A stretch of DNA of 64,000 bases from Patescibacteria group bacterium (lineage in GTDB: Bacteria; Patescibacteriota; Minisyncoccia; Phycocordibacterales; SBAW01). Made by a program: the position numbers and the translations under genes. Below the pieces are notes generated by a model that saw only the letters and a program-made list of their open reading frames with translations, was not told the origin of the DNA and searched no databases. Positions 1-64,000 of this stretch are shown here, one piece after another. The DNA is taken from NCBI GenBank assembly GCA_040389385.1, contig JAZKAA010000003.1, forward strand, positions 39,295 through 103,294, given 5' to 3'. The number at the start of each line of letters is the position of its first letter. Positions within the stretch are counted from its first letter, which is position 1.

Positions 1-1209
1 CTGCTGATAGTTTTCCATAATCGCGATAAGCGGTCGCTGCGAGAGCGCGGTGGCGTCGTTCATATGCACGGGCTCGATGCTGCCGTCTGCGCGCTTAAGC
101 CGCGTGTTGAGCCTGCGTGCTTGGAAGCCGCCGATGTAGTCGCTCGTGTGTGTCTCGCGGTACGTGTCTTGGCCCGGCATCCATGTCTCAATGTCGATTT
201 GCCGCTGGTCAGGGAAGCCCATATCCCCTGTGCAGATAGCCATAACCTGATACGGCAATTTGAGCTGTTGCATTAAGTACTCCTGTATCGCCACCATCAG
301 CTCCTGCTCGGCCAGGCCGTCTTCGGGTTTGGTAAAGCTCTCCATCTCCAATTTATTAAACTGGTGCAGGCGCAAAATCCCGCGCGTGTCTTTGCCCGCA
401 GCGCCGGCCTCGCGTCTAAATGCCGGCGTGAGCGCCGCATAGCGTATGGGCAAGCGCCCTTCTTTAATAACCTCGTCCATGTGCAAAGGCCCAAGCGTGT
501 GCTCTGCGCTCCCGATGAGCATTGTCTCGTCCTCGGGGAAAAGATACATCTCGTCGGGTGTCAGATATCGCGCCATACGTATCTGTACCTGCTTTTTTAT
601 TATCAGGGGCGGCGCAACAGGCACAAAGGGTTTGTCGGAGGCTGTAAGACCAAACTGCGCAATAATTTTTTGCAGAGTTTCGCGCGAGGTGATGGTATCA
701 AAAGCAAAGCGCATCATGGCCGCCTCGAGCATCACTAGGTCGCCCTTTAAATACGTAAACCGCGCGCCCGATACCTCGGCCGCCTTTTCGTTATCAATAA
801 CACCCAGATCTTTGCCGATGTCCCAGTGTGCCTTGGGCGTAAATGCAAACTGCGGTTTGTCGCCCCACTGGCGTATAACCTTGTTGCCACTCTCGTCGGG
901 CCCTACCGGCGTGTCGGCCGACGGGATATTGGGGATTTTTATCAGCAACCCGACCAACTCTTTTTCTGTCTCTTTATATTTATCTTCCGCCCGCTGCAGC
1001 TCGTCTTTGAGCCGCTTGCCCGCCTCGGCGTCGCGCGCGGCCTGCGCCTCGTTGCGCTTGCGGTTGATATCGCTTACATCGCCGGCTATCTTTTTGCGCT
1101 CGTCGGCCAGCACCAACACACGGTCAAGGTCGACACCCTCGCGGTTTTTGTTTTTGAGCGCGGCGCGCACTATGTCCGGATTCTCCCGTATAAACTGAAT
1201 GTCGAGCAT
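1..1209 (-). CDS. serS: seryl-tRNA synthetase, C-terminally truncated by the window edge; start ATG at ~1209. Absent from the ORF track because it runs off the edge.
   Basis: Manual minus-strand translation from ~1209 gives MLDIQFIRENPDIVRAALKNKNREGVDLDRVLVLADERKK... with a long N-terminal coiled-coil arm and a class II core (ALTPAFRREAG, motif 2-like), typical of SerS. Confidence 0.8.
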   Translation of the reverse strand, partial: MLDIQFIRENPDIVRAALKNKNREGVDLDRVLVLADERKKIAGDVSDINRKRNEAQAARDAEAGKRLKDELQRAEDKYKETEKELVGLLIKIPNIPSADTPVGPDESGNKVIRQWGDKPQFAFTPKAHWDIGKDLGVIDNEKAAEVSGARFTYLKGDLVMLEAAMMRFAFDTITSRETLQKIIAQFGLTASDKPFVPVAPPLIIKKQVQIRMARYLTPDEMYLFPEDETMLIGSAEHTLGPLHMDEVIKEGRLPIRYAALTPAFRREAGAAGKDTRGILRLHQFNKLEMESFTKPEDGLAEQELMVAIQEYLMQQLKLPYQVMAICTGDMGFPDQRQIDIETWMPGQDTYRETHTSDYIGGFQARRLNTRLKRADGSIEPVHMNDATALSQRPLIAIMENYQQ

Positions 1210-1235
1210 AAAAGTGAGTGTAAAATAATCTTATC

Positions 1236-2099
1236 ATGGCCGCTTTCCCCATGCGACAGCTTAAAACCAGCGAGTGGCCGGTGCTCTTAAAAGAGATACC
1301 TGACAAGCCCTCTACTTTATATATCCGCGGCACCATGCCGCCTAAAGACTACGCGCTCTTGTGCGTTGTCGGCAGCCGCGCGTGCTCGCCGTATGCGCGC
1401 CGCATGACCCAAAAAATAATCGCGGGGCTCGCACAATACCCGGTAGCTATAGTCTCCGGCATGGCGCTCGGCCTGGATAGCGAGGCGCACAAAGCCGCGC
1501 TTGATGTCGGCCTGCCCACCATAGCGGTGCTGCCATCATCGGCCGACGAGGAGAGTATCTACCCCTCGACCAACCGGCCGCTTGCTCAGCGTATACTTGC
1601 GCGCGGGAGCGCACTCATAAGCGAGTCGGGCAAACCGCACAAGGCCGCTATATATGACTTCCCCAAGCGCAACCGCATTAGCGCAGGCATGTGCACGGCG
1701 ACACTTATAGTAGAGGCGGGCGAAAAGTCGGGCACGCTTATCACCGCGCGCCTGGCACTCGACTACAACCGCGAGGTGCTTGCTATCCCCCACGAAATCG
1801 GCCGCGAGACAGGCGCCGGCGTCAACCGCTTGATACGCGAGGGTGCAACCTTGGTGCGTGACGCAAGCGACGTGCTGCAGGCGCTCGGGCTAAAAGAGAC
1901 CGAGCCTACGCAGCAAGCGCTGCCGACTGACCTCTCCGAGACAGAAGCGCGGGTACTCCACACTCTCACCGAAGCGCTCGTGCGCGACGAACTTATTGAG
2001 CTTGCCGAGCTTAGCGCGCAAGATGCCGGTGTCGCATTGTCGTCGCTATTAATCCGCGGATTGATAACCGAACGGCTTGGCAAAATTGAAAGGGTGTAG
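1236..2099 (+). CDS. dprA: DNA processing protein DprA/Smf
   Basis: 287 aa; LCVVGSRACSPYA...VSGMALGLDSEAHKAAL Rossmann-like DprA core. Confidence 0.85.
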   Translation: MAAFPMRQLKTSEWPVLLKEIPDKPSTLYIRGTMPPKDYALLCVVGSRACSPYARRMTQKIIAGLAQYPVAIVSGMALGLDSEAHKAALDVGLPTIAVLPSSADEESIYPSTNRPLAQRILARGSALISESGKPHKAAIYDFPKRNRISAGMCTATLIVEAGEKSGTLITARLALDYNREVLAIPHEIGRETGAGVNRLIREGATLVRDASDVLQALGLKETEPTQQALPTDLSETEARVLHTLTEALVRDELIELAELSAQDAGVALSSLLIRGLITERLGKIERV

Positions 2100-2117
2100 T
2101 ATCAAGGAGCACTACTG

Positions 2118-4346
2118 ATGAAATTGGTAATTGTAGAAAGTCCTGCGAAAGCAAAGACCATAGAAAAATATTTGTCGGAGATAGACTCCGGCGGCGACTT
2201 CCGCGTACGCGCCAGCGTCGGCCATGTGCGCGACCTGCCCAAAAACAACAAAAAGGCTATCGACATTGAGGGCGGCTTTGTCCCTCACTACGAGGTGGTG
2301 GCCGGCAAGGCCGAGGTTATAGCCGACCTCAAAGCCTTGGCCAAAAAGGCCGATGAGGTAATACTCGCGACCGACCCCGACCGCGAGGGCGAGGCTATTG
2401 CCTGGCACATCCAACAGGAGCTCAAGCTCAAAAAGCCCGACCGCATCGTATTTCACGAAATCACAAAAGACGCGATAGCCGAGGCGCTTGCACACCCGCG
2501 CGCGATAGACGAGCACCTGCGCGCGGCGCAAGAGGCACGCCGCGTCTTGGACCGCCTGGTGGGGTACGATCTCTCAGGCCTGATTTGGAAAAAGGTCCGC
2601 TATGGATTGTCTGCAGGTCGCGTGCAGTCGCCGGCGCTGCGCATACTCATGGAGCGCGAGCGCGAGATACGCGCCTTTGTGCCGGAAACTTTTTTTGTAA
2701 TAACCGCACAAACAGAGACGCCCAAAAAGGCCACGCTGGCTCTAACCTGTGTTGAGGAGCCTAAGAAGAAGGGCGAGGCCGAACATATAGTAGAGGCGGT
2801 CAAAAAAGACGGTCTCACAATTGCCGACGTCGGCGAGGCAGAGGCCAAGCGCGCTGCGCGCCCACCGCTCACAACCTCGACCTTGCAGCAGGCTGCCAGC
2901 TCGCGCCTGGGCTACTCGCCCGCTAACACCATGCGCATTGCGCAAAAGTTGTACGAGCAGGGACACATAACCTACATGCGCACAGACTCGGTCAACTTGG
3001 GTGCGCCGGCGCGCGCCGCAATACTGGCTGCGGTAGAAAAAAAGTTTGGCAAAGAGTATGCCGAGTCGCGCACCTATACCGCCAAGTCTAAAAACGCGCA
3101 GGAGGCGCACGAGGCTATCCGCCCCACCAATGTGGCCAAAGAGTCGGCCGGCACCACGCCGGAGCAAAAAAAGCTGTACGAGCTTATCTGGCGCCGCGCG
3201 GTTGCGTCACAAATGGCCGATGCCAAGGTACTCAAGACAAAAATTGTCGCCAAGACCAAAGACGCCAAAGTGCCGGAGTTTGTGGCCACCGGCTCGCGCG
3301 TACTCTTCCCGGGTTGGCTGGCGTGCGACACCGCCGCGCGCGGCGAGGATGTCGAGCTACCCAAAGTTGCTGTAGGAGAGGCGCTCAAAGTTAATAGTGT
3401 TGATATTGAGGAAAAGCAGACCACGCCGCCGCCGCGCTACACCGAGGCTGGGCTGGTTAAGGAGCTAGAAAAGCGAGGCATCGGCCGCCCCAGCACCTAC
3501 GCGTCAATAATGAAGACGCTCGCCGACCGCGGCTATGTCGAGAAGGAGGGTCGCAGCCTCAAGCCCACTGACACGGGCGACGTGGTATCGAGCTTTTTAG
3601 AAGCGAACTTCCCCACCTACATATCCGACACGTTTACCGCCGAGATGGAGGATGAGTTGGACGACATCGCCACCGGCAAGCGCGAGTATGCAAAAACGCT
3701 CAAAGACTTTTATGGTCCGTTTCTTAAAGAGGTAAAGATAAAAGACAAAGAGGCCGGCAAGATTACCGACCTGGGGCCCACTCCGGCCGAGTTTACGTGC
3801 CCGCTCTGTAGCAGCACGATGGTGTACAAACTCTCGCGCCAGGGCAAGTTTATGTCGTGCAGCAAGTTCCCCGACTGCATTGGCGCACGCACAGAGTTGG
3901 GCGAAATCTTGAGCAACGAGCCCGCCAAACCAATCGGCAAGCACCCGGAGACCGGCGAGGATATTTATGTACTGGACGGCCGCTTTGGGCCGTATGTGCA
4001 GTTGGGCGAGATGCCGACCGGTAAAGGCAAAACTAAAAAGGCCAAGCCGCGCCGCTCGAGCTTGCCCAAAGACAAAAAGCCGGAAGACGTAACACTGGCC
4101 GACGCTTTGATTTATCTCTCGCTCCCACGCGAGCTTGGTGTGCACCCGGTAACTGGAGAGAAAATAATCGCCAACGTGGGGCGCTTTGGCCCGTACATTG
4201 CACATAACACCAAACCCAAACCCGACTTCCGCTCCCTAAAAACCGACAGCCCGTACGACATCACCTTTGAGCGTGCGTTGGAGATATTGAAAGAAGAAAA
4301 GAAACGTAGAGGCTTTGCACGCAAAACAAAAACCACCGACAAGTAG
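2118..4346 (+). CDS. topA: DNA topoisomerase I
   Basis: 742 aa; N-terminal Toprim (MKLVIVESPAKAKTIEKYL), catalytic-Tyr region (YMRTDS), C-terminal Zn-ribbon (CPLCSS...CSKFPDC). Confidence 0.92.
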   Translation: MKLVIVESPAKAKTIEKYLSEIDSGGDFRVRASVGHVRDLPKNNKKAIDIEGGFVPHYEVVAGKAEVIADLKALAKKADEVILATDPDREGEAIAWHIQQELKLKKPDRIVFHEITKDAIAEALAHPRAIDEHLRAAQEARRVLDRLVGYDLSGLIWKKVRYGLSAGRVQSPALRILMEREREIRAFVPETFFVITAQTETPKKATLALTCVEEPKKKGEAEHIVEAVKKDGLTIADVGEAEAKRAARPPLTTSTLQQAASSRLGYSPANTMRIAQKLYEQGHITYMRTDSVNLGAPARAAILAAVEKKFGKEYAESRTYTAKSKNAQEAHEAIRPTNVAKESAGTTPEQKKLYELIWRRAVASQMADAKVLKTKIVAKTKDAKVPEFVATGSRVLFPGWLACDTAARGEDVELPKVAVGEALKVNSVDIEEKQTTPPPRYTEAGLVKELEKRGIGRPSTYASIMKTLADRGYVEKEGRSLKPTDTGDVVSSFLEANFPTYISDTFTAEMEDELDDIATGKREYAKTLKDFYGPFLKEVKIKDKEAGKITDLGPTPAEFTCPLCSSTMVYKLSRQGKFMSCSKFPDCIGARTELGEILSNEPAKPIGKHPETGEDIYVLDGRFGPYVQLGEMPTGKGKTKKAKPRRSSLPKDKKPEDVTLADALIYLSLPRELGVHPVTGEKIIANVGRFGPYIAHNTKPKPDFRSLKTDSPYDITFERALEILKEEKKRRGFARKTKTTDK

Positions 4347-4376
4347 TGGCTTTTGCCCTTTCTTGTTGGTGGTTGA

Positions 4377-4598
4377 TTAGTTTGACAGCCAGCGGTAGCA
4401 CAGGCGACGCTGGAAGAAAAACGCGTCCATGATGTCGATGCCGAGTTCGGCAGCGACTTGCTTTGTGTTGGCCACAAAGTGCTTCAGGGCTTCGAGCCCT
4501 GCAGCTTGGTTGACGCCATCGAGACGATAGCGTTGCATGAACTTGACGCCGATGTCTTCGAACTTTCTTTCCTGTTCAGAATCGCGGTAGTAGTTCAT
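4377..4598 (-). CDS. hypothetical small protein (73 aa)
   Basis: ORF with AGGAG-like RBS upstream of ATG (MNYYRDSEQERKF...); convergent with topA; no recognisable domain. Confidence 0.35.
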   Translation of the reverse strand: MNYYRDSEQERKFEDIGVKFMQRYRLDGVNQAAGLEALKHFVANTKQVAAELGIDIMDAFFFQRRLCYRWLSN

Positions 4599-4710
4599 TG
4601 TGGGCTCCTGCCAAGGTTCAGTATTTCCTCTCTATTATACACCCAGACAATAGGTTTGTCAAGGTGTCAAATAGACCCTTATTTTAAGGCTTATTGGTTA
4701 TACTGGGCGT

Positions 4711-6210
4711 ATGCCTCTATCCGGCGCACAGGAGATTACGGCGCTTATGCGCTCGCCCAGCTCGGCTGATAAGGAGCTGGTGGAAAAGGCCTACGCCTTT
4801 GCGATGGTCGCGCACAAGGACCATAAGCGCTACAGCGGCGAGCCATACATCGGCCACCTGGTAGAGACTGCCAAAGGCTTGGCCGGGCTCGGGCTGTCGG
4901 CCAAAACAGTCGCGGCCGGTTTATTGCACGACAGTATCGAGGACGCGGGCATTTTACCCGAGACATTGGAAAAGGAGTTCGGCAAAGAGATACGATTTTT
5001 GGTGGAGGGCGTAACCAAGCTCGGACACGTTAAGTACCACGGAGCGGAGCGCCATCGCGAGAGCATGCGCAAGCTGCTGGTGGCAACCGGCAAAGATGCG
5101 CGGGTTTTGATAATCAAGCTGATGGACCGCCTGCACAATATGCGCACGCTTGTGCATGTGCCCGAGGCCAAGCGTGCGCGCATTGCGCTGGAGACACTAG
5201 AAATATACGCAGCCATTGCCCACCGCTTGGGTATGGGGCTCGTCCGCCGCGAGTTGGAGGACCTTGCGTTTGAGTATGCTTTGCCGGCAGAGTTTAAAGA
5301 AACAAAAACGCTCCTCAACACTCAAAGCCGCACGACGCTCGAGCGTCTGGAAAAGATGGTCAAAACGCTGCGCAAAGAGTTTGGAAAAAATGGCATCACC
5401 AAGTTTCGCACCGACGCGCGGGTTAAGGGCCTGTACAGCTTGTACCGCAAACTGCAGCGCAAAGAGGGCGATATAGAAAAGATTTATGACATCGCGGCGC
5501 TGCGCATTATTGTGCCAAGCGTCACCGACTGCTACCGCGTCTTAGGATTGGTCAACAATATTTGGCAGCCGCTGCCGGGCAAGATTAAAGACTACATTGC
5601 CTTCCCCAAGCCCAACGGGTATCAATCGCTCCACACCACCGTCTTTACCGGCGACGGCGGCATTGTCGAGGTACAAATACGCACCGAGGAAATGCACGCC
5701 GAGGCCGAGCTTGGTATCGCCGCGCACGTCGGCTACAAAGAGGGCGCGCCCAAGTCGGGCAGCTTTGACTGGATAAAAAGTCTGGTGCCCGGCTTTAAGA
5801 GGGAGAAGGCCGCCGAGGACGCCGCGCACAAGCGCTACAGCGCGATAGGTGCGCCCGACTGGCTAGCCGACATAGGCGACGACGCACAAGAGCCCGATAT
5901 CGAGACGGCGCTTAAGACCGACCTCTTTAGCCGCCGGGTGTTTGTCTTTACCCCCACGGGCGATGTCGTCGACCTCCCCGCCGACTCGTCCCCTATCGAC
6001 TTTGCGTACGCGATACACTCCGACATCGGCGACCACGCGTTTGGTGCCAAGGTCAACGGCAAGATGGTCCACCTGGACACACATCTCCACAACGGCGACA
6101 TTGTCGAGATACAAACGCGAAAGACTGCCCACCCCTCAAAAAAATGGCTCGACTTTACCAAAACCACCATGGCGCGTCGCCACATCCGCAACGCGCTCGA
6201 GAAGCAGTAG
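4711..6210 (+). CDS. rel: bifunctional (p)ppGpp synthetase/hydrolase Rel/SpoT homolog (short form: HD + synthetase + TGS, no ACT)
   Basis: 499 aa; HD motif (HDSIED), RelA/SpoT synthetase region (RIIVPSVTDCYRVLG...), TGS-like C-terminus (GKMVHLDTHLHNGDIVEI). Confidence 0.88.
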   Translation: MPLSGAQEITALMRSPSSADKELVEKAYAFAMVAHKDHKRYSGEPYIGHLVETAKGLAGLGLSAKTVAAGLLHDSIEDAGILPETLEKEFGKEIRFLVEGVTKLGHVKYHGAERHRESMRKLLVATGKDARVLIIKLMDRLHNMRTLVHVPEAKRARIALETLEIYAAIAHRLGMGLVRRELEDLAFEYALPAEFKETKTLLNTQSRTTLERLEKMVKTLRKEFGKNGITKFRTDARVKGLYSLYRKLQRKEGDIEKIYDIAALRIIVPSVTDCYRVLGLVNNIWQPLPGKIKDYIAFPKPNGYQSLHTTVFTGDGGIVEVQIRTEEMHAEAELGIAAHVGYKEGAPKSGSFDWIKSLVPGFKREKAAEDAAHKRYSAIGAPDWLADIGDDAQEPDIETALKTDLFSRRVFVFTPTGDVVDLPADSSPIDFAYAIHSDIGDHAFGAKVNGKMVHLDTHLHNGDIVEIQTRKTAHPSKKWLDFTKTTMARRHIRNALEKQ

Positions 6211-6846
6211 CTACTCCGCCAGGTGCGCGTGGTCGTTCCACACCCATAGACGCCACGACTGAGCTCTTTGCTCGTCGTGTGTAAATAGAGATACGGACGT
6301 ATTGAGTGGGGTGTCTATGTTCCACGTTATACTCTGTATCTCCTGTGCTGTGGGCTTGAGATTAAAAATTACATGGGCCAGTAGAATTCGCACAAAAAAC
6401 CCGTGCGTGACAACTACTATGTGCTCTTCTTGCCGCTTGGCTAAAAAATCCAACGCCGCATTTGCGCGTGCCGTATGTTCGTCGTAACCCTCCTCATCTC
6501 CAAAGTGATACCCCGGACCATAATTAGAGCGGAGCGTTTTGTATGCGGCAACAGCTTCAGGGCTTGTTTCAGACATGCCTATAAACTGGGTCATACCCCG
6601 ACCTTCAGCAAATAATGCGTTGTACTCGGGCTGTATGCCTATTTTTTGTGTAATACATTCAGCGGTCTGCTTTGTCCGTAGAAAAGGACTGGCTATAAAT
6701 GCTTCAACCGGTAGTTTGGACACCCGATCGGCAATAATAGCCGCCTCCTTGAAACCCAGCTCAGTGAGAGGACTGTCCGGAGCTTGGTGTACTTTTTTAA
6801 CATTATCTTCCGATTGACCGTGGCGGACAAAGTAGACTGTCTTCAT
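6211..6846 (-). CDS. histidine phosphatase family (phosphoglycerate-mutase-like) protein
   Basis: 211 aa; N-terminal RHGQS catalytic motif, later VVVTHG. Confidence 0.75.
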   Translation of the reverse strand: MKTVYFVRHGQSEDNVKKVHQAPDSPLTELGFKEAAIIADRVSKLPVEAFIASPFLRTKQTAECITQKIGIQPEYNALFAEGRGMTQFIGMSETSPEAVAAYKTLRSNYGPGYHFGDEEGYDEHTARANAALDFLAKRQEEHIVVVTHGFFVRILLAHVIFNLKPTAQEIQSITWNIDTPLNTSVSLFTHDEQRAQSWRLWVWNDHAHLAE

Positions 6847-7820
6847 AGACTAAAACTTGACGGGTCGAAGGTATTTTCGTCCCTTTCTATTTCGTCTTTG
6901 CTGCGGTCATCCAGAGGTCCCGCAAAAGTTTCCGACGGAGGAGTTGGGGTCGTGTCTATCTCTCCGGAGGCGGAAAGCTTTTGCGGGACCTCTGCCCTAT
7001 TTGAGAGCTGCGCCAGTATCGACTTCAAATCCTCCTCGGCCATGTAGTCAATCACCAGCTTGCCTCCCTTTTCTTTTGGCTCGATGACGACGCGTGTACC
7101 AAGCACACTGGAGAGTTCGCGCTCCATCTCAAGCACATCGGGGGAGAAAAGATATTCCTTTTTGCGCACACGGTCTTGGGCAATGCGCCGCGCCATGTTC
7201 TCCGCGTCGCGCACCGTAACGCGCCGAATCAAAATCTCTTTAAACAGCACCAGCTGCTCCTCTTTGCGGTCGGCCAACATCAACAAAGGTCGCGTGTGGC
7301 CTTCGCTTATCTTGCCGTCTTGCAGCGCCTGCTGCATCTCTACCGGCAGCGCCAACAGGCGTATCGAGTTGCTGACATACTCCCTGCTCTTGCCCACTTT
7401 CTCAGCAATCTCGGTGTGTTTGAAATTAAATTGCTTGGCCAACTGGTCAAACGCCTTGGCGCGGTCTATCGGGTTGAGGTCCTCGCGCTGCAGGTTTTCT
7501 ATAATAGCGAGCTCCAGCTTGGTCTTGTCGTCGTCAAAAGCGGCACGGATAAGCACCGGCACCTCGCGTACGCCCGCCAACTTGGCCGCGCGCAGGCGGC
7601 GCTCGCCGGCAATCAGCTCGTACTCGGCGGCGATGCCGCCATCGGGCTTTTCTACCTCTTTGCGGCTGACGGTAAGCGGCTGGATAACGCCGTACTGTCG
7701 TATCGAGCGCGCAAGGTCGGCCAGCTTGGCCTCGTCAAACTCCCTGCGAGGTTGAAAGGGGTTAGGCGTGATTTTATCCACCTCGACCCAAAAAATCGCG
7801 TTATTGTAAAACTGCGACAT
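6843..7820 (-). CDS. parB: ParB/Spo0J-like partition/nucleoid-occlusion protein (start adjusted to MSQFYNN... ~7820)
   Basis: ParB N-domain motifs ITPNPFQPRR, IQPLTV, YELIAGERRLRAAKLAG; HTH; no parA adjacent in the window. Confidence 0.8.
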   Translation of the reverse strand: MSQFYNNAIFWVEVDKITPNPFQPRREFDEAKLADLARSIRQYGVIQPLTVSRKEVEKPDGGIAAEYELIAGERRLRAAKLAGVREVPVLIRAAFDDDKTKLELAIIENLQREDLNPIDRAKAFDQLAKQFNFKHTEIAEKVGKSREYVSNSIRLLALPVEMQQALQDGKISEGHTRPLLMLADRKEEQLVLFKEILIRRVTVRDAENMARRIAQDRVRKKEYLFSPDVLEMERELSSVLGTRVVIEPKEKGGKLVIDYMAEEDLKSILAQLSNRAEVPQKLSASGEIDTTPTPPSETFAGPLDDRSKDEIERDENTFDPSSFSL

Positions 7821-7866
7821 ACGGGATATTCTAACACAGCACACAATGCCGGGATGGCGGAATTGG

Positions 7867-7950
7867 TAGACGCACAGGACTCAAAATCCTGCGGGGGCAA
7901 CCCCGTGAGAGTTCGATTCTCTCTCCCGGCACAAAGAAAAAAGCCGCACC
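7867..7950 (+). tRNA. tRNA-Leu (anticodon CAA), type II with long variable arm, no encoded CCA
   Basis: Acceptor GCCGGGA/TCCCGGC, D-arm GGAATTGGTAGAC, anticodon loop CTCAAAA, T-arm GAGAG-TTCGATT-CTCTC. Confidence 0.85.
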
Positions 7951-7961
7951 GAGTGGTGCGA

Positions 7962-8701
7962 CTAGAGCCCGAGACTGCTCGTGCATTGAAACGCCGCGGC
8001 CCTCATTTGCTCAAGGCTCGCCAGCTGATTCTTGCCATAGATGGCGCTGCCGACAATGGCGTGGAAACGTGGCCCCGCCGCCTTGCCACACTTAGTGATG
8101 TCTCCACCCTGCGAGATGAAGCCGGGTGCATAGGCGTCATAGTTGCCATGGCCGAGACCATGCTCGAGCCATTGGCAAATCTTTTGCACCCATTCGAGCT
8201 TGGTGCCCGGCATGACAAAGTCGGTCACTTCTTGCTCTATGGCCGACTTGTAGATCCGCTCCGGCGTGTCGTTGTCGATGTAACCGCCCTCGCTCACCAG
8301 AAACCTGTCGTGCGTCATCATGCCGCCGACCAGCACGTGCAGACCCTCGCCTTTGCAGGCCTTGGTCCACTCGCGTTGCACATCAGGGCCGGTAAAGGGA
8401 AACAAAATCACCGCGTCGACGCCGAAGATCTTGAGCTGACTTGCCAACTTGGCTCCCATGTCGGGGATATCGTTGCCGGCCTTCTGATGGTCGTAGATGA
8501 CGACTGTATGGCCGGCACTGTGGCGTATGCTCTGGACGACTCCTTCGAGACCCTTGAGCCCAAGCTGGAATCCCACCTTGTAACTGCTGACTCCGGTATT
8601 GGTAAGGCCCACCGACGCCAACAGCTTTGCTGCAGCAATGGTGGGGACGTCCGCAGCAATCATTATGCTCCGGTCAGCAGCGATCAAACGCTTTGTCATG
8701 C
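7962..8701 (-). CDS. pyrF: orotidine 5'-phosphate decarboxylase (start adjusted to MTKRLIAADRS ~8701; the ORF-track N-terminal extension to 9083 is unlikely)
   Basis: OMPDC-like motifs IMIAADVP...; DHQKAGNDIP (D-x-K-x-x-D-I-P); divergent from pyrE. Confidence 0.7.
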
Positions 8702-8817
8702 GTAGCCCTTTCGTAAGGACAACGAAACTTGTTGCCGAGCACACTCTACTGCGCTTTTTATTTTTATGCCACTGTGATAGTTTTGTCAGCGGAGCTTCAT
8801 CGGCAGGGAGTCGTGCC

Positions 8818-9453
8818 ATGGACGAGAAACGTGCTACAGAGTTGTTGACCCGCGCCGGAGCATTTTTGGAGGGACATTTTGTCTTTACCTCCAAAGTGCA
8901 CTGCGCAACGTACTTCAATAAAGATGCGGTGTTTGCGCACCCGCGGATTACCGACGAGTTGGCGCAAGCGTTGGCGCTCGCGTTTGACAAAGACCGCGTG
9001 GAGGTCGTTGTCGCGCCGGAAAAGGGCGCGATTGTGCTTGGGCACAGCGTTGCGGGCTGGCTGGACAAGTTTCGTACCACCAACGACCACCCACCCGTGT
9101 TGTCAGCCTATGCGGAAAAGAGCGACAACGGCTTTGTGATCAAGCGCGGATACAGCAAACTCATACTCGGCAAGCGCGTGCTTGTGGTTGAGGACCAGCT
9201 GACAACCGGCGGCTCTGCCGGCAAGGTGGTAACAACCGTTGAGCGGCTGGGCGGCATAGCGGTGGGCGTGGCTGCTCTCAACAACGGCGGCACGACCGCG
9301 GAGAAACTTGGTGTTCCCAAGCTCGTCACGCTGTTGCAGAAAGTGCAGCAAACATATCCCGAGCACGAGTGCCCCATGTGCTTCAGTGGGATCACCGTCA
9401 ACACAGAAGTTGGCCACGGCAAGGAGTTTGTCGCATCAACAGCACCGGTCTAA
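8818..9453 (+). CDS. pyrE: orotate phosphoribosyltransferase (start at MDEKRATE ~8818)
   Basis: PRTase motif VLVVEDQLTTGGS; FLEGHFVFTSKVHCATYFNKD typical OPRTase N-terminus. Confidence 0.85.
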   Translation: MDEKRATELLTRAGAFLEGHFVFTSKVHCATYFNKDAVFAHPRITDELAQALALAFDKDRVEVVVAPEKGAIVLGHSVAGWLDKFRTTNDHPPVLSAYAEKSDNGFVIKRGYSKLILGKRVLVVEDQLTTGGSAGKVVTTVERLGGIAVGVAALNNGGTTAEKLGVPKLVTLLQKVQQTYPEHECPMCFSGITVNTEVGHGKEFVASTAPV

Positions 9454-9488
9454 CTGGCCGGTGTTTTTTATTGTGCTAGAGTGCCATC

Positions 9489-10322
9489 GTGCTAAAGAAA
9501 AAGGTTATAGCTATCGTCGGGCCTACTGGCTCGGGCAAGTCGAGCTTGGGCGCGTATCTTGCCCATAATCTGGGCGGAGAGATTATTGCCGCTGACTCCA
9601 GACAGGCATACCGCGGCATGCGGGTTATATCGCGCGCCGACAAAGCCCACATGGTGGGCGTGGCCGACCCACGCCGGCAATTTAGTGCTGGCGAGTATGT
9701 AAAGGCTTGTTCCAGTGTTTTGCAAAAGACTAGAATACCAATTGTCGTTGGGGGTACCGGGTTTTATATAGACACATTGCTTGGGCGCATGGCTATGCCC
9801 GAGGTTGCTCCAAATAAGAAATTACGAGAGCAACTAGAACAACTAACAACAAGACAAATAGCCGCAAGGCTCAAAAAACTCGATCCTGCGAGCGCAAAGC
9901 GCGTTGACCTCAAAAACAGACCGCGCATAGTCCGCGCAATCGAAATAGCAAAAGCGCTAGGCAAGGTCCCCGCCCCTGCCCTCTCAACGCAATACAACGT
10001 GTTGTGGCTGGGGCTCAAAGAGCAGAAAAATCTTACAGCGGGCGTCGAGGCACGGCTCAAAGCAGGTATGGTCGCCGAGGCCAAAAAGCTCCGGTCTACC
10101 CTCTCCAAAAAGCGCTACGCTGAACTCGGGTTTGAGTTTGCATTGCTTGCAGATTATTTGGACGGAAAGTTAGCAAGGACTACCCTTGCTAAAGAGCTTG
10201 TACGAGGCGAGCAAAAATATGCCAAGCGCCAATGGCGCTGGTTTAAACGCAACAAAGACATCTATTGGATCAAAAACAAAAGTGAGGCTCTACGTCTGGC
10301 GAAAGGCTTCCTTTCGCGCTAA
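9489..10322 (+). CDS. miaA: tRNA dimethylallyltransferase
   Basis: 277 aa; P-loop GPTGSGKS followed by IIAADSRQAYRGM. Confidence 0.9.
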   Translation: MLKKKVIAIVGPTGSGKSSLGAYLAHNLGGEIIAADSRQAYRGMRVISRADKAHMVGVADPRRQFSAGEYVKACSSVLQKTRIPIVVGGTGFYIDTLLGRMAMPEVAPNKKLREQLEQLTTRQIAARLKKLDPASAKRVDLKNRPRIVRAIEIAKALGKVPAPALSTQYNVLWLGLKEQKNLTAGVEARLKAGMVAEAKKLRSTLSKKRYAELGFEFALLADYLDGKLARTTLAKELVRGEQKYAKRQWRWFKRNKDIYWIKNKSEALRLAKGFLSR

Positions 10323-10335
10323 GATAAACGCGTTT

Positions 10336-10406
10336 GGGCGATTGGTGAAATGGTATCACAACGGTCTCCAAAACCGTTAGTGGAGGTTCGATTCCTCCAT
10401 CGCCCG
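10336..10406 (+). tRNA. tRNA-Trp (anticodon CCA), no encoded 3' CCA
   Basis: Acceptor GGGCGAT/ATCGCCC, anticodon stem ACGGT/ACCGT with loop CTCCAAA, T-arm GGAGG-TTCGATT-CCTCC. Confidence 0.85.
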
Positions 10407-10427
10407 CTACGATATAAAAAGACCGCC

Positions 10428-10865
10428 TTAGTGGCGGTCGCAACACTGCTTCATCAAAGGTTTGAGTATCCCGACAACGCATTCGGGCAACTCATCCACA
10501 TATTTAGGCAAGCGGTGCTCGCTGACGGTCATGCCAAAGGTAACGATGCTCTCGGCATTGTCCGGAATCCAGAGGACCGAGCGCCGTACGACGCAACGGT
10601 CCGGACTGCGGTAGGTGAGCGTCACGAGTATCGAAATCCTGTCGTTTGATGCCTCGATGCTCACCCAGCGACCGACTTTGCAACCGGGATACTGCCCTTG
10701 TAATGCATCTATCAGCCTGAGCGGCAGTATCCGGTCATACAACTTCTGGACTTTTTCTTTGCTGTAGTCGCATGGCCAGCTCGACGGCATTTCACTCACA
10801 ACCTTGAAGAATGACTTTGTAGGCAAGCGGTCATCAGCCGCCTGTACATGCTGCGTGGCATGCAT
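10428..10865 (-). CDS. hypothetical protein (145 aa), last gene of the 13625->10428 minus-strand operon
   Basis: ORF only; Cys-rich ends (CDY...CCDRH); no recognisable domain. Confidence 0.4.
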   Translation of the reverse strand: MHATQHVQAADDRLPTKSFFKVVSEMPSSWPCDYSKEKVQKLYDRILPLRLIDALQGQYPGCKVGRWVSIEASNDRISILVTLTYRSPDRCVVRRSVLWIPDNAESIVTFGMTVSEHRLPKYVDELPECVVGILKPLMKQCCDRH

Positions 10866-11118
10866 TGCAGACCCTCCTCTCCTATTCTGTGCTAAAGGAT
10901 ACTACTTCTTGGCCTCTTTGTGCACGGTCGAGGCCCGGCACCAGTTGCAGAACTTTTTAAGCTCTATCTTGCGGGTAACCAGTTTTTTATTTTTGGAACT
11001 CCAGTAGTTAATGCGCTTGCATTTGGAGCACTGCAGTTTTATGAGTCGGTCTTGGGACATACGTAAAATGCGCCTTGGCGCGTATAGGGAATATACAGGA
11101 TTGCCCTATCCTTGGCAA

Positions 11119-11646
11119 CTAAGGAAGCTTGGTCGCCCCGGGGCAGAAGCTAAACCCAAGACTGGTATTGGCATATGCGGTGCTAACCCACGCCGGCGTG
11201 GTAACCATATATTTGAGGTGGCACATCTCGGTCTGGGTGATACCCAAGTGCTGCATCAAGTACTGCTCCGCCTGCATGCGGGCGCTGCCCAAAGGCTCCT
11301 GCATAAGTGCAATATTAAAGTAATCGGTCGCCGCAATATACTCGATAACATACGGGACCGTAGGCGACGTATTAACTGCTGGGTTGATATAATTTCCTAC
11401 AAAGTAATGCCCTTTGTTGTTAGAGTCCTCTTTTGTCTGAGGGTCCTTTAATATGTCCTTTCGGAGCGAGGTGCCGGTATCGGGATTTATCGCAGGCCTA
11501 CTGTCCGGCAAACCATTTTGTGATGTGGTGTCAGCAGGGGCAGCGGCGGGCGCACCAAGGCCGCCAAAAATAAACATCACGACAACTACCGCTGCAATAA
11601 GTACCGCGACAATAAGGCCAAGGACTATGTATTGGGTTTTATTCAT
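11119..11646 (-). CDS. hypothetical membrane-anchored extracytoplasmic protein (175 aa)
   Basis: N-terminal TM (IVLGLIVAVLIAAVVVVMFIFGG) then Pro/Ala/Thr linker and a globular domain; immediately downstream of the 655-aa secreted protein. Confidence 0.5.
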   Translation of the reverse strand: MNKTQYIVLGLIVAVLIAAVVVVMFIFGGLGAPAAAPADTTSQNGLPDSRPAINPDTGTSLRKDILKDPQTKEDSNNKGHYFVGNYINPAVNTSPTVPYVIEYIAATDYFNIALMQEPLGSARMQAEQYLMQHLGITQTEMCHLKYMVTTPAWVSTAYANTSLGFSFCPGATKLP

Positions 11647-11657
11647 ACGCGATCGAA

Positions 11658-13625
11658 TTAATTATTCGCATAATTTTTTACACATGTGCTTGCGGCCGCG
11701 TTCCATGGTTGACCATACGCGGTGCCTCCACATCCTGACGGGGAATTACATGTGCCCGTCCACGGCTGATATGGGTTGTTGGGGTTAGCATTCATCAGCG
11801 CTATGGCCACCTGCTGGTTGCACTGCACGTTATTTTGGGCGGCGGTTATATTTCCTCCAAAATCAGCCGCGGTGCACCCGGACGGAGCGTACTTGGTCCA
11901 ATTGCCTCGCGTAATTTGGAAAGCGCCGCACGCATTGGTATCACTACAGCCTACAGAGTTGCCGGACAGTTCAGTCACGGCTATACACGACATCACATTA
12001 GCTTGCGTTTGCGTCATTCCGAGTCCGGCAAGTGTACCAACATCGCAGTTGGTATTACCGGTCATACATTGAGCGTAACCTCTCGAGCCACCGCTGATCC
12101 CGCCGCCAGGAACCTCCTTCCAATTATCTTCGTTGTTGGGGTTGTTTGGATCAAAGGTGGTGCCGTTTTTTTGACACCAATATTCTTTACCGTCATTTGC
12201 ACATGCGTATCCCGCTCCGCAATTGCCGCAAATATCCCCGCCCACATAGCCTTGATTTTGTCCCGACGTGTATTGAGAGGTGTAGCCGCCCACTGCAACT
12301 CCCGGCTTGCTGGTATCCAAGCCGCCGTTTTGACCAAACACGGAGTTAAATAACTTGTCCAACGAGGTTGTGTTGCCGTTGGGGCCGAGGATTGTGCCGG
12401 CGCGCTGGGCCTTTGAGCAATCGAGCCGATTCCAACTCTGATACTGCTGCGGATTTAAAATAAATTTGAGCATAGTCTGGATAATGAGCCATGCGGAGAT
12501 AGCGATAAGAAAGCCCCAAAACGCAACGCGCAGAGCCGCCTTGGCGCGCTCAATATTGCTTAGGCTCGATGCGGAGGTAAAGTACAAAATGCCCGCCCAT
12601 GCAAACATCAATGCCGCAATGGGTATCGAAAATCCGATGACAAAGTTAATTATTTTTTGCCCGAGAGATGCAAAGTCGCATAGCTGACAATTGAGCCCTG
12701 TACACACTTGCGCGATGCCAGGGCCGGTGCTCCCGTTGGTTGTGGCCGGCGTAACGGTTGTCTGCTGGCCCGGGGTCACGGTGCCCGCGCCGGCCGAGCC
12801 CGGAGTGCCAACCGCGCCCGGGGCACCTACTGACCCGCCTGAGTCGACACCGCCCGGGTCGACAAAGCTCCCGTTGCTGGGGTTAAACGTGATGGGTACC
12901 GAGCACGTGCCCGTGCCGCCGGGGCCGGTAAAGGTGCCTGTATATGTCGTCTGCACATTTGAGGACAAGGAGGTCGGGGGCAATATCCCCTGCTGGCCGC
13001 TCGGGCCTACAGAGCCCAAGCCCGTGATGGTGCCGCCGGTCGCGTCGACACTCTGCCACTTGAGCGTGACGGTTTGGCCGGTGGTGTAAGTGCTTGGGGT
13101 GGCAAAAATTTGGCATGTCGGTTTTTGGACGCCGCTGTTTAGCGTCAGCTGCGCGCCAAATAGAGGCAAGGCGCCGTTGACCACTGCCGACGTGTTGATG
13201 GCGGTGATGTTTATGTCAAAAAACTGGCCCTGATTAGCCGTAAGGTTGCCCGCCACCGTCGCAAACACCACTACCGTGCGAGCCTCGCCTGAAGGGATAG
13301 AAAGCGACAGCGGCACGGTTGCGGTGCCTCCCGACAACGTCGCCGACCCTAGCGTATTGTTTTGAGTATCAACCGCAGTGAGCTTGGTAACAACGCTGTC
13401 GGGGGCTGAGCCCACACGCTGCACTGTAATGCTGCTGATAGTCGCGGCGCTGCTTGCAGTAAAGGTAACCGCCACCGCCGGCAAGTTGGCACCGGGCATA
13501 ACGGTAGCGTTGGGCGGCTGGCCGCCGTTAGGCGTACTGACGCTCACCAACGGCACCGTCTGTGCCATAGCAAGCATCGGGGCCAAATATGCAACGACCA
13601 ACACAAGGGCAAAGACCCGCTTCAT
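11658..13625 (-). CDS. large secreted mosaic protein: signal peptide + beta-rich repeat region + Cys-rich segment + embedded VirB2/TrbC-like two-TM 'pilin' module + C-terminal lysozyme-like (SLT/goose-type) domain
   Basis: 655 aa. Signal peptide MKRVFALVLVVAYLAPMLAMAQT. T/S/G-rich beta region. CTGLNCQLCDF followed by two hydrophobic helices (INFVIGFSIPIAALMFAWAGILYF ... VAFWGFLIAISAWLIIQTML) resembling the small paralogs at 26.1-27.5 kb. C-terminus has E-L-S ... GAFQI, reminiscent of SLT motifs ExS / GLMQ. Confidence 0.6.
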   Translation of the reverse strand: MKRVFALVLVVAYLAPMLAMAQTVPLVSVSTPNGGQPPNATVMPGANLPAVAVTFTASSAATISSITVQRVGSAPDSVVTKLTAVDTQNNTLGSATLSGGTATVPLSLSIPSGEARTVVVFATVAGNLTANQGQFFDINITAINTSAVVNGALPLFGAQLTLNSGVQKPTCQIFATPSTYTTGQTVTLKWQSVDATGGTITGLGSVGPSGQQGILPPTSLSSNVQTTYTGTFTGPGGTGTCSVPITFNPSNGSFVDPGGVDSGGSVGAPGAVGTPGSAGAGTVTPGQQTTVTPATTNGSTGPGIAQVCTGLNCQLCDFASLGQKIINFVIGFSIPIAALMFAWAGILYFTSASSLSNIERAKAALRVAFWGFLIAISAWLIIQTMLKFILNPQQYQSWNRLDCSKAQRAGTILGPNGNTTSLDKLFNSVFGQNGGLDTSKPGVAVGGYTSQYTSGQNQGYVGGDICGNCGAGYACANDGKEYWCQKNGTTFDPNNPNNEDNWKEVPGGGISGGSRGYAQCMTGNTNCDVGTLAGLGMTQTQANVMSCIAVTELSGNSVGCSDTNACGAFQITRGNWTKYAPSGCTAADFGGNITAAQNNVQCNQQVAIALMNANPNNPYQPWTGTCNSPSGCGGTAYGQPWNAAASTCVKNYANN

Positions 13626-13667
13626 ACGGTAATTGTAACCCCTAATTTTTCTGTCTAGCTCTACTTC

Positions 13668-13754
13668 TGGTGCGCCGGGTAGGATTCGAACCTACGTAGC
13701 CACAAGGGCGACTGGTTTACAGCCAGTTGCGATTGACCACTCCGCCACCGACGC
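13668..13754 (-). tRNA. tRNA-Tyr (anticodon GTA), type II long variable arm, CCA encoded
   Basis: Revcomp shows anticodon arm ACTGG-CTGTAAA-CCAGT, T-arm GTAGG-TTCGAAT-CCTAC, 3' ...GCGCACCA. Confidence 0.8.
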
Positions 13755-13838
13755 ATGGAGAACTGCTCTAGAATAGCGCAAATTGCCCAATTTTTAAAGT
13801 GTGGTACATTCCCATCAAACCTGTACACGGAGGGTGCA

Positions 13839-14162
13839 ATGTCCGATTATGCCGGCACTGACCTCCTGTTCTTCACGGAACCGAAGGTAACCAAATACCC
13901 TTTCCCAATCGAGGTCCCCGCCCTTGCCGGAAAATTTATGGTCCAGGGCTTGGCTATAGCTCCCAAAGAACACTATCCATACTACTTCTATCTGTATCCC
14001 TCCGGCATTTGGCGGGATGTTGCACAAACAGAGAACCAAACAGCATATTACGATACCGAAGCGTCAGCAAAAAGGAGCCTTCTGCAGGCAAGAATATCTC
14101 GACACCCAGAATGGGAGCGTGACGCGGACGAAAGCAAGATTATAATGAGCTACAGAGATTGA
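13839..14162 (+). CDS. hypothetical protein (start adjusted to MSDYAGTD with GGAGGG RBS)
   Basis: ORF with RBS; Tyr/Pro-rich (HYPYYFYLYPSGIWRD); no domain recognised. The track ORF started inside tRNA-Tyr. Confidence 0.4.
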   Translation: MSDYAGTDLLFFTEPKVTKYPFPIEVPALAGKFMVQGLAIAPKEHYPYYFYLYPSGIWRDVAQTENQTAYYDTEASAKRSLLQARISRHPEWERDADESKIIMSYRD

Positions 14163-14204
14163 GCCCCAGCCTTGTGCCGGGGCTTTTTTATTACGTACTT
14201 TTAG

Positions 14205-16916
<2,712 letters not shown>

Positions 16917-16938
16917 AGTGCGATTTATAACTACACGG

Positions 16939-17769
16939 CTAAGAAGAAGATTTCTTGGTGGGGGCTACAGGAGTCGGACTGGGCGCCGGCATAGCGGGGA
17001 CACTGTAATAATCGGCCCCTTGTGCGATAGAGTCGCCGGTCATAATTCCGACAACCTCGCCAAAGAGATTGAGCAGGACCGAGCCCGGTGTGGCTGATGG
17101 TACGGAGGCCTCGATGAGCCCTCCGTGAGGCAAACTCGCAACGACACCGGTATTGACCGTGTCGGCACCGGTGCCGCCGATGCGGATGACGGAGCTGCCG
17201 AGTTTTACTTTCGACGGGTCGGCAATGGTTGCCGGCGCCCAGCCGGTGGTGGTCCCTACTGCCAGGCTAAGTACAAGCGTGTCCGTACTAGTGGCCTGGT
17301 CTTTGGGTATCATCACATCAACGAGCTCGCCGCCGGGAAGTATTGCCAGAAAAGTCTTGGCGCCGGATGCATAGACAGCAGTGCGGTCGGTCAGCGCCAA
17401 ACCTGTTTTGTCGACGATGATGCCGCGGGCCACAAGCGTGTCTGGGTCGGCCGCATCCACGATGCGTACCATCGCCTTTTGTACGAGGCTAATGGACTGC
17501 GCCGTCAGGTCGTCCTCTTTAACCACCACGGTGTGCTCGGTTGCAACCGCCGCAGGGTTTGCCGCAGGCGCAGACACGGTCTCTACCGTGCGCTCTACTA
17601 TCTGGTTGATTGTGCGCGATACGGAAGGGGGTGCCTGATCCATAAGCGACACCGTAACAATGCCCGTCGCGATGGACGTAACAAAGCTCACAAGGAGCGT
17701 CAGGAGAACGATTTGATGCTTATTCAAATGCTCCAGGTCCATATAGACATTATATCGTATGTGTACCAA
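16939..17769 (-). CDS. membrane-anchored trypsin-like (HtrA/S1C-like) fold protein, catalytic residues apparently not conserved (possible pseudoprotease)
   Basis: N-terminal TM, then segments resembling S1C ([17 protein letters not shown] where LTNxHV is expected; [20 protein letters not shown] where GNSGGPL..G.vIGI is expected). Confidence 0.45.
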
Positions 17770-17807
17770 AAAGAAAAACCGCCGAGCTACAAGCTAGGCG
17801 GAATGAT

Positions 17808-18431
17808 TCAGGCAAGAACAGGCGGATATATTTTGATTATCGGGCGCCAGCGGGACTGCACAACCATACAGACTGCCAGCAACATAAGGCCCACAAATCG
17901 CTCGCCTCCAAAGGCTCCGTACGCGCCGCCAAATACAGCCATTGGCAACAGCATTTCCCAGTCAAACCTGCTCCAAACACCGGAAAATCTGACCCCGGGC
18001 TGCATCTCCTGAAAGATGCGCAGAATGGCGGCAACAAATGCCGCACACCCCGCCAAGCCCCAGATGCTTACTGCAAAGAACGGGTAGAGCTGCGGAGGCA
18101 GCGGAACCGGCCAGTAGGGCGGGTCCATGAAGAAGAGACCGTTGTTCCAGACATATCCCGCCACGCCGGCAAGCACAGCCGACAACAACGCCAGAAGCGA
18201 ACTGGGCCAGTAGCCTGCGATCTCGTGGAAGAATGCAAAAAGAACGAGGATGGACAGTATGCCGACCACAACCGCAGCGAGCAGCAGCCAGTGCGGCCAC
18301 GTTGCATTCAAGACAAAATAAATCGTAATTGCAAAGGTTGCGATTGCCGCACGATAGTTGGCTTCACGTTGAGTGATAGTGTGCATCGAGCACTCCCGTT
18401 GGATGGGAGCCCGGACGGGCATCCATCTCAA
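17808..18431 (-). CDS. hypothetical polytopic membrane protein (207 aa)
   Basis: Five or more hydrophobic helices; no motif recognised. Confidence 0.5.
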   Translation of the reverse strand: MRWMPVRAPIQRECSMHTITQREANYRAAIATFAITIYFVLNATWPHWLLLAAVVVGILSILVLFAFFHEIAGYWPSSLLALLSAVLAGVAGYVWNNGLFFMDPPYWPVPLPPQLYPFFAVSIWGLAGCAAFVAAILRIFQEMQPGVRFSGVWSRFDWEMLLPMAVFGGAYGAFGGERFVGLMLLAVCMVVQSRWRPIIKIYPPVLA

Positions 18432-18445
18432 GAATACCGCGCTAC

Positions 18446-19543
18446 TTACTTTTGTCTATAAAGATTAACCACGTTAGCTATCTCTTTTACAATACAGCTA
18501 GTGTCGGTTTTTGTTGCATTGGGCAATAGCGAAATACGGATTGCGCCGCGAGCCAAATTAGGCTCGACGCCGAGCGCGAGGAGGACATGGCTCGGGGCGT
18601 CGTCGCCGGTGTCACACGCGCTGCGCGTGCCTGCGGCTATGCCTGCGGCGTCCAGCGCTATCACGGCCATTTGGCCGTCCAAACCGGGGATAGAAAAGTT
18701 TAAATTATTTGCAACGCGCGGCTCGGGCCCATGCAGCACGGCATCCGGTGCGATTTTTTTTATTTCCTGCCACAGATAGTCGCGCACCTCCCCCACTTTT
18801 TGTACTCGCTCTTTTATATTTGTTTGTGCGTCTTGCAAAGCCACCGCAAACGCCCCAACAAGCGGCACATTTTCTGTCCCGCTGCGCATTCCCCGCTCTT
18901 GCCCGCCTCCATATATAAGGGGGTCTAGCTTGGTACCCCTCTTTATATATATACAGCCCACACCCTTGGGCCCGCCTATCTTTTGGCCGTCCAAGGTCAT
19001 CATGTCGACATGGAGCTTTTCCACCTGTATATCCACCCACAGAGGCGCTTGAGATGCGTCGGCGTGGAGCAGTATGTTTTTGCCGTGTATTTTTTTTGCT
19101 ATGTCAGCAATCGGCTGGATAGTCCCCACCTCGCTATTAACCAACTGGATTGATATTAGCGTTGTCTCCGGCGTTATTGCATCTTTAATATCATCAAACT
19201 CATACAAACGCGTTACTGTTGCGCCACTTTTTTCTAACGGAGCCAAAACAGATGAGTGCTCTATTGCACTTGTAACCACGTGCCCATGCGCATTGTGCAG
19301 GGCAAGATTGTTGGCCTCGGTGCCGCCGGAGGTAAAAATAATTTCGTCCGGGTGCGCACCTATCGCGTCGGCAACTATTTTGCGTGCCTTTTCCAATTCA
19401 TTTTTTGCGGCGACGGCCTCTTTGTGTAGCGCGCCCGGGTTGCCGTACAAGTCTAAAAGGCGCACCAGCTCCGCTTTGGCGCGCGGAAACAGCGGCGTTG
19501 CGGCTGCCGCGTCTGCATAGATGCGTGATTTCTTAAACCACAT
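18446..19543 (-). CDS. cysteine desulfurase (class V aminotransferase, IscS/NifS/SufS-like)
   Basis: 365 aa; FTSGGTEANNLALH..., PLP-lysine region LDGQKIGGPKGVGCIYIKRG, C-terminal active-site Cys region (TRSACDTGD). Confidence 0.85.
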   Translation of the reverse strand: MWFKKSRIYADAAAATPLFPRAKAELVRLLDLYGNPGALHKEAVAAKNELEKARKIVADAIGAHPDEIIFTSGGTEANNLALHNAHGHVVTSAIEHSSVLAPLEKSGATVTRLYEFDDIKDAITPETTLISIQLVNSEVGTIQPIADIAKKIHGKNILLHADASQAPLWVDIQVEKLHVDMMTLDGQKIGGPKGVGCIYIKRGTKLDPLIYGGGQERGMRSGTENVPLVGAFAVALQDAQTNIKERVQKVGEVRDYLWQEIKKIAPDAVLHGPEPRVANNLNFSIPGLDGQMAVIALDAAGIAAGTRSACDTGDDAPSHVLLALGVEPNLARGAIRISLLPNATKTDTSCIVKEIANVVNLYRQK

Positions 19544-20069
19544 GACTTGCAGTATACTAGTTTGTATGTTGTTAGCTACTGCTTATTTGCAGCTTGTATC
19601 GCCGTATCTTGCGGCGGCTGCGTTGGTGCTTGCGCTCGGATGTCTCGTCTACGCCTTTTTGCTTACACGGCGCCTCAAGCGGCTCGCGCTCGGACGGACC
19701 GGCAGCATCGAGGAGTCGGTCAATATCATCAAGCGAGAGCTGGACGAGCTTAAGACCTTTCGTGTCGAGTTGCAAAAGTACCTCAAGACCGCCGAGGCCC
19801 GTTTGCGTGGCGCAGTAACCGGTATCGGTGTCGTGCGCTTCAACCCGTTTGAGGGCCAAGGCCAAGGCGGCAACCAAAGCGCCGCAGTAGCACTGATGGA
19901 CGAGCGCGGAGTAGGTGTGGTACTGTCGACGCTCTACTCGCGCGACCGCGTGGCGGTCTACGCCAAGCCGATTGATGGAGGAAAGTCGGAGTTTGAGCTG
20001 ACCGCAGAGGAAAAGGCGGCCATCACCAAGGCTAAAGAGGAGATAGCAAAGCTCACCAAGAGCACATAG
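19521..20069 (+). CDS. hypothetical membrane protein with C-terminal coiled coil (start uncertain; overlaps 3' end of the desulfurase gene)
   Basis: TM segment LVLALGCLVYAFLLT then charged coiled-coil and EEKAAITKAKEEIAKL. Confidence 0.45.
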   Translation: MRDFLNHMTCSILVCMLLATAYLQLVSPYLAAAALVLALGCLVYAFLLTRRLKRLALGRTGSIEESVNIIKRELDELKTFRVELQKYLKTAEARLRGAVTGIGVVRFNPFEGQGQGGNQSAAVALMDERGVGVVLSTLYSRDRVAVYAKPIDGGKSEFELTAEEKAAITKAKEEIAKLTKST

Positions 20070-20074
20070 AAACC

Positions 20075-21649
20075 ATGGCTAAAAAATCCAACACAGACCC
20101 TGCAACAGTGCCGGGGCCAAGCCAGCCCCCCATAGTCGCTGTCGTGGGCCATATCGACCACGGCAAGTCCACGCTGCTCGACTACATACGCAAGAGCAAT
20201 GTTGCCGAAGGCGAGGCGGGTGGCATCACGCAACACCTCTCCGCATATCAGGCGACGCACAAAAACGCCGCAGGCGAGCATGTGATCACTTTTTTGGACA
20301 CACCGGGACACGAGGCCTTTGCCGCGATGCGCTCGCGCGGCTTGCGCGTGGCCGATGTGGCAATACTTGTTGTCGCGGCCGACGACGGCGCAAAGCCGCA
20401 GACCAAAGAGGCGCTTAGTTTGATAGCAGAAGCCAAGATACCGTACATCGTTGCGTTTACAAAAATAGACAAGCCCGGCGCCAATATCGAGAAGGCAAAA
20501 ATGTCGATGCTTGAGGCGCAGGTGTTTTTGGAGGGACTCGGCGGTGATGTGCCGTGGGTGGGGGTATCGGGCAAGAGCGGCGAGGGCGTCCCCGAGCTGT
20601 TGGACTTGATATTGCTGCAGGCCGAGCTAGAGGGCCTGACATCAGACGCGCTCGCTCCCGGCTCGGGCCTCGTGATAGAGGCGCATGTCGACCAGCGCCG
20701 CGGCAACACCGCGACCATTATCGTGCAGGACGGCACGATTAATAGCGGCGAGTTTGTCGTCTCCGGCGAGGCGCTCGCGCCGGTGCGTATTATGGAAAAC
20801 TTTTTGGGCAAGCCTATTAAGGAGGCCCCGCCCGGTAGCCCCGTGCGCATTGTGGGCTGGAGTGTCTTGCCCGCGGTAGGCGCGAGCGTCAAAACAGTCG
20901 AAACAAAAAAAGAGGCGGAGATAGACGTGGCAGAGGCGCGCCTGCAACGTCCTGTCCAACATGGTCTGGTTGAGGCGAAGACGACCCGAGGACCTGTTGG
21001 CAGCGGTGTTGCAGGCGCGCCCGAAGAGCCTGTAGAGATGGCTGTGTTCCCTCTCATTATCAAAACAGACGTCGCGGGCACGGGCGAGGCGGTGATGCAC
21101 GAGCTGGCCAAACTGCCGACACATGACAACTTGGAGGTGCGCTTTGTTAATCGCGCCGTGGGCACCATCAACGAGGCGGATGTTAAGACCCTTGCAGGCG
21201 GCAGCGCGCCGGGCGTTATCGTCGGCTTTAACGTCAAGGTCGAGCGCGAGGCAAAAGACCTCGCCGAGCGCCAAGGCGTCACTATCGAGACCTTTGACAT
21301 TATTTATAAGCTTGCCGAGTGGCTTGGTGCACGTATAGAAGAGCGCCGTCCGCGCACAAAAGTGGAAATGGTTGTCGGCGCCGCCAAGGTGCTCAAGTTT
21401 TTCTCTGCAACAAAAGGCCGCGTGATTTTGGGCGGCCGCGTTGAGGAGGGTGTACTCAAAGACGGCGCGGAGGTAAAGATACTGCGGCGCGATATAGAGA
21501 TTGGCCGCGGCAAAATCACCTCACTCCAGTCGAGCAAAAAGGATGTCAAAGAGGTCGAGATCGGAAGCGAGTTTGGCGCACAGGTTAAGACAGAGGCGCT
21601 GCCCGCCGCAGGCGACCGGATAGAGGCGTACTTGGTCGAGCAAAAATAG
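20075..21649 (+). CDS. infB: translation initiation factor IF-2 (compact form lacking the long N-terminal region)
   Basis: 524 aa; G-domain VVGHIDHGKSTLLD, DTPGHEAF, TKIDK; C-terminal beta-barrels. Confidence 0.92.
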   Translation: MAKKSNTDPATVPGPSQPPIVAVVGHIDHGKSTLLDYIRKSNVAEGEAGGITQHLSAYQATHKNAAGEHVITFLDTPGHEAFAAMRSRGLRVADVAILVVAADDGAKPQTKEALSLIAEAKIPYIVAFTKIDKPGANIEKAKMSMLEAQVFLEGLGGDVPWVGVSGKSGEGVPELLDLILLQAELEGLTSDALAPGSGLVIEAHVDQRRGNTATIIVQDGTINSGEFVVSGEALAPVRIMENFLGKPIKEAPPGSPVRIVGWSVLPAVGASVKTVETKKEAEIDVAEARLQRPVQHGLVEAKTTRGPVGSGVAGAPEEPVEMAVFPLIIKTDVAGTGEAVMHELAKLPTHDNLEVRFVNRAVGTINEADVKTLAGGSAPGVIVGFNVKVEREAKDLAERQGVTIETFDIIYKLAEWLGARIEERRPRTKVEMVVGAAKVLKFFSATKGRVILGGRVEEGVLKDGAEVKILRRDIEIGRGKITSLQSSKKDVKEVEIGSEFGAQVKTEALPAAGDRIEAYLVEQK

Positions 21650-21674
21650 TTCGACATGACTCACCACAAGTAAC

Positions 21675-21983
21675 ATGCACGAGCGCGACACAGAAACACT
21701 CCGCACGACCGCAGCCGAGTTTTTGGCTAGGGAGGCCGGCCGTGAGTCGCTTATAACCGTCACCCGCGCCGAGATGGGCGAAGACCGCAAGCACGGTGTC
21801 ATCTACATAACGGTATATCCCGACAGCGCCGAGGTGGGTGCTCTCAATTTTTGCAACCGCAACCGCGGCGAGTTTGGCAAATTTTTTGAAAAGCGCGTGC
21901 GCGGCATGAGGCTGCCGCACGTAGAGTTTGTCATAGACGAGGGCGAGAAGTACCGCCGCCGGTTAGACGAGCTCGGAAAATAA
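21675..21983 (+). CDS. rbfA: ribosome-binding factor A
   Basis: 102 aa, immediately after infB; ESLITVTRAEMGEDRKHGVIYITV matches the RbfA KH-like core. Confidence 0.75.
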   Translation: MHERDTETLRTTAAEFLAREAGRESLITVTRAEMGEDRKHGVIYITVYPDSAEVGALNFCNRNRGEFGKFFEKRVRGMRLPHVEFVIDEGEKYRRRLDELGK

Positions 21984-22085
21984 GGATAAAGTAAGGGCTC
22001 TGGCCACGTGGCGAAGAAGCAACGCGGCGGTCTGCAAAACCGCTATGCGAGGGTGCGAATCCCTCCGTGGCCTCACGTTTAAAAT

Positions 22086-22175
22086 GCCGGGGTGATGGAA
22101 TTGGTAGACATACGGGACTTAAAATCCCGAGAGGAATTAAACACCCTCATGAGAGTTCGAGTCTCTCCCCCGGTA
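22086..22175 (+). tRNA. tRNA-Leu (anticodon TAA), type II, no encoded CCA
   Basis: GCCGGGGTGATGGAATTGGTAGAC..., anticodon loop CTTAAAA, T-arm GAGAG-TTCGAGT-CTCTC. Confidence 0.8.
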
Positions 22176-22177
22176 CT

Positions 22178-23047
22178 ATGTATCCCTACGGCCCATGGAT
22201 CGAGCAGTTGCCGAGCGGCTATGTGCCCCGCCAACAATGGCCCGAGTATGACATTACGACCACGCTGCTCCCCAGAGCTCACCCCCGCTACGTGGGCTCA
22301 GGCACGCGTTGGGGTATGTGGCCCCTCTATTTTGAAGAGTATGTACAACAAGCCGAGCCTGTACTGTCTCCCCAACGCAAAGACCCTGCACGCATAGTTA
22401 TATGGCAACGCGTCGTCCCTCTCGGTAGATGTATCGGTTGGACGCAATTTTCTTTTAAGCCTGCAAAGCTTGAGGGATTTTCCATGCTCGAGCCAGGAAT
22501 GCCGTACGAAAAAACGTGGTCCGAATCGGCACGGCGGTATCTCAAAAAATGGCGCACGCAGTATGCAGGCACGCAGTATGTCATAGAGCCCATCACATAC
22601 GAGGAATTTGCAGAGACATACAAGGACGGTACCGTATATAAACACGCACAGGAGTATCAATTGAGGGTCGTTAAGGCTCTCCTCGGTTCTCCCAAAAGCC
22701 GGCAACACACAACACTGTGGGGAGCGCGGCGTCTTGATATAGGCAAGATAGATGCGACGCTTGTTGTAGTGTCTTCTCCCTCTACCCACTCTTCGTATTA
22801 TCAAGCGGCGTGTATCCGCCGGAATATCGCCGACGCCCCTCTTATGATTGGGCTTATGGACCATTGGCACGCCTACGCAGTTACAAACGGAATCAAGTTT
22901 CTGCACTTTGGCGGATTTTGGAAACCCGGCGACCCAAAGCAATGGAAAGGGTTTTCTCTATTTAAGTCCAAATTTAATCCTCAGTACATCGCCTATCCCC
23001 CGGCGCTATTCCGTTTCGCTAAAGGCACTATACTGAGACGTACATGA
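22178..23047 (+). CDS. FemAB/CelD-like GNAT-fold acyl/aminoacyl-transferase family protein (start adjusted past tRNA-Leu to MYPYGPW)
   Basis: C-terminal QWKGFSLFKSKFNPQYIAYPPALFRF resembles the FemAB/Acetyltransf_6 signature (...FK.KFG...); paralogous to the C-terminal half of the next gene (TRWGMWPLYFEEY vs TRWCLWPLCFELY). Confidence 0.55.
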   Translation: MYPYGPWIEQLPSGYVPRQQWPEYDITTTLLPRAHPRYVGSGTRWGMWPLYFEEYVQQAEPVLSPQRKDPARIVIWQRVVPLGRCIGWTQFSFKPAKLEGFSMLEPGMPYEKTWSESARRYLKKWRTQYAGTQYVIEPITYEEFAETYKDGTVYKHAQEYQLRVVKALLGSPKSRQHTTLWGARRLDIGKIDATLVVVSSPSTHSSYYQAACIRRNIADAPLMIGLMDHWHAYAVTNGIKFLHFGGFWKPGDPKQWKGFSLFKSKFNPQYIAYPPALFRFAKGTILRRT

Positions 23048-24483
23048 GTTGGCTGACCCGAAAAGACGTTGTCCCCTCGCCAAAAAACGGCGAAATAATT
23101 ACCCGCCGAAGAGGTAGAGCTCAAGAAGTGTTTGTAAAAGGCTGCGGCCAGACCACCGACTATACCAACGCCATGTGGACAGGGGCGTTTGAGCGCCTTG
23201 CTGTTCGTCCGGTACGCCCCGCAGTACTTATGCTAGGCCTTGGCGGTGGCGGCGGTGTCTCCCTTCTGTACGAATATTTTCCCGGCTGCACCATTACAGC
23301 GGTGGAGTACGATCCGGTAATGATAAAACTGGCGCGGGAAGCTCTTACACAACAGGCTGTCACCCTTCCAACGATAATGGAGATGGATGCCGCATTAGTA
23401 TTTAGCCACATTGCAGAAAAGTTTGACGTCATTATTGTGGACCTCTTTGACGGACCGGAACCGTCCTTACTGTCTAAAGATACGACATACCTCCGGGCGC
23501 TGCAGGCACACCTAAACCCTTCTGGTGTCGTACTACTCAATGTATACAAAAATAAAGAATACCTAGAAGCGGCTTCAGGGATCTTTGGATGGTCTGACGT
23601 ATGGACCTACAAAGAGAATCATCTCGGCGCTTTCCGCACTACTGCTGTTGGGTTTACTCCGCCCGATGCATGGAAGGAGTACGGCATGGTCGCTCTACCC
23701 GCGCCCTTATGTCGTCGCGAAAATGTTGAGGGAGGTACGCGGTGGTGTCTATGGCCGCTGTGCTTTGAGCTCTACACAAGCGATACCGAGCCCAACATTG
23801 CGTCCAACGCGCATGGCGCGCTTGCCTACAATCGCATTGTGCTGTGGAAACGGGTTGCCCGCACGGACGTGCCTGCCGGATGGCATGCACCTATGCGGCC
23901 GCGACCGTGGCGCACAGACGGTTTTTTTGAATTACAATCCGGCGTCGATTACACCGAGCTATGGCATAAGAAAGCTCGTCATGATGTGCGTAGGTGGCGC
24001 GAGGACGCCGCCGCAGGGAAATACCGTGTCGAACCGTTGTCATTTGGGCAGTTTGCCGAATCGTATAAAAAAAGTACGGCATACAAAAAAGCCGGGTCTC
24101 ATTTACTCGAGATATTTGAACGCAAGTGGGCGCTGCCGGAGACGCGCGCACAACTCGTGTTGTGGGGCGTACGCGATGTTGTAGCAAACAAAATAATTGC
24201 AGGGATGGCTGTACATTATCCGCCGAGCCAGAGTGCCTCTGTGCGTGAGTGCCCCTTTATGCTCAAAGAGGCCACGTCATCGCATGCAATGACCGGAGTT
24301 ATGGATTATTGGTTTGCCGAGTCACAGCGACGCGGAGTTATGTATCAGGTGTTTACCTATTTTTGGCAACGCGGAGACTCTCGGCAGTGGAAAGGGTTCT
24401 CCGTCTTTAAGTCGCACTTTGTGCAGCAGTATGTCGTGTACCCTCCCCTCTTGTGGCGGTTTGTCCGCGACAAATTTTGGTAA
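23044..24483 (+). CDS. fusion protein: N-terminal spermidine-synthase-like (class I SAM-dependent MTase / aminopropyltransferase fold) domain + C-terminal FemAB/CelD-like domain
   Basis: N-domain VLMLGLGGGGGVSLLYEYF...AVEYDPVMIKLAREAL...DVIIVDLFDGPEP (SpeE-like GGGDGG and DVIIvD motifs). C-domain ends QWKGFSVFKSHFVQQYVVYPPLLWRF, paralogous to 22178-23047; 4-nt overlap with the upstream gene. Confidence 0.55.
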   Translation: MSWLTRKDVVPSPKNGEIITRRRGRAQEVFVKGCGQTTDYTNAMWTGAFERLAVRPVRPAVLMLGLGGGGGVSLLYEYFPGCTITAVEYDPVMIKLAREALTQQAVTLPTIMEMDAALVFSHIAEKFDVIIVDLFDGPEPSLLSKDTTYLRALQAHLNPSGVVLLNVYKNKEYLEAASGIFGWSDVWTYKENHLGAFRTTAVGFTPPDAWKEYGMVALPAPLCRRENVEGGTRWCLWPLCFELYTSDTEPNIASNAHGALAYNRIVLWKRVARTDVPAGWHAPMRPRPWRTDGFFELQSGVDYTELWHKKARHDVRRWREDAAAGKYRVEPLSFGQFAESYKKSTAYKKAGSHLLEIFERKWALPETRAQLVLWGVRDVVANKIIAGMAVHYPPSQSASVRECPFMLKEATSSHAMTGVMDYWFAESQRRGVMYQVFTYFWQRGDSRQWKGFSVFKSHFVQQYVVYPPLLWRFVRDKFW

Positions 24484-24515
24484 GAAGAGAGAAAGTGTGG
24501 TAAAAAAGAAGTCAC

Positions 24516-24588
24516 GCGCCCATAGCTCAGTTGGTAGAGCAACTCCCTCTTAAGGAGATGGTCGTAGGTTCGAATCCTACTGGGCGCA
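24516..24588 (+). tRNA. tRNA-Lys (anticodon CTT), no encoded CCA
   Basis: GCGCCCATAGCTCAGTTGGTAGAGC, anticodon loop CTCTTAA, T-arm GTAGG-TTCGAAT-CCTAC. Confidence 0.85.
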
Positions 24589-24776
24589 CAAAGCAGCTTC
24601 ACGCGATTTTAAGGTGCAACAGGATACAACTGGCGCTTAAAGCGTCGCATTTGTTTTATATATTTAATTACACATTTGTATGCCCTCTCACTCACGCATA
24701 CTTGTATGGCCCACCGTACTTCTTGCCGGTGCGGTCATCTTCTTGTCCTCGGCGATAGCCGTCTTTGCTTAACGGG

Positions 24777-24858
24777 TGCTGGAGAGAGGACTTGAACCTC
24801 CATCCCTTGCGGGACCTGCTCCTAAGGCAGGCGCGTATACCAATTCCGCCACTCCAGC
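24777..24858 (-). tRNA. tRNA-Leu (anticodon TAG), type II, no encoded CCA
   Basis: Revcomp GCGCTGGAGTGGCGGAATTGGTATACGCG CCTGC-CTTAGGA-GCAGG ... GGAGG-TTCAAGT-CCTCT CTCCAGCA. Confidence 0.8.
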
Positions 24859-24887
24859 GCTATAGCACGGGGCTATTTTAGCACGCT

Positions 24888-24916
24888 TGACAATATTGTA
24901 CAATATGATATAATAC
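24888..24916 (+). promoter_or_regulatory. near-consensus sigma70-type promoter TTGACA-N16-TATAAT with a palindrome (TATTGTACAATA) in the spacer
   Basis: Read directly: TTGACAatattgtacaatatgaTATAAT ~50 nt upstream of the 24967 gene. Confidence 0.5.
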
Positions 24917-24966
24917 CCCCTAGGACACCCGTCCTTCTCATTCAACTCAAACCGAAGGGGGCCAAA

Positions 24967-25401
24967 ATGACTCAACTGCCAAGGACGGTAAAGAAGACAG
25001 ACCGCCATACGGCGCGCTGGGCGACGCTGTTGCTCATCGTGTTTATGTTGGGGGTTCAGTACGCACCCGAGTCAATTCTGCTCTTGATAAGAATCAAAGA
25101 GTGGTTGCCGGACGTGCTTCTTCTTTACATGACGATCGAAATCTACGAGACATCACAACAAAGCTGGACCAAAATCACGGAATTCTTCTGGGACAACGGC
25201 TTGTCCTTCGCCGGCATGATCGTCGGCATCGTGATATTTGTCCTGCTGTTTGCCCGCCCGGGATATACGCTCAGCTACGAGCATATCCTGATCGAGCGTT
25301 GGTGCACACTCGCGTGCGCGTTCGACTTCTTTCTCGGTCTCGCAATCGTGTTCAGAATCACGTCTGCAGCCCGGGAGCGTGAAGAATTTCCCGCCCATTA
25401 A
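24967..25401 (+). CDS. hypothetical membrane protein (144 aa)
   Basis: Three or four hydrophobic helices; no motif recognised. Confidence 0.45.
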   Translation: MTQLPRTVKKTDRHTARWATLLLIVFMLGVQYAPESILLLIRIKEWLPDVLLLYMTIEIYETSQQSWTKITEFFWDNGLSFAGMIVGIVIFVLLFARPGYTLSYEHILIERWCTLACAFDFFLGLAIVFRITSAAREREEFPAH

Positions 25402-25418
25402 GACAACAGGAGACATCT

Positions 25419-25982
25419 ATGCGTGGTTTGTTTCGAATCCTCCTCGGGTTGGGAGCACTCGCTCTCTTCATCGGTGGAATCTACGGCGGTATCTGGTTCA
25501 AGGGTGCCCCGGCTGAACAACCGCCGCCCGAAAAGGTGGTGGAGAAAAAAGTCGACCCTGCCAAGCCGGCAGACGGCGGCACGTGCGAGGAGCGCGGGTT
25601 GCGCCTCGTTGCGTGCCGGACCGACGACATCCGCCGGGAGAAAGAGGCAAAGTCTGCTGCCAAGCCGGAGTCCAAAACCGACAGTAAGTGGCCTGCCTGG
25701 CTTCCGTCGCTGCCGGAGTACGAGCAGGGGGTGCCGAGCTACTGCGGCGGTACATACCCCAAGATCGTGCTCTATCGCGACCCTCAACAGATACCCGAGG
25801 GCTGCAAGAGCGCAACCATGCGGCCCACCGAGGGTGCCATTGAGTATCTCGACAAAGACCTCAACCCCTTGGTAAGAGAAAAGGCCAAGGGTCCCTCGGC
25901 CGGCAAGCTGCCCACCGCCTACTGGGTGCGCTCGGTCGGACCAAGGGCGGTTGCCATCGGCATCTTCCCGCCCAAGGACTAG
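25419..25982 (+). CDS. hypothetical secreted/membrane-anchored protein (187 aa)
   Basis: N-terminal signal/anchor LLGLGALALFIGGIYGGIWF; Lys/Pro-rich linker; Cys-containing C-domain. Confidence 0.5.
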   Translation: MRGLFRILLGLGALALFIGGIYGGIWFKGAPAEQPPPEKVVEKKVDPAKPADGGTCEERGLRLVACRTDDIRREKEAKSAAKPESKTDSKWPAWLPSLPEYEQGVPSYCGGTYPKIVLYRDPQQIPEGCKSATMRPTEGAIEYLDKDLNPLVREKAKGPSAGKLPTAYWVRSVGPRAVAIGIFPPKD

Positions 25983-26014
25983 ATCTTTGGTCTCAACAAA
26001 CAATACGGCGCGCT

Positions 26015-26097
26015 ACGAAAGTAGCGCGCCGCTTTATTTCCCGACGCTCTGGTCGGGACCCCGACCGCTTTCGCGCGTCGGGGTTTATTTTTTTAAT
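26015..26097. terminator. triple-hairpin bidirectional terminator region; its last two hairpins (26040-26097) form a repeat shared with 58726-58770
   Basis: GGCGCGCTAC-gaaa-GTAGCGCGCC, then CCCGAC-gctctg-GTCGGG, then CCCCGAC-cgctttcgcgc-GTCGGGG followed by TTTATTTTTTT. Confidence 0.6.
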
Positions 26098-26344
26098 GCA
26101 GCGAATTGACCGTATTTTGTATCAGCGTCAGTATCCCAAACGACGCGACCATAATAAACATGCCCACCACGCCCCATAGCATGTGCTGCTTGCCGGTGTT
26201 GCTCTCTTTGCCGCCCACGTTGGCTGCCCACAAAAATTGCACTAACCCCCAGATAAACACCACAAGCGCGATCCCAAAAATAAGCAGTATCGCGGGGTTG
26301 ATAAGCACTCTCGTCACGTTGTTGACGAGTGTCGTAACGTCCAT
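26093..26344 (-). CDS. small two-TM protein, VirB2/TrbC-like pilin-family paralog 1 (83 aa)
   Basis: Pattern hydrophobic helix-FIWGLVQFLW-Gly/Lys loop-MLWGVVGMFIMVASFGILTLIQNT; array of four similar genes. Confidence 0.55.
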   Translation of the reverse strand: MDVTTLVNNVTRVLINPAILLIFGIALVVFIWGLVQFLWAANVGGKESNTGKQHMLWGVVGMFIMVASFGILTLIQNTVNSLH

Positions 26345-26353
26345 ACAGTTAGC

Positions 26354-26632
26354 TTAGCGTTGTGGGACCTGCGGGATAGCCACCGGCGCCACCGAGACGC
26401 CGAGCGTGTTTTGCATCAAGCGGATGATACCCCAGACCGAGACCATCACAAAGAGTGCCAAAAGGCCTGCGATCATGATATGTCTACCGCTTGCGGCATC
26501 TTTGCCTGCACCTTTAACGTACTTAAAGAGACCCCAGAAAAAGATAATGACTGTAAGCGCAATGACTACCGGGATAAGCCGGTTGAGTGTGTCCCCTACA
26601 AAAGCAATGAGCTGCGGGATGTTGGATAGCAT
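26354..26632 (-). CDS. small two-TM protein, VirB2/TrbC-like paralog 2 (92 aa)
   Basis: IIFFWGLFKYVKGAGKDAASGRHIMIAGLLALFVMVSVWGIIRLMQNT. Confidence 0.55.
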   Translation of the reverse strand: MLSNIPQLIAFVGDTLNRLIPVVIALTVIIFFWGLFKYVKGAGKDAASGRHIMIAGLLALFVMVSVWGIIRLMQNTLGVSVAPVAIPQVPQR

Positions 26633-26700
26633 AAAAATCTATAAATGGTTATGTTAGTAAGTGTAGCATCCTCTAAACGGGCAAGGCCGGGCTCTGTGGA

Positions 26701-27033
26701 TTACGGCTGCCACTGTCCATAAGAGCTCGGACTGGTAAAGTTGGACGCCGTACCCGCATTTGGGGTCCCGCAATTTGACGCGAGCAAAGAGTCGCAGGCT
26801 ATACGCAGTATCCCCCAGATAGAAAAGAGGATAAACAGCGCCACGAGGCTCCAGACCATTGTTTTCCGGCGGCTTCCTGCACTTTTGCCTCCGGACGATT
26901 GGTATACATACTGAAACGCCCCCCACATAAACAAGAGCACCGCGGCTGCAGCCAGCACCCCCACCAGCTGATTGAGTATCCCCACAAGGTAGGCAATGAC
27001 CGAGGCAAACGTGGCAGTGGATGAGGTGACCAT
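26701..27033 (-). CDS. small two-TM protein, VirB2/TrbC-like paralog 3 (110 aa)
   Basis: LLFMWGAFQYVYQSSGGKSAGSRRKTMVWSLVALFILFSIWGILRIA. Confidence 0.55.
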   Translation of the reverse strand: MVTSSTATFASVIAYLVGILNQLVGVLAAAAVLLFMWGAFQYVYQSSGGKSAGSRRKTMVWSLVALFILFSIWGILRIACDSLLASNCGTPNAGTASNFTSPSSYGQWQP

Positions 27034-27453
27034 TTAGTTGCAGGTGAGAATATTGGCGCCGCCTATGGCGTTGATGGTGCCGGCTATAATCATCGCCAAG
27101 ACCCATGCGCCCACAAACAGCGCTATGCCTATAACGGTGTAATAAAAGTTGCGGCGCGCCGCCTGTAAGTCTTTTGGCTTGCCTTGCGCCAGGACAAACC
27201 TAAAGCCCGACCAAATAATAAACAGTACCGCCACAGGGATCCCGACAGCGACAGCGCCCTCGAGGATCTTTTTGAGCAGGCCGCAGACGCTGGTTACCTG
27301 GAGCGGATTGTTGACCGAGTAGGAGCCGTTAGAGGGTGTCGGTTGAGGTGTATCAAATGTAGCGGCTCCCGCCAACAGCGGCGCAGAAATCAAAAACATA
27401 ACAACAAGCCCGATAATAAACCGCTGCCTATATAAAGCTAAAGCCATATGCAA
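27034..27453 (-). CDS. small signal-peptide + two-TM protein, VirB2/TrbC-like paralog 4 (139 aa)
   Basis: Signal peptide; VLFIIWSGFRFVLAQGKPKDLQAARRNFYYTVIGIALFVGAWVLAMIIAG; directly abuts paralog 3 (no gap). Confidence 0.55.
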   Translation of the reverse strand: MHMALALYRQRFIIGLVVMFLISAPLLAGAATFDTPQPTPSNGSYSVNNPLQVTSVCGLLKKILEGAVAVGIPVAVLFIIWSGFRFVLAQGKPKDLQAARRNFYYTVIGIALFVGAWVLAMIIAGTINAIGGANILTCN

Positions 27454-27455
27454 AA

Positions 27456-28760
27456 TTACTGTCCGCGGTTGGGCAAAAGCGCGTTAAATCCTTGTGCCGC
27501 CTCGCTCACCGCGCCCGCCGGGTCGTTGGCGCCCGATAGCACCGATTGTATCATGGAGGCAAACAGCTGGTCGGTCGTTACGGGGTCCGGGTCTACCCAG
27601 CCGTGCGCAAGCAAAGCTGATTGTAAAAACACGCTCGCCGCCGCGTTGGCGGAGGTGTCCGCCGCCACGTCACGCCGCCCGGAGGGCAAGCCGGTGGTAG
27701 TCATCCATGTCGTTGCGGCCGCAGGCGAGGTGAGCTTTTGCGCCACGGCGAGCGCTCCGTTGGGATTTTTAGCACTGCGCGGTATAGCAAGCCCGCTCAG
27801 TCTGCCAAACGTGCTCTGGCTGCTCGACCCCTTAAGCTGCGGCAGTACCGCCACACCCACCGAGAGGTTGGGGTTGCGTGCCAAGAGCGCGCGGTACTCG
27901 CTCGCAAACCCAAAGTATGTGGCCAAGTTGCCCGCGGCAAAGGCGTCTGTGGAGTTGGGCAGAGCCCTGTTCCAAGAGTAGGTGGCCTTGGTCGGATTGG
28001 CAAACTCGGTGTAAAAGCGCAATGCCGCGGCGGCCGGCGCCTCTGTCGCACCGTTGGGGACCGACCCAAAGGTCGATACAAGCGCGCCGCTCGCCGTGCG
28101 CCCCGTCAGCAACTCCCCCGCCTGGATAAACAGTGCCGAGAGTATCGCCTTGGCGTCCGTAATGTTGCCCCAGGTGCCAAGTGCTACGGCGCTGCGCGTA
28201 ACACCCTGCGAGCTGTCGAGTTTGCGCAGGATTGGCGATATGTTGAGCAGGTCGCTCCAGTATTGCGGCGGCGAGGCTTGGCCTGCGCTCACGTACAAAT
28301 CGCGGTTCCAGTACATCACCAGCGGGTCGACATCAAACGGCAACGCAAGCACCCCTTGCGGCGTCAAAAACAGCCGCCCCTCGTCTATATAATTGGCAAG
28401 AAACGTCGCCTGCGACACCGCGGCGTACGGCACGAGCGCCACCTTGTCGCCAAACTGGCCGATGTCCTCTTGCGACACGACAAACAGGTCGGGCGCGGTG
28501 CCGGCGGCCATGGCGTTGAGCAGGTCGGCGCTGTAGGTGGTCGCGCTTTTTTCTATATATGTGGTGTCACTGAGCGAGCTGTCGCTTTGCCGCAGACTAT
28601 CGAGCAGGTACTGCATCGTGGCCTGGTCCTCGGTGCCCCAGATAGTTACCGCGCCGACGCTTTGTCCGCCAAAGGCACCGCCAAATATCGCAAAAATGGC
28701 AACCCCCGCGATGAGGAAAAAGGCAAACAACCCTATGACAACCATTTGGAATCCCGACAT
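27456..28760 (-). CDS. extracellular solute-binding protein (ABC-transporter SBP family 1-like), N-terminally membrane-anchored; no permease or ATPase adjacent
   Basis: 434 aa; N-terminal TM then DLFVVSQEDIGQFGDKVALVPY..., typical of sugar-type SBPs. Confidence 0.65.
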   Translation of the reverse strand: MSGFQMVVIGLFAFFLIAGVAIFAIFGGAFGGQSVGAVTIWGTEDQATMQYLLDSLRQSDSSLSDTTYIEKSATTYSADLLNAMAAGTAPDLFVVSQEDIGQFGDKVALVPYAAVSQATFLANYIDEGRLFLTPQGVLALPFDVDPLVMYWNRDLYVSAGQASPPQYWSDLLNISPILRKLDSSQGVTRSAVALGTWGNITDAKAILSALFIQAGELLTGRTASGALVSTFGSVPNGATEAPAAAALRFYTEFANPTKATYSWNRALPNSTDAFAAGNLATYFGFASEYRALLARNPNLSVGVAVLPQLKGSSSQSTFGRLSGLAIPRSAKNPNGALAVAQKLTSPAAATTWMTTTGLPSGRRDVAADTSANAAASVFLQSALLAHGWVDPDPVTTDQLFASMIQSVLSGANDPAGAVSEAAQGFNALLPNRGQ

Positions 28761-28761
28761 G

Positions 28762-29337
28762 CTAGTGTTTGGTGCCCTGACTCTTCTTCTTTAGTATACA
28801 GCCCCAATGATAGGCGCCTGCGGGTAATGCATCTCCCGCCACAAAACCGTTTTGCTCAAAAACTTCGCGCGCTTGGTCTTGGGTAACCACGTGGTCCTCG
28901 CGGGGCCCGAGGCCACCAAACGTGCCCGCCCAGTCTACAAGTGCAACCTTGCCGCCCGGCTTAAGCACCCGGGCGGCCTCTCCCGCCACACAGCCCTTGC
29001 ACTCCATCGCAAAGAGCGTGTTGCAGATAAACACCATATCAAAATAGTTTTCCGGTAGGTGTGTGCCGCCCAGATGCGAGACATCGCCCTGCATCACCTC
29101 GATATTTTTGAGCCCTTCGCCTTGCGCGACATTTTTTATCCGCGGCAGCAGGTCGCGATTTTGGTCCACAGCCCACACCACACCGCCGGGGCCTACCGCG
29201 CGGCCCAACGCGCGCGCGACAAAGCCCGAGCCGGCGCCAAAGTCGGCGACCTTCATCCCCTCATGCACCATCGCGGCGTGCACAAGCTTGGCAGGATTTA
29301 AAAAAGAGCTTTCAGCCATGCACTCATTGTAACGCAA
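28762..29337 (-). CDS. class I SAM-dependent methyltransferase
   Basis: Motif I VADFGAGSGFVA, post-I acidic residue, LKPGGKVALVDW. Confidence 0.75.
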   Translation of the reverse strand: MRYNECMAESSFLNPAKLVHAAMVHEGMKVADFGAGSGFVARALGRAVGPGGVVWAVDQNRDLLPRIKNVAQGEGLKNIEVMQGDVSHLGGTHLPENYFDMVFICNTLFAMECKGCVAGEAARVLKPGGKVALVDWAGTFGGLGPREDHVVTQDQAREVFEQNGFVAGDALPAGAYHWGCILKKKSQGTKH

Positions 29338-29355
29338 AATAAAAAGACGCCCTTG

Positions 29356-29745
29356 TTAGAGCGTCCCGGTGTAGCCGACCAATTGGGCAAAGCGGATTTT
29401 GGCGTTCATCCAACCGCTAGTCAGTGGTGCGAAGAAACACTTGCGCGAGCCACCCCACTGACAGCGCCAGTAGGAATATTCTGCCCCCGGCCACGTCGGA
29501 GTCGCTTCCGAAAACGGCACCGTCTCCTTAATTGAGACAACGTAGTACCCAGCCGAGGTGATTTTGACATCTGCGTCGGTTAGCCCGAAGCAGTCCCGCT
29601 CGCCGCAACACAACTCGCCGGCCGCATTTTTGAAGCCCCCGCGCTGAATCCACTCCGCAGGCCCATGCGCGTGAGCCACCGACAGCGCAATCCACAAGCA
29701 CGCTCCCGCCACAAGCAAAGCCAAGCCGTAGCATATAGCTCGCAT
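29356..29745 (-). CDS. hypothetical small secreted Cys-rich protein (129 aa)
   Basis: Signal peptide LALLVAGACLWIALSVAHA; CCGERDC motif. Confidence 0.45.
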   Translation of the reverse strand: MRAICYGLALLVAGACLWIALSVAHAHGPAEWIQRGGFKNAAGELCCGERDCFGLTDADVKITSAGYYVVSIKETVPFSEATPTWPGAEYSYWRCQWGGSRKCFFAPLTSGWMNAKIRFAQLVGYTGTL

Positions 29746-29866
29746 AGCATCCTCCTGACGCTAGGGGTTGCCGGCATGGAGATAAACCGCTCCACTGTTC
29801 AGCCTATTTTCATATTGCCCCGCTGTCAAATGACAACAATAAAAAAGCTCCGCGCAGTGGCGGAAC

Positions 29867-30484
29867 TTATTTCTGACAGTTTGGGGACTTAGCGATATCT
29901 TTGGGGATAGTGAGAGAATTCTCTTTCTCCAGAAAACTCATCACCTGCCACTTGTCGGGTATCAACACCTCCGCGACGCCACTATGGAGACGCTCCGGCT
30001 GCTGGTTGGCGGCGCGCACTTTGGAGATATTGAGCTGTACCTTGCTGAGCACAGGTCGGCCGGGGGCCAGAAACGTTTTGAGTACCCGCTGACACGGCTC
30101 CAGACTAATGGCGGTGGCCCCCATCTGAGCAAAGGCTGACTCGCCAAACTCTCTGGCGTACAACGCCTGCACAGAGACCTTGAGGGGGTGTGGGCTGTCG
30201 TTGTCGACAATGATCCCCAAGCGATAGACATCGTGTATGTCCACCCCCTCGTTCTTGAGGTCGCTTTGCCACTTGTCGGCGGCAAGTCCCGCAGAGCGCA
30301 GCAGACTCACAAACTCAATCGGGATTTTGGTGCAAAAGCGGGAGATTACGACGCGAGACTCCTTGTCGCGCTGGAGCCCGATGTCGAGCGGGGCCAGCCT
30401 ATCGGCACCGCAGTAGTCGCGGCCCTCGGCAGCAGCCGGGGCAACAAACAGGCAAAGCATCAGCAACAGGGCGCCGAGGCGCAT
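29867..30484 (-). CDS. hypothetical secreted protein (205 aa)
   Basis: Signal peptide MRLGALLLMLCLFVAPAAAEG. Confidence 0.45.
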   Translation of the reverse strand: MRLGALLLMLCLFVAPAAAEGRDYCGADRLAPLDIGLQRDKESRVVISRFCTKIPIEFVSLLRSAGLAADKWQSDLKNEGVDIHDVYRLGIIVDNDSPHPLKVSVQALYAREFGESAFAQMGATAISLEPCQRVLKTFLAPGRPVLSKVQLNISKVRAANQQPERLHSGVAEVLIPDKWQVMSFLEKENSLTIPKDIAKSPNCQK

Positions 30485-30785
30485 CGGTAGCTCCTATACA
30501 AGAGGCAGATTCGTCCGCCGCTACCGTATCACAAAAAAGAGTTGTGGCCTACTGGTTAGTGGCCACCTGGCCCCGGTCGGCCGAGGCGTGTTTTTGAGTT
30601 TCTAAAAGAGTGACGCCCCAAAGCGAGTAGAGAGCAATAACGGTCAGCGCCAAGGCCACCGTCCCGACCAACCCGATGTTTTTCTCTACTCGCGCGCGCA
30701 TACTACTATATACGCACAGCGAGCGTGATTCTTACATGAATTTTTGCCGGAAATAAAAAATCTCCGCACCAACTGTGGGCGGAGA

Positions 30786-31001
30786 CTAGCCGATTACAAC
30801 AGCAACAAAGGCTGCCAAGAACAGAGCTGCAATTGTTACGGCGGTGATAGGCAGCGGCATTAAAGCCGACACCAATGACGGCCCGCGGTCCTGCACCAAC
30901 GGCTGCTGCGGGACCCAGCTGATATCAGCCGGCGTGGGCCTGCGCGGAGGGGGTGGCCCCTTCCACTGATCAACCCGGCGGCGGATTACTTGTGCTGACA
31001 T
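30786..31001 (-). CDS. hypothetical small Pro-rich protein with C-terminal TM (71 aa)
   Basis: C-terminal helix ITAVTIAALFLAAFVAVVIG; followed on the minus strand by a hairpin plus T-run (plus 30750-30780). Confidence 0.4.
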   Translation of the reverse strand: MSAQVIRRRVDQWKGPPPPRRPTPADISWVPQQPLVQDRGPSLVSALMPLPITAVTIAALFLAAFVAVVIG

Positions 31002-31042
31002 GGTACGCCCCTTTCTCCCCCACTATGCCACGGCTTTTGTAC

Positions 31043-31390
31043 TTAAGCAATCTCTTTTAGCACCACCAAATGCGCGTGCAGGTGATCAGGTATTGAGCCC
31101 ATGCGCGGGGTTGCCTCTATCCAAAAGTCATACAGCTTGTTGATAACATCGGCGCGTATTTGTTGGAGCTCGGCCCACGCCTCGGCAGATACATCTTTGG
31201 TGATGCAGTGCTCAACCGGCACTATCATGTCATGCTTGCCCGCCACCAAGTCGTAGGGGAACTTATTTTCGACTATCTTCCAGTGTTTAAAAGTCTGCAG
31301 GGCCGGCGCGTCGCACAGCCGGCAGCCGTTGTCCAACCCGCCTTTGTGCTTGTACGCGTCGTACGCGGCCTGGGCTTCTTTAGTGCGCAT
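31043..31390 (-). CDS. HIT-family hydrolase-like protein
   Basis: C-terminal histidine triad HLHAHLVVL (H-phi-H-phi-H-phi-phi). Confidence 0.65.
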   Translation of the reverse strand: MRTKEAQAAYDAYKHKGGLDNGCRLCDAPALQTFKHWKIVENKFPYDLVAGKHDMIVPVEHCITKDVSAEAWAELQQIRADVINKLYDFWIEATPRMGSIPDHLHAHLVVLKEIA

Positions 31391-31429
31391 GCGCAGTATT
31401 TTAACAAATAAAAAAGAAAAGTCCCGCTC

Positions 31430-31633
31430 CTAAGAGCGGGCCGGCGTCAGATATCCAAAATACTGATTCTCCCAGTAGAGCGCTACCGGGGGCACAAACA
31501 TCCAAAAACAAATCGCAGCGTTTGCCGCAGCCATTGCAGTCCATGCCTCCAGGTCGCGGACGGGAGTCGCCTGCTGACGCTTGGTAGCTCGGTCAAAGAT
31601 CTGCACCGCTTCTTGCCCGTGTGTACTGACCAT
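31430..31633 (-). CDS. possible small tail-anchored membrane protein (67 aa; sub-ORF of track ORF 31430..31795)
   Basis: ATG with GGGAGAG upstream; C-terminal hydrophobic AAANAAICFWMFVPPVALYW; lies in the 250-nt gap between the HAD and HIT genes. Confidence 0.3.
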   Translation of the reverse strand: MVSTHGQEAVQIFDRATKRQQATPVRDLEAWTAMAAANAAICFWMFVPPVALYWENQYFGYLTPARS

Positions 31634-31644
31634 AGCATCTCTCC

Positions 31645-32244
31645 CTAAAAGCCCCTCCCCAACTGTAGCACCTGTTTTAAATCCTCTACCGAGGTAAACA
31701 AAAACGCGTTGATGCCGACCGAGCGGGCGGAGTCGACATTGTGCTGCATGTCGTCCCAAAACCACATCTCTTGGGGCGTGTAGCGCCTCTCCCATCGCTT
31801 GATAATTTCCTTAAAAAACTCCGGTTGCGATTTGGTATAGCCCAAGTCGCACGCAAACCAGGCACCGTTAAGCCGCCCGAGCAACTTTTGCACTATATAT
31901 TCGCTGCGGTATACCTCCTGGTCGCTTGCGAGATAGCACTCCGTTCCCTGTTTTTGCAGTTCTTTCGTTACAGCCAAAACCTCCTCGTCTAACTCTGTGT
32001 CGTTGCTAAACCACCACTCCAGATACTCCTCCACCGACTTAGGCCAGCCCCATGCGGGCAAACGTTTAGCCAGCTCCTCTTTCAAATCCGCTTTGCCTCG
32101 TGTACAGAGTTTGAACTCATTTTTAAAAAACGTCTCCACCTCCTCTCTCGGTGCGCCGTACTCGCGGCAAAACCGCTCGCTAAAGTACTCGGGCGATTTC
32201 TTAAATACAACCCCATCCGCATCCAGCAATACAACCTTTTTCAT
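31645..32244 (-). CDS. HAD-superfamily hydrolase (start adjusted to MKKVVLLDADGVVF)
   Basis: HAD motif I DxDGV (LLDADGVVF); alpha/beta core; the track ORF started at a TTG 7 codons upstream. Confidence 0.75.
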   Translation of the reverse strand: MKKVVLLDADGVVFKKSPEYFSERFCREYGAPREEVETFFKNEFKLCTRGKADLKEELAKRLPAWGWPKSVEEYLEWWFSNDTELDEEVLAVTKELQKQGTECYLASDQEVYRSEYIVQKLLGRLNGAWFACDLGYTKSQPEFFKEIIKRWERRYTPQEMWFWDDMQHNVDSARSVGINAFLFTSVEDLKQVLQLGRGF

Positions 32245-32257
32245 ATAGCCATTATTA

Positions 32258-32533
32258 CTATTCAAGCTTTTTGCAAAATACTTGAATAACTTCTGCGCGG
32301 GCAGTTAATTTGTGCCGTACATTTAATCCATCAGAACGCTTCAGAACAAGTCCGGCAATTGCCATTTTGCGCAAATGGTCCGAGATGTTGAAATAGCTAC
32401 TCCCTAATCGCTCCGCTATTTCATCCACAGCAAGCTCGGGCTCCTTTTTGAGTACATCCAAAATTTCAATCCGCCGATGGTTGGCAAATCCTTTGACTAT
32501 CCGCTCTAGCTTTCTGTACTCGTTTGGTTTCAT
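32258..32533 (-). CDS. ArsR/SmtB-family winged-helix transcriptional regulator
   Basis: 91 aa; HRRIEILDVLKKEPELAVDEIAERLGSSYFNISDHLRKMAIAGLV, the classic ArsR HTH. Confidence 0.8.
   Translation of the reverse strand: MKPNEYRKLERIVKGFANHRRIEILDVLKKEPELAVDEIAERLGSSYFNISDHLRKMAIAGLVLKRSDGLNVRHKLTARAEVIQVFCKKLE
32261..32286. promoter_or_regulatory. 26-bp palindromic operator copy 1 (TTCAAGCTTTTTGCAAAATACTTGAA); overlaps the ArsR C-terminal codons and sits just upstream of the HAD gene start
   Basis: Read directly; near-perfect inverted repeat. Confidence 0.55.
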
Positions 32534-32558
32534 TCAAGTATTTTGCAAAATGCTTGAA
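32533..32558. promoter_or_regulatory. 26-bp palindromic operator copy 2 (TTCAAGTATTTTGCAAAATGCTTGAA) abutting the ArsR start codon
   Basis: Reverse complement of copy 1 with one mismatch. Confidence 0.55.
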
Positions 32559-32567
32559 TTAATACTA

Positions 32568-32834
32568 CTACACTTTAGTGAAGCGGGCGATTTGGGTGCC
32601 TTGCCATTCGACCAGCTCGGCCCACTCGCGGAGCGGGCGGGTAAAGTAGGGCGCGCCGGGGCCGGGGTACATAGGCTCGTACACCACCATCCACTCGTTG
32701 TCGTTGGAGTGCAGCGCAAGTAGCACCACTTTGTAGCTGTCACCTTTGTAATGCCTATATGCCTCCTCCGCCTTTGGCGCATCTGCAGGCAGTAGCGGCA
32801 CTAAGTCTCCCTTACTCATCGCTTGAGTATACAA
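32568..32834 (-). CDS. DUF1653-like small protein (88 aa)
   Basis: YRHYKGDSYKVVLLALHSNDNEWMVVYEPMY...TRPLREW resembles the DUF1653 signature. Confidence 0.55.
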   Translation of the reverse strand: MYTQAMSKGDLVPLLPADAPKAEEAYRHYKGDSYKVVLLALHSNDNEWMVVYEPMYPGPGAPYFTRPLREWAELVEWQGTQIARFTKV

Positions 32835-32861
32835 ACAAAAAGCCCGCTCTGTTGATCGGGA

Positions 32862-33613
32862 CTAACCGTCTGGATATGTCCGGATTGCCTCAAACTTACA
32901 CGCGTCAAGGATGTCCCGCTCATCCGGCTTGACTAGCCAGTGAGCGGGGCGATTGCGAATAGGCCGCAGTGTGTCGTTGGACAAACGCCGTAAGACATCC
33001 ACCTGGAGCGCGTGCTCTTGCCGCAGTATGCGGCGCTTGAGCCCCTTTGGAGTATCCACTTTTGTACGGTCGTTGATGTCGACACGCCTAACACCAAGTA
33101 CCTCGCCCCGGTCGAGCTCACCGACCCGATGCGCGACGGCCTCGGTCCAGTAATTGCGCTCCACCCTGCGACAAAAAAGTATTGCGGTCTGCATCACACG
33201 GCGCCCATGCATACCCTTGCCACCATAGTCATAACCGGGTGGTGCTTTTGGATCGAGACAGCCCGGATGCTGGTTGACCGACATATTGCGGAAGTGCTTT
33301 GCAACCGCGTCCGGGGTCAGCGGCAACAGGCCATACTGCCCCAAAAATTGATGCCGTACCTTTTGCAGTTGGTGAGGATAAAGTCGGCGAGCATGTCCGG
33401 GTCTTTGGAGTAGCCCTTGGGATACACCAAGATGCGCTCGCGCGGGACCCCCTCCTCCTGCATCAAGCTGATGAGCCCGGCCTTTTCCGAACTGGCAAAC
33501 ACCAGGCCAATCTGGACCTTGGGCAACCGCCCATCCTTGGTGGCGCGCTGGATAGTCGCCATCGTCGTACCGCCGCCACTGCCGGCGACAGCCGCATTAA
33601 TACTGATCATGGT
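32862..33613 (-). pseudogene. purN: phosphoribosylglycinamide formyltransferase (PurN/formyl-transferase family)-like gene split by a 1-nt frameshift in a homopolymer run (ORFs 33317..33652 and 32862..33344)
   Basis: N-part MISINAAVAGSGGGTTMATIQ...VQIGLVFASS matches the PurN N-terminus (iavliSGsGsNl...). C-part LAGYGLLPLTPDAVAKHFRNMSVNQHPG...EAVAHRV...DT...L..RIL..EHAL matches the PurN core. Frames switch at plus-strand run ccccaaaaatt (~33339-33349). Confidence 0.55.
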
Positions 33614-33683
33614 GCAGTCCTCTCTTCCGTAGACAAACCGATCCGCCCCCACCTTACTGCATCATGCGCAGTAGTTCAAATTT

Positions 33684-33707
33684 AGGTACGTACATAATTA
33701 CGTACTT
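33684..33707. repeat. two phased direct repeats AGGTACGTACAT / AATTACGTACTT (12-nt period) upstream of the purN-like operon
   Basis: Read directly; similar element at 40822-40857. Confidence 0.5.
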
Positions 33708-33712
33708 TTGCT

Positions 33713-33740
33713 ATGCTAGTGTTTTGCAAAACACTAGCAT
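33713..33740. promoter_or_regulatory. 28-bp perfect palindrome ATGCTAGTGTTTTGCAAAACACTAGCAT sharing the GT-TTTTGCAAAA-AC core with the ArsR operators
   Basis: Read directly; ~60-90 nt upstream of the purN-like gene start. Confidence 0.5.
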
Positions 33741-33933
33741 AAGGAAATTATGAGCTCCAAAATATTGTCTTTAAAAATGAAACTACAACGTCAATAATAT
33801 CCACCTTCGGATTGCGATACACTATCAGACCAAAAGCTATCCCGAGGAAAAGTAAAATAACTATAAAAGTTATATTCATGCCATTACTCTACCAAAGAAA
33901 AAGCCCGCGAGTAATCTCGCGGGCTACATCGGC

Positions 33934-34173
33934 TCACACGATGGCGTAGAGTCTGCCGTCGTGGCCCGGGGCGTAGTGCGGGTCCATCTTGCGCCTATAA
34001 GCGACGTACTCGGCCTCGGTCGCAAAGTCCTTGCGCTCCGGCCAACCCATGCCCCAGCCCCAGCCATGCGGGACGCCGGTGTCGCCGCCCGTTTTTGCTT
34101 TTTGCTTTGCTCTCAAGGCAGCCTTTACCTTGTGCCGCTCGATCGACTTTTCGACCGCACTCTTCTTTCTCAT
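33934..34173 (-). CDS. hypothetical small basic protein (79 aa)
   Basis: Lys/Arg-rich N-terminus, GWGWGMGW motif; preceded by a ~230-nt leader from a TTGACC-N16-TACTAT promoter (plus ~34415-34443, minus strand). Confidence 0.45.
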   Translation of the reverse strand: MRKKSAVEKSIERHKVKAALRAKQKAKTGGDTGVPHGWGWGMGWPERKDFATEAEYVAYRRKMDPHYAPGHDGRLYAIV

Positions 34174-34474
34174 GCTCTGCTCCTGTGTGAGAAAAAGAAA
34201 AAGCTCGCCACTACAAAGAACTTTCGTTCCGTGTAAAGACGAGACTTCTCTCGTGGTACCACTTTACGTTTGTCCAAATATTGCTATTTGGACCTTGGTA
34301 GCTAGCTTTGGCCTGTTTAACTTCTAGGCAACACTAGCCTCCCTGTTTTACGCTTGGGCCTGCGTCGCAAGTTATTAGCCTGCGCAGCTCCCGAGCCGGT
34401 TCCCCTTCGCAAGCAAAGGGTACTGTTCCCGTTCATCGCTTTGTATTTTGATAGTAACGTTTTAAAAACTTTGG

Positions 34475-34825
34475 TCAAGCAACCGGTTTTATCTGCCCCA
34501 AACCCTCTAACACCTGCACATTAGGGAGGGAGGCGAGGAAGGAGCCTGGGACCAACAGTTTGGACTTGCGGATGCCGGCGCCTATTATTACGTGCGCGGA
34601 GTCGACGACGGCTTTGTCTACTAATATAGGCCAGCTTGCGGGCAGGCCAATAGGAGTGATTGCGCCAAACTCCATGCCGCTCCCCTGCACAGCCTCCTCC
34701 ATCGGTGCAAAAGAAATCTTTTTGGTGCCAAGCACGTCGCGCACAAGGCCGTTAACATCCGCGCGCGTTGTCGCGAGTATTACGCAAGCAACGTACTGCA
34801 CCTCCTCTATTTTTCTTTGTCCCAA
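34475..34825 (-). CDS. YbaK/ProX-like aminoacyl-tRNA deacylase domain protein (short)
   Basis: GAITPIGLPASWPILVDKAVVDSAHVIIGAGIRKSKLLV resembles the YbaK/ProRS-editing fold. Confidence 0.45.
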   Translation of the reverse strand: MGQRKIEEVQYVACVILATTRADVNGLVRDVLGTKKISFAPMEEAVQGSGMEFGAITPIGLPASWPILVDKAVVDSAHVIIGAGIRKSKLLVPGSFLASLPNVQVLEGLGQIKPVA

Positions 34826-34842
34826 GCTTTAATCTTGGGAGT

Positions 34843-35226
34843 TTATAAGTCAGGAAAAGCTTTTTGGCACGTTGTTGTTTGTCCATTAGCAAATGTAACC
34901 GTAGTAGTGGGGTCCTGCTTACACCAACTTCTATATCTTGTTTCATTAGATGCTTGTTGATCCAAAATAGGCTTTACCTGGAGGTACGCGAGAAATATTT
35001 GTACACACGCGAGAACGAAAAGAAGGGAATTCAGCCAAAATACCAGTGAGTTAAATTCCTTAGTTTCTTCATTGTTACGAGTGATTGTATCGTTCAGTTT
35101 CTTTAAACTTCTCCGTGTCAATTCTTCCGACGGAAGTACTCCAAAAGTTGGATTGTTAGTATTTGTCCACTGCAATAATTCCTCATCAGTAGCGTGCTGA
35201 AGAGGTTTTGGAAAAAGGTTTGGCAT
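34843..35226 (-). CDS. hypothetical membrane protein (127 aa)
   Basis: One TM (LVFWLNSLLFVLACVQIFLAYL); ORF only. Confidence 0.4.
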   Translation of the reverse strand: MPNLFPKPLQHATDEELLQWTNTNNPTFGVLPSEELTRRSLKKLNDTITRNNEETKEFNSLVFWLNSLLFVLACVQIFLAYLQVKPILDQQASNETRYRSWCKQDPTTTVTFANGQTTTCQKAFPDL

Positions 35227-35229
35227 ATT

Positions 35230-37743
35230 TTACAAACAAACGAAAGATGCTATCGCGTCGCCTTCTCTCAATTTCATTACACGGACGCCTTGGGTACTGC
35301 GGGAAAGACTGGGGATTTCTTTCAATTCAGTTCTTATGACTTGGCCTTTTTTGGAGATTACGACGATTTCGTCTTCGCCTACGCCTTCCTCTTTAGAAAT
35401 TACTTGCGCGGCGATTAGGGGGCCGGTTTTGGCGGTCATGTTCATTGTCTTGATGCCCGAGCCGCCGCGGCCTTGAGTTTTGTACTCGGTAGTCTTGGTA
35501 GTTTTGCCGTAACCGTTGCGCGACACTACAAGCACCTCGTATTTGTCGCCTTCTTTGCCCTTGGGGATTACATCGGCGCCCACTATGGTGTCGCCGGCAC
35601 TCAACTTCATCCCGCGTACGCCACCGGCACTGCGGCCCATCGGGCGCACATCTCCCTCTTTAAACCGGATTGACTGCCCCTTGGCCGTGCTCAAAAAGAT
35701 TTCGTCACCCTTCTCTACCAACAACGCGGCAATCAACTCATCACCCCCGCCTCGCGTCGGCTCGCCTTTGCGAGTCGAGGCGGGCTTTTGCATCAACTTA
35801 ATTGCAATCAAGCCCGAGCGGCGTACATCATGGAACGCGGTTGCATCACACTTTTTGACAGTGCCCTGCTTGGTAATCATATATAGATACTTCTCGCCCT
35901 CTTTCTGCTTCTTGCGCATCGGGAGTATCGAGGTAATCCGCTCCTCGCCCGAGACGGAGAGGAAGTTAACTATAGGCCGGCCCTTTGTAGAGCGCTTGCC
36001 CTCGGGCAACTCGTACATCTTGAGCTGGTACGCCTTGCCCGCGTTAGTAAAGAAGAGCAGATCGCTGTGGGTCGAGGTGGTAAGGAACGTCGTTACAAAG
36101 TCCTCCTCCTTGGTATCAAGGTCAATAACCCCTACCCCGCCGCGCTTTTGCTTGCGGAACTCCTCGGGGTTGGTGCGCTTAACATAGCCGCCTTGGGTCA
36201 ACACCACCACCTGCTCCTCGTCGGGCACCAGGTCCTCGACGTTGATGATGCCTGCGGCACTCTTCATCACCGTGGTCTGGCGGTCGTCGGCAAACTTTTT
36301 GGCGACATCGGCAAACTCGGTCTTAACTACGCCGAGCATTTTCTTTTCGCTCTTAAGCAAAGCAGTCCACTCCTCTATAAGCGCCTGCACCTCGGCAAGC
36401 TCGTCCTCTACCTTTTTGCGCTCGAGGTTGGCAAGCCGGCTGAGGCGCATCTCCAAAATTGCTTTGGCCTGCAGCTCACTAAACTTAAACTTTTTAATCA
36501 AATTGATCTCAGCCTCGGCAACATCTTTAGATGCCCTGATGACTTTAATCACCTCGTCGATATGGTCGAGCGCTTTAGTAAGCCCGAGCAAAATATGCTC
36601 GCGCTCCTGTGCGCGCGTAAGGTCAAACTGCGTGCGGCGCTTGACCACCTCTTTGCGGTGCTTGATAAACTCTTCCAAAATCCCTTTGAGCGAGAGTGTT
36701 TGAGGCACCCCGTCTACAAGGACAACCATGTTGAAGTGGAACGTGTCCTCTAAAGCCGTGTGCTTGTACAAATAGTTGAGCACCTTTTGCGGATGTGCGC
36801 CCTGCTTGAGGTCTATAACAATACGGATATCGCTTGTGGACTCGTCGCGCAGCCCGCGGATGCCGTCTATCTTTTTATCGCGCACCAAGTCGGCGACACG
36901 GACAATAAGATCGGCTTTGTTGACGCGGTATGGCAGGCTCGTGATGATGATTTGGTAGTCGCCCTTTTTCCCTTCCACAGTCTCGGCGACGCCGCGCACA
37001 ACAAGCGGCCCGCGGCCGGTGGAGTACGCATGGAGCAAATCTTTTTTATTAAACGCAACCGCCCCGGTCGGAAAGTCGGGTCCGGACACAAACTGCATAA
37101 GGTCCTCTACAGTTGCGTCGGGTGTATCTATCAAGTGCGCGAGCGCCTGCATCAACTCGCCCAAGTGGTGCGGCGGGATGTTGGTCGCCATACCGACAGC
37201 AATGCCGAGCGTGCCGTTGAGCAAAATGTTGGGCACGGTAGATGGGAGCACCTCGGGCTCTTTGAGCGTGCCGTCGTAGTTGGGGCGCCAGTTGACCGTA
37301 TCCTTTTCCAAATCCTGCAGGAGCTGCGTGGCCATCGTAGACATCTTGGCCTCGGTGTAGCGCATGGCTGCCGCACTATCGCCGTCTATCGAGCCAAAGT
37401 TGCCCTGCCCTACCACCAACGGGTAGCGCATCGCAAAAAGCTGCGTCATCTTGACCATCGCCTCGTACACGGCACTGTCGCCATGTGGATGGTACTTGCC
37501 GAGCACGTCGCCCACCACGAGCGCGCTTTTGCGGAAGCGCGACTGTGGTGTGAGCCCCAGCCGGTGCATGGTGTAGAGGATGCGGCGGTGCACGGGCTTG
37601 AGCCCGTCGCGCACATCGGGCAGCGCGCGCGATGTGATAACCGACATGGCGTAGTCGAGGTACGCCTCGCGCATCTCGGTTGAGATGTTACGTCCTATCG
37701 TTTTGCCGCCGTTGTGGGGCTTTTTATCTTCCATGTCTGCCAT
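35230..37743 (-). CDS. gyrA: DNA gyrase subunit A
   Basis: 837 aa; [19 protein letters not shown], active-site Tyr region, C-terminal beta-pinwheel repeats. Confidence 0.95.
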
Positions 37744-37748
37744 ATGCG

Positions 37749-37997
37749 CTAGTAGTTATATAAAGTTGTGCTGGCAACCTCAAGCTGCGCAGGGTTGTAC
37801 TGCGCGGCCGCCGCTGCGGCGGCCACTTGGTCGCTCGCTGTTGCCTTGGCTGCAACCGTGTCGGTGTTGAGCCGCGCCGGCAGCGTTACCAACCACGCCA
37901 ACGCAAACAGGCCCGTGATTGCGCCCGCAATACGCAGCGCGTGCTTGCGGCGCACATGCGGCTCTTGCAACTTGATGTGGTTAAAGTATTGCTTCAT
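37749..37997 (-). CDS. hypothetical small membrane protein (82 aa)
   Basis: Single TM ([13 protein letters not shown]); ORF only. Confidence 0.35.
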
Positions 37998-38002
37998 TTT
38001 AT

Positions 38003-38629
38003 TTAGTGAGAGAGCACCACAACCTCGACCTCTTTACCCTCCAAATCTTTTCTCTTGACCGTCAGCTTGTCCTCCGGCTTGGTGCCCTCGGCGCCCGCCT
38101 CTTTAAGAAATGCCTTGAGCTGCGCCGCGTCGTAGTGCATCGGCACCACCACTTTTGGCTCGAGTTTGACCGACAGCTTGTACGCCTCGGCGGCGCCGAG
38201 TGTGGCAAGCGGCACAAACAGCACGTCTATGTCGTCGAGCTCTTGCTTGGCCGCCGCGGGCACATCGCCTGTTTGCGCGCCCAAAAAGGCCAAGTTCATC
38301 CCCTCTAGGGTTACGCCGTAGACGGTATTTATTTTTTGCTCGCCGTCGTACGGCACCGTGTTGCCAAAGCCGCGCACTTGCACGCCCTTTATCTCGTACT
38401 CGCCCGGGCCCTCGACAACAAACGGCTCGCGCTCGCCAAAGGCGGCGTTTTCTACCCCCGCAAAGTCGTCGTGATGCATGCTCACAAGGGCGATATCGGC
38501 GCCAAATTTAGTCGCCGCAATGGAGGAGTCTTTGGACGGGGGGTTGTACGCAATGGTCAAATCACCCTGCGTGATTTTGAAGCATTCACCGCCCTGGTAA
38601 CTGATCACCATATGGCTTAATTCTAGCAT
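38003..38629 (-). CDS. metallo-beta-lactamase-fold-like hydrolase family protein
   Basis: 208 aa; ALVSMHHDDFAG and later histidines, consistent with an MBL-fold metal site; weak. Confidence 0.5.
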   Translation of the reverse strand: MLELSHMVISYQGGECFKITQGDLTIAYNPPSKDSSIAATKFGADIALVSMHHDDFAGVENAAFGEREPFVVEGPGEYEIKGVQVRGFGNTVPYDGEQKINTVYGVTLEGMNLAFLGAQTGDVPAAAKQELDDIDVLFVPLATLGAAEAYKLSVKLEPKVVVPMHYDAAQLKAFLKEAGAEGTKPEDKLTVKRKDLEGKEVEVVVLSH

Positions 38630-38683
38630 ATTTCAGCCATTTTTGCTACCATAAAAACATCGCAGTTTAGTAGGAGTTCTTCG

Positions 38684-38866
38684 ATGGCTGACAAGCATGG
38701 CGCAGTCACTAAAAAGACGGCAGCGGAGCAGCGCCGAACGCAACATGCCAAAGACCAGGTGCGCAAGCTCCCTCCTCACGCCTCTGTGGTTTCCGCGCGC
38801 CGTTGTGGTAGCCCAAGCTTGGGCCATATCCCCCTCCGGCCCTTTAGCGGCCTCGATAAGAAGTAG
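38684..38866 (+). CDS. candidate small hydrophilic protein (60 aa) followed by an intrinsic terminator
   Basis: AGGAG RBS 9 nt upstream of ATG (MADKHGAVTKKTAAEQRRTQHAKDQVRK...); terminator at 38867-38898. Confidence 0.3.
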   Translation: MADKHGAVTKKTAAEQRRTQHAKDQVRKLPPHASVVSARRCGSPSLGHIPLRPFSGLDKK

Positions 38867-38898
38867 CCCCAGCAACGCTGGGGTATTTTTTTACCCTG
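38867..38898 (+). terminator. rho-independent terminator (CCCCAGC-aacg-GCTGGGG + TATTTTTTT)
   Basis: Read directly. Confidence 0.6.
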
Positions 38899-38914
38899 AG
38901 CCTGTCGAAGGGTT
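38892..38914. promoter_or_regulatory. copy A of the 23-nt motif TACCCTGAGCCTGTCGAAGGGTT (inverted repeat ACCCT-N11-AGGGT), 12 nt upstream of the -35 of a TTGACT-N17-TAGGAT promoter (38927-38955)
   Basis: Read directly; second copy at 39328-39350. Confidence 0.5.
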
Positions 38915-39058
38915 GTCCCGTATTAATTGACTTTTCAGGCAAGGCGGGTTAGGATGGAGGCACGTTCGGGCGAAAGACCGCGAGGTCCAGTACCACCTAT
39001 GAGGTGGTATTTCGTTTGTGACGGGGAGATCATTAATTTACGAGGGGACAGTACCAAT

Positions 39059-39266
39059 GCAAAGTTGGGAACTCGGAATATCGCAGAGGATGCAACGGCA
39101 CGGTGGCAGCAACAAGGCACCGGCCAAGAAGCAGCTCTACAAGAGCGACTTGATCGAGGTCGAGCCTCGCACAACCGACACCAACCCTGGTGACGGTCGC
39201 AAGCACATCTACGACGGCGCCTACGCGGCGTACCAGCATCATCAGTCGCAACAAGCGACGGTCTGA
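39059..39266 (+). CDS. candidate small hydrophilic protein (69 aa, MQSWELGISQRMQRHGGSNK...)
   Basis: GAGGGG RBS upstream; the upstream in-frame ATG (39018) lies in the 3-nt loop of an 8-bp hairpin TACCACCT-atg-AGGTGGTA; followed by the terminator at 39297-39326. Confidence 0.35.
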
Positions 39267-39296
39267 TTCCGAGGGAGGAATCGCCCCACCCACAAG

Positions 39297-39326
39297 CCCG
39301 ACCAACACTGTTGGCGGGTTTTTTAT
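39297..39326 (+). terminator. rho-independent terminator (CCCGACCAACA-ctg-TGTTGGCGGG + TTTTTTATTT)
   Basis: Read directly. Confidence 0.6.
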
Positions 39327-39327
39327 T

Positions 39328-39350
39328 TACCCTGAGCTTGTCGAAGGGTT
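39328..39350. promoter_or_regulatory. copy B of the 23-nt motif TACCCTGAGCTTGTCGAAGGGTT, 14 nt upstream of the -35 of a TTGACA-N16-TACTGT promoter (39365-39392)
   Basis: 22/23 identical to copy A; same terminator / motif / promoter order. Confidence 0.5.
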
Positions 39351-39392
39351 TGTGCACAGCGGCGTTGACAGGTTTTCTGCAAGCGCTACTGT

Positions 39393-39620
39393 TACCTTGC
39401 ACACCCCGCGGCCCCTGTCCAAGGTTCGTCCTGGATGACACAGTGGAGCGGAAGATGGTGATGCGAACCTGGAGAACGGTCATGAAAATGACTATCGCGC
39501 GCGTCTCGGCTCACGACGGATCCTAAGTCAGGGTCGTCGTTGAGCTGATGCTTTGCTGGGCTCGGAAGAGCCTTACTATCGGCCCCCGGTGATTCGTCAC
39601 CGGGGGTTGAATCTTTTTAT
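39393..39620 (+). ncRNA. candidate ~225-nt non-coding transcript or long leader between promoter B and a strong hairpin + T-tract (39583-39618) upstream of rpsA
   Basis: No convincing ORF (the 71-aa ORF 39311..39526 looks non-protein-like); ends with CCCCCGGTGA-ttcg-TCACCGGGGG then TTGAATCTTTTT. No tmRNA, RNase P or SRP signature motifs recognised by eye. Confidence 0.25.
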
Positions 39621-39634
39621 ATACCGTGTATAGT
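39607..39634 (+). promoter_or_regulatory. putative rpsA promoter TTGAAT-N16-TATAGT immediately 3' of the hairpin
   Basis: Read directly; 89-nt leader to the rpsA ATG at 39724. Confidence 0.4.
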
Positions 39635-39723
39635 GCCTATCAATAAGAAGCCTCGTGCTTTTTATTAACCGGCTCGGTGTTAATCCTGGCATTTAGCTAG
39701 AGCGCCGACCAACAACCAAATAA

Positions 39724-40824
39724 ATGTCTAAAGAAGCTGAACAAGTTGATATTGATGTACCTGCATCCGTGATGCAGGCCTTTGCCGAGCAGGCACAGGA
39801 GGTCCCGCGCGAGGGCGAGATAGTCGAGGGCAAGGTTTTGGCCTTGGACCGCGCACGGCTCTACATCGACCTGCCGCCGTGGGGCACGGGCATTATCTAC
39901 GGACGCGAGTATATGGCCGCCCGCGAGGTCATCAAGCGCACCAATGTCGGCGATATTATCGCCGCCAAAATAATCTCCACCAATACCAAAGACGGCTACA
40001 TCGAGCTCTCGCTCAAAGAGGCGCGCCAGGCCGCCACATGGGCGCAGGCCGAGGAGATACTCAAGAGCAAGGCTTTGCTCGAGCTGGTTATCAAAGAGGC
40101 AAACAAGGGCGGGCTTATTATCGAGTGGCAGGGTCTGAGTGGCTTTCTCCCCGCGTCGCAGCTCAAGGCCGAGCACTACCCGCGCGTAGCCGACGGCGAC
40201 AAGGACAAAATACAAGTCGAGTTGCGCAAACTGGTCGGGACTAAAATTCCGGTCTCGGTAATCGGCGTCAGTCCGAAGGAAGGCAAACTAATATTTAGCG
40301 AAAAGGGCGTTGATGATAAAGAAAAGCAGGAGCTCATACAAAATTACAATGTCGGCGACACCGTTACCGGCGAAGTTACGGGCATGGTTGACTTTGGCGT
40401 CTTTGTTAAGTTGGAAGAGGGCTTGGAGGGCCTCGTGCACATAAGCGAAATTGACTGGGGCTTGGTAGATGACCCGCGCCACTTCTTTAAGGTGGGCGAA
40501 AAGCTCAAGGTTAAGATAATTGATATAAAAGAGGGCAAGATAAGTCTGTCTGTGAAGCAGCTCAAGGACAACCCGTGGCAGGTCGCAAGCGAAAAGTATC
40601 ACAAGGGCGACAAAGTCGAGGGCGTGGTGATTAAATTTAACAAGCACGGCGCGCTCGCCTCTATCGAGGAGGGCATCGCAGGGCTTATCCACGTCAGCGA
40701 GTTTGGCACCGAGGAGGGTCTGCGCCGCAACCTCTCGCTCGGCAGCCGCTACCCGTTTACAATCTCGTTGTTTGACCCCAAGGAAATGCGCATGGCACTC
40801 TCCTACACCGGCGACAAGAAATAG
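39724..40824 (+). CDS. rpsA: 30S ribosomal protein S1 (compact four-S1-domain form)
   Basis: 366 aa; repeated S1 OB-fold motifs (GEIVEGKV..., GDTVTGEVTGMVDFGVFVKL, GDKVEGVVIKFNKHGALASI). Confidence 0.9.
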   Translation: MSKEAEQVDIDVPASVMQAFAEQAQEVPREGEIVEGKVLALDRARLYIDLPPWGTGIIYGREYMAAREVIKRTNVGDIIAAKIISTNTKDGYIELSLKEARQAATWAQAEEILKSKALLELVIKEANKGGLIIEWQGLSGFLPASQLKAEHYPRVADGDKDKIQVELRKLVGTKIPVSVIGVSPKEGKLIFSEKGVDDKEKQELIQNYNVGDTVTGEVTGMVDFGVFVKLEEGLEGLVHISEIDWGLVDDPRHFFKVGEKLKVKIIDIKEGKISLSVKQLKDNPWQVASEKYHKGDKVEGVVIKFNKHGALASIEEGIAGLIHVSEFGTEEGLRRNLSLGSRYPFTISLFDPKEMRMALSYTGDKK

Positions 40825-40857
40825 TACGTACATAGGTACGTACCTAAGTACGTAATA
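40822..40857. repeat. three phased direct repeats TAGTACGTACAT / AGGTACGTACCT / AAGTACGTAATA (11-12-nt period) in the convergent rpsA / response-regulator intergenic region
   Basis: Read directly; followed by the bidirectional terminator AAAAAAACCGCCTCGTCA-cttt-GACGGAGCGGTTT. Confidence 0.5.
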
Positions 40858-40871
40858 AAAAAACCGCCTCG

Positions 40872-41558
40872 TCACTTTGACGGAGCGGTTTGCGTTTGAG
40901 CGGGTTGTTCAGGGTGCTTCCAGGAGTAGCCAACTCCATACAGAGTCAAAATGTGATCCGTCCTGCATCCGACTGACCGAAGGATGTCGCGCACTTTGCG
41001 TATATTGCTATCCACCGACCTCATATCAAGGTGGCCGGGAATGCCATACCGGTCGGCAAGAAACTCACGGCTTACAAACTTGCCAGCGCGCAGGAGCAAC
41101 GCCTCGATAGCGCTAAACAGCGCTGTCGGGACGTAAATCTCTTCCCTCTCACCATACCGGATGCGGTGTGTCTCGATATCCACCTCAAGGTCGCCGGATC
41201 GTATCACCGATGACGCAAATCCGTGATATCTTCGCGCCACCGCAAAGAGCCTTGGCAAGAGTTCCTTCCGCGAGCAAACAAAGTCGTCTGCTCCCGCCTC
41301 AAGACTCTCAATCTCGCCGATTGCCCACTCGTTGTCGACCACGACCACGAGCGGTGCTGCTGCGAGTAAGTGGATTTTTGTTATGTCTGCAAAGTCGTCG
41401 TCAACCAACGTTGACCTCGCCAACACAATCGCGTCAGCCTTGCAGGAGTCGGCGAGCTCGACCGCCCTGCTTATGGACGTAACTTGCGAGACATGCCACA
41501 GGCGGCTTAGCGCCGTGGCTCCCCGAAGGCGGGCGTCGCCCACAACTATTGCACGCAT
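40872..41558 (-). CDS. OmpR-family response-regulator-like protein with an atypical (phospho-acceptor-less) receiver domain
   Basis: 228 aa. C-terminal winged helix YVPTALFSAIEALLLRAGKFVSREFL...LYGVGYSW (trans_reg_C). N-terminal receiver-like fold, but DD -> GD (IVVGDARL) and the DLVLLD phospho-Asp position reads AIVLAR; GADDFVCSRKELLPRL retained. No histidine kinase in the window. Confidence 0.65.
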   Translation of the reverse strand: MRAIVVGDARLRGATALSRLWHVSQVTSISRAVELADSCKADAIVLARSTLVDDDFADITKIHLLAAAPLVVVVDNEWAIGEIESLEAGADDFVCSRKELLPRLFAVARRYHGFASSVIRSGDLEVDIETHRIRYGEREEIYVPTALFSAIEALLLRAGKFVSREFLADRYGIPGHLDMRSVDSNIRKVRDILRSVGCRTDHILTLYGVGYSWKHPEQPAQTQTAPSK

Positions 41559-41630
41559 GGTCTCTCCTTGTCGTTATCCACCCCGAGCATACGCAAGGCC
41601 GGCTATGTAGTCAATTAAAAAACCGCCTCG

Positions 41631-42020
41631 TCATGTCGACGGGGCGGTTTTGGTTGATGGAGGCCGAAGTACGTACCCCCTCTTCATGGTCTGCGGCAAA
41701 TACAAATCCGCATCGTCCCCAAACTTTGACCTAAGGTGGTTGTAACAGGCGGTGACGATTCTTTGTTGCGGCAGCCCGCTGGACCCATAGATATGAAGAG
41801 CCAACGTTGACAAACTGACAGGGACACCGTTCCTAAGAGCAAGGTAGCGCAAAAGATTGTGCTCTTTTACACTTACACTCAAGAACTTGTCTTTGAAGAA
41901 AACCATAGTCGACACCAGACTAAGTTTGAGTTCCCCCACTACAATTTCGTAGGGATAAGGGCTCTTGCGTACACGTACATTCATGCCGTGTCTCCCCTGT
42001 TCCGTCGTGAGTATACCCAA
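41631..42020 (-). CDS. stand-alone OmpR-type winged-helix DNA-binding domain protein (129 aa)
   Basis: LSVSVKEHNLLRYLALRNGVPVSLSTLALHIYG...YNHLRSKFGDD...TMKRGYVL = trans_reg_C pattern without a receiver. Confidence 0.55.
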   Translation of the reverse strand: MGILTTEQGRHGMNVRVRKSPYPYEIVVGELKLSLVSTMVFFKDKFLSVSVKEHNLLRYLALRNGVPVSLSTLALHIYGSSGLPQQRIVTACYNHLRSKFGDDADLYLPQTMKRGYVLRPPSTKTAPST

Positions 42021-42073
42021 GCGCCGTTTTGCGGCAAGGCAATAAAAAAACCGCTCCCAATGTGGGGCGGTTT

Positions 42074-43039
42074 TTATGTGCGTGCGGTTATCATCTCCGA
42101 AAGCGACTGCCCGTCGTGCGTACGACGGATTGCCTCGGCGACTTTTGGCGCAAGCGACAGCACCGTTACCTTGACCCGCTTGGTCTCAAGCCGTTCCGGC
42201 GTATGAGGGATCGAGTCTGTGACGATAATCTCGGAGAACGGACTGTCATCAAAGATTGCCGCTCCTTTGGAAAAGAGCGCGTGCGTGGCAAAGGCATACA
42301 TGTCTTTTGCCCCGGCATCCTTTGCAGCCTTGGCGTTGGCAATAAGTGTGCCGCCGCTGTCGATGATATCATCGACAATCAGCACATGTTTGCCGGCAAC
42401 ATCGCCGATGATGTTCACCTTTTCGACGGCACCTGCATTTTTACGCCGCTTGTCGCAGATGACCAGACTTGCCTCGCCGTTGTTAAGGAGCTCGAGGTAC
42501 TTCGAGGCCCGGGGCACCGCACCATTGTCCGGGGCAGCAACCACGTAGTCCCCGCTGAGTATGGTGCGGAGGTACGGCACCGCCACGATAGAACCATAGA
42601 GGTGGTCCGTGACCATTTGGGGATGAAAGTGTGCTGCCGTCTGCTCCGAGTGGAGATCAAACAGCAACGCACGGTCAGCCCCGCGGTGTTTCAGCATATC
42701 CATCATCACGTGCGCGCTGATGGGTACGCGCGGCTTGTCCTTGCGGTCTTGCCGGTTGTAGCCAAGGTAGGTCGGCACGAGCGTGATGCGCTCCGCCGAC
42801 GAGTATCGGGCTGCCTCGCATAAAAGCATCATCTCGATCCAATTTTCCGCCGGCGGACACAGTGAGCCGACGATGTAGAGGTCGGCGCCGCGCACGTTCT
42901 GCTTTATCTCAACGCGCACCTCGCCGTCGCCAAAGCGCCCGACCAATGCGTCGCCAAGATTGACGCTAAGATGCCCGCAAATCTTTTCGGCGAGCACCCG
43001 GCCTGAGCCGGTGGCAAAAACCATCATCCTGTCAGCCAT
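42074..43039 (-). CDS. prs: ribose-phosphate pyrophosphokinase (start adjusted to MADRMMVFATGSG ~43038; the track ORF has a 60-codon TTG-started extension)
   Basis: Prs N-domain, PRPP-binding VLIVDDIIDSGGTL, C-terminal flexible loop. Confidence 0.88.
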   Translation of the reverse strand: MADRMMVFATGSGRVLAEKICGHLSVNLGDALVGRFGDGEVRVEIKQNVRGADLYIVGSLCPPAENWIEMMLLCEAARYSSAERITLVPTYLGYNRQDRKDKPRVPISAHVMMDMLKHRGADRALLFDLHSEQTAAHFHPQMVTDHLYGSIVAVPYLRTILSGDYVVAAPDNGAVPRASKYLELLNNGEASLVICDKRRKNAGAVEKVNIIGDVAGKHVLIVDDIIDSGGTLIANAKAAKDAGAKDMYAFATHALFSKGAAIFDDSPFSEIIVTDSIPHTPERLETKRVKVTVLSLAPKVAEAIRRTHDGQSLSEMITART

Positions 43040-43127
43040 GATGTCAAACTCCCGGTGAATTTTTTCGACGAATCCGCGCCAACTATACGCGAGTACGGAG
43101 TGGCAAGCAACAAAAAAACCGCCAATG

Positions 43128-43523
43128 TCATTTGGCGGCTTGTGTGTCGGGATTAATGAGCTTATAGCCCTTGGAACGCACGGATTTGATGAAGTTCTTC
43201 CCCTCGCACTGGCTCGCAAGGGCTCGCCGCAATAGAGATGCCTGCGTGTCCAGGTTTCGCTTGCATCGGCACTTAGAGCCGTAGAGATGTGTGTGCAACT
43301 TGTCGTGCTCTACCACCTCCTCGGCATCTTGTGCCAGACGATCAAGAAGCAAAAACGACTTCTTGAGCAACGAGACAGGCCTTCCTTTGTACATGACGCA
43401 TATCTGACTGAGATGAATAGCCAACCCGCCGAGCTGCACCACGCGCTCTTTTGTTGCCGCTTCTTGCATGCTCAACGCTCCCCTGTTCCGCAGAGAGTAT
43501 AGCGCCCCTACTCGCGCACGCAA
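43128..43523 (-). CDS. stand-alone OmpR-type winged-helix DNA-binding domain protein (131 aa)
   Basis: VSLLKKSFLLLDRLAQDAEEVVEHDKLHTHLYG...LLRRAL...IKSVRSKGYKL = trans_reg_C pattern. Confidence 0.55.
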   Translation of the reverse strand: MRARVGALYSLRNRGALSMQEAATKERVVQLGGLAIHLSQICVMYKGRPVSLLKKSFLLLDRLAQDAEEVVEHDKLHTHLYGSKCRCKRNLDTQASLLRRALASQCEGKNFIKSVRSKGYKLINPDTQAAK

Positions 43524-43526
43524 CCC

Positions 43527-44045
43527 TTAGCGGCTGTTTATTTCGCTCATCGCACGGTCTTTGCCGTGCTCTATTAGTAGCTCGAGCGCTTCGCCCACCA
43601 GTTTTTTAACTTTCTTTAGCTTTTCTTTGTCTGCGGGTTTAAATTTGCCCAGCACAAAGTCGGTAATCTTTTCGGGCGCGGGGCGACGCAGCTTGCCGCC
43701 CGCCGTTGCATTGCTTATCCCCACGCGCACGCGCACATACTCCTTGGTCTTGAGCGCCTTCTCTATACTTTTTACCCCGTTGTGCCCGCCAGCGCTGCTA
43801 CCGTAAGAGATTTTGACACGGCCAAGCGGCATGTCGAGCTCATCATGCACCACGACCAGATTTTTGCCCATGCCTATTGCCTTTTTTATCGCAGGACCGC
43901 TGTTGTTCATATACACATTCAGCTCTATCACCTTGGCGCCGGACAATTTGTCCTTAAGCTGCTCTACAAGCTCCTTGCCGACGTTGTGCCGGGTACTTGC
44001 GTACTCGTCGCCGGGGTTTCCCAATCCTACAATCGTGTATTTCAT
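43527..44045 (-). CDS. pth: peptidyl-tRNA hydrolase (start adjusted to MKYTIVGLGNPG)
   Basis: IVGLGNPGDEYASTRHNVG; HDELDMPLGRVKISYGSSAGGHNGVKSI. Confidence 0.85.
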   Translation of the reverse strand: MKYTIVGLGNPGDEYASTRHNVGKELVEQLKDKLSGAKVIELNVYMNNSGPAIKKAIGMGKNLVVVHDELDMPLGRVKISYGSSAGGHNGVKSIEKALKTKEYVRVRVGISNATAGGKLRRPAPEKITDFVLGKFKPADKEKLKKVKKLVGEALELLIEHGKDRAMSEINSR

Positions 44046-44080
44046 ATTGACTCCTACACAATAACCCATACAATTGCTCC

Positions 44081-44635
44081 ATGCCACAGGAGAGAAGTGA
44101 AAATTTTTTCACCGAGCTCCTCAAGTTTATAGTAGTTGCGGCCGTTATCGTCATACCGATACGCTTTTTTGTCGCGCAACCCTTTATTGTCTCGGGCGAA
44201 AGCATGCACCCCACGTTTGAAAACGGCCAATACCTCGTAGTAGATGAGCTCTCGTACCGCTTTGTCCCGCCGGCACATGGCGATGTAATTATCTTTAAGT
44301 ATCCGCGCGATCCGCGCGAGTACTTTATCAAGCGCATCATCGGCTTGCCCGGCGAGACAGTTAGTATTGCAGGCGGCGAGGTGTCCGTCACCGACGCGAG
44401 CGGCCACACCACCGCCCTGCAGGAGCCGTACGTACACGGAGCAACCAGCGGCAACGACGCCACCTACAGAGTCGGCGCCGACGAGTACTTTGTGATGGGC
44501 GACAATCGCACCCAGAGCTCCGACAGCCGCATCTGGGGCCTCTTGCCGCGGCAAAATATTGTCGGCCGCGCGATCGTGCGGCTCTTCCCCATCTCCTCCA
44601 TTGGCATTTTCCCCGGCAGTATCAGCTCTCAATAA
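44081..44635 (+). CDS. lepB: signal peptidase I
   Basis: N-terminal TM, SGESMHPTF (Ser box), GDNRTQSSDSRIWG (Lys/Asp box region). Confidence 0.85.
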   Translation: MPQERSENFFTELLKFIVVAAVIVIPIRFFVAQPFIVSGESMHPTFENGQYLVVDELSYRFVPPAHGDVIIFKYPRDPREYFIKRIIGLPGETVSIAGGEVSVTDASGHTTALQEPYVHGATSGNDATYRVGADEYFVMGDNRTQSSDSRIWGLLPRQNIVGRAIVRLFPISSIGIFPGSISSQ

Positions 44636-45779
44636 TATGAGCATCACAGTACGAGTACCTGTCATCAAAGCTGCTGCACCGCGGCGCGGCGCACCGGTTG
44701 GATTTATCAAACTCTCCTCCGACGTCTCGTCGTTTTACGGCTTTAAACCTATCAAGGCACAGAGCTTTGCTGCGGCCGCCGCTGCACTCTCGGCCCAGCA
44801 TGCGGCACATCCCACCGAGCCCGCGCTGGCATACTTTGCATCGCACTCGCCGGCGCAGCTGCCTTTGCAGACCGGCCTTAACCTGCGCGAGGTGAGCGAG
44901 TTTACTATCTCGGCGGTCGGCGCACCGGGGAGCGTCGGCGAGGTCATACTGATAAAAACGGCCGCCAATATTGCCGAGGAGTGGGGTGCAACCGTGTCGC
45001 GCGTACGCGTCAACGCGCTCGGCGACAAAGACAGCAAGCTGCGCTTTGCACGCGAGCTGGCCAGCTACCTCAGGCGCCACGCGACCGAGCTTAACGACGA
45101 GTGCCGCGAGATGCTGGGCCGCGACCCTATCGCCGCGTTTGCCTGCCAGACACTTGTGAGCCGCGAGGTGGTCGAGGCCGGCCCGCGCCCAATGAACTTT
45201 CTTACAGAAAAGAGCCGCGCGCACTTTAGGGAGGTGCTAGAACACTTGGAAAAGATTGGTCTCCCCTACGAGTTGGACGACACGCTGGTCGGCGACGAGC
45301 GCGAGCCTCGCGTCGCCTTTGCGCTCGACTTGGCCGAGGAGGATGCCACGATACGCCTGGTCCAGGGCGGCAGGTTTGATGACTACCTGCGGCGCATCAC
45401 CAACAAAAAGGAGGGCTCGGCAGTATCGGCCTCTTTGTTTTTTGAAAAGCAGGGCCCCGCCCGCGGCGCCGTTGCACTGCCCGAGATCCGCCGCCGCGCC
45501 AAGATATTTTTTGTCCAGCTGGGCCTGCCCGCCAAGCTTATGGGGCTACGTGTACTCGAGGAGCTGCGCCGCGCGGGCGTGCCGGTGCTGCAGACGTTTA
45601 ACTCCTCATCGCTGGGGCCGCAATTGCAGGCAGCCCGCGACGCCAAAGTGACGCATTTGATAATTATGGGAGCGCGCGAGGCCCTCGACGGCACGGTCTT
45701 GGTGCGCGAGATGTCCAACTCATCGCAAGAGGTCATGCCTGTCGCCCACTTGGCCCGCCACTTGAAAAATTTGAAGTAG
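44634..45779 (+). CDS. hisS: histidyl-tRNA synthetase-like class II aaRS (divergent; start adjusted to MSITVRV overlapping the lepB stop)
   Basis: HisRS-like segments LNDECREMLGR, TEKSRAHFREVLEHLEKIGLPYELDDTLVGDE...VQGGRFDDY (HisRS motif-3 region GGRYD) and C-terminal anticodon-binding fold IFFVQLG...LEELRRAGVPV...IIMGAREALDGTVLVREM. Motif-2 region degenerate (LNLREVSEF where GRYREF is expected). Confidence 0.6.
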   Translation, partial: NMSITVRVPVIKAAAPRRGAPVGFIKLSSDVSSFYGFKPIKAQSFAAAAAALSAQHAAHPTEPALAYFASHSPAQLPLQTGLNLREVSEFTISAVGAPGSVGEVILIKTAANIAEEWGATVSRVRVNALGDKDSKLRFARELASYLRRHATELNDECREMLGRDPIAAFACQTLVSREVVEAGPRPMNFLTEKSRAHFREVLEHLEKIGLPYELDDTLVGDEREPRVAFALDLAEEDATIRLVQGGRFDDYLRRITNKKEGSAVSASLFFEKQGPARGAVALPEIRRRAKIFFVQLGLPAKLMGLRVLEELRRAGVPVLQTFNSSSLGPQLQAARDAKVTHLIIMGAREALDGTVLVREMSNSSQEVMPVAHLARHLKNLK

Positions 45780-45800
45780 TCTGCTACTCTGTGCAGGCTT

Positions 45801-46055
45801 ATGGCAGTAAACGCAGAGGTCCAGAAAAACGATAACGAGACGGCGGTCAACCTGATCCGCCGCTTTAGCAAGCGCGTACAAGGCGCCGGCCTACTTCCGC
45901 GCATGCGCTCTAACCGCTACAAGACCCGCGCACTGTCCCCCGCTGTCCGCCGCAAGAACGCGCTCAAGCGCCTTGCCCGCCGCGAAAACGTCCAAGAGCT
46001 CATCAAACTCGGCAAAATGATAGAAACTCCCCGCCGCGGACGTGGTAGACGCTAA
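45801..46055 (+). CDS. rpsU: 30S ribosomal protein S21
   Basis: 84 aa, basic; VNLIRRFSKRVQGAGLLPRMRSNRYKTRALSPAVRRKNALKRLARRE. Confidence 0.8.
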   Translation: MAVNAEVQKNDNETAVNLIRRFSKRVQGAGLLPRMRSNRYKTRALSPAVRRKNALKRLARRENVQELIKLGKMIETPRRGRGRR

Positions 46056-46404
46056 ATTCAACAAAATTAAAGAGTATGTGCTCGGCAAACGCTACGACCT
46101 GTCCGTGGCGTTTTTGACTGCTCCCAAAATGCGAGCGGTCACCAAAAAGACCAAGGGCACAAATCACGTCAGTAATGTACTCTCCTTTCCCCTCTCCAAA
46201 ACCTCGGGCGAGATACTCATCTGTAAAAGCGCGGCAAAGCCCTTTACGGTTGAGTATCTGTTTATCCACGGGCTCTGCCACCTCAAAGGGCTCAAACATG
46301 GTGCTAGTATGGAGGCTAAGGAAGCCCAAATTTTAAAAAAGTTTGGTCTCCGCCAGTATGCAATCAATAGTAACCGGCATAGACGTAGGCTCGCATCACG
46401 TTAA
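46042..46404 (+). CDS. ybeY: rRNA maturation endoribonuclease YbeY
   Basis: Metal-binding motif IHGLCHLKGLKHG (H..G.xHLxGxxH). Confidence 0.75.
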   Translation: MVDAKFNKIKEYVLGKRYDLSVAFLTAPKMRAVTKKTKGTNHVSNVLSFPLSKTSGEILICKSAAKPFTVEYLFIHGLCHLKGLKHGASMEAKEAQILKKFGLRQYAINSNRHRRRLASR

Positions 46405-47539
46405 GGTCGTTATTGCGCAATCTCCAACCGACCCGCGTGAGCTCCCCCAGATACTGGGCACCGGCTACGCCGAGAGTCGCGGGGTACAAAAGGGCTACGT
46501 CACCGGCGTGCAAGACGCGGCACGCTCTATCGCAGCTGCGCTCTCACAGGCCAGCAAGGCCGCACGGGTCAAGGTCAAGCGCGCGCACCTATCTATCGGC
46601 GGTATGGGGCTCGAGGAGGCCGCCGCGCGCGGCGAGGTGGTTGTCGAGAGGGGCGACAGCATGGTCACCGACAGAGACTTGGCGCGCGCGGCCAAAGCGG
46701 CCGAGGCCGCACTGGCGCCGCAAAACACGCTTAACCGCCGCATACTGCACTCGATACCATTAAGTTATTGGATAGACGGCACCAAAGTACTGGGCAAAAA
46801 CCCCGCGGGGATGAAGGGGGCCCGCGTCAGCGTTGAGATGCTGTTTGTAACCGCGCTCGAACGCCACGTACACGACCTTGTCGAGGCCACCGAGAGCGCG
46901 GGTGTGGAGGTCGAGGACGTGGTCGCGTCGCCGATTGCGGCCTCGTTTGTGGCACTCAACAAAATGCAAAAGCGCGTGGGTTGCATCTTGTGCAACATCG
47001 GCGCGGAGACAACATCTGTTGCCGTGTTTGAAGACTCAGCGCCCGTATCGGTAAAGGTATTCCCCACCGGGGGCTCGGATATCACCAACGACCTTGCGCT
47101 TGGTTTGCGCATCAGTCCTGAAGAGGCCGAGCAATTTAAATTGGGTGCGGTATTGGGCAGCACATTCCCCAAGCGCACGGTCGAAACTATTCTCAACCGC
47201 CGCACGCAAGACCTCTTTAAACAAGTCGAGGCTCATTTAAAAAAGATTGGGCGCGCGGAGTTGTTGCCCGCAGGCGTGGTCCTGACCGGCGGCGGCTCGC
47301 AGCTACATGGCGCGGCCGAGTTGGCCAAGCAGGTGCTCAAATTGCCCGCGCGTATCGCAGGCGCCGACAACTCCAGCCAAGGCGGCCGCTGGCAAGGCCA
47401 GGGCGGCAGCTGGGCGGTGGCCTACGGCCTGACTGTCTGGGGCGCGAGCGAAGGGGCGGAGTTCGAAAATCACGAGCAGGGGGTCTTTATGGACGGGCTC
47501 CGTTCGCTCTGGCGCTGGTTTAAAAAATTCTTGCCGTAA
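46343..47539 (+). CDS. ftsA: cell division protein FtsA
   Basis: 398 aa actin-like ATPase; GIDVGSHHVKVVIAQ..., LTGGGSQLHG. Confidence 0.85.
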   Translation: MVSASMQSIVTGIDVGSHHVKVVIAQSPTDPRELPQILGTGYAESRGVQKGYVTGVQDAARSIAAALSQASKAARVKVKRAHLSIGGMGLEEAAARGEVVVERGDSMVTDRDLARAAKAAEAALAPQNTLNRRILHSIPLSYWIDGTKVLGKNPAGMKGARVSVEMLFVTALERHVHDLVEATESAGVEVEDVVASPIAASFVALNKMQKRVGCILCNIGAETTSVAVFEDSAPVSVKVFPTGGSDITNDLALGLRISPEEAEQFKLGAVLGSTFPKRTVETILNRRTQDLFKQVEAHLKKIGRAELLPAGVVLTGGGSQLHGAAELAKQVLKLPARIAGADNSSQGGRWQGQGGSWAVAYGLTVWGASEGAEFENHEQGVFMDGLRSLWRWFKKFLP

Positions 47540-47683
47540 CCAATGACCCGTCGGTCAAAAGATTTATTCGTGTTGGTTGCCATAATTTTGGCGGCTATCC
47601 CGGAGACGAAACTACTATCTAGGGTAACATTGTATATAGTTCCCTTTTTTAGGCTATTGACATTTTAAATAAATAGGAGTATA

Positions 47684-48193
47684 ATGGGTAGTGAAAGCCC
47701 GCCGAATTTTTCGGCTTTTAAATCGCAATCAAGGGAGAGAGTGATGATCGGAGAGAATAACGCGAGTCTGTCGCATACGCGCAACGAAGGAGGCAACGTG
47801 TGGGTGATTGGCGCAGTGTTCCTGTTGCCGTTCTTCTACATGTGGCGACTCACCAAGGGTGCCGACTTCCTGAGCACCTACATTTGGTACGTGTCGACTG
47901 CGTTCAATGTGGCGGAGGTGGTTGGTGGGCTATGTCTGCTCGGATACCTCATCCAGAAACGCTGGCCGACGGTGTTCGAAAAGCCCCCTACCAAAATCGA
48001 AGGTGGCGCAGTCTACGGCGCCATCAACGGTGCCGGAGGTGCGTTGGCGGCAATTGCCGGGCTGTTGCTCGACAGCTGGACCACAGCGGCCTTGGCATTC
48101 TGGCCCGGGATCTTTATTACCTGTGCTCTGCAGCATGTCGCACACTGGACGTGGCATCAGCTCAAGCGCTGGTACCGTCTATACTCGACCTGA
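47684..48193 (+). CDS. hypothetical membrane protein inserted between ftsA and ftsZ (start uncertain)
   Basis: Four predicted TM helices; no motif recognised. Confidence 0.45.
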   Translation: MGSESPPNFSAFKSQSRERVMIGENNASLSHTRNEGGNVWVIGAVFLLPFFYMWRLTKGADFLSTYIWYVSTAFNVAEVVGGLCLLGYLIQKRWPTVFEKPPTKIEGGAVYGAINGAGGALAAIAGLLLDSWTTAALAFWPGIFITCALQHVAHWTWHQLKRWYRLYST

Positions 48194-48368
48194 TACAACC
48201 AAGCTCCACTGCGAAGGCTCCTCCTTCGATGGTGGAGCTTTTCGTTTGAAACATAAGCGTTTTTTGTCAAACGGGGCCCTCATGGGGCCCCTATTTGCAT
48301 ATGTAAGAGGGCTGGTGGTAGAGTAGCTGGGCATTAACCGCTGAACTATCAATTACTCAAACCCTGAT

Positions 48369-49562
48369 ATGGCGCAAGTACAACCGGAAATAGAGGCATT
48401 CGCACGGATTCGCGTCATTGGTGTTGGAGGCTCGGGCAAAAACGCCACCAACCACATGATAGAGGACAAGGTCCGCGGCGTTGATTTTATCGCCATCAAC
48501 ACCGACGCGCAGGACCTGCACAACTCGCAGGCCAAGAAAAAGATTCATATCGGCAAAAATCTGACGCGCGGCCTTGGCGCAGGGATGAATCCGGAAATAG
48601 GCAAGCGCGCATCGGAGGAAACTAAGGAGGAAATCCAGCAGGCCATAAAAGGCAGCGATATGGTCTTTGTAGCGTGCGGTATGGGCGGCGGCACGGGTAC
48701 CGGCGCGGCGCCTGTTGTTGCGCGCACGGCCAAAGAGATGGGCGCGCTTACGGTAGCTGTTGTTACTAAGCCGTTTAGCTTTGAGGGTCAGCAACGGATG
48801 AAGCTGGCCGAGATAGGACTCGACGAGCTGCGCAAAGAGGTAGACGCGTTGATTGTCATCCCCAACGACCGCTTGCTCGCCACGGTACAAAAAGAGACAA
48901 CTCTTAAGGCCGCATTTGCTATGTGCGACGACGTACTTAAGCAAGCCGTCGAGGGTATCTCCGACCTCATCACCCACCCGGGCATCATCAACGTAGACTT
49001 TGCCGACGTGCGCGCCGTGATGGAAAACTCGGGTAGTGCACTCATGGGCATAGGCGTCAGTAGCGGCGAGGGCCGCGCGGCCGCTGCGGCCAAGGCGGCA
49101 GTCTCTTCTCCTCTCCTCGAACTTTCTATCAACGGCGCAAAGGGCGTGCTGTTTGCCATTGCCGGCCAGGACGACCTCGGCATGCTCGAGGTGCACGAGG
49201 CCGCCAAGATAATCACCGAGTCGGTTGACCCCAACGCCAAGATAATCTTTGGCGCTATCAAAGACGACAAACTCAAAAAGGGCGAGATACGCGTGACTGT
49301 TATTGCGACCGGCTTCCCCACCGGACCATCGGCACCACGTGGCATGCCGCTGTTTAGCTCCTTCCCCAAAGAGGCGGAAAAAGACGTAGCGCCGCTGGGC
49401 AAGATATTTAACTCCCCAACCCGCAAAGAGGAAAAGAAAGAGGAGGTAAAGATGGAGGAGCCCAAAGCCGCTCCCGCGCCGATGGCCCCCAAGCCCGCCA
49501 CCGAGGATGAGGACGAGTGGGGTGCAGTGCCATCCTTCCTCCGCCGCCCAAAAATTAAATAA
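48369..49562 (+). CDS. ftsZ: cell division protein FtsZ
   Basis: GGGTGTG tubulin signature, NTDAQDL, T7 loop; Glu/Lys-rich tail and C-terminal peptide; terminator hairpin CCTAG-cca-CTAGG + Ts after the stop. Confidence 0.95.
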
Positions 49563-49847
49563 AAAAAACCTAGCCACTAGGCGGGGTTTTAAGGCCTTCG
49601 GACACAAGTCGAGAAATCGCTGCCTTTGCAATAGCGCGGCGTTGTTTGGGACCGATGCCAAAACCGATGCACTTGTGTGCTGCCGTGCGCAAAATTTTTA
49701 TCGGATCAGGGTCGCGTTGAGTTCGAAAATCAGCGCGGGCATTTCTCAAGGCGATGTCGATAAAATCGGGATTGAATTCGACCATCTCTTTTCTCTCCAA
49801 TTGCTCCCACTCGCCAATAAATCACGGGTGGGGTAAAATAGCAATCC

Positions 49848-50783
49848 ATGTACGACTTGGCGATTATCGGGGGCGGCCCCGCGGGGGTGGCTGCCGGTGT
49901 GTATGCCGCGCGCAAGCGGCTCAAGACGGTCTTTATCGCCGAGCTTATCGGCGGACAATCAACAGACAGCCAGGACATTCAAAACTGGATAGGCACGCCG
50001 CATATCGCCGGTATGGACCTGGCCAAGGCGCTCGAGGTGCACCTGCGCGAGTATGCTACCGACGTTGTCGAGATCAAGCTCGGCGGCCGCGCTATCAAAG
50101 TTACAAAAAACGGAGAGATGTTTGTAATAGAAACAAGCGGCAGCACCACATATGAGGCGCGCGCAGTTTTGATAGCCACCGGCGGCTCGCGCAAAAAGCT
50201 GTTGGTCCCGGGCGCCGCCGAATACGAAAATAAGGGCGTCACCTACTGCGCCAGCTGCGACGGCCCGCTCTTTGGCGGACAAGACGTCGCCGTGGTGGGC
50301 GGCGGCAACGCGGGGTTTGAGACAGCGGCGCAGCTCTTGGCTTACTGCAAGTCGGTTACGCTTATACACCGACACAAGGACTTTGCCCGCGCCGACAAAT
50401 CAACCGTCGACGCCGTGCTCGCCCACCCCAACATGCGCGTTATCTACAATGCCGAGCCTGCGAGGGTTTTGGGCAAGCAGTTTGTCTCATCTATTGTTAC
50501 AAAAGATGTCGAGACAGGTGCGCTGACCGAGACACCCGTCGCGGCTGTGTTTGTCGAGATTGGTATGGTATCTAACACGGGGCTTGTCGCCGGCTTGGTA
50601 GACATGGATGAGTGGGGCCGGGTTAAGGTAGACGGCAAAAGCCAACGGGCGAGCGTAGCGGGTATCTGGGCCGCGGGCGATTGCTCCGACGGTCTGTATC
50701 ACCAAAACAATATTGCCGCGGGCGACGCGGTCAAAGCGCTCGAAGACATCTACTTTTACCTCCGCGCTGCTAAGGGCGTCTAA
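49848..50783 (+). CDS. trxB: thioredoxin-disulfide reductase
   Basis: FAD motif GGGPAG, redox CASCDG, NADPH motif GGGNAG. Confidence 0.9.
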   Translation: MYDLAIIGGGPAGVAAGVYAARKRLKTVFIAELIGGQSTDSQDIQNWIGTPHIAGMDLAKALEVHLREYATDVVEIKLGGRAIKVTKNGEMFVIETSGSTTYEARAVLIATGGSRKKLLVPGAAEYENKGVTYCASCDGPLFGGQDVAVVGGGNAGFETAAQLLAYCKSVTLIHRHKDFARADKSTVDAVLAHPNMRVIYNAEPARVLGKQFVSSIVTKDVETGALTETPVAAVFVEIGMVSNTGLVAGLVDMDEWGRVKVDGKSQRASVAGIWAAGDCSDGLYHQNNIAAGDAVKALEDIYFYLRAAKGV

Positions 50784-51157
50784 GGCCGCTGTATTTCGTG
50801 CAGCTCCTGCTCAATATGCTTGAGCTCAGTTAAAATTTCTTTAGTCTCCAACTGCTCGGTCTCAACCTCCTTCTCTGTCTTTTCGGCCAGCTTTTTTTCG
50901 CGCCGCAGGCCCGACATTATGATACTGTCTCCGATAAAAAACGACACCAAAAGCCCACTCAGGAGCAGTATCGCCACCCCAAGTACAAACGAGCCGGGCC
51001 CGTACAAAAACGGAAAGAGCCCCGCGGTTTCCTCTACCCCTTTCCAAATCAGGATAACGCCAACTGCGCCGATGAGCGCGTAGGCAATTGGGCTGCGGCT
51101 AAGGCCCGCGCGTACCCAGTCCTCGAGCTTGTCAAAAAATACCAGTATTTTCCTCAC
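50780..51157 (-). CDS. hypothetical membrane protein with C-terminal coiled coil (125 aa)
   Basis: Two TM helices then a Glu/Lys-rich helix; ORF only. Confidence 0.4.
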   Translation of the reverse strand: MRKILVFFDKLEDWVRAGLSRSPIAYALIGAVGVILIWKGVEETAGLFPFLYGPGSFVLGVAILLLSGLLVSFFIGDSIIMSGLRREKKLAEKTEKEVETEQLETKEILTELKHIEQELHEIQRP

Positions 51158-51291
51158 CGCTATATTGTACCAGTTAGGTGCCCGGCTGCTCGGGATACGC
51201 CGAGGGTTCCTGTTGGGGGCCAGGTGCAGGCGTGGGCGACACCTTGAGGCTTATATAAAGAGCGACCGCCGCAAGCGCTATAAATACCACG

Positions 51292-51720
51292 ATGCTAAGT
51301 GCTGCGGTGCGCGGAGTCATGAGTGTTAGTATATCAAAGATGGACAACCCGATTAATTATGCGGAAAAAGAGTTGCTGATTGAGACCGCGCCTGAGCGCA
51401 AATTTTTAAAAACTCCCGTTGGAATATTTTTACTTGGAGCTACTTTGGGCGAGCTGGCGCCCGACCCTACCGATGCCATCCACTTTTGGCTGCAGACGCA
51501 CGTGTTTAATAACCCCGCTTACTCTAAAACATTTATCGCGGTGCTGCAGGTGTTTGACTGGTACTTTATGAGCGCGCTGTACTTCTTTTTGCTATTGGTG
51601 CTGGCATACGTGCTGCACATAAAAAAAGTAGGCACCGTAAAAAAGATATCGCTCATCGGCGGCCTCCTCGGCATCGGCGCCGTGGTCGGCCTCTTGGCGC
51701 AGTTTTTCTTTAGCTCGTAG
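51292..51720 (+). CDS. hypothetical membrane protein (142 aa)
   Basis: Three hydrophobic helices; ORF only. Confidence 0.4.
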   Translation: MLSAAVRGVMSVSISKMDNPINYAEKELLIETAPERKFLKTPVGIFLLGATLGELAPDPTDAIHFWLQTHVFNNPAYSKTFIAVLQVFDWYFMSALYFFLLLVLAYVLHIKKVGTVKKISLIGGLLGIGAVVGLLAQFFFSS

Positions 51721-51727
51721 TTTTAAA

Positions 51728-52090
51728 TTATCTATAATTAGGGTCTTTGCAATTGTTGTAAGTTGCTTTTCCATTCTCCGCAAGATAGTTGTCATTTTGA
51801 CCGCCTTCTACAAATTGGATGGTCGTATCTTTACTGGAGTATGAGGCACCCATCGCAAGATGGTCGTTTTGTAACTCAAGATGCCTGCCGTCTGAAAGGG
51901 TCATTGAGACGCTGTCCGAAGAATTGTAGTAGGCAGGATTAGGTGGACTGTATACTGCTTCAATTGTCTTATTCCCGTCACACATAAAAACAATAGAATC
52001 CTTATCCGAGGACGGGGGTTTAAGAAAATAATAACCAACACCCGCTCCTATAATTATTAGGATTCCAATCCCTATCAAATATTTCTTCAT
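51728..52090 (-). CDS. membrane-anchored MliC-like (lysozyme-inhibitor fold) protein, tentative
   Basis: N-terminal TM; IVFMCDG...SVSMTLSDGRHLELQNDHLAMGASYSS...QFVEGGQNDNYLAENGKATYNNC resembles the MliC pattern C..g....L.dG...L.q..SASGA.Y.....f..KG.eA........C. Confidence 0.4.
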   Translation of the reverse strand: MKKYLIGIGILIIIGAGVGYYFLKPPSSDKDSIVFMCDGNKTIEAVYSPPNPAYYNSSDSVSMTLSDGRHLELQNDHLAMGASYSSKDTTIQFVEGGQNDNYLAENGKATYNNCKDPNYR

Positions 52091-52276
52091 ACCAAAAGTA
52101 TATACCCGGATTTACGTGGCCCACAACTCAAATTTTGTTTCGCGTGGTCACAAGTTCGTTCGCGCCGTCGCGCAAACGCCTCGCGACCCCGGCTCGTGGT
52201 TTTGCAAGTGCAAAACATCACTGCGCCCGTCACAAAAGCACAAAACCTGCCGCAGGGCAGGTGTTTGTGTCTTTTG

Positions 52277-52348
52277 TGACCCCGGAGGGAATCGAACCCT
52301 CGTTCTGAGCTTGAAAAGCTCATGTCCTAACCGTTAGACGACGGGGCC
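52277..52348 (-). tRNA. tRNA-Glu (anticodon TTC), no encoded CCA
   Basis: Revcomp GGCCCCGTCGTCTAACGGTTAGGAC, anticodon arm TGAGC-TTTTCAA-GCTCA, T-arm GAGGG-TTCGATT-CCCTC. Confidence 0.8.
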
Positions 52349-52361
52349 GTAAGCGCACGGG

Positions 52362-52448
52362 CGGAGGAGGTGAGATTTGAACTCACGGTAGGGTTTCCCC
52401 CACGCCACATTTCGAGTGTGGTGCCTTAAACCACTCAGCCACTCCTCC
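52362..52448 (-). tRNA. tRNA-Ser (anticodon CGA), type II, no encoded CCA
   Basis: Revcomp GGAGGAGTGGCTGAGTGGTTTAAGGC, anticodon arm CCACA-CTCGAAA-TGTGG, long variable arm, T-arm GTGAG-TTCAAAT-CTCAC. Confidence 0.8.
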
Positions 52449-52521
52449 TTAACAAACAACAGCAAAATACCACTTTTTTACTCTTTTGACAAAGAAAAAA
52501 CCACCGCGCGGTGCGGTGGCG

Positions 52522-53274
52522 TTAGTCGCCTAAGTGTTTGTTGCGGAGCGTCACGCTCGACTTGCCAGACGCGATCTCGATAAACTTGATCGCTAAGCCG
52601 ACGCGATTGTCGACATTTAGCGCCGACCACAGCGTGTCGGCGACCTCCTCCATCCCGCCTTTCAACGGCAGCGAGTAGGGCTTGCCGCGATAGCTTGGTA
52701 GCTCGCCCTTGCTGTCGCCCTCATACGTCTGCAAGCACCAGGTAATGCCGGGCGGCATTTGTGCTCTCGCATAGTAGTAGTCGTAGTGCTCGTGGAGTGC
52801 GTGTTCTTTGGCATCCTCCGCATTTTGCAGTTTGCAGATGCGCGAGAGAGTGAGCCGTAAGGGATCAATCTGAATCACCGCCGTGATCCGTGGTGTGTAG
52901 TTTGGAGCATCGGGTTCGTAGGTCCGGGTCTGCAAAGCCTCAGTCGAGAGCTTGCCCTGTTTGAGAAACTCGACAACCGTGTCTGTCTGGTCACCGTTGC
53001 TCGCTACCCAGTGAGGACCCCACTCGTTCATCGCGTTGTAGACGGTGAGCACGGTGTTAGCCTTGGGATCGGGTTCAAACAGGTCAGTGTAGACCCGGCA
53101 ACCGTCCTGCCTGTAGACACGGTTGCGGCTGTTGTGGCTACGCCCCATGATGGCCGACCCAAGCATGAAGTACTTGCCACTTTCGTCGAGCCTGCCCGCC
53201 ACAATACGGCCGGGGTAGGAGTTAGCCTTGAGCGCCTCCAGGTTGCAAGGGGCACTAGCAACAAATTCATGCAT
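52522..53274 (-). CDS. IMP cyclohydrolase PurO-like protein (archaeal-type)
   Basis: 250 aa; SYPGRIVAGRLDESGKYFMLGSAIMGRSHNSRNRVY...WVASNGDQTDTV...YTPRITAVIQ matches the PurO N-terminal signature (YLGRI.AVG...Y..YRVSSRSFPNR ... SNGSHTD ... TPRIAA). Confidence 0.55.
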   Translation of the reverse strand: MHEFVASAPCNLEALKANSYPGRIVAGRLDESGKYFMLGSAIMGRSHNSRNRVYRQDGCRVYTDLFEPDPKANTVLTVYNAMNEWGPHWVASNGDQTDTVVEFLKQGKLSTEALQTRTYEPDAPNYTPRITAVIQIDPLRLTLSRICKLQNAEDAKEHALHEHYDYYYARAQMPPGITWCLQTYEGDSKGELPSYRGKPYSLPLKGGMEEVADTLWSALNVDNRVGLAIKFIEIASGKSSVTLRNKHLGD

Positions 53275-53356
53275 GCTCGTTCTCCGGGTTGCCGTTCCGC
53301 CCCTACCCTACCAAAAGTGTGTGCTCATAACAAATTAAGAAAAATGCGTATACTGG

Positions 53357-53785
53357 GTGGATATGAACAGAGTTGTACATTTCGAAATCCATGCAGACGA
53401 CATGGCACGCGCGCAAAAGTTTTATCATGATGTGTTTGGGTGGGAGATGATAGGTATGGGCGGCGAGTACGGCGACTACGTCGTACTTAAAAGCGGGCCG
53501 GGGCCGGACGAGCTCGGCGGCAAGCCAATCGCCATGAAAGACATCGGCATCAACGGCGGGATGATGAAGGCAAACGCCCCGCGTCCGCCCAAAGGGGTCG
53601 GGCCCAACGCATACGTGTGCATTATCGGCGTGGACGATGTCGACCAAATGATGAAAAAAGTTATTGAGGCGGGCGGCGGTGAGCATATGGCGGCGATGGA
53701 TGTACCAAACGTGGGCCGCCTGGCTTACTGCGGTGACACCGAGGGCAACACCTTTGGCATCATCCAACCAAAAATGCCCGCCTAG
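53357..53785 (+). CDS. VOC-family (glyoxalase / bleomycin-resistance fold) protein
   Basis: 142 aa; VHFEIHADDMARAQKFYHDVFGWEM and a second beta-alpha-beta-beta-beta half. Confidence 0.7.
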   Translation: MDMNRVVHFEIHADDMARAQKFYHDVFGWEMIGMGGEYGDYVVLKSGPGPDELGGKPIAMKDIGINGGMMKANAPRPPKGVGPNAYVCIIGVDDVDQMMKKVIEAGGGEHMAAMDVPNVGRLAYCGDTEGNTFGIIQPKMPA

Positions 53786-53853
53786 ACTCGCTAGGCGAGG
53801 CTGGTAGCCTGTGACAAAAGCTGGGCGTTTTGTTATTGTAACTGCGCTAGCAA

Positions 53854-53926
53854 TGCGCGGTTAGCTCAGTTGGTAGAGCGTTTCTTTGACGTAGAAAAGG
53901 CCATAGGTTCGAATCCTATACCGCGC
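53854..53926 (+). tRNA. tRNA-Val (anticodon GAC), no encoded CCA
   Basis: GCGCGGTTAGCTCAGTTGGTAGAGC, anticodon arm TTTCT-TTGACGT-AGAAA, T-arm ATAGG-TTCGAAT-CCTAT. Confidence 0.85.
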
Positions 53927-53930
53927 ACAC

Positions 53931-54971
53931 ATGAGAATTTTAGCGTTTGAGACCTCGTGCGACGAAACGGGCATTGCCCTTGTATCCGGCGAAAAGTCCG
54001 GAGACGGTTTTGTGTTTAAAACAGAACATGCCGCTCTTTTGAGCCAGGCTGCGCTCCACGCCGAGTACGGCGGCGTGTACCCCAACTTGGCCAAGCGCGA
54101 GCACGAAAAGAATTTGCCCATTTTGTACCGCGAGTTTGCGGATATGCCATGCGACGCTGTGGCCGTAACGGTGGGCCCGGGGCTCGAGCCCGCGCTGTGG
54201 CAGGGTGTGGGGTTTGCCAAGCGCGTAGCCGCGGAGCGCGGCGTGCCCCTACTCCCCATCAACCACATGGAGGCACACCTGATATCATCTTTGGCTCAAT
54301 CAAACGTTTTGCAAAACGTTAGAATGTCAGTACTTGCTCTACTTATATCCGGAGGGCATACGGAGTTTGTGCATATGCCGGAGTGGTTTAGCTACAAAAT
54401 AATCGGCCAGACTCTCGACGATGCCGCGGGCGAGTGTTTTGATAAGGTAGCTCGAATGTTGGGGTTGAAATACCCTGGTGGACCCGAGATTTCAAGAATA
54501 GCCAAAACAGCGAAATCAAAATCAACTATCGCACTCCCCCGCCCGATGCTCAGCTCCGGCACATGCGACGTATCTTTTTCTGGTTTAAAAACCGCCGCGC
54601 TGTACGCCTTGCGCGACCGCGGCGGCATACAAACACTCTCGGCCGACGAGATAGCCGCCTTTGCGGCGGAGTTTGAGGAGGCGGTGGGCGACGTCTTTGT
54701 GCACAAAACCCGCGCGGCGCTCGAGCAAACAGGCGCACAGACATTTGTTATAGGAGGGGGTGTGGCAGCCAACACTTACCTGCGCGAGCGGCTACAAAAA
54801 TTGGTGAGCGAAGAATTTTCTGATGTAGAGTTCCGCCTCCCCGACCCGGCAATAACAGGCGACAACGCCGTAATGATTGCCCAGTGTGCCCTCGCCCGCG
54901 CCCTCTCGGGCAAAAACGACATCTCTCCCATCGACCTAAAAGCCGTTGGAAATCTTTCTATAGCAAGCTAG
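53931..54971 (+). CDS. tsaD: tRNA N6-adenosine threonylcarbamoyltransferase TsaD
   Basis: MRILAFETSCDETGIALV...; HxxAH metal site (NHMEAHL); ASKH fold. Confidence 0.9.
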   Translation: MRILAFETSCDETGIALVSGEKSGDGFVFKTEHAALLSQAALHAEYGGVYPNLAKREHEKNLPILYREFADMPCDAVAVTVGPGLEPALWQGVGFAKRVAAERGVPLLPINHMEAHLISSLAQSNVLQNVRMSVLALLISGGHTEFVHMPEWFSYKIIGQTLDDAAGECFDKVARMLGLKYPGGPEISRIAKTAKSKSTIALPRPMLSSGTCDVSFSGLKTAALYALRDRGGIQTLSADEIAAFAAEFEEAVGDVFVHKTRAALEQTGAQTFVIGGGVAANTYLRERLQKLVSEEFSDVEFRLPDPAITGDNAVMIAQCALARALSGKNDISPIDLKAVGNLSIAS

Positions 54972-54983
54972 AATGGGGCCTAC

Positions 54984-57053
54984 ATGCCCGAGATACCAGA
55001 GAAGTTTCTAAAACCCTACGACCCCAAGGCCGTTGAGGGGCCTATATACAAAAAGTGGGAGGAGTCGGGGTATTTTAATCCTGATAAATTACCGGGCAAT
55101 AGGACGGAGCCCTATACCATCATCATGCCGCCGCCCAATGCCAATGGGTCGCTCCATGTCGGTCACGCGCTGTTTGTCACCATCCAAGACTTGCTCATAC
55201 GCTACAAGCGCATGCGCGGGTACAAAACATTGTGGCTCCCCGGCGCCGACCACGCCGGCTTTGAGACCCAACTGGTGTACGAAAAAAAGCTGGAGAAGGA
55301 GGACCGCTCGCGCTTTAAGATGCACGCGCAGGAGTTTTATAATGGCGCACTCGAGTTTACGATGGCCAACAAAACATTTATGGAGGGCCAGCTGCGCCAA
55401 CTGGGTGCATCATGCGACTGGAGCCGGGAGAAGTTTACCCTCGACCCTGCAATCGTCTCGATTGTATACGCAACGTTTAAACAACTGTTTGACGACGGTT
55501 TGGTGTACCGCGGCGTGCGGCCGGTCAACTGGAGCACCAAGTACCAAACATCGCTCTCCGACCTCGAAACAAAGTCGATCGAGCGCAAAGACCCGCTGTA
55601 CTACATGAAGTACGGTCCCTTTGTCGTAGCGACGGTGCGCCCCGAGACCAAGTTTGGCGACACGGCCGTAGCTGTTAACCCCAACGATGCCCGCTACAAG
55701 GAGTGGGTGGGCAAAGAAATTGAGTTCGAGGGCCTAATCGGCCCCGTCAAGCTTACGGTGGTGGCCGACGACTACGTCGACATGGAGTTTGGTACCGGTG
55801 TGGTCAAGATTACGCCTGCTCACGACCCAAACGACTTTGAGGTAGCAGAGCGACACGAGTTGCCCATGGTCGAAGTCATAGACAAGTTTGGCAAGCTCAA
55901 CGAAAAGTGCGGCAAGTATGCGGGGCTTAAGGTTATGGACGCGCGTAAAGCGGTGGTCGCAGACCTGATAGAAAAAGGCATGATGGAAAAGGTCGACGAG
56001 GAGTACACCCACAACGTGCTGGTCAACTACAAAAACGAAAACGATGTCTTGGAGCCGCGCGTCATGCCGCAGTGGTTTATGAAGATGGAGCCCATGGTCA
56101 AGTTGGTGCGCAATGCTGTCGACTCCGGCGCAATAAAAATCTATCCCGACTTTCAAAAAAAGGTGCTCGACCACTGGCTCGACAACCTGCACGACTGGAA
56201 CATCAGCCGCCAGATTGTCTGGGGCATCCCTATCCCCGCATGGTTTAAGGGCGAGGAGATTTTTGTCGGCGAAAGCGCGCCCGGCGAGGGCTGGGAGCGC
56301 GACCCGGACACCTTTGACACCTGGTTTAGCTCCGGACAGTGGCCGTTTGCTACGCTTGGCTACCCCGACTCCTCCGACTTTAAAACCTACTACCCTACGA
56401 GCGTGATGGAGACGGGGTACGACATACTCTTTTTTTGGGTGATGCGGATGATTATGTTTGGGCTGTATCGCACGGGCCAAGTCCCCTTCCGCGATGTGTA
56501 CCTGCACGGGCTGGTGCGCGATGCCGCGCGGCAAAAAATGAGTAAGAGCAAGGGCAACGTCATCAATCCACTTGACGTCGCCAAGCAATATGGCACCGAC
56601 GCACTGCGCATGGCGCTATTGGTCGGTAACACCCCCGGCCAAGACATGGCGCTCGCCGAGCCAAAAATAAAGGCGTACAAAAACTTTGCCAACAAGGTGT
56701 GGAACATCGCGCGGTTTGTGCTCGCGCAACCGCCGGCCGGTGAGCTTATGGGCGACTTGGTGCAGGAGTTTGATACGATGGCAGCCGATATTACCAAAGA
56801 CATGGACGAGTATCGCATCTACATGGCGGCGGACAAACTCTATCACTACATCTGGGACCGCTTTGCCGCCGAGATTATCGAACAAAGTAAAGGCAAGCCC
56901 GAGTATAGCGCAACTCTCTATTACATTTTGGAGAACTCACTCAAACTGCTGCATCCTATAATGCCGTTTGTTACAGAAGAAATCTGGCAAAGCCTACCCG
57001 GCAAAACTGGGCTTATAATGGTTGAGTCATGGCCGGAGGCCCACTCTTCTTAA
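54984..57053 (+). CDS. valS: valyl-tRNA synthetase (compact form lacking the C-terminal coiled-coil)
   Basis: 689 aa; HIGH (LHVGHAL), ValRS signature WLPGADHAGFETQ, KMSKS (KMSKSKGN). Confidence 0.85.
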   Translation: MPEIPEKFLKPYDPKAVEGPIYKKWEESGYFNPDKLPGNRTEPYTIIMPPPNANGSLHVGHALFVTIQDLLIRYKRMRGYKTLWLPGADHAGFETQLVYEKKLEKEDRSRFKMHAQEFYNGALEFTMANKTFMEGQLRQLGASCDWSREKFTLDPAIVSIVYATFKQLFDDGLVYRGVRPVNWSTKYQTSLSDLETKSIERKDPLYYMKYGPFVVATVRPETKFGDTAVAVNPNDARYKEWVGKEIEFEGLIGPVKLTVVADDYVDMEFGTGVVKITPAHDPNDFEVAERHELPMVEVIDKFGKLNEKCGKYAGLKVMDARKAVVADLIEKGMMEKVDEEYTHNVLVNYKNENDVLEPRVMPQWFMKMEPMVKLVRNAVDSGAIKIYPDFQKKVLDHWLDNLHDWNISRQIVWGIPIPAWFKGEEIFVGESAPGEGWERDPDTFDTWFSSGQWPFATLGYPDSSDFKTYYPTSVMETGYDILFFWVMRMIMFGLYRTGQVPFRDVYLHGLVRDAARQKMSKSKGNVINPLDVAKQYGTDALRMALLVGNTPGQDMALAEPKIKAYKNFANKVWNIARFVLAQPPAGELMGDLVQEFDTMAADITKDMDEYRIYMAADKLYHYIWDRFAAEIIEQSKGKPEYSATLYYILENSLKLLHPIMPFVTEEIWQSLPGKTGLIMVESWPEAHSS

Positions 57054-57715
57054 GTATCCTTGGTGGCGTACTGCCCGCGCTGGTGTGGTTGGCCTTTTGG
57101 CTCTTAGAGGATAGGTGCCAGCCCGAGCCCAAGCGGTTTATCTTTTTGTGCTTTGTCGCCGGCATGCTCGCCGTGTGGCCCGCGCTGCTTTTAGAAAAGG
57201 CTCTGGTCCCCTACGCATCGGGCACTACACTCCTACTTGGCTGGGCCAGTATCGAGGAGCTGCTTAAATTTGGTGCGGCAATGATAATGGCACTTATGTG
57301 GGCCAGCTATGACGAACCCTTAGACGCAGTGGTGTACATGGTTACGGCGGCGCTCGGCTTTAGTGCGATGGAGAACGTGCTCTTTTTGCTCACACCTATA
57401 GGCCACGGCGACCTCCTGCGCAGCGTCGTTACGGGCGACCTGCGGTTTATTGGCGCGACCCTACTGCATACGCTTACATCTGCGACTATCGGTATTATGC
57501 TGGCGCTGTCTTTTGTGCGGCCGGCGGTGGAGCGGCGTGTGGCCGCATTGGGCGGACTTATCCTCGCTATTTTCTTGCACACGGTGTTTAACTTTTTTAT
57601 ACTTAAGGGGGGTGGAAGTTCGACCTTTTGGGTCTTCCTCCTGATTTGGTGCGGTATAATAGGAGTGCTGCTGATTACCGAGCACCTCAAGCAGCCGACA
57701 AAGGACTACTGTTAA
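57029..57715 (+). CDS. prsW: PrsW-family intramembrane metalloprotease (start may be downstream of the listed 57029)
   Basis: Motifs IEELLKFG (EExxK), FSAMENVLF (FxxxEN), LLHTLTSA (HxxxS/T); polytopic. Confidence 0.65.
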   Translation: MAGGPLFLSILGGVLPALVWLAFWLLEDRCQPEPKRFIFLCFVAGMLAVWPALLLEKALVPYASGTTLLLGWASIEELLKFGAAMIMALMWASYDEPLDAVVYMVTAALGFSAMENVLFLLTPIGHGDLLRSVVTGDLRFIGATLLHTLTSATIGIMLALSFVRPAVERRVAALGGLILAIFLHTVFNFFILKGGGSSTFWVFLLIWCGIIGVLLITEHLKQPTKDYC

Positions 57716-57748
57716 CCATGAAAAGTCTGCTTTTCACAAATTAATAAG

Positions 57749-58261
57749 ATGGCACGTAAAAAAAGCTTATTTGAGTGGCTGACCGGCTCCGCCGAGGATG
57801 ACTACTCTTTTGACGACCTCGAGCAAGGCGGAGCCGCTTTCCCTGTGCGCAGCCCTGCAGGTAAAACCAAACATGTGCCCATTTCTATAGAAGACGATCC
57901 GACCAAACCTGCCTTGACAGAGGAGGAAGAGGCCGGCGAGCTCGCGGTAGACGTCTACCAGACCCCCACCCACATCATCATCAAGGCGATGATAGCGGGC
58001 GTTAAGCCCGAGGACTTGGACGTATCTATCACCCGCGACATGGTTACTGTCCGCGGCAAGCGCGAGCGCCACACAGAGTCATCGGGCGGCGACTTTTTCT
58101 TCCAGGAGCTGTACTGGGGCGCGTTTACCCGCACAGTTGTCTTGCCTCAAGAGGTTGAGATAGAAGAGGCCGAGGCCAGCGAAAAGCACGGGCTCCTTAC
58201 TATCCGTCTCCCCAAGCTCGACAAAGGCCGCCAGGCAAAATTGAAAGTTAAGTCTAACTAG
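57749..58261 (+). CDS. Hsp20/alpha-crystallin family small heat-shock protein
   Basis: 170 aa; alpha-crystallin domain LAVDVYQTPTHIIIKAMIAGVKPEDLDVSI...GLLTIRLPK. Confidence 0.85.
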   Translation: MARKKSLFEWLTGSAEDDYSFDDLEQGGAAFPVRSPAGKTKHVPISIEDDPTKPALTEEEEAGELAVDVYQTPTHIIIKAMIAGVKPEDLDVSITRDMVTVRGKRERHTESSGGDFFFQELYWGAFTRTVVLPQEVEIEEAEASEKHGLLTIRLPKLDKGRQAKLKVKSN

Positions 58262-58278
58262 GCTACAATCGTGCGTAC

Positions 58279-58351
58279 GCTTGGGTAGCTCAGTTGGTAG
58301 AGCGCTTCCCTGAAGAGGAAGATGTCGCCGGTTCGAGCCCGGCCCCAAGCA
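58279..58351 (+). tRNA. tRNA-Phe (anticodon GAA), no encoded CCA
   Basis: GCTTGGGTAGCTCAGTTGGTAGAGC, anticodon arm CTTCC-CTGAAGA-GGAAG, T-arm GCCGG-TTCGAGC-CCGGC. Confidence 0.85.
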
Positions 58352-58360
58352 CATAGGTAA

Positions 58361-58639
58361 TTACTGCGTTTGATGCCCAAACTGAGCAAAAAAGTTTTGC
58401 ACCTGCAGCTGGAAGTCGTGCGCGTTGCTGTATGCATGCAAAAACTGGTCGACATACGGCTGTATATAGTAGTAGTACGCCGCGCCCGATGCGCCAAGCA
58501 CCAGTAACCACCACGCAATCCTAAACAGCATGTGCCAGCGCTGGCTGCGGCGCATGCCGCGTATCATGTGGTTGGTTTCCTCTATCACCTTGCCCTGCCG
58601 CGCCACGAGCGCCTTCAACTCATCTATCTCCGGATCCAT
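58361..58639 (-). CDS. hypothetical small membrane protein (92 aa)
   Basis: Charged N-terminus, one TM (WWLLVLGASGAAYYYYI); ORF only. Confidence 0.4.
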   Translation of the reverse strand: MDPEIDELKALVARQGKVIEETNHMIRGMRRSQRWHMLFRIAWWLLVLGASGAAYYYYIQPYVDQFLHAYSNAHDFQLQVQNFFAQFGHQTQ

Positions 58640-58664
58640 ATCGCTATAGTATACAAGCTATTTT

Positions 58665-58716
58665 TGGTGTCTCCGGCCGGAATCGAACCGACATCCTCTC
58701 CTTAGGACGGAGTAGC
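58665..58716 (-). other. partial tRNA-like element: diverged copy (~85% identity) of the anticodon-arm-to-CCA portion of the adjacent tRNA-Arg candidate, lacking a matching 5' acceptor strand
   Basis: Revcomp CTACTCCGTCCTAAGGAGAGGATGTCGGTTCGATTCCGGCCGGAGACACCA, canonical T-arm and CCA; the required 5' strand GTCTCCG is absent upstream. Confidence 0.45.
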
Positions 58717-58725
58717 TCTATGCAA

Positions 58726-58770
58726 GCCGACGCCTTGGTCGGCTCCCCGACCGCCTTGCGCGTCGGGGTT
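58726..58770. repeat. double-hairpin repeat (GCCGAC-gccttg-GTCGGC, CCCCGAC-cgccttgcgc-GTCGGGG), second genomic copy of the element at 26040-26097
   Basis: About 85% identical over ~45 nt to the 26.0-kb copy; lies between the partial and the full tRNA-Arg-like sequences. Confidence 0.55.
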
Positions 58771-58781
58771 GAGCACTACAC

Positions 58782-58856
58782 TGGTGTCCCCGGCAGGAAT
58801 TGCACCCACATCTACTCCTTAGGACGGAGCTGTTCTATCTATTGAACTACGGGGAC
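58782..58856 (-). tRNA. candidate tRNA-Arg (anticodon CCT) with non-canonical T-loop, CCA encoded
   Basis: Revcomp GTCCCCG TA GTTC-AATAGATA-GAAC A GCTCC-GTCCTAA-GGAGT AGAT GTGGG-TGCAATT-CCTGC CGGGGAC A CCA; acceptor pairs perfectly, T-stem needs two GU pairs, T-loop lacks TPsiC. Confidence 0.5.
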
Positions 58857-58861
58857 GTTAC

Positions 58862-58893
58862 GAACAAACCGGCCTTGCGGCCGGGGTTTCTTT
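58862..58893 (-). terminator. terminator hairpin CCGGCC-ttgc-GGCCGG + T-run downstream of the glutaredoxin-like gene
   Basis: Read directly (AAACCGGCCTTGCGGCCGGGGTTTCTTT, bidirectional-capable). Confidence 0.5.
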
Positions 58894-58907
58894 CTATGTG
58901 CAAAGAA

Positions 58908-59147
58908 TTAGGCCGCGATACCGAGTTTGCCCGCTACCCTCTCCCTGTCAAACCCGACCATCACCGAGTCGCCCACCACTATAACCGGCACGCCAAGCTG
59001 GCCCGTCATCTGTATCATCTCCTCGCGCTTAGCCGCGTCGGTGGAGACATCGTAGGCGGTAAATTGGACGTTTTTCTCCGCAAAGAAGTCCTTGGCAAGC
59101 TTGCAGAAGTGGCACGTGGGTGTGGTGTATATGGTTACGTTTTGCAT
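58908..59147 (-). CDS. glutaredoxin-like protein (NrdH/Grx family; start adjusted to MQNVTIY)
   Basis: 79 aa; TIYTTPTCHFCKLAKDFF (CxxC), GQLGVPVIVVGD (cis-Pro region). Confidence 0.75.
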   Translation of the reverse strand: MQNVTIYTTPTCHFCKLAKDFFAEKNVQFTAYDVSTDAAKREEMIQMTGQLGVPVIVVGDSVMVGFDRERVAGKLGIAA

Positions 59148-59172
59148 AAACCTATTATACCAAATATTGGAT

Positions 59173-59246
59173 TGGTGCGGAATGGGAGAATCGAACTCCC
59201 GTCCTATGCTTGGGAAGCACATGTTTTGCCACTAAACTAATTCCGC
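59173..59246 (-). tRNA. tRNA-Gly (anticodon CCC), CCA encoded
   Basis: Revcomp GCGGAATTAGTTTAGTGGCAAAAC A TGTGC-TTCCCAA-GCATA ... GGGAG-TTCGATT-CTCCC ATTCCGCACCA. Confidence 0.8.
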
Positions 59247-59269
59247 AGTATGGTCTCGGCGCTAACAAC

Positions 59270-59662
59270 TTACCACACAAAGAGGGCGTGCCATAGCTTG
59301 CCCCACCAGCCCTGGTCGGAGGCGTCGCCTGAAGTGCTGCTGGCCGCCTGATGCACGACCGTTATCTGACCCTCACCGGGGCGGGCGACTCCATAGCGCT
59401 CGCGCAGCGCTCCCTCTACGCCGCGCGGGGTGCCCAATTCGGTCGCCTCTGTCTCTACCTCGGCGTGGCGCGCCTGGAGCTCGGCAAGGTTCTGCTCGGC
59501 AGCGGCCGATGCAGCCGAGGCTGCGGCAAACTTTTGGTACATACCCCACGCCCCATGGACGGCAAAGTAGGCCAACACCCCCACCCCCACAACCCCCGCG
59601 GTCGAGATAGTCGCGCGTAAGACCTCGGAGCGGATATTGCGGCGCTTTCTAAAATCCTGCAT
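59270..59662 (-). CDS. FtsB/DivIC-like septum-formation-initiator family membrane protein, tentative
   Basis: N-terminal TM, coiled coil (AEQNLAELQARHAEVETEATEL), then RERYGVARPGEGQITVV resembling the FtsB C-motif. Confidence 0.45.
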   Translation of the reverse strand: MQDFRKRRNIRSEVLRATISTAGVVGVGVLAYFAVHGAWGMYQKFAAASAASAAAEQNLAELQARHAEVETEATELGTPRGVEGALRERYGVARPGEGQITVVHQAASSTSGDASDQGWWGKLWHALFVW

Positions 59663-59783
59663 CTTTGTTATTGTACTACCGTATGTTTGGCAAAAACAGA
59701 GACCGCAATGTCCGCATTGGCAGCATCATCATAGGGGGCGTCGTTATACTCTCGATGGTGCTCTACACCTTTGCGCTGACTTT

Positions 59784-61580
59784 CTAATCGCTTTTCACCA
59801 TTTTTAAAAACACATCCTCGGGGATATTGACTCTCCCGCGCTCTTTCATCTTGGCTTTGCCCTTCTTTTGCTTTTCGCGCAACTTCATCTTGCGGGTGAT
59901 ATCGCCGCCGTACATATGCTGGGTAACATCTTTGGACATTGCCGAGAGCGTGCGTGAGGCAAGAATGCGCCCGAGCGCGACCCCTTGTATCTTGGTTGCA
60001 AACATTTGTCTGGGCAAAATTTTGTACAACTTTTCTACCGCGGCCACCGCCTCCTCGTTGGCGCGGCGGCTCGAGACCACACGGGTAAACGCCGGCACCG
60101 ACTCCTCGGCGACAAGCAGGTCAAGCCGTGTTACATCCGCCTCGCGCAGCTCGCGCATCTCGTAGGAAATGCTCGCGTAACCGGCCGAGGCGCTCTTAAC
60201 CTTGTCAAAAAAGCCGCGCATCAGCTCGCGCAGCGGCATCACCACCTTGAGCATCATCCTGCCCTCTGAAAACAAATCAGTCGACTCCAACACAGCCTCG
60301 TGGTCGTACAAAAGGGTGCTCAAGGGGCCCACGTACTCGGCCGGCGCGATAATTTCGGCCTCGACAAACGGCTCCCAGACCTTGGCGACCAATCCGTGGT
60401 CGGGGAATAGCGGCGGCGAGTACACCGTAAGCCGCTTGCCTTGTTTGGTCTCTACCTCGTAGGTGATAGTTGGTGTCGTGACAATGAGTGAGAGATTGAA
60501 CTCACGGCGCAGGCGCTCGGTGACTATCTCCATGTGGAGCATGCCGAGCATCCCACACCGGAAGCCGCGGCCCAAGAGCCCTGACGACTCCTCCTCAAAC
60601 GATAGCGACGAGTCGGAGAGTTTAAGACGCGTGAGCGCTTGGCGCAGCGTAACAAAGTCGTCCTGACTTTCGGGATACACAGACGCCCACACCACCGGCT
60701 TGGGCTCGCCATAGCCGGCGAGCATTGGGGTTTTACTCCCCTTTTGGCGTATCGTGTCCCCCACGCGTGCAAACCCCGCCTCTTTAATGCCCGTTACAAC
60801 ATATCCCGTCGAGCCTGCACTAAGCGTACCGGTGGGCTTGGGCTGAGGCGAAAATACGCCGACCTCGAGCGCATTAAATTGCCGCCCGCTCGCAACAAAC
60901 TCAAGCGCGTCGCCTTTCTTGAGCGTACCCTCAAACATACGCAGGTACACAATGATGCCCTGATGGTCCGAGTATTGAAAGTCAAAGATAAGCGCGCGCG
61001 GCTCTTTGCCCCCCACTTCCTTGGGCGGCGGAACGCGCTCGATAATAGCCTTGAGCACGTCCTCGACGCCCTCGCCGGTGCGTCCCGAGCAGGACAAGAT
61101 CTCGCTCTCCGGAATCTCAAGAAGTTTGGCCACCTGGACTTTAGTATTTTCTACATCTGCCAGCGGCGAGTCTATTTTAGAAATCACGGGCACAATCACC
61201 AGCCCCAACTCGCGCGCCATGCGCAGCGTGGTTAATGTTTGTGCCTGCACGCCTTGGGTCGAGTCCACCAGCAGTATGGAGCCCTCTACCGCGGTGAGCG
61301 CGCGCGACACCTCGTAGCTAAAGTCGATATGCCCCGGCGTGTCGATGAGGTTGAGCTCGTAGCCATCGTACTCCATGCGCACGGGCTGCATCTTAATGGT
61401 GATGCCGCGCTCGCGCTCGAGGTCCATGCTATCGAGTACCTGGTCGCGCATCTTGCGGACCTCGACAGTCTTGGTCACCTCCAAAAAGCGGTCAGCCAAA
61501 GTGGACTTGCCGTGGTCAATATGGGCAATTATTGAAAAATTTCTGATTCCTTTCATATTAAGCATCCTCCCAAGCACCAT
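59784..61580 (-). CDS. lepA: elongation factor 4 (LepA)
   Basis: 598 aa; G-domain IRNFSIIAHIDHGKSTLADR, DTPGHIDF; LepA-specific C-terminal domain. Confidence 0.95.
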   Translation of the reverse strand: MVLGRMLNMKGIRNFSIIAHIDHGKSTLADRFLEVTKTVEVRKMRDQVLDSMDLERERGITIKMQPVRMEYDGYELNLIDTPGHIDFSYEVSRALTAVEGSILLVDSTQGVQAQTLTTLRMARELGLVIVPVISKIDSPLADVENTKVQVAKLLEIPESEILSCSGRTGEGVEDVLKAIIERVPPPKEVGGKEPRALIFDFQYSDHQGIIVYLRMFEGTLKKGDALEFVASGRQFNALEVGVFSPQPKPTGTLSAGSTGYVVTGIKEAGFARVGDTIRQKGSKTPMLAGYGEPKPVVWASVYPESQDDFVTLRQALTRLKLSDSSLSFEEESSGLLGRGFRCGMLGMLHMEIVTERLRREFNLSLIVTTPTITYEVETKQGKRLTVYSPPLFPDHGLVAKVWEPFVEAEIIAPAEYVGPLSTLLYDHEAVLESTDLFSEGRMMLKVVMPLRELMRGFFDKVKSASAGYASISYEMRELREADVTRLDLLVAEESVPAFTRVVSSRRANEEAVAAVEKLYKILPRQMFATKIQGVALGRILASRTLSAMSKDVTQHMYGGDITRKMKLREKQKKGKAKMKERGRVNIPEDVFLKMVKSD

Positions 61581-61770
61581 TTGAAATTCCAGCCTGTCGT
61601 AAAATTTCTGATATGAGCCCCGCAGAAATATCTCCTTTGTGTTGGTTAGGGATATGTACCTTAAGAGAATCTTTTACCATAAACAAATGACGACCGCCGG
61701 AGTATGGGCCCTCAAATCCAAGGTGGCGAAACTTTTGGACAAGTTTCCGCCAAGATATGTTCCTAGCCAT
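61558..61770 (-). CDS. hicA: HicA-like mRNA-interferase toxin (type II TA)
   Basis: 70 aa; ISWRKLVQKFRHLGFEGPYSGGRHLFMVKDSLKVHIPNQHKGDISAGLISEILRQAGI (dsRBD-like YcfA/HicA pattern, catalytic His). Confidence 0.7.
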   Translation of the reverse strand: MARNISWRKLVQKFRHLGFEGPYSGGRHLFMVKDSLKVHIPNQHKGDISAGLISEILRQAGISNGAWEDA

Positions 61771-62014
61771 TGCGCACGAGAGAGCGACGGTCTGCCTTCA
61801 ACTTTAGCCCCGGTACGGCCTCGTGGTCGCGCACTTTAAGCAGCAACCAATCTTCTAACACCTCGCGCAATTCTCTGCGGCAACCTTCTAAAGTACGAGC
61901 ATCAGCCCACACACCGCGCAGGCCCGGAATTTCGCCAAAATAGGTCTTGTCCTTAAGCAACTTGTACTTTGCCTGGGCAAGCTTTTTCTCCAAAAACTCG
62001 CTTAACATGGACAA
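61763..62014 (-). CDS. hicB: HicB-like antitoxin
   Basis: 83 aa; YFGEIPGLRGVWADARTLEGCRRELREVLEDWLLLKV (HicB RNase-H-like N-domain pattern); overlaps hicA by 8 nt. Confidence 0.6.
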   Translation of the reverse strand: MSMLSEFLEKKLAQAKYKLLKDKTYFGEIPGLRGVWADARTLEGCRRELREVLEDWLLLKVRDHEAVPGLKLKADRRSLVRNG

Positions 62015-62167
62015 ACTATACCATACCTCTCCTATTTTTTCTCCTGCCTATTTTACCCTTATTTCTAGCCCTATTTTGTCGCTGTATTTGACACCTTGAC
62101 TTTTATGTTGTTTAGGAGTATACTTGAGAGGAAAGTAGGCGCTGGCACAACCTGGAGGAAAATAGCC

Positions 62168-62419
62168 ATGACCGACACGACCCGCGTTCCGTTTTCATTC
62201 GAAGGCAAGAACTATGCGTTCGAGTTGCCGGCAAACGGCGACACGCCGCACAACATCGTCCTGCCGGACCTCACACTGCTCGAAGTCGACAGCTGGGTAG
62301 AAGTCCTGCCGCCTGTCCCGGAAGGCATTCGGCGCGCTGCTTCTCAGCCGAAGATTCATTCGCAGGAGCAAGGGGTCCAATACATCCCCGGCACCGTTGC
62401 CGCAGTCGAGCAGAAGTAG
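62168..62419 (+). CDS. hypothetical protein (start adjusted to MTDTTRV with GGAGGA RBS)
   Basis: ORF + RBS; no domain recognised. Confidence 0.4.
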   Translation: MTDTTRVPFSFEGKNYAFELPANGDTPHNIVLPDLTLLEVDSWVEVLPPVPEGIRRAASQPKIHSQEQGVQYIPGTVAAVEQK

Positions 62420-62477
62420 TTCGCAGAGCCCTGCGAGGAATAGAGCACCATGCTCACCTCGTGGGGCTTTATTCTTT

Positions 62478-63974
62478 TTACGACTGGACTTCGGTGGTTT
62501 CTATTACTATTGGCTCGGGACGGAGTTTTTGGTGGAGGGTGCGGTACGTTTCGAATAATTCTTGATTTTTTAGGAGGATGAGCACACCCGTTGTGACAAT
62601 AAGGCCCACTATGCCCGCTGCGGCGCCTTGCGCCGCCACGGCGGGCGCGGTGTCGATGTTTACATACGAGCCGGTTGCAGCGAGTACCCAGTACGCCGCA
62701 AAGCCGCCGATAATAGACGCGGCAAAGCTCTCAAAGGATAACTTCCACAGTCCGCTGGCGTTTAATTTAAAATCGCGCTGCAAGTACCACATCCCCACCG
62801 CAAACTCCGCAATAGAGCCAAGCGCCATCGCAAGTGCAAGCATAAGCACGGTCGTACCCGCAATGTCGGAGACGCGCAAGAGCGACTCCAAAAAGTACCG
62901 CCAAAAATGGCTCGCATGAAATGCATCCACCAATATAAGCGCCGAGCCGACCGACACCACCACATCTATAATGCCAAACACAAACGGCTTGCGACTGTCC
63001 CCCGCCGCGTAGTACGCGCGGGCAATCAAAAGAGAAACTGCCTGCGCCAATAGCGCGAGTATAAAGAGCGCCAGCGCCGCGGCCACAAGGCGCGTGGACG
63101 GCCAGTCAAACTGCCCCGCCCCGAGTATCGCGCGCACTAGCTGCGCGCGCAACACGACAACAAACACCATCGCCGGGATAGACCAAAAAATGATATGCCG
63201 CAGCGCGCCGGTAAGATGCTGCAAAAACTCCTCATGCCCGCCGCCGGCAAACAATCGCGAGAGCGTAGGGAATGCCGCCACCGAGTACGAAACGCCAATG
63301 ATAGTCAAAGGCACAGCCTGCAAATTCCATGCAAAGGTAAAAATCGAGATGGAGCCCGCAGAGAGAAACGACGCCAGCGCGACAAGCACCACAAGCGAGA
63401 GTTGGTTAGCCGCCAAGGAGAGCGTACGCGGCACAGAGAGCATCAGTACCTCGCGCAGCGCTCTAAACGAGTCGGCAAAGCGTACGCGCACCGGCCCTGC
63501 AACCCTCTCACCAAAAAAGTACGGCAACTGTATGGCCAAGTGGAGCACCGCCCCGCCGACAACGCCCCATGCCAAGCCCGCGAGTCCATAGTGCGGATAC
63601 AGCCACAGGATGCCTGCGATAATACCGAGGTTATACAAGAGCGGCGAGAGCGAGTAGAGCAAAAAGCGATGCCGCAACTGCGTCAGGTTGGCGACAATGT
63701 TGGATGCACCCAAGAGTATCGGTTGCAAAAGTAAAATGCGGGTCAATATCACCAACATTGCACCGTCCGGACCACCGCTGAGGCCCGGCAATAAGTAATG
63801 GAGCAGCTCCGGCACAAACACAAACGCAATACTGCACACCACCGCCATCGCCGCAAAAAAGTACAACAACATGTGCTCGATAAAGGGCACGAGGCTCTCC
63901 CCTTTAGCCTCGAGCCGCGATATCACCGGCAAGAGCGCATACAAGGACAGCAGCGACGCCACCGTGGCAAACAA
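62478..63974 (-). CDS. murJ: MurJ/MviN-like lipid II flippase (MOP superfamily)
   Basis: 498 aa, ~14 TM; MurJ-like segment FAWNLQAVPLTIIGVSYSVAAFPTLSRLFAGG; could alternatively be another MOP/Wzx flippase. Confidence 0.55.
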   Translation of the reverse strand: MFATVASLLSLYALLPVISRLEAKGESLVPFIEHMLLYFFAAMAVVCSIAFVFVPELLHYLLPGLSGGPDGAMLVILTRILLLQPILLGASNIVANLTQLRHRFLLYSLSPLLYNLGIIAGILWLYPHYGLAGLAWGVVGGAVLHLAIQLPYFFGERVAGPVRVRFADSFRALREVLMLSVPRTLSLAANQLSLVVLVALASFLSAGSISIFTFAWNLQAVPLTIIGVSYSVAAFPTLSRLFAGGGHEEFLQHLTGALRHIIFWSIPAMVFVVVLRAQLVRAILGAGQFDWPSTRLVAAALALFILALLAQAVSLLIARAYYAAGDSRKPFVFGIIDVVVSVGSALILVDAFHASHFWRYFLESLLRVSDIAGTTVLMLALAMALGSIAEFAVGMWYLQRDFKLNASGLWKLSFESFAASIIGGFAAYWVLAATGSYVNIDTAPAVAAQGAAAGIVGLIVTTGVLILLKNQELFETYRTLHQKLRPEPIVIETTEVQS

Positions 63975-64000
63975 GAGGTCGGGGATACGGAAGGCTGCGT

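Follow-up and report, generated by a model that had tools for sequence, protein, structure and literature searches.

What does a secreted protein do when a hairpin of the type found in VirB2/TrbC pilins is joined, in the same polypeptide, to a lysozyme-like domain? Such a protein, ORF655, is encoded in the 64-kb stretch of DNA from an ultrasmall bacterium of the Patescibacteria that was analyzed here (the window). The earlier note had placed ORF655 in an operon with two unknowns. The three minus-strand ORFs (655, 175 and 145 aa) were found at the positions claimed for them and ORF175 does adjoin ORF655, but rpmG, which lies between ORF175 and ORF145, had been missed.

Organization of the locus and of the N-terminal arm

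The features of the locus are as follows.

13668 to 13754, minus strand: tRNA-Tyr(GTA), from ARAGORN, 42 nt upstream of the ORF655 start
11658 to 13625, minus strand: ORF655, 655 aa
13563 to 13625, minus strand: ORF655 aa 1-21, Sec-type signal peptide (sequence inspection)
13125 to 13562, minus strand: ORF655 aa 22-167, Ig-like beta-sandwich domain 1 (AF2 and Foldseek)
12882 to 13124, minus strand: ORF655 aa 168-248, Ig-like domain 2 (conserved columns, AF2 and Foldseek)
12711 to 12881, minus strand: ORF655 aa 249-305, G/S/T/P-rich low-complexity linker 1 (sequence)
12402 to 12710, minus strand: ORF655 aa 306-408, Cys motif, VirB2/TrbC-like pilin hairpin and W398...C403...R408
12084 to 12401, minus strand: ORF655 aa 409-514, variable linker 2 with a Cys-containing segment
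11661 to 12083, minus strand: ORF655 aa 515-655, Cys-rich lysozyme-like domain, type A
11970 to 11972: codon of Glu552 of ORF655, predicted to be catalytic; the motif G567-A-F-Q570-I follows
11119 to 11646, minus strand: ORF175, 175 aa, partner family P0, starting 11 nt past the ORF655 stop
11118 to 11090: promoter-like site ahead of rpmG
10902 to 11060, minus strand: rpmG, ribosomal protein L33 (Pfam E 6e-17; NCBIfam E 1.6e-17)
10428 to 10865, minus strand: ORF145, 145 aa, orphan
10421 to 10439, minus strand: intrinsic-terminator-like hairpin (7-bp stem with 6 GC pairs) and T-run (TTTTT)
26093 to 27453, minus strand: four small VirB2-like pilin paralogs (83, 92, 110 and 139 aa), free-standing counterparts of the ORF655 hairpin

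The tRNA gene and ORF655 may form one transcript, and the terminator-like hairpin is predicted to mark the end of a unit consisting of ORF655, ORF175, rpmG and ORF145. The two supposed unknowns turned out to be of different kinds. ORF175 is a conserved partner matched to the type of hydrolase, whereas ORF145 is an orphan for which family searches gave no match and no homolog was found in 49 related loci. With a strong Shine-Dalgarno sequence (GGAGAGGAGG) 7 nt upstream, ORF145 is probably a real gene outside the conserved cassette. The window also carries MurJ, FtsZ and FtsA, and thus the producer makes peptidoglycan.

The Sec signal peptide that had been assigned to ORF655 was borne out by sequence inspection (MKRVFALVLVVAYLAPMLAMA, followed by QT, with predicted cleavage after AMA) and by its conservation, A21 being invariant in 34 homologs and the A-x-A-Q context conserved. 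The N-terminal region had been described as T/S/G-rich Ig-like repeats; its Ig-like character held, but rather than repeats there are two distinct beta-sandwiches and a linker of ∼55 aa, the length and sequence of which differ across the alignment. The Ig-like domains were modeled as all-beta (AF2 pLDDT, 93.7; model ma22c77e152fb), and Foldseek against the PDB returned generic tandem Ig-like ectodomains (E ∼1e-5). Domain 1 is limited to longer family members. Domain 2 is near-universal at the family N terminus and is flanked by conserved C171 and C241, which, together with W190, S192, G230, F232, G234 and G237, are at least 90% conserved. Two copies of domain 2 were also seen in an unrelated FG-GAP protein (P0033).

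A pilin-related hairpin and a lysozyme-like domain in one polypeptide

The N-terminal arm is followed by the Cys cluster that the earlier note had pointed out, C308/C313/C316, which is invariant across ORF655 homologs, as is the motif W398...C403...R408 after the hairpin. The hairpin itself consists of TM1 (∼aa 324-349), a basic loop (TSASSLSNIERAKAALRVA) and TM2 (∼aa 369-392). Residues 323-383 matched the Pfam family PF18895 (T4SS_pilin) with 17.2 bits (E 5e-3) against a gathering cutoff of 26.6, and the same family matched 32 of 34 ORF655 homologs at E ≤ 0.01 (best E, 1.1e-12). The 139-aa paralog in the window scored above the gathering score (36.7 bits; E 4.6e-9), and the three other paralogs of the array gave E values of 2e-4 to 8e-3. 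The hairpin is colinear with the small paralogs in the alignment, and hhalign against the four of them gave 95.3% probability (E 2e-8). When the HMM of the fusion family was run against 692 six-frame segments of the window, it found ORF655 and the four array ORFs only; the reverse search of the same window, with the array paralogs, had the same specificity. These comparisons indicate that the two-helix module is, as had been proposed, specifically related to the array at 26 kb. A generic signal anchor was considered for the hairpin and was rejected on the hhalign result and the reciprocal HMM specificity.

Patescibacteria have essential T4SS pilin arrays, most of them lack a recognizable VirB1 (PMC12102498, PMC10633639), and VirB2-like pilin arrays have been described for 383 patescibacterial assemblies (PMC12102498). 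The four-gene, free-standing array in the same window resembles these (PMC12102498, PMC10633639). ORF655 shares with VirB2/TrbC pilins (PF18895, PF04956) the two-helix hairpin with its short basic loop, the Sec signal and homology at the profile level. However, known pilins are ∼70 to 140 aa long, whereas the ORF655 hairpin lies between arms of ∼300 and ∼250 aa, has four invariant cysteines on its flanks (C308, C313, C316 and C403) and is encoded outside any T4SS cluster. The window's large ORFs included no T4SS machinery (VirB4, VirB6), and no T4SS ATPase or channel gene was present within ∼8 kb in related loci with listed genes. The hairpin is the one element that connects ORF655 with a pilus machine.

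The C-terminal domain of ORF655 is a new family of ∼153 clusters that is nearly always fused to the pilin hairpin: 107 of 142 other members sit behind this hairpin, and the rest are mostly fragments. The ELS...GAFQI motif noted previously is real. In the family alignment, E552 and G567 are each conserved in 133 of 133 members and Q570 in 131 of 133, and no acidic residue other than E552 reaches 50% conservation among the 133. When the domain was checked for a lysozyme-like fold and a Glu, hhalign against the SLT-type domains of orthologs gave 92.7% probability (E 4e-7), in which E552 aligned with the Glu of N-E-S-S-G and GAFQI with GxMQV. A profile search of the PDB reached c-type lysozymes (E 0.005) with the Glu aligned, there were weak sequence matches to i-type and c-type lysozymes, and the family profile extended to animal multi-lysozyme proteins (E 1e-12 to 1e-6). 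The Destabilase profile gave 19.8 bits against a cutoff of 26.2, no Pfam SLT match to ORF655 was present at E ≤ 1 and the C-terminal domain had no match to Pfam Lys. The AF2 model had a pLDDT of 83.8, from an alignment of only 11 sequences, and Foldseek against the PDB returned nothing significant (best E, 1.2). A lysozyme-like alpha-helical fold is supported, and the relation is distant.

The domain thus shares with the lysozyme superfamily (SLT/GH23, c-type GH22 and i-type destabilase) the fold and the motif context, in which the Glu ends a helix in E-S/N-x-G and is followed by G-x-[FM]-Q-[IV]; the high Cys content of the domain recalls the c-type and i-type enzymes. Unlike the rest of the superfamily, it has its own pattern of conserved cysteines and is almost confined to the C-terminal side of the pilin hairpin. 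The likeness to family-1 lytic transglycosylases that had been noted holds for the fold and the Glu/GxxQ motifs but not for membership in Pfam SLT (PF01464), from which the domain is a distinct family. The Glu35/Asp52 pair of c-type lysozyme (GH22) is incomplete, the position aligned with HEWL Asp52 being Ala or Pro. With Glu552 as a single carboxylate, the domain fits lytic-transglycosylase or g-type-lysozyme chemistry, and we consider it likely to be enzymatically active.

Exchange of the C-terminal domain together with the downstream gene

The comparison covered ∼100 related loci, with 85 unique genes for the pairing counts. In the clade that holds this locus, which lies within the Paceibacteria (Parcubacteria), the fusion gene occupies one slot, clpB–X–rpmG–miaA, in practically all loci whose flanks are long enough to show it. 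The slot is surrounded by the housekeeping genes clpB, rpmG, miaA and infB, with clpB upstream of the fusion gene and rpmG and miaA downstream; rpmG follows the fusion in nearly all related loci and forms the downstream boundary of the variable slot. The architecture that had been called unusual is indeed rare globally, but it is recurrent in this clade (85 unique genes). We found no published description of a pilin-hairpin/hydrolase fusion or of its cassette system.

At least five types of C-terminal domain occupy the slot, comprising lysozyme-like types A and B, SLT, CHAP and a probable M15/LAS-like peptidase, the last assigned by motif only. Pfam identified SLT in eight proteins (best E, 1e-14), all of which in alignment A1 carry a C-terminal domain other than that of ORF655, as well as CHAP in five, Rpf-like domains in five and NlpC/P60 in one. 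Because same-slot orthologs carry SLT, CHAP or Rpf-like domains instead, the interpretation of the ORF655 domain as a peptidoglycan hydrolase is strengthened.

Three of the types were paired with downstream genes of their own. Lysozyme-like domains were paired with partner family P0 (23 loci), SLT with P1 (15) and CHAP with P2 (13), so that the hydrolase type matched the partner family in 51/51 paired loci, with zero cross-combinations. P0, P1 and P2 are mutually unrelated, and in all three a TM segment at the N terminus is combined with a domain that faces outward. ORF175, which had been described as a TM-anchored extracytoplasmic protein, agrees with this layout: an N-terminal TM anchor is followed by a linker and an outward domain of ∼100 aa with a Cys pair, C142/C168, that is conserved in P0. 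The gene that occupies the corresponding place in locus L001 shares 50% identity with ORF175, which had no Pfam or PDB relatives and belongs to a family of 48 members, all unnamed.

The catalytic C terminus and the next downstream gene are exchanged as one cassette. In a blastn comparison of loci L009 and L010, DNA homology spanned clpB and the 5' two-thirds of the fusion gene, was lost exactly over the C-terminal domain and the partner, and was regained at rpmG; it ended ∼30 aa past the W..C..R motif, inside linker 2, a region that is variable in alignment A1. Backbone pairs that are 80 to 92% identical bear different cassettes, and the nearest backbone neighbor had the same C-terminal type in 29 of 70 cases, with a chance expectation of 35%. 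Such turnover between nearly identical backbones suggests diversifying selection. Since the C terminus and the downstream gene exchange as one, ORF175 is the cognate partner of the lysozyme-like domain.

In these respects the family resembles polymorphic toxins (CdiA-CT/CdiI, Rhs, LXG/T7SS TelC-TipC, and T6SS Tae/Tai and Tge/Tgi), which also combine a constant N terminus with a variable enzymatic C terminus and a type-specific gene directly downstream, the two being swapped as a unit at a junction after a conserved motif. Extracytoplasmic, membrane-anchored partners are a further likeness; in monoderms, immunity to wall-targeting toxins is provided by proteins of this kind. ORF175-type partners are tentative candidates for inhibitors or immunity proteins. 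The family differs from polymorphic toxins in that its N-terminal module is a T4SS-type pilin hairpin, its variable domains are all peptidoglycan hydrolases with no nucleases or deaminases, it is confined to a single fixed slot with no orphan cassette arrays seen, and several cassette types have no partner. Eight SLT-type and two lysozyme-like cassettes lack one, as does a divergent ortholog (P0014), and after the M15-like type comes either a second fusion gene or nothing. Because partner-less cassettes exist, immunity cannot be a universal requirement.

Possible roles of the tethered hydrolase

The explanation that on balance appears probable is that ORF655 is a polymorphic peptidoglycan hydrolase, tethered to the surface or to a pilus, with a cognate partner whose likeliest role is that of an inhibitor or immunity protein. 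The earlier note had put forward, as putative functions, a wall-piercing surface appendage or a peptidoglycan-cutting cargo. ORF655 would be exported by Sec and inserted into the membrane through its VirB2/TrbC-type hairpin, with the basic loop to the cytoplasm and both long arms outward, the N-terminal one carrying the two Ig-like domains and the C-terminal one carrying the lysozyme-like glycosidase, with Glu552 as its single catalytic carboxylate, on a tether of ∼100 aa. ORF175, membrane anchored and outward facing, would protect the producer's own wall from the tethered enzyme, and peptidoglycan would be cut wherever the hairpin brings the enzyme.

An alternative is that ORF655 is a surrogate for VirB1, in which the hairpin brings the missing T4SS hydrolase to the machine or the base of the pilus and opens the cell's own wall for it; on this view ORF175, instead of conferring immunity, would act as a regulator or activator specific to the hydrolase type. 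The relation of the hairpin to the pilin array is in keeping with this, and the core-genome position, near-universal in the clade, suggests a housekeeping role. The VirB1-type proteins of monoderms (PrgK of pCF10, TraG of pIP501 and CwlT of ICEBs1) are likewise membrane-anchored, outward-facing hydrolases with a conceptual link to T4SS, and they join SLT or lysozyme-like domains with CHAP, NlpC/P60 or other hydrolase domains, the same families that are found here. However, those proteins rely on a conventional TM or signal anchor, often contain two catalytic domains and are encoded in a transfer operon, with neither a matched downstream partner nor cassette polymorphism, whereas members of the ORF655 family have one catalytic domain each, are anchored by a pilin hairpin, are encoded at a housekeeping locus and have partners that are swapped along with the catalytic domain. 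In all examined genomes the locus lay between clpB and rpmG-miaA, with no T4SS cluster, and no T4SS gene was linked to it in the window or in ∼100 related loci. Rapid exchange of catalytic type and matched partner is not known for VirB1-type enzymes, and local hole-punching needs neither two Ig-like domains nor long tethers. Thus, a VirB1-like role seems unlikely.

It is also conceivable, if rather more doubtful, that ORF655 is a housekeeping autolysin for wall remodeling or daughter-cell separation, with the pilin-derived hairpin as a mere anchor and the partner as a cognate regulator, much as amidases are controlled by EnvC/NlpD-type proteins. The slot is fixed amid clpB, rpmG, miaA and infB, seems to tolerate any peptidoglycan-cleaving chemistry, and belongs to an organism with genes for peptidoglycan synthesis and division; the partner, moreover, is dispensable for some cassettes. 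Yet the near-restriction of the lysozyme-like family to positions behind the hairpin (107/142) is unexpected for a generic anchor, the invariant flanking Cys motif and W..C..R argue for a specific function of the module, and cassette turnover among close relatives is unusual for a division enzyme.

That the C-terminal domain is a non-catalytic glycan-binding module, as are alpha-lactalbumin and some Rpf-like proteins, and ORF655 an adhesin with ORF175 as an unrelated neighbor, is very improbable: the likeness to characterized lysozymes is weak (Foldseek E > 1; PDB profile E 0.005), the second carboxylate is absent and the Ig-like domains would suit an adhesin, but the Glu is invariant (133/133) along with G567 and Q570 and aligns with the SLT catalytic Glu, orthologs fill the position with peptidoglycan cleavers of different folds (CHAP and SLT by Pfam; M15-like by motif), and the 51/51 partner pairing rules out an unrelated neighbor.

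If ORF655 is a polymorphic hydrolase with a cognate partner, the enzyme might be displayed in either of two ways, as a minor or decorated subunit of a T4SS-type pilus made from the small paralogs or as a surface enzyme on a long tether. Incorporation into a pilus is possible but seems on the unlikely side; arms of ∼300 and ∼250 aa at both termini may be hard to pack in a VirB2-type filament. The fixed housekeeping position is as compatible with a core cell-wall function as with a weapon, and hosts of this lineage may lack peptidoglycan. Whether the putative target is a foreign wall rather than the producer's own appears evenly balanced. For a polymorphic hydrolase of this kind, the target would most plausibly be the wall of the host or neighbor cell under these epibionts.

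The fusion gene, its neighbors and its fixed position

The window, from a patescibacterial MAG, has a housekeeping character, with topA, relA/spoT, infB, clpB, leuS, lepA, murJ, ftsA, ftsZ, prs, and 13 tRNAs, and the ORF at 35230-37743 looks like gyrA, judged from its translation alone. The gene for the pilin-hydrolase fusion, ORF655, follows tRNA-Tyr, which lies 42 nt upstream, and is the first of four co-directional genes, listed here with an ORF of the opposite strand:

13755-14162, plus strand: 135-aa ORF between tRNA-Tyr and clpB
11658-13625, minus strand: ORF655 (MES2202859.1, named only "pilin")
11119-11646, minus strand: ORF175 (MES2202858.1, "hypothetical protein"), beginning 11 nt past the ORF655 stop
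10902-11060, minus strand: rpmG (ribosomal protein L33), between ORF175 and ORF145, with a promoter-like site ahead of it at 11118..11090
10428-10865, minus strand: ORF145, the fourth co-directional gene

The earlier note had described ORF655 as part of an operon with two unknown genes. The ORFs and their coordinates were correct, but the intervening rpmG had been overlooked. In nearly all related loci rpmG is the conserved downstream border of a variable slot. ORF145 is preceded by a strong Shine-Dalgarno sequence (GGAGAGGAGG), and the only strong terminator of the region lies 3' of it; the ribosome-binding site and terminator suggest that ORF145 is expressed. No homolog of ORF145 was found in 49 related loci, nor any significant Pfam/NCBIfam match, and none of about 100 related loci contained a homolog of the 135-aa ORF. 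Because they lack homologs in these loci, both ORFs were dropped from the system, and ORF145 is outside it, contrary to the earlier assignment. In relatives, different and unrelated ORFs occupy the interval between rpmG and miaA, one example being an ORF with a weak Peptidase_M48 match in locus L005. Their region between clpB and the fusion gene contains other small ORFs (89 to 124 aa), mostly on the opposite strand, and may be a second variable spot.

The fusion gene was located between clpB and rpmG-miaA in every long contig, and tblastn confirmed this slot in 39 GTDB species representatives (Adlerbacteria, Nomurabacteria, Kaiserbacteria, and Paceibacterota labels). Placement in an ICE, plasmid, or other mobile element was rejected because the neighbors in all loci are housekeeping genes (clpB, infB, rbfA, rpmG, miaA, relA, and topA). 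The same clpB-fusion-rpmG-miaA synteny was seen in several loci titled "uncultured Candidatus Saccharibacteria" (L012, L018, L019, L023, L031, and others), in which ClpB is 78 to 83% identical to that of the window; these titles may be generic labels.

Domains of ORF655 and their relatives

Residues 1 to 21 form a Sec-type signal peptide, as recognized by inspection, with an invariant A21. What had been read as N-terminal repeats proved to be two domains and a linker: in a confident AF2 model (pLDDT 93.7), aa 22-248 form two beta-sandwiches, the structural neighbors of which are generic tandem Ig-like ectodomains, and a G/S/T/P-rich linker of ~55 aa follows the second. Almost all family members have Ig-like domain 2 (C171...C241) as their N-terminal domain, and domain 1 is limited to longer members. 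Domain 2 also occurs twice in tandem in the unrelated protein P0033, which is 420 aa long and has FG-GAP/VCBS repeats, so it is a mobile extracellular module rather than one specific to pilin fusions.

In aa 306-408, invariant C308, C313, and C316 are followed by a hairpin of two helices joined by a basic loop and then by invariant W398, C403, and R408. The match of the ORF655 hairpin to Pfam T4SS_pilin was below threshold; at the family level 32 of 34 homologs matched (best E, 1.1e-12). The hairpin was compared with a small paralog array elsewhere in the window (region 26093-28760, minus strand):

26093-27453, minus strand: four tandem VirB2-like pilin paralogs (83, 92, 110, and 139 aa), a signal peptide being present only in the 139-aa one
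27456-28760, minus strand: solute-binding protein gene (SBP_bac_8), directly upstream of the pilin array

The array is not part of any T4SS cluster, and one of its four ORFs exceeds the Pfam cutoff. Alignment of the hairpin with the four small ORFs gave an hhalign probability of 95.3% (E, 2e-8). Among the 692 six-frame segments of the window, the fusion-family HMM and the array HMM each found the other group alone, and because the matches are reciprocal and exclusive they cannot be attributed to plain hydrophobicity. By profile comparison, the hairpin is specifically related to the four array ORFs.

The positive-inside rule and the topology of VirB2 are established, and together they place both long arms of ORF655 outside the cell, a prediction that fits the many conserved cysteines. 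The hydrolase-type domain faces outward, tethered by long linkers to the pilin-type hairpin. Four invariant cysteines (308, 313, 316, and 403; 12402-12710, minus strand) lie on the outward side of the hairpin, and the 139-aa paralog has one Cys ahead of TM1 and another near its C terminus. TrbC and VirB2 T-pilins are known to undergo head-to-tail cyclization; a speculative possibility is that the hairpin-flanking cysteines imitate it through a disulfide staple.

The earlier note had also proposed a lysozyme-like C-terminal domain, and this proposal was supported. When the profile of the domain was compared with that of the SLT-type domains in orthologs, the probability was 92.7%, with E552 placed on the glutamate of the E-S motif and GAFQI on GxMQV. 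In a profile search of PDB sequences, insect c-type lysozymes were matched (E, 0.005), and their catalytic Glu aligned with the glutamate of the domain. The AF2 model of the C-domain (aa ~515-655), built from an 11-sequence alignment, had a pLDDT of 83.8 and a pTM of 0.79. A Foldseek search of this domain against the PDB returned nothing significant (best E, 1.2), and all of the top matches were lysozyme-like; judged from the model, the relation to known lysozyme-like folds is distant.

When the isolated 149-aa C-domain served as the query of a word-indexed protein search, there were 33 candidates but no match, not even to the parent protein, whereas the full-length query recovered 36 homologs. 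Such an index seems to miss short Cys-rich queries, and an exhaustive profile search was used for the C-domain instead. HMMER searching of 1.84 billion representatives recovered only 153 clusters of the family. The pilin hairpin was present upstream of the C-domain in 107 of the 142 clusters outside the query set, the remainder being mostly N-terminally truncated fragments. Among 133 members, E552 and G567 were invariant and Q570 was conserved in 131. No acidic residue other than E552 was conserved, a pattern that matches single-carboxylate chemistry, as in lytic transglycosylases or g-type lysozymes. c-type lysozymes use a catalytic Glu/Asp pair, and membership in their family (GH22) was rejected because an equivalent of Asp52 is absent. 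Pfam SLT did not match the query C-domain either. The domain is, on these sequence criteria, a new lysozyme-like family that is neither Pfam SLT nor GH22. In the weak tail of the family profile search, animal multidomain c-type lysozymes appeared (P0152, P0162, P0163, and P0165, with N-terminal sequences of the KIFERCEL type; E, 1e-12 to 1e-6), which hints at a sequence-level link between the patescibacterial family and GH22.

Exchange of C-terminal domains together with their partners

The C terminus of the fusion is polymorphic. With a Pfam match at E ≤ 0.01 as the threshold, the 34 aligned homologs included 9 of the lysozyme-like type (as weak Destabilase matches), 8 with SLT (best E, 1e-14), 5 with CHAP, 5 with an Rpf-like "Transglycosylas" domain, 2 with SLT_3, and 1 with NlpC/P60. 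Other tails carry H-x6-D...H-x-H motifs resembling those of M15/LAS peptidases, recognized by eye and at the motif level only. In L033, L036, L039, L042, and L044, two tandem pilin-hydrolase genes occupy the clpB-rpmG slot (about 5000-7000 in each); the first is M15/LAS-like (HxxxxxxD...HxH, motif only), and the one after it is of the SLT or lysozyme-like type and in most cases lacks a partner.

Where a downstream neighbor gene is present, its product is anchored by an N-terminal TM segment, but these products belong to mutually unrelated families. Genome and metagenome loci were pooled into 85 unique fusion genes, and the last 150 aa of each fusion and the downstream ORFs were clustered separately. 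Lysozyme-like domains (types A and B) were accompanied by partner family P0, to which ORF175 belongs, in 23 loci, SLT by P1 in 15, and CHAP by P2 in 13, with 0 cross-combinations; these counts may include close relatives, since de-duplication was by identical tails alone and the clusters came from single-linkage BLAST. A partner ORF was absent from 8 SLT-type and 2 lysozyme-like genes and from the divergent ortholog P0014, and downstream of M15-like genes there was either another fusion gene or none.

The pairing is not a mere relic of three old orthologous lineages, because relatedness of the backbone (Ig domain plus hairpin) is nearly independent of cassette type: the nearest backbone neighbor had the same C-type in 29 of 70 cases, compared to a chance expectation of 35%. 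Backbone pairs that are 80 to 92% identical can nonetheless have different C-domains and different partners. In the DNA of L009 (CHAP) and L010 (SLT), homology spans clpB and continues two-thirds of the way into the fusion gene, is interrupted across exactly the C-domain and partner, and resumes at rpmG. The hydrolase-type domain and its matched outward-facing membrane protein are exchanged as a unit.

ORF175 is 50% identical to the gene in the same position in L001. The 48 members of P0, none of them named, share a Cys pair and invariant Y103, E117, P118, and R123, among other residues. ORF175 had no significant Pfam/NCBIfam match and no relatives in the PDB, Pfam scans of seven partner proteins returned nothing significant, and PDB profile searches with P0 (best E, 0.9) and P1 (best E, 0.01) found only unrelated proteins.

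Possible roles of the locus

The conserved N terminus, variable enzymatic C terminus, and cognate downstream gene follow the pattern of polymorphic toxin systems. It is possible, although we hold this only tentatively, that the locus is a polymorphic effector-immunity system with a T4SS-type pilin as its delivery module, in which swappable hydrolases on or entering a VirB2-like pilus breach the wall of a host or competitor while a co-inherited, membrane-anchored immunity protein shields the producer. In the mechanism that seems most likely, the C-domain would cleave glycan strands via Glu552, and the wall of a host or neighbor would be the target. The hairpin could allow ORF655 to enter or decorate a VirB2-type pilus of the small paralogs; alternatively, it might merely anchor a long-reach surface enzyme. 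ORF175 would bind its cognate C-domain specifically, most likely as an inhibitor or immunity factor that guards the wall of the producer and keeps the enzyme in check while it is in the membrane pool. With MurJ and FtsZ, the producer has a wall of its own to protect. Classical polymorphic toxin systems apparently do not use T3SS and T4SS (Zhang et al. 2012, PMC3482391).

There are two main alternatives to an effector-immunity system. ORF655 might be a VirB1 surrogate, as VirB1 is missing from most Patescibacteria that have VirB2-like pilins, according to a 2025 survey (PMC12102498), or it might be a housekeeping autolysin with the partner as its regulator. Three observations count against the effector-immunity interpretation: some cassettes have no partner, the gene sits in a housekeeping position, and no T4SS genes lie nearby. 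The unusual architecture pointed out in the earlier note was confirmed and its interpretation supported, apart from the corrections concerning rpmG, the repeats, and ORF145. The locus is best filed as a T4SS-type pilin, lysozyme-superfamily hydrolase, and polymorphic effector-partner locus of inferred function.

The VirB2-like pilin arrays of Patescibacteria and their essentiality have been described (PMC12102498, PMC10633639, PMC12857230), and the role of the patescibacterial T4SS has been called "completely unknown" (PMC11665869). In full-text literature searches and targeted reading of incomplete coverage, we did not find a pilin-hydrolase fusion, this lysozyme-like family, or cassette/partner exchange, nor an earlier description of the combination of pilin, hydrolase, and polymorphic locus, which may exist elsewhere.

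In this locus, three subjects hitherto studied separately come together: VirB2-like pilins, hydrolases of peptidoglycan, and the exchange of cassettes, with a cognate partner, in the style of polymorphic toxins. The locus bears on how Patescibacteria break into and feed on their hosts and on what the essential T4SS/pilin arrays do. ORF655 is a candidate for either the "missing VirB1" or an effector that cuts the host wall; its C-domain represents a new lysozyme-like family in which Glu552 is clearly predicted to be catalytic, and the partners make up three new families of putative inhibitors specific to their hydrolases. Cassettes turn over rapidly in the fixed clpB-rpmG slot, which could mark how host range or conflict has evolved in the lineage. 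If the pilin-delivered effector-immunity reading is true, this would be the first polymorphic toxin class linked to T4SS pilins and would offer a concrete mechanism by which epibionts open their hosts.

Follow-up and report, generated by a model that had tools for sequence, protein, structure and literature searches.

A conserved methyltransferase-solute-binding protein operon of Patescibacteria carries four position-fixed classes of VirB2/TrbC-superfamily pilin-like genes

Tandem arrays of VirB2-like pilin genes are already known in Patescibacteria, with 441 arrays of 2 to 11 genes reported from 383 assemblies (PMC12102498), and a four-gene array is by itself an expected feature. An array with no secretion motor encoded beside it lies on contig JAZKAA010000003.1 of a metagenome-assembled genome (MAG: Patescibacteria group bacterium; Paceibacteria/Adlerbacteria-like), of which a stretch of 64,000 nucleotides (here called the window) was analyzed. 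The four adjacent small minus-strand genes that an initial annotation had claimed at 26093-27453 (83, 92, 110, and 139 aa) are all present as open reading frames (ORFs; NCBI locus tags V4474_00910-00920). In transcriptional order, they are the class-1 gene (27034-27453; 139 aa from a TTG), the class-2 gene (26701-27033; 110 aa), the class-3 gene (26354-26632; 92 aa), and the class-4 gene (26093-26344; 83 aa), which is always the last and shortest of the array. The gaps between them are 0, 68, and 9 nt. An alternative ATG at 27447, giving 137 aa, is likely the true class-1 start; the NCBI annotation begins at an internal ATG (121 aa).

All four genes match the Pfam family PF18895 (T4SS_pilin), with E values from 4.6e-9 to 7.7e-3. 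The class-1 pilin scores 36.7 bits (E 4.6e-9), above the gathering score of 26.6 bits; the three shorter pilins are each individually below it (21.6, 16.7, and 21.4 bits), with E values of 2.3e-4 (class 2), 7.7e-3 (class 3), and 2.6e-4 (class 4). PF18895 is also matched by 10/10 class-1 orthologues (best E 5.2e-12) and by 26 of 34 class 2-4 homologues (best E 3.3e-9), and it is a precomputed annotation on many orthologues, including close class-4 homologues with 65-83% identity. The TrbC/VirB2 profile PF04956 (gathering score, 27.9 bits) reaches class 1 alone among the four, below the cutoff (22.6 bits; E 1.3e-4), and no match was found for classes 2 to 4; all 10 class-1 orthologues match it at E<=0.01 (best, 2.4e-6), and some database orthologues carry it as a precomputed annotation. 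The orthologue profile of class 1 aligned with that of the short classes at 93.9% probability (hhalign; E 1.6e-7). Database homologues of the array pilins number >1,700, and cluster representatives number 10,944. On this profile evidence, the four genes encode mutually homologous pilin-like hairpins of the VirB2/TrbC superfamily, and the T4SS-type identity suggested by the initial annotation is borne out. Searches of PDB chains by sequence and with both pilin profiles returned non-significant matches only and no solved pilin.

AlphaFold2 (AF2) models of the class-1 and class-2 pilins (pLDDT about 80-85) both show a helix-loop-helix hairpin, in which two long helices are joined by a short basic loop. 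Helices span residues 2-26 (signal peptide), 52-89, and 91-128 in class 1 and residues 9-46 and 55-87 in class 2 (pLDDT about 85). The AF2 models, hydropathy, and alignment agree on a PF18895 module in which about 70 residues form two hydrophobic helices with a short polar loop between them; a monomer fold search was not discriminating. The helix-1 motif described earlier is present in all four proteins as [FI]-x-W-[GS]-x-x-x-[FY], with S in place of the claimed G in the 139-aa protein, and the proposed helix-2 motif S-x-W-G-I-x-x-L-x-Q-N-T is found in full only in the 92-aa protein; the 83- and 110-aa proteins keep part of it, and the 139-aa protein lacks it. The class-1 pilin consists of a signal peptide, a short variable region, and the hairpin, with conserved Cys residues before helix 1 and at the C terminus (both in 24 cases, neither in 5, and a single one in 1). 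In this genome, class 2 lacks a signal peptide; its C-terminal tail is variable and contains Cys. Class 3 has a signal peptide in most orthologues and none in this copy. A type IV pilin reading was rejected: each protein has two transmembrane (TM) helices, Pfam matches to type IV pilins are lacking, and the prepilin leader G-(F/M)-T-L-x-E, correctly called absent before, occurs in none of the four sequences.

Among known proteins, the VirB2/TrbC/TraA pilins of Gram-negative type IV secretion systems (T4SSs; PF04956) share with the array the two hydrophobic helices, the short basic loop, the class-1 signal peptide, and, for class-1 orthologues, the TrbC profile matches. They differ in that the present array belongs to a monoderm host, comprises four co-conserved paralogues rather than one major pilin, and does not lie beside virB3/virB4. 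Head-to-tail cyclization is a feature of TrbC/VirB2 pilins, whereas class 1 has its conserved N- and C-terminal Cys pair instead. The pilin-like protein of the Mycoplasma ICE Mbov_0395 family (NF045849) is likewise a small two-helix protein from a wall-less/monoderm setting and is weakly matched (best E 4e-6, for class 2), but all scores are far under the curated cutoff (26 versus 40 bits) and the ICE context is absent here. Archaeal Ced/Ted pilins (Aeropyrum pernix pilin; PDB 8dfu) have no sequence similarity to the array and are outscored by dozens of unrelated helical hairpins.

The pilin genes make up the 3' half of a conserved operon whose earlier genes encode a methyltransferase (MTase) and then a membrane-anchored solute-binding protein (SBP). 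The first gene (28762..29337, minus strand) encodes a UbiE/ArsM-like class I SAM-dependent MTase of 191 aa (Methyltransf_31/11/25, E 3e-16; NCBIfam UbiE/ArsM-type matches are sub-threshold only). The second (27456..28760, minus strand), which directly adjoins the MTase stop on one side and the start of the first pilin on the other, encodes a 434-aa SBP_bac_1/8 protein with an N-terminal hydrophobic anchor (SBP_bac_8, E 2.6e-21; SBP_bac_1, E 5.5e-17). This protein distantly resembles sugar SBPs; its PDB matches, to SBPs for mannooligosaccharide, trehalose/maltose, and sugar, are weak. One transcription unit from about 29337 to about 26000, with pilin classes 1-4 distal, is supported by the gene spacing and the flanking terminators. 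A terminator-like hairpin lies just upstream of the MTase (29344-29367), and the triple hairpin noted earlier after the last pilin gene was recovered as three consecutive stem-loops (25998..26084, minus strand; terminator scan; RNA fold, -60.6 kcal/mol, z = -7.6), the last of which pairs a 12-bp GC-rich stem with a downstream U-rich tract and is common to the convergent plus-strand gene. The SBP, which the initial annotation had treated as a lone protein bounding the block, is a member of the same operon as the pilins; its partnership, and that of the MTase, with the array had not been caught. Pilins are directly downstream of the SBP in 68 of the 69 SBP-orthologue loci with enough downstream sequence, the MTase is directly upstream of it in 54/59 metagenome loci with room, and the full order is found in 19 of 21 genome loci.

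Domain searches found no VirB4, VirD4, or VirB6 in any large ORF of the 64-kb window, in agreement with the initial annotation; within it, VirB4, VirB6, and VirD4 genes are absent for at least 26 kb on one side of the array and at least 36 kb on the other. The flanks (+-6-10 kb) of about 100 related loci contain none of these three genes and no recurrent Walker-A ORF of at least 450 aa; T4SS genes are also missing from 10 kb of sequence upstream of DprA in one relative with the same operon. In the two outlier loci of the genome scan, L015 (labelled a proteobacterium) and L028 (Peribacteria), no obvious VirB4 lies beside the single pilin-like gene. In Patescibacteria, VirB4 is encoded in 2,417 of 3,035 assemblies, and a pilin gene is near virB4 in only 1,135 of the 1,948 assemblies with both (PMC12102498). 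The pilin array of Southlakia epibionticum is essential, and in Saccharimonadia equivalent arrays are located within the T4SS cluster and share its essentiality (PMC10633639). The T4SS and pilin array are essential in the sole genetically tractable Patescibacterium, and their function has been termed completely unknown (PMC11665869, PMC12857230).

The array here resembles the published ones (Quinonero-Coronel et al. 2025, PMC12102498; S. epibionticum SEML1_0006-0019, Wang et al. 2023, PMC10633639) as a chromosomal tandem array of PF18895/PF04956 hairpins with divergent sequences and similar structure, outside any relaxase/conjugation context. Its four adjacent genes fall within the published definition (at least two PF18895/PF04956-type genes in tandem or one gene apart), and its paralogues are similarly low in identity: 19-41% pairwise and 24-29% to the first member, compared with a mean of 25% and a maximum of 54% among published members (PMC12102498). 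It differs from these arrays in not lying in or near a virB4 cluster and in its host, a member of the Paceibacteria rather than of the Saccharimonadia or Microgenomatia, the groups reported to be richest in arrays (PMC12102498). It is also fixed in the MTase-SBP-pilin operon as four ordered classes, operon features that are unmentioned in PMC12102498. New here are this operon, the four position-fixed classes, a conserved DnaA-box-like motif with an extended -10 (described below), and the lack of a VirB4-like ATPase nearby.

With moderate confidence, we favor the explanation that the four genes encode VirB2/TrbC-superfamily hairpins, forming the distal part of the MTase-SBP-pilin unit, that co-assemble into a T4SS pilus/stalk-like structure. 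Each pilin would cross the cytoplasmic membrane twice, its two ends exposed outside and its basic loop on the inner side, with class 1 inserting via a cleaved signal peptide and classes 2-4 via their own first helix. The four non-redundant classes would co-assemble into one heteromeric structure of major and minor subunits. This would most likely be the pilus/stalk-like extracellular component of a monoderm-type T4SS, which most Patescibacteria carry elsewhere on the chromosome, typically near dnaA, and it may act in host-cell contact or exchange. The SBP, transcribed together with the pilins, would probably be a partner of this structure, binding a ligand or host glycan. We count against the pilus model the absence of VirB4/VirB6/VirD4 near the array, the sub-cutoff scores of three genes, and the lack of a sequence match to a solved pilin; no Patescibacterium has been seen to make a pilus from such genes. 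Natural multi-hairpin fusions and the strict linkage to the SBP, although also counted in its favor, would suit a membrane-embedded complex equally well.

The alternative that survives best is such a complex: a T4SS-independent, SBP-coupled uptake or sensing device, in which the array proteins would form the TM part and, despite VirB2 ancestry, would no longer be pilus subunits. The linkage with the SBP (68 of 69 loci) and MTase (54 of 59) fits this idea, as do the four hairpins (i.e., eight TM helices), the natural fusions of two to three hairpins within one polypeptide among homologues, the location of the operon amid housekeeping genes, and the absence of both ABC permease/ATPase and T4SS ATPase genes from the window and flanks. 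However, homology points to pilins, the operon lacks an energizing component, no permease family is similar, and the Saccharimonadia arrays lie within a T4SS cluster with which they are essential (PMC10633639); we regard this device as unlikely. An ABC-permease reading of the pilins themselves was rejected on the same lack of similarity to any permease family (Pfam search), and neither a BPD_transp-type permease nor an ABC ATPase was found by Pfam among the pilins or the large ORFs of the window. Orphan SBPs without their own permease are encoded beside Gram-positive conjugation genes by enterococcal pheromone plasmids (PrgZ/TraC), and PrgZ is a peptide-binding family-5 SBP. The SBP here likewise has T4SS-related neighbors and no permease of its own but belongs to the sugar-type family 1/8.

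A second alternative treats the hairpin mainly as a module that anchors surface-displayed segments in the membrane or inserts them there, with no joint structure among the four proteins. The family HMM of the four pilins detected a further locus in the window (11658..13625, minus strand; E 3e-6), which encodes a secreted protein of 655 aa. By sequence and hydropathy, its PF18895-like hairpin (residues about 320-390) separates a large N-terminal domain from a Cys-rich C-terminal one (Pfam PF18895, E 5e-3; Destabilase, E 1e-3; both sub-cutoff); a PDB-chain search with the C-terminal domain returned no match. This protein and the larger array members of relatives (up to 357 aa), which add extracellular domains to the PF18895 hairpin, speak for an anchor, as do the variable tails of the pilins. 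On the other side, class 4 and an extra 71-aa array member of relatives are hairpins with almost nothing else, and the strict co-occurrence and order of the four classes argue for a joint function, making the anchor reading improbable. The 655-aa protein also bears on the favored assembly: because extracellular domains flank its hairpin on both sides, and because class 2/3 orthologues occur with or without signal peptides, we infer an N-out/C-out topology for the pilins.

The initial annotation had taken the tandem diversification as a sign of antigenic or adhesive variation, an idea proposed for the VirB2 arrays of Bartonella and Anaplasma, which likewise consist of tandem diverged virB2-like genes, and also raised for Patescibacteria (PMC12102498). 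The low paralogue identity (16-43%) and the exposed N- and C-terminal tails, which vary strongly between species (6-28% identity), are in its favor. However, every close relative examined has a clear positional orthologue of each gene in the same order, 1-2-3-4. Similarity is 62-121 bits within a position (class 2, 75-92; class 3, 95-107; class 4, 87-113) versus 0-79 bits between positions, and the hairpin cores (42-59% mean pairwise identity) are about as conserved as the neighboring SBP and MTase. Lineage-specific duplication was seen in class 3 only, in the expanded arrays of relatives, and no repeats, inversions, or silent cassettes were seen. By these comparisons, the four genes are ancient, position-fixed, non-redundant paralogue classes, individually conserved across species; this argues against recent diversification of the Bartonella/Anaplasma kind and for heteromeric assembly, and we give the variation hypothesis very little weight. 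Chance resemblance among generic small hydrophobic ORFs is effectively refuted by the conservation data (orthologue PF18895 E values down to 5e-12, 6,664 cluster representatives at E<=1e-10, and synteny across about 100 loci), even though two-helix hydrophobic proteins draw many weak Pfam matches (e.g., DUF5336, RseC, and Ion_trans).

The 68-nt spacer before the class-3 gene holds a conserved intergenic element (26633..26700, minus strand), in which a DnaA-box-like TAATCCACA, overlapping the class-2 stop codon, is followed by an extended -10-like TGCTACACT. An alignment of 22 unique orthologous spacers has (C/T)TATCCACA in all except the copy in the window, which reads TAATCCACA, and TGnTAnAnT is present in the 20 full-length spacers. 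Called on cross-species conservation only, the element is a putative internal promoter through which classes 3 and 4 may be expressed separately, possibly in a DnaA-linked way; a sigma-70 consensus scan of the window did not call a promoter before class 3. It is no known RNA family, because Rfam at gathering thresholds found only tRNAs in the whole window. In a large Paceibacteria clade, the pilin genes appear as a fixed set of non-redundant classes, wired to an SBP and MTase rather than to a secretion ATPase and bearing a conserved putative regulatory site. A bolder and, in our judgment, doubtful proposal sees in the operon a deeply conserved Paceibacteria apparatus in its own right: a heteromeric structure that is built from four to eight classes of VirB2-derived hairpin and works with its own sugar-type binding protein. 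It would be separate from the T4SS ATPase in the genome and possibly in function, and a DnaA-box-controlled internal promoter would drive its distal genes. If true, this promoter would couple production of a surface organelle to an epibiont's replication or cell cycle, and a ligand-binding protein would be linked to the unexplained essential pilin arrays of Patescibacteria, suggesting a role in nutrient or host-glycan capture. The SBP ligand, the stoichiometry of the complex, the DnaA-box promoter, and the Cys staple offer testable handles on these filaments or complexes. Related loci show the spacer motif enriched and positioned ahead of their class-3 genes; in its composite form it occurs once in the window, at 26660-26701.

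The minus-strand interval 26093-27453 (locus tags V4474_00910-00920) contains four co-directional ORFs of 83, 92, 110, and 139 aa, confirming the four back-to-back genes described in the initial annotation. In order of transcription, these are class 1 (27034-27453), class 2 (26701-27033), class 3 (26354-26632), and class 4 (26093-26344), separated by 0, 68, and 9 nt, respectively. The 139-aa class 1 ORF opens with TTG, and an ATG two codons further (27447) yields a 137-aa form with a typical signal peptide (MALALYRQRF...LLAGA/AT). The GenBank protein (P0003; 121 aa) begins at an internal ATG, which truncates the signal peptide and removes its charged N-region. Because orthologs conserve this N-region, the start at 27447 fits better. 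Directly 3' of the last gene, three consecutive minus-strand stem-loops (25998-26084; -60.6 kcal/mol, z = -7.6 versus shuffles) correspond to the triple-hairpin terminator noted earlier; in the last, a U-rich tract follows a GC stem of 12 bp.

The four proteins share one alignable helix-loop-helix module (24-29% identity to the first). The first reported motif, which closes helix 1, occurs in every one of the four proteins as aromatic-x-W-G/S-x-x-x-F/Y (i.e., G or S, not G alone), whereas the second, SxWGIxxLxQNT, is complete in the 92-aa protein and in no other. Comparison with T4SS pilin and TrbC profiles placed Pfam PF18895 (T4SS_pilin) as the best or near-best family for all four proteins. 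Class 1 exceeded the PF18895 cutoff of 26.6 bits (36.7 bits; E = 4.6e-9) and also matched PF04956 (TrbC/VirB2; E = 1.3e-4), but classes 2 to 4 scored 16.7-21.6 bits, below the cutoff. Each of the 10 class 1 orthologs matched PF18895 (best, 5e-12) as well as TrbC (best, 2.4e-6), 26 of 34 homologs of the short genes matched PF18895 (best, 3.3e-9), and profile-profile alignment joined class 1 to the short classes (93.9% probability; E = 1.6e-7). AlphaFold2 predicted a helical hairpin for both proteins modeled, with two long helices (pLDDT, ~80-85) and a short loop: residues 52-89 and 91-128 in class 1, preceded by a signal helix and a disordered linker, and 9-46 and 55-87 in class 2. The interhelix loops are basic (e.g., KPKDLQAARR and GGKSAGSRRK). 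Since profile matches were found and PDB sequence searches with the pilins returned no match, homology to the VirB2/TrbC superfamily, as initially proposed, is supported at the profile level rather than by fold. At E <= 1e-3, the family comprises 10,944 cluster representatives.

Immediately upstream lie genes for a membrane-anchored solute-binding protein (SBP; 27456-28760, minus strand) and a methyltransferase (MTase; 28762-29337, minus strand). Homologs of the pilins led to a recurrent block in three relatives: GyrA ... MTase, SBP, four pilins ... IF-2, ClpB. Scanning GTDB species genomes with class 1 pilins gave 21 loci, 19 of which have the arrangement MTase-SBP-[4-6 pilins]. In the reverse test, the SBP used as a query in metagenomes retrieved 80 loci (36-60% identity). 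In 68 of the 69 loci whose downstream sequence reaches 600 nt or more, a pilin ORF directly follows the SBP, the exception probably being a truncated contig end; array sizes ranged from four to eight genes, and the MTase lies upstream in 54/59. In the window, stop and start codons abut or overlap at both the MTase-SBP and the SBP-first pilin junction, and a terminator-like hairpin precedes the MTase gene. Given this conserved linkage and gene contact, the SBP, previously taken as lone and as bounding the block around the array, is instead an operon partner. Its N terminus carries a membrane anchor, and its likeness to sugar-type SBPs is no more than distant; no ABC permease or ATPase was found in the window. 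In many relatives (L006, L008-L010, L012, L013, L016, L019, L050, L051, and others), an extra pilin-like gene of 71-78 aa, absent from the window, lies between the SBP and class 1.

Each window pilin has a clear positional ortholog (62-121 bits within positions versus 0-79 bits between them), and the order 1-2-3-4 holds in all close relatives, of whose arrays 22 are "1234", 9 are headed by an additional short member, and 4 have a duplicated class 3. More distant relatives keep class 1 first and class 4 last in arrays of six to eight genes, expanded mostly by extra class 3-like copies between. Mean pairwise identity is 42-59% in the hairpin cores and 6-28% in the tails; identity between pilin orthologs (35-62%) is similar to that between orthologs of the neighboring SBP and MTase (49-58%). 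This pattern fits what non-redundant subunits of one assembly would produce. Chains of 200-370 aa that unite two or three tandem hairpins (P0001, P0006, P0008, and P0241-P0250), natural fusions of neighboring array members, likewise point to subunits of one assembly.

A second pilin-hairpin locus (11658-13625, minus strand) encodes a 655-aa secreted protein in which a PF18895-like hairpin (residues ~320-390) sits between a 300-aa N-terminal domain, itself preceded by a signal peptide, and a Cys-rich C-terminal domain. Cleavable signal peptides are frequent among class 2 and 3 orthologs but missing from the window copies. In class 1 proteins, one Cys immediately precedes helix 1 and another is among the final residues of the C terminus (both in 24 sequences, neither in 5, and one in 1, although these are not phylogenetically independent). 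Taken together, the ortholog signal peptides, the 655-aa layout, and the Cys pair imply a topology with both ends outside and the basic loop inside. The pair suggests a putative disulfide joining the two extracellular hairpin ends, possibly an analog of the cyclization in TrbC/VirB2. The C-terminal domain of the 655-aa protein shows a weak, subthreshold Destabilase/lysozyme-like match, and a neighboring gene lies at 11119-11646. In a related locus (L021), a similar larger pilin-domain protein is the first array member.

The spacer between classes 2 and 3 (26633-26700, minus strand) is conserved in length (68 nt in the window; median, 76 nt). Directly after the class 2 stop codon is an element, (C/T)TATCCACA, that matches the DnaA-box consensus TTATCCACA, and ~35-40 nt beyond it every full-length aligned spacer carries an extended -10-like TGnTA(C/G)A(G/C)T. 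The window copy, TAATCCACA ... TGCTACACT, is the sole occurrence of the composite motif in the 64 kb (26660-26701). Among 90 related loci, TATCCACA occurs 79 times, with 62 copies inside arrays and 53 on the coding strand in the gap just upstream of a class 3-type gene. The simplest reading is a putative internal promoter with a conserved protein-binding site; that DnaA binds it is speculation.

We consider it fairly probable that the pilins are heteromeric subunits of a pilus- or stalk-like part of a putative Patescibacterial monoderm-type T4SS, that they are encoded away from its ATPase, and that at the host interface they cooperate with the SBP made from the same transcript. We give a rather low probability to the chief alternative, in which VirB2-derived hairpins form a membrane complex coupled to the SBP and independent of a T4SS; the strict SBP linkage, the absence of a nearby ATPase, and the multi-hairpin fusions suit it as well as they suit a T4SS pilus. 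Antigenic or adhesive variation through tandem diversification, suggested initially, is unlikely: the positional orthologs, fixed order, and conserved cores argue against it, and recent tandem diversification or antigenic variation would predict a different pattern of classes. A hairpin serving purely as a membrane anchor and a chance resemblance to pilins are both unlikely.

As claimed, no VirB4, VirD4, or VirB6 domain was found in the 64-kb window. No large Walker-A ORF recurs in the flanks of ~100 related loci, and in one relative's 534-kb contig, an additional 10 kb upstream of DprA contained none of VirB4/VirD4/VirB6. Chromosomal housekeeping genes surround the array (TopA, RelA, ParB, ClpB, IF-2, GyrA, LeuRS, LepA, MurJ, and 13 tRNAs), and among named lineages the closest relatives are Adlerbacteria, Kaiserbacteria, and Paceibacterota. 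The left end of the window (1236-7844) holds a cluster of DprA, TopA, RelA/SpoT, and ParB; judging by ParB, the replication origin may not be far past the window start. In Paceibacteria, virB4 lies near dnaA, at the origin (PMC12102498).

The array itself is an already known feature of the phylum, since such Patescibacteria arrays have been described. Quinonero-Coronel et al. (2025; PMC12102498) used PF18895 and PF04956 to scan 3,035 Patescibacteria genomes, reporting 441 arrays, each of 2-11 genes for VirB2-like pilins, from 383 assemblies (mean identity, 25%) and VirB4 in 2,417 assemblies (about 80%), usually near dnaA; of the 1,948 assemblies with both genes, only 1,135 had the pilin gene close to virB4. 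In Southlakia epibionticum, the pilin array within the T4SS cluster is essential (Wang et al. 2023; PMC10633639), and reviews describe the function of the Patescibacteria T4SS/pilin array as unknown (PMC11665869, PMC12857230). The MTase-SBP-pilin operon, fixed class order, Cys pair, and putative DnaA-box-like promoter, on which the 2025 study is silent, appear undescribed and represent modest but testable additions.

On either side of the operon lie several genes for small proteins that are secreted, Cys-rich, or membrane-located (29356-29745, 29867-30484, 25419-25982, and 24967-25401), with no family match in Pfam or NCBIfam. The two genes downstream of the array are unlike those of relatives (a 157- to 159-aa protein and then a 348- to 449-aa protein, with Band_7 in locus L002). 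A 2.6-Mb contig labeled "uncultured proteobacterium" (L015; CAVQBI010000001.1) carries a 219-aa ORF that is 51% identical to the class 1 hairpin and has the class 1 Cys pair, outside any SBP/MTase context; it may reflect horizontal transfer or a chimeric assembly.

Follow-up and report, generated by a model that had tools for sequence, protein, structure and literature searches.

Two copies of a 28-bp palindrome bracket the gene for a 91-aa winged-helix regulator; the first overlaps the start codon and the second forms the coding end. In the sequence comparisons, the coding copy is a hallmark of the whole regulator family, and the two copies co-vary between genomes. The sites exist, are conserved, co-vary with one another and with the protein, are under selection at the DNA level and are dispersed. 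They are very probably the cognate sites of the regulator, and the reading we favour, as a reasonably probable one, is that they are operators of a self-bracketing, non-metal autoregulator of the ArsR fold with sites genome-wide. Binding as such, a repressing and not an activating role, a mode of action by promoter occlusion, roadblock or looping, and any effector are what we infer from the sequences.

Palindromic sites in the window

The window is the whole 64-kb stretch of DNA that was analysed. The core TTTTGCAAAA occurs in it five times against 0.12 expected, and none of 100 shuffles reached five; the extended palindrome pattern returned the same five places. When the window was scanned with a 28-bp weight matrix, these five sites scored from 32 to 45, the next best 14.3, and the shuffled maximum was 10.7. 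The next best hit, a weak and degenerate candidate, adjoins a tRNA gene (59176-59246). The first-pass annotation had described three palindromes around the regulator gene. All three are real and far above chance, with positions shifted by 1-2 nt; their number was set too low, for two more copies lie inside miaA and tsaD. The features are listed in Table 1.

The gene strand of the C site reads ATT CAA GTA TTT TGC AAA AAG CTT GAA T(AG), or IQVFCKKLE and stop, so that the site comprises the last nine codons of the regulator and the T of its stop codon. It has 12 of 14 palindromic pairs, and 15 nt separate its end from the ATG of the HAD gene at 32244. The U site starts 8 nt past the DUF1653 stop and overlaps the regulator ATG (32533) by 2 nt, its last two bases being the A and T of that codon; at 27 of 28 positions it agrees with the C site read in reverse complement. 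Between the U site, which abuts the ATG, and the upstream gene, there is no room for a canonical promoter or a Shine-Dalgarno sequence. Site 3 lies 101 nt upstream of the ATG of the formyltransferase-like gene at 33610 and starts 5 nt downstream of a predicted -10 box. The outer arms of site 3 and of the miaA and tsaD copies differ in flavour from those of the U and C copies, and these three sites could therefore be bound by a paralogue encoded outside the window; no paralogue of the regulator was found within it.

The intrinsic terminator scan called none of the palindromes, though canonical terminators nearby were found; the stems of the palindromes are A+T-rich, fold weakly and lack a T run, unlike intrinsic terminators. 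The Rfam covariance-model search of the window returned only 13 tRNAs at gathering score and left the palindromes unmatched. A GC-skew scan for a replication origin detected no clear switch within the window.

Table 1. Palindromic sites, genes and predicted signals in the analysed window.
Feature	Position	Strand	Description
C site	32260..32287		28-bp palindrome; + strand ATTCAAGCTTTTTGCAAAATACTTGAAT
U site	32532..32559		28-bp palindrome; 13/14 pairs
Site 3	33712..33741		Perfect 30-bp palindrome; same core, different outer arms (ATGCTAGTG)
Copy inside miaA	9709..9736		Strong; encodes CSSVLQKTRI, directly before the conserved IPIVVGGT motif
Copy inside tsaD	54298..54325		Strong; encodes QSNVLQNVRM; 'AAC' outer-arm flavour
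Candidate copy	59131..59158		Weak, degenerate; weight-matrix score 14.3 (shuffled maximum 10.7)
Regulator gene, 91 aa	32258..32533	-	ArsR/SmtB-fold winged helix; ORF, profile and structure matches
HAD-superfamily hydrolase gene	31645..32244	-	Pfam Hydrolase, E 1.3e-6; weak NCBIfam HAD-IA matches
DUF1653 gene	32568..32834	-	Pfam PF07866, E 1.5e-18; directly upstream of the U site
Promoter-like site of DUF1653 gene	32855..32826		Predicted
Formyltransferase-like (PurN/Fmt-like) gene	32862..33610	-	Two overlapping ORFs: 33317-33610 and 32862-33344
Promoter-like TTTAAA-17-CATAAT	33775..33747	-	Predicted; adjoining site 3
Intrinsic terminator	31423..31440	-	Predicted; ends the DUF1653-regulator-HAD-small ORF unit ahead of the HIT-like gene

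The regulator and its gene neighbourhood

The regulator matches Pfam HTH_5 with 30.5 bits (cut-off 22) and HTH_20 with 27.2 (cut-off 27), as well as HVO_A0114; the NCBIfam HTH_metalloreg match stays just under its cut-off (52.2 vs. 55). Its PDB sequence matches include 2kko, NolR, and HlyU. The AlphaFold model (pLDDT 89.8) has an H-H-H-E-E-H topology with elements H3-30, H36-43, H47-59, E63-67, E72-76, and H78-90, which is the a1-a2-a3-aR-b1-b2-a5 winged helix-turn-helix arrangement of the ArsR/SmtB family, and its top Foldseek matches are YgaV, HlyU, SmtB, CzrA, CadC, and NolR. The ArsR-family label given at first pass is thereby upheld. More than 1000 homologues were retrieved, the best 120 of these with at least 67% identity, and the family is near-universal in Patescibacteria (Parcubacteria/Paceibacteria). 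No homologue was found among viral contigs, and a phage origin of the regulator was rejected. No paper linking Patescibacteria, ArsR-type regulators and these motifs was found among open-access texts.

The metal-sensing Cys/His residues for which a check had been proposed are missing: the alpha3 region (ELAVDEIAERLG) contains no Cys and hence no CxC motif, and the alpha5 region (TARAEVIQVFCKKLE) has no His, Asp or Glu array that could form an alpha5 site. The only Cys of the protein, Cys87, is encoded by the TGC at the palindrome centre, and Leu or Val takes its place in relatives with another centre. No sensor feature or sign of an effector was detected in the regulator.

The locus had been read as a dedicated purN'-DUF1653-arsR-HAD-HIT operon switch. 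Profile matches confirmed the DUF1653 and HAD labels, the HAD gene lying directly downstream of the C site. The purN' gene is split by a frameshift and shows only a weak, sub-threshold TIGR00639 match (E 3e-4); the HIT label was not confirmed, as the profile search of the HIT-like gene gave no family match, and the gene lies behind the predicted terminator. In other genomes, the genes that follow the coding copy encode RsmI, NUDIX proteins, glycosyltransferases, UDG, and helicases, among others. The genes around 48 orthologues are diverse housekeeping genes, and the coding copy persists even if the gene after it is far away or convergently oriented. With variable downstream genes, a terminator ahead of the HIT-like gene and a coding copy kept regardless, the operon switch is not supported. 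A role of the coding copy as operator of a conserved downstream gene was likewise rejected, the downstream genes being unrelated between genomes. In relatives, the next gene often begins 3-20 nt past the regulator stop.

Conservation and co-variation of the bracket

The regulator gene is bracketed by U and C copies in 65 of 78 orthologous loci, mostly with a centre-to-centre spacing of 266-341 bp, and the same bracket surrounds 32 further regulator genes in an independent, motif-seeded metagenome sample of 120 loci, 33 of which carry the regulator. The dual-use coding copy noticed at first pass is thus real and has its equivalent in these 65 loci. The C copies of the orthologues average 10.7 of 14 palindromic pairs, compared with 3.8 in other gene tails. 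At locus L100, whose coding tail has lost the palindrome, a copy sits directly past the stop instead.

Within a genome, the two copies resemble each other more than they resemble those of other genomes: the U copy shares 24.6 of 28 positions with the C copy of the same genome vs. 20.4 with C copies of other genomes, a value that none of 2000 permutations reached. Their central 10-mers match by type (TTTTGCAAAA in 13/13, TTCTGCAGAA, TTCTATAGAA with TTCGTTAGAA, and TTCCTAGGAA with TTCCTAAGAA). The centre of the upstream site predicts the residue in the protein tail, with G corresponding to Cys (41), T or a mixed centre to Leu (46), and A to Val (3); position 12 of the upstream half-site corresponds to Lys when it is T (38) and to Arg when it is C (52), with one exception. 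The start of the recognition helix co-varies with the site as well (SDHxRK with xN vs. SEHxRR with KT vs. ISAHIxKM). The co-variation classes largely follow clades, so that few independent events underlie them. Where paralogues stand in tandem within a single locus (L190/L174 and L094), each has copies of its own arm flavour at its flanks. Given a bracket kept in 65/78 loci and sites that co-vary with the recognition helix, autoregulation, as proposed at first pass, is the most economical reading.

The codons of the coding tail point in the same direction. Arg is encoded by AGA in 57 of 58 tail codons (17% in the rest of the gene) and Glu by GAA in 56 of 57 (53% in the gene body), ATC is used for none of 71 tail Ile codons (25% in the gene body), and the choice between TTC and TTT for Phe tracks the site type. 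Synonymous codons in the tail are therefore fixed to fit the palindrome, which means that selection acts on the DNA. AGA, which accounts for 5.5% of Arg codons in this 55%-GC genome, is used by both intragenic sites, in miaA and tsaD.

Upstream copies overlap the predicted -35 box or the spacer at many loci, which would fit a homodimer repressing its own promoter; anything from -2 to more than 60 nt separates them from the ATG. The idea that a canonical sigma-70 promoter keeps a constant distance to these copies was rejected, as the offsets are heterogeneous and follow no single register. The spacing of the U and C copies gave a helical-phase signal in the first set (Rayleigh p about 0.01-0.04 near 10.5-11 bp), which was not reproduced in the independent metagenome set (p = 0.63); helical phasing was discarded as evidence for looping, and looping is thus left without positive support.

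Dispersed copies

In metagenomes, most palindrome copies are solo and are located at gene boundaries of any orientation or within genes, so the description of three operators of one locus gives way to that of a dispersed family with about one site per 13-25 kb. The first-pass annotation had itself named a genome-wide repeat family unrelated to the locus as the alternative; the sites are indeed genome-wide, and the part that separates them from the regulator gene fails. Solo copies were counted in 38 co-directional, 17 convergent, and 5 divergent gaps (38.6, 12.7, and 8.7 expected; p = 0.22). Promoter-type enrichment was rejected because the gap orientations match the background, and without enrichment in divergent gaps a plain model of an operator at a promoter cannot cover the whole family.

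Coding DNA is strongly avoided, with 19% of the sites intragenic vs. 81% of the DNA coding, and the copies that genes contain in frame are always read in the only frame free of stops (SSILQNTRI). MiaA of other genomes carries a site at the same position, even where the site type has changed; TsaD also hosts sites in other genomes, and the palindrome was found inside Formyl_trans_N genes elsewhere. The recurrence of the miaA position in spite of the change in site type and the exclusion from coding DNA points to gene-specific control. The SA-to-RIP segment of MiaA is no longer here than what we take to be its length in E. coli, which indicates that the site arose by substitution and not by insertion.

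Proposed mechanism

The cognate site of the regulator would be the 28-bp ATTCAAGyATTTTG|CAAAATrCTTGAAT, with an inner and an outer inverted repeat. The 5' copy lies over the start codon here and over the predicted promoter in many relatives. The 3' copy within the last nine codons and stop encodes the end of alpha5, the C-terminal helix through which solved ArsR/SmtB proteins dimerise. A regulator dimer most likely binds both copies of the bracket and holds down its own synthesis. When bound, the 5' copy may prevent initiation or stop transcription that reads in from the gene upstream. The copy at the 3' end could cooperate with it through looping or a raised local concentration, or else keep transcription from leaving or entering the regulator gene. 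The same or paralogous proteins would occupy the scattered copies near the predicted promoter of the formyltransferase-like gene and inside miaA and tsaD. On intragenic copies, and on those in gaps between co-directional or convergent genes, the only possible action of a bound protein would be as a roadblock to elongation.

A wider reading is put forward tentatively: the proteins may form a phylum-wide 'self-bracketing' class of minimal members of the ArsR fold that sets general, site-specific transcription barriers at gene boundaries and inside tRNA-modification genes in the tiny genomes of Patescibacteria. It is conceivable, at less than even odds, that control by such barriers is of a global roadblock or insulator type and does not involve classical promoter operators. 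Just as provisionally, operator specificity might dictate the C-terminal residues of the regulator itself (Cys/Leu/Val and Lys/Arg) together with the codon choice. The tRNA-modification genes named in connection with the barriers are miaA, tsaD, tgt, truB, and formyltransferase.

Alternative explanations

The sites might instead belong to a chromosome-organising or centromere-like system, in which a nucleoid or partition-type protein comparable to AspA of pNOB8 or to ParB with parS occupies a few dozen sites, effects on transcription are secondary, and its own gene merely carries two of the sites. We regard this as unlikely. The best local superpositions of the model do include archaeal AspA (4rs8 and 5k5q; rmsd 1.0-1.9 Å over 69-75 columns), the sites are dispersed without preference for promoter-bearing gaps, and parS inside spo0J provides a precedent. 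However, the overall fold fits ArsR repressors equally well or better, and no recurrent ParA/ParB family, partition ATPase or other constant partner was found among the diverse neighbours of the 48 orthologues. Sites that avoid coding DNA yet recur at one position of miaA, and a strict two-copy bracket, which is what an autoregulator needs and a partition site does not, also argue against it.

An element acting at the RNA level is improbable. The palindromes would then be mRNA hairpins that signal processing or stability or serve as translational operators. The 5' copy would mask the regulator start codon, the 3' copy would sit on the ribosome-binding region of the next gene, and the protein would bind RNA or be irrelevant. 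The AT of the ATG within the U copy, the short distance from the C copy to the next start, both here and in relatives, and the position of almost all copies in presumably transcribed regions, with few in divergent gaps, fit such an element. Each of the five copies in the window can fold into a hairpin, that of site 3 with -17.1 kcal/mol (z = -5.5), but the other four (U, C, miaA, and tsaD) form weak hairpins of -6.4 to -8.5 kcal/mol, and Rfam contains no match. Arm mismatches of the C copies are biased towards G-T (79 vs. 25 A-C), whereas those of the upstream copies show no wobble bias (34 GT and 34 AC); the excess in the C copies arises because the Leu codon (CTN) fixes the left arm and the right arm follows the ATTCC/GGAAT variant of the genome. 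Selection for RNA hairpins, judged by a G-U bias, was thus rejected, the bias in coding copies being explained by codon constraints. Moreover, the sequence itself, beyond its pairing, is conserved across phyla at the palindromes, the distance between upstream copy and ATG varies, and ArsR-type helix-turn-helix proteins are a DNA-binding family, with recognition-helix residues here co-varying with the site.

That the palindromes are a selfish or neutral repeat family, similar to REP or Rickettsia palindromic elements, which has spread through these genomes, also in frame into genes, and with which the small gene is merely associated, is very unlikely. The copies are dispersed, mostly intergenic and present in all gap orientations, those inside genes keep to the stop-free frame, and a gene flanked by its own repeat recalls RAYT/REP. 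The upstream copy also often repeats non-symmetric positions of the coding copy (direct in 27 loci, inverted in 15), which suggests copying between the sites. Against this, the product of the flanked gene is a DNA-binding domain of 91 aa and lacks a catalytic domain, the copy number is low, the miaA copy, judged by the presumed segment length of E. coli MiaA, is not an insertion, viral contigs contain no homologue, and the site type co-varies with the recognition helix, paralogues keeping their own flavour.

The narrow model of the first-pass annotation, a metal- or metalloid-sensing ArsR protein with exactly three operators in one local operon, draws on three of the five window copies lying within 1.5 kb around the gene, on the ArsR-family membership and on site 3 at a predicted promoter, and is largely contradicted, with very little probability left to it, by the lack of metal ligands and a sole, unconserved Cys set by the palindrome centre, by unconserved neighbouring genes, by the terminator preceding a HIT-like gene of no matched family and by the copies in miaA and tsaD and the many solo copies elsewhere.

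Significance

Patescibacteria (CPR) do not grow in isolation and have few genes for transcription factors; to our knowledge, almost nothing is known about their gene regulation. The autoregulator reading offers a testable pair of a 91-aa protein and a 28-bp site found in hundreds of Patescibacteria genomes, accompanied by variants that differ naturally in specificity (among them TTTTGCAAAA, TTCTTAAGAA, TTCTGCAGAA, and TTCTATAGAA) and by matching changes in the recognition helix. The candidate target set repeatedly includes tRNA-modification genes. The locus is also an unusually clear case of overlapping codes: the site embedded in the coding end determines the choice among synonymous codons and even some of the amino acids, and it evolves in step with its non-coding counterpart at a distance of 300 bp. 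Should the reading as roadblock or insulator be true, it would show how transcription is partitioned in very compact genomes with minimal intergenic space.

Comparison with known systems

The closest parallels are SmtB/CzrA-type ArsR repressors, which use 12-2-12 inverted-repeat operators. They share with the present regulator the fold (Foldseek TM 0.66-0.73), the small size, an operator that is an imperfect palindrome of nested repeats, about 26-28 bp long and located at or close to the promoter of the regulator gene, and autoregulation, which is predicted here. Unlike them, the regulator has neither an alpha3N nor an alpha5 metal site, carries a second operator in its own last codons and is linked to no resistance or efflux gene, and its sites are genome-wide and partly intragenic. 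Of the proteins with solved structures, the non-metal ArsR-family regulators NolR, HlyU, BigR/SqrR, and Mb0332/2kko match best in sequence (E 2e-5 to 6e-5); they too are free of metal sites, and several are multi-target. In HlyU, BigR, and SqrR, a Cys pair forms a redox or persulfide switch, whereas the present family has no conserved Cys. None of these regulators is known to have an operator inside its own coding end.

A binding site within the gene of its binder is also found in B. subtilis, where one parS site of ParB lies inside spo0J itself, and AspA of pNOB8, a winged-helix protein of about 90 aa that binds a palindrome ahead of the operon encoding it, gives a good superposition with the model. 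In contrast to both, the gene here has no ParA or ParB partner beside it and two bracketing copies, and its sites avoid most coding DNA and recur at fixed positions of particular genes. REP/RAYT systems are similar in having a dispersed family of short palindromes and an associated gene flanked by copies, and Rickettsia palindromic elements in having in-frame copies within protein-coding genes. The differences are the low copy number, a miaA copy that arose by substitution, a palindrome type that co-varies with the DNA-recognition helix and the absence of a transposase, the flanked gene encoding a 91-aa winged-helix protein and not a Y1 (IS200/IS605-like) transposase as in REP/RAYT.

Repressor sites in coding DNA are represented by lac O2 in lacZ, gal OI in galE, and the PurR operator in purB. 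Auxiliary and intragenic operators of this kind either form a loop with a site near the promoter or block elongation, the purB operator being a roadblock, and for the C, miaA, and tsaD copies they are the precedent in mechanism. Those operators lie in target genes of one species, whereas the site described here lies in the 3' end of the regulator's own gene, is conserved across the phylum and appears to dictate both amino acids and codon choice.

Regulator and palindromes

The assignment of the 91-aa regulator, encoded in a Patescibacteria MAG, to the ArsR family in the first-pass annotation was borne out by Pfam matches (HTH_5 and HTH_20), the topology of the AlphaFold model (a1-a2-a3-aR-wing-a5; pLDDT 89.8), and structural superpositions; its score lay narrowly under the NCBIfam ArsR/SmtB cut-off. 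The model superposes on YgaV, HlyU, SmtB, CzrA, and CadC; with the centromere protein AspA the match is local. The closest solved structures by sequence search were the non-metal ArsR proteins 2kko, NolR, and HlyU. A check for metal-sensing residues found neither a CxC motif nor an alpha5 metal site in the regulator sequence, the sole Cys being the TGC codon at the palindrome centre, and no effector-sensing feature was visible in the protein. More than 1000 homologues were found, the best 120 of which are 67-80% identical.

All three palindromes described in the first-pass annotation are present, within 1-2 nt of its positions: the U site at the 5' end of the regulator gene, the C site at its 3' end, and site 3 upstream of a formyltransferase-like gene. 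The C site is indeed embedded in coding sequence, comprising the last nine codons and the T of the stop. Further copies lie in miaA and tsaD. Five occurrences of the 10-bp core were counted in the 64-kb window against 0.12 expected, and in a window scan with a 28-bp weight matrix the five sites scored 32-45 and all else at most 14.3. An unrelated second inverted repeat (GTACGTA-CATAAT-TACGTAC, 33686-33705) lies 6 nt from site 3, on the side of the formyltransferase-like gene.

Among the operon gene labels, DUF1653 and HAD were confirmed. The 'purN' label belongs to a frameshifted formyltransferase-like gene, whose family match is sub-threshold only, and 'HIT' to a gene that gave no match in family searches and is preceded by a predicted terminator. 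The frameshift is close to the run CCCCAAAAA, around 33340; the split could reflect a sequencing error, programmed frameshifting, or decay into a pseudogene. The regulator locus is flanked by two small ORFs, each with a likely membrane helix. Both site-bearing tRNA-modification genes, miaA and tsaD, are directly abutted by tRNA genes, 13 of which occur in the window.

Table. Palindromes and associated genes in the window
Feature	Position	Strand	Remarks
miaA copy	9709-9736		intragenic; encodes CSSVLQKTRI
tRNA gene	10336-10406		starts 14 nt past miaA stop
Small ORF, ~66 aa	31430-31630	-	likely membrane helix; no family match; followed by predicted terminator 31423-31440
Regulator gene	32258-32533	-	91 aa
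C site	32260-32287		gene strand ATT CAA GTA TTT TGC AAA AAG CTT GAA T(AG), IQVFCKKLE + stop
U site	32532-32559		final two bases are A, T of regulator ATG; starts 8 nt past DUF1653 stop
Formyltransferase-like gene	32862-33610	-	two overlapping ORFs, 33317-33610 and 32862-33344
Site 3	33712-33741		perfect 30-bp palindrome; ATG at 33610 is 101 nt downstream
Small ORF, ~42 aa	33752-33880	-	likely membrane helix; no family match
tRNA_edit gene	34475-34825		730 nt from site 3
tRNA gene	53855-53927		ends 3 nt ahead of tsaD start
tsaD copy	54298-54325		intragenic; encodes QSNVLQNVRM

Conservation of the bracket

The ortholog comparison covered 78 orthologous loci out of 80 genomes fetched. A palindromic tail (the final 27 coding bases and the first stop base, T) was found in 65 of the 78 (mean 10.7/14 pairs; control gene tails, 3.8/14), and the second, upstream copy in bracketed loci, where U and C copies flank the regulator gene, averaged 12.2/14 pairs. 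The U-C centre-to-centre distance was mostly 266-341 bp. An independent metagenome sample, obtained by a motif-seeded scan, yielded 33 more loci with the regulator gene, and the 32 measurable U/C pairs had an identical layout. The bracket also occurs in some Verrucomicrobia (L053, L058, and L063) and Planctomycetota (L070-L072, 65-67% GC) homologues, at 57-67% GC; L039, L045, L047, L057, L062, L076, and L077 are listed with the non-Patescibacteria homologues. In high-GC genomes outside Patescibacteria, the A+T-rich bracket is kept via rare TTA and AGA codons.

Neither copy occurs in a Chthoniobacterales subgroup in which the tail reads FLDKLA. The ORF runs 2-5 residues beyond a retained site in L104, L132, and L200, and in L100 (840-1229), where the tail VLTFCRTLS does not form a palindrome any more, a replacement copy lies ~25 nt past the stop. 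From the latter four loci, the conserved feature is therefore one site per flank, and the 3' site embedded in codons looks like a compact solution.

Selection on the palindromes and protein-site covariation

In the last nine codons, AGA accounts for 57 of 58 Arg codons (17% in the remaining gene), GAA for 56 of 57 Glu codons (53%), and ATC for none of 71 Ile codons (25%), while the TTC/TTT choice for Phe tracks the site type. In the genome of the window, Arg is encoded by AGA in 5.5% of cases and Glu by GAA in 23%; despite this rarity, AGA is used in the miaA and tsaD sites and GAA in the regulator tail. As judged from the sequences, selection acts on the DNA of the palindromes.

The upstream copy agrees with its own genome's C copy at 24.6/28 positions versus 20.4/28 for other genomes' (observed value reached in 0/2000 permutations). 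Central 10-mers of U and C agree by type in the orthologous loci: TTTTGCAAAA accompanies F-C-K tails, TTCTGCAGAA F-C-R tails, TTCTATAGAA with TTCGTTAGAA F-V-R tails, and TTCTYRAGAA F-L-R tails, and TTCCTAGGAA with TTCCTAAGAA form a matched pair. Therefore, the non-coding upstream site predicts the tail amino acids: a U-site centre of G corresponds to Cys (41), T or mixed to Leu (46), and A to Val (3), and at half-site position 12, T corresponds to Lys (38) and C to Arg (52), with one exception. The U copy often repeats the coding-imposed asymmetric positions of the C copy, directly in 27 loci (e.g., L023, L043, L052, and L060) or as the exact reverse complement in 15 (e.g., L078, L013, L002, and the window), suggesting that the two sites are repeatedly copied into each other or undergo gene conversion.

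Residues at the start and in the interior of the recognition helix shift with the inner repeat: GYxNASDHxRK is paired with ATTTT, NFKTASEHxRR with ATTCT, and KNISAHIxKM with a CTATAG centre. Tandem paralogues with genes ~1-2 kb apart (L190:5521-8046/L174 and L094:297-1749) each have their own outer-arm flavour, TTCTAAC or TTCTAGT; the recognition helix (RK or RR) and the wing also vary between them. Independent covariation events are limited because the patterns largely follow clades; nevertheless, the covariation is what a cognate protein-site pair would predict.

Dispersed copies and host genes

In the metagenome sample, the regulator gene was present in only 33 of 120 site-bearing loci, and 106 strong solo copies were counted. 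ORFs of at least 80 aa contain only 19% of the solo copies, against a coding share of 81% in the same DNA. Intergenic solo copies in co-directional, convergent, and divergent gaps number 38, 17, and 5 (38.6, 12.7, and 8.7 expected, p = 0.22). Every intragenic copy is in the single other stop-free frame, [HYC]SS[IV]LQ[NK][TA]R[IM]. Recurrent host genes are MiaA (three times in the metagenome sample, identical position), Formyl_trans_N (three times, identical domain position), TsaD, TGT, TruB, class-I tRNA synthetase, Ddl, and HhH-GPD glycosylase.

Many of 120 MiaA homologues have the TTTT-type peptide at the site position and others ILK[KN], encoded in L201 by a TTCT-type site, GTTCTCATATTCTCAAGAATAATAGAAT. 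Since this part of MiaA does not exceed its E. coli counterpart in length, the miaA site presumably arose by substitution, not insertion. Other Patescibacteria MiaA (P0130, P0135, P0141, P0151, P0155, P0192, P0207, and others) encode 'MIYH' at the position of the TTTTGCAAAA site in the miaA of the window; in L203 (miaA 10001-10843) the 'MIYH' DNA forms a perfect palindrome of 16 bp with no relation to that site, CTATGATATATCATAG. The spot seems to host some kind of palindrome in many lineages. A miaA with an internal palindrome adjoins parB divergently in L201 (1067-3050), L202, and L203 (7992-10843).

In a raw tally, tRNA-metabolism genes often flank solo copies (Trp/Tyr-tRNA synthetase, YbaK-type, TsaE, SpoU, and RsmI). 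A YbaK-type aminoacyl-tRNA editing gene (176 aa) lies between two copies, each at a distance of 11-15 nt from the start or stop codon (L110:1543-2155 and L189:1167-1779), bracketed in the same manner as the regulator gene.

Mode of action and comparison with known systems

On sequence grounds, the regulator family likely binds the palindromes, and the bracket likely serves autoregulation. Site 3 starts 5 nt past a predicted -10 box; many upstream copies coincide in part with a predicted -35 box or spacer, in no single fixed register, and the upstream copy reaches up to or into the ATG in the window and about ten relatives. Copies within genes and in co-directional or convergent gaps could act only on elongating polymerase, and a roadblock would fit all contexts, both regulator gene ends included. 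Looping between U and C would be possible; U-C spacing periodicity in the replicate metagenome set gave it no support.

A function of the palindromes as RNA hairpins, with which their transcribed locations and closeness to start codons agree, is disfavoured by the DNA-binding fold of the protein, site covariation with the recognition helix, non-coding copies without wobble bias, weak stems, and strong conservation of the sequence itself. A chromosome-organising system, for which the resemblance of the model to AspA and the precedent of the parS site located inside spo0J speak, fails to explain the bracket and the fixed miaA positions. A selfish repeat, which the apparent U-C copying in either orientation would suit, is unlikely given no catalytic gene, low copy number, and a miaA site that arose in place.

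In the open-access literature searched, no description was found of a conserved operator inside a regulator's own last codons, of protein-tail/operator co-evolution of this kind, or of dispersed sites including fixed intragenic positions, the three features that would distinguish the regulator system. The regulator also differs from the ArsR/SmtB metalloregulators in its lack of their metal sites. By fold and operator style (nested inverted repeats of ~28 bp), both common to ArsR/SmtB autorepressors, it is a member of this fold family that would work like its autorepressors.
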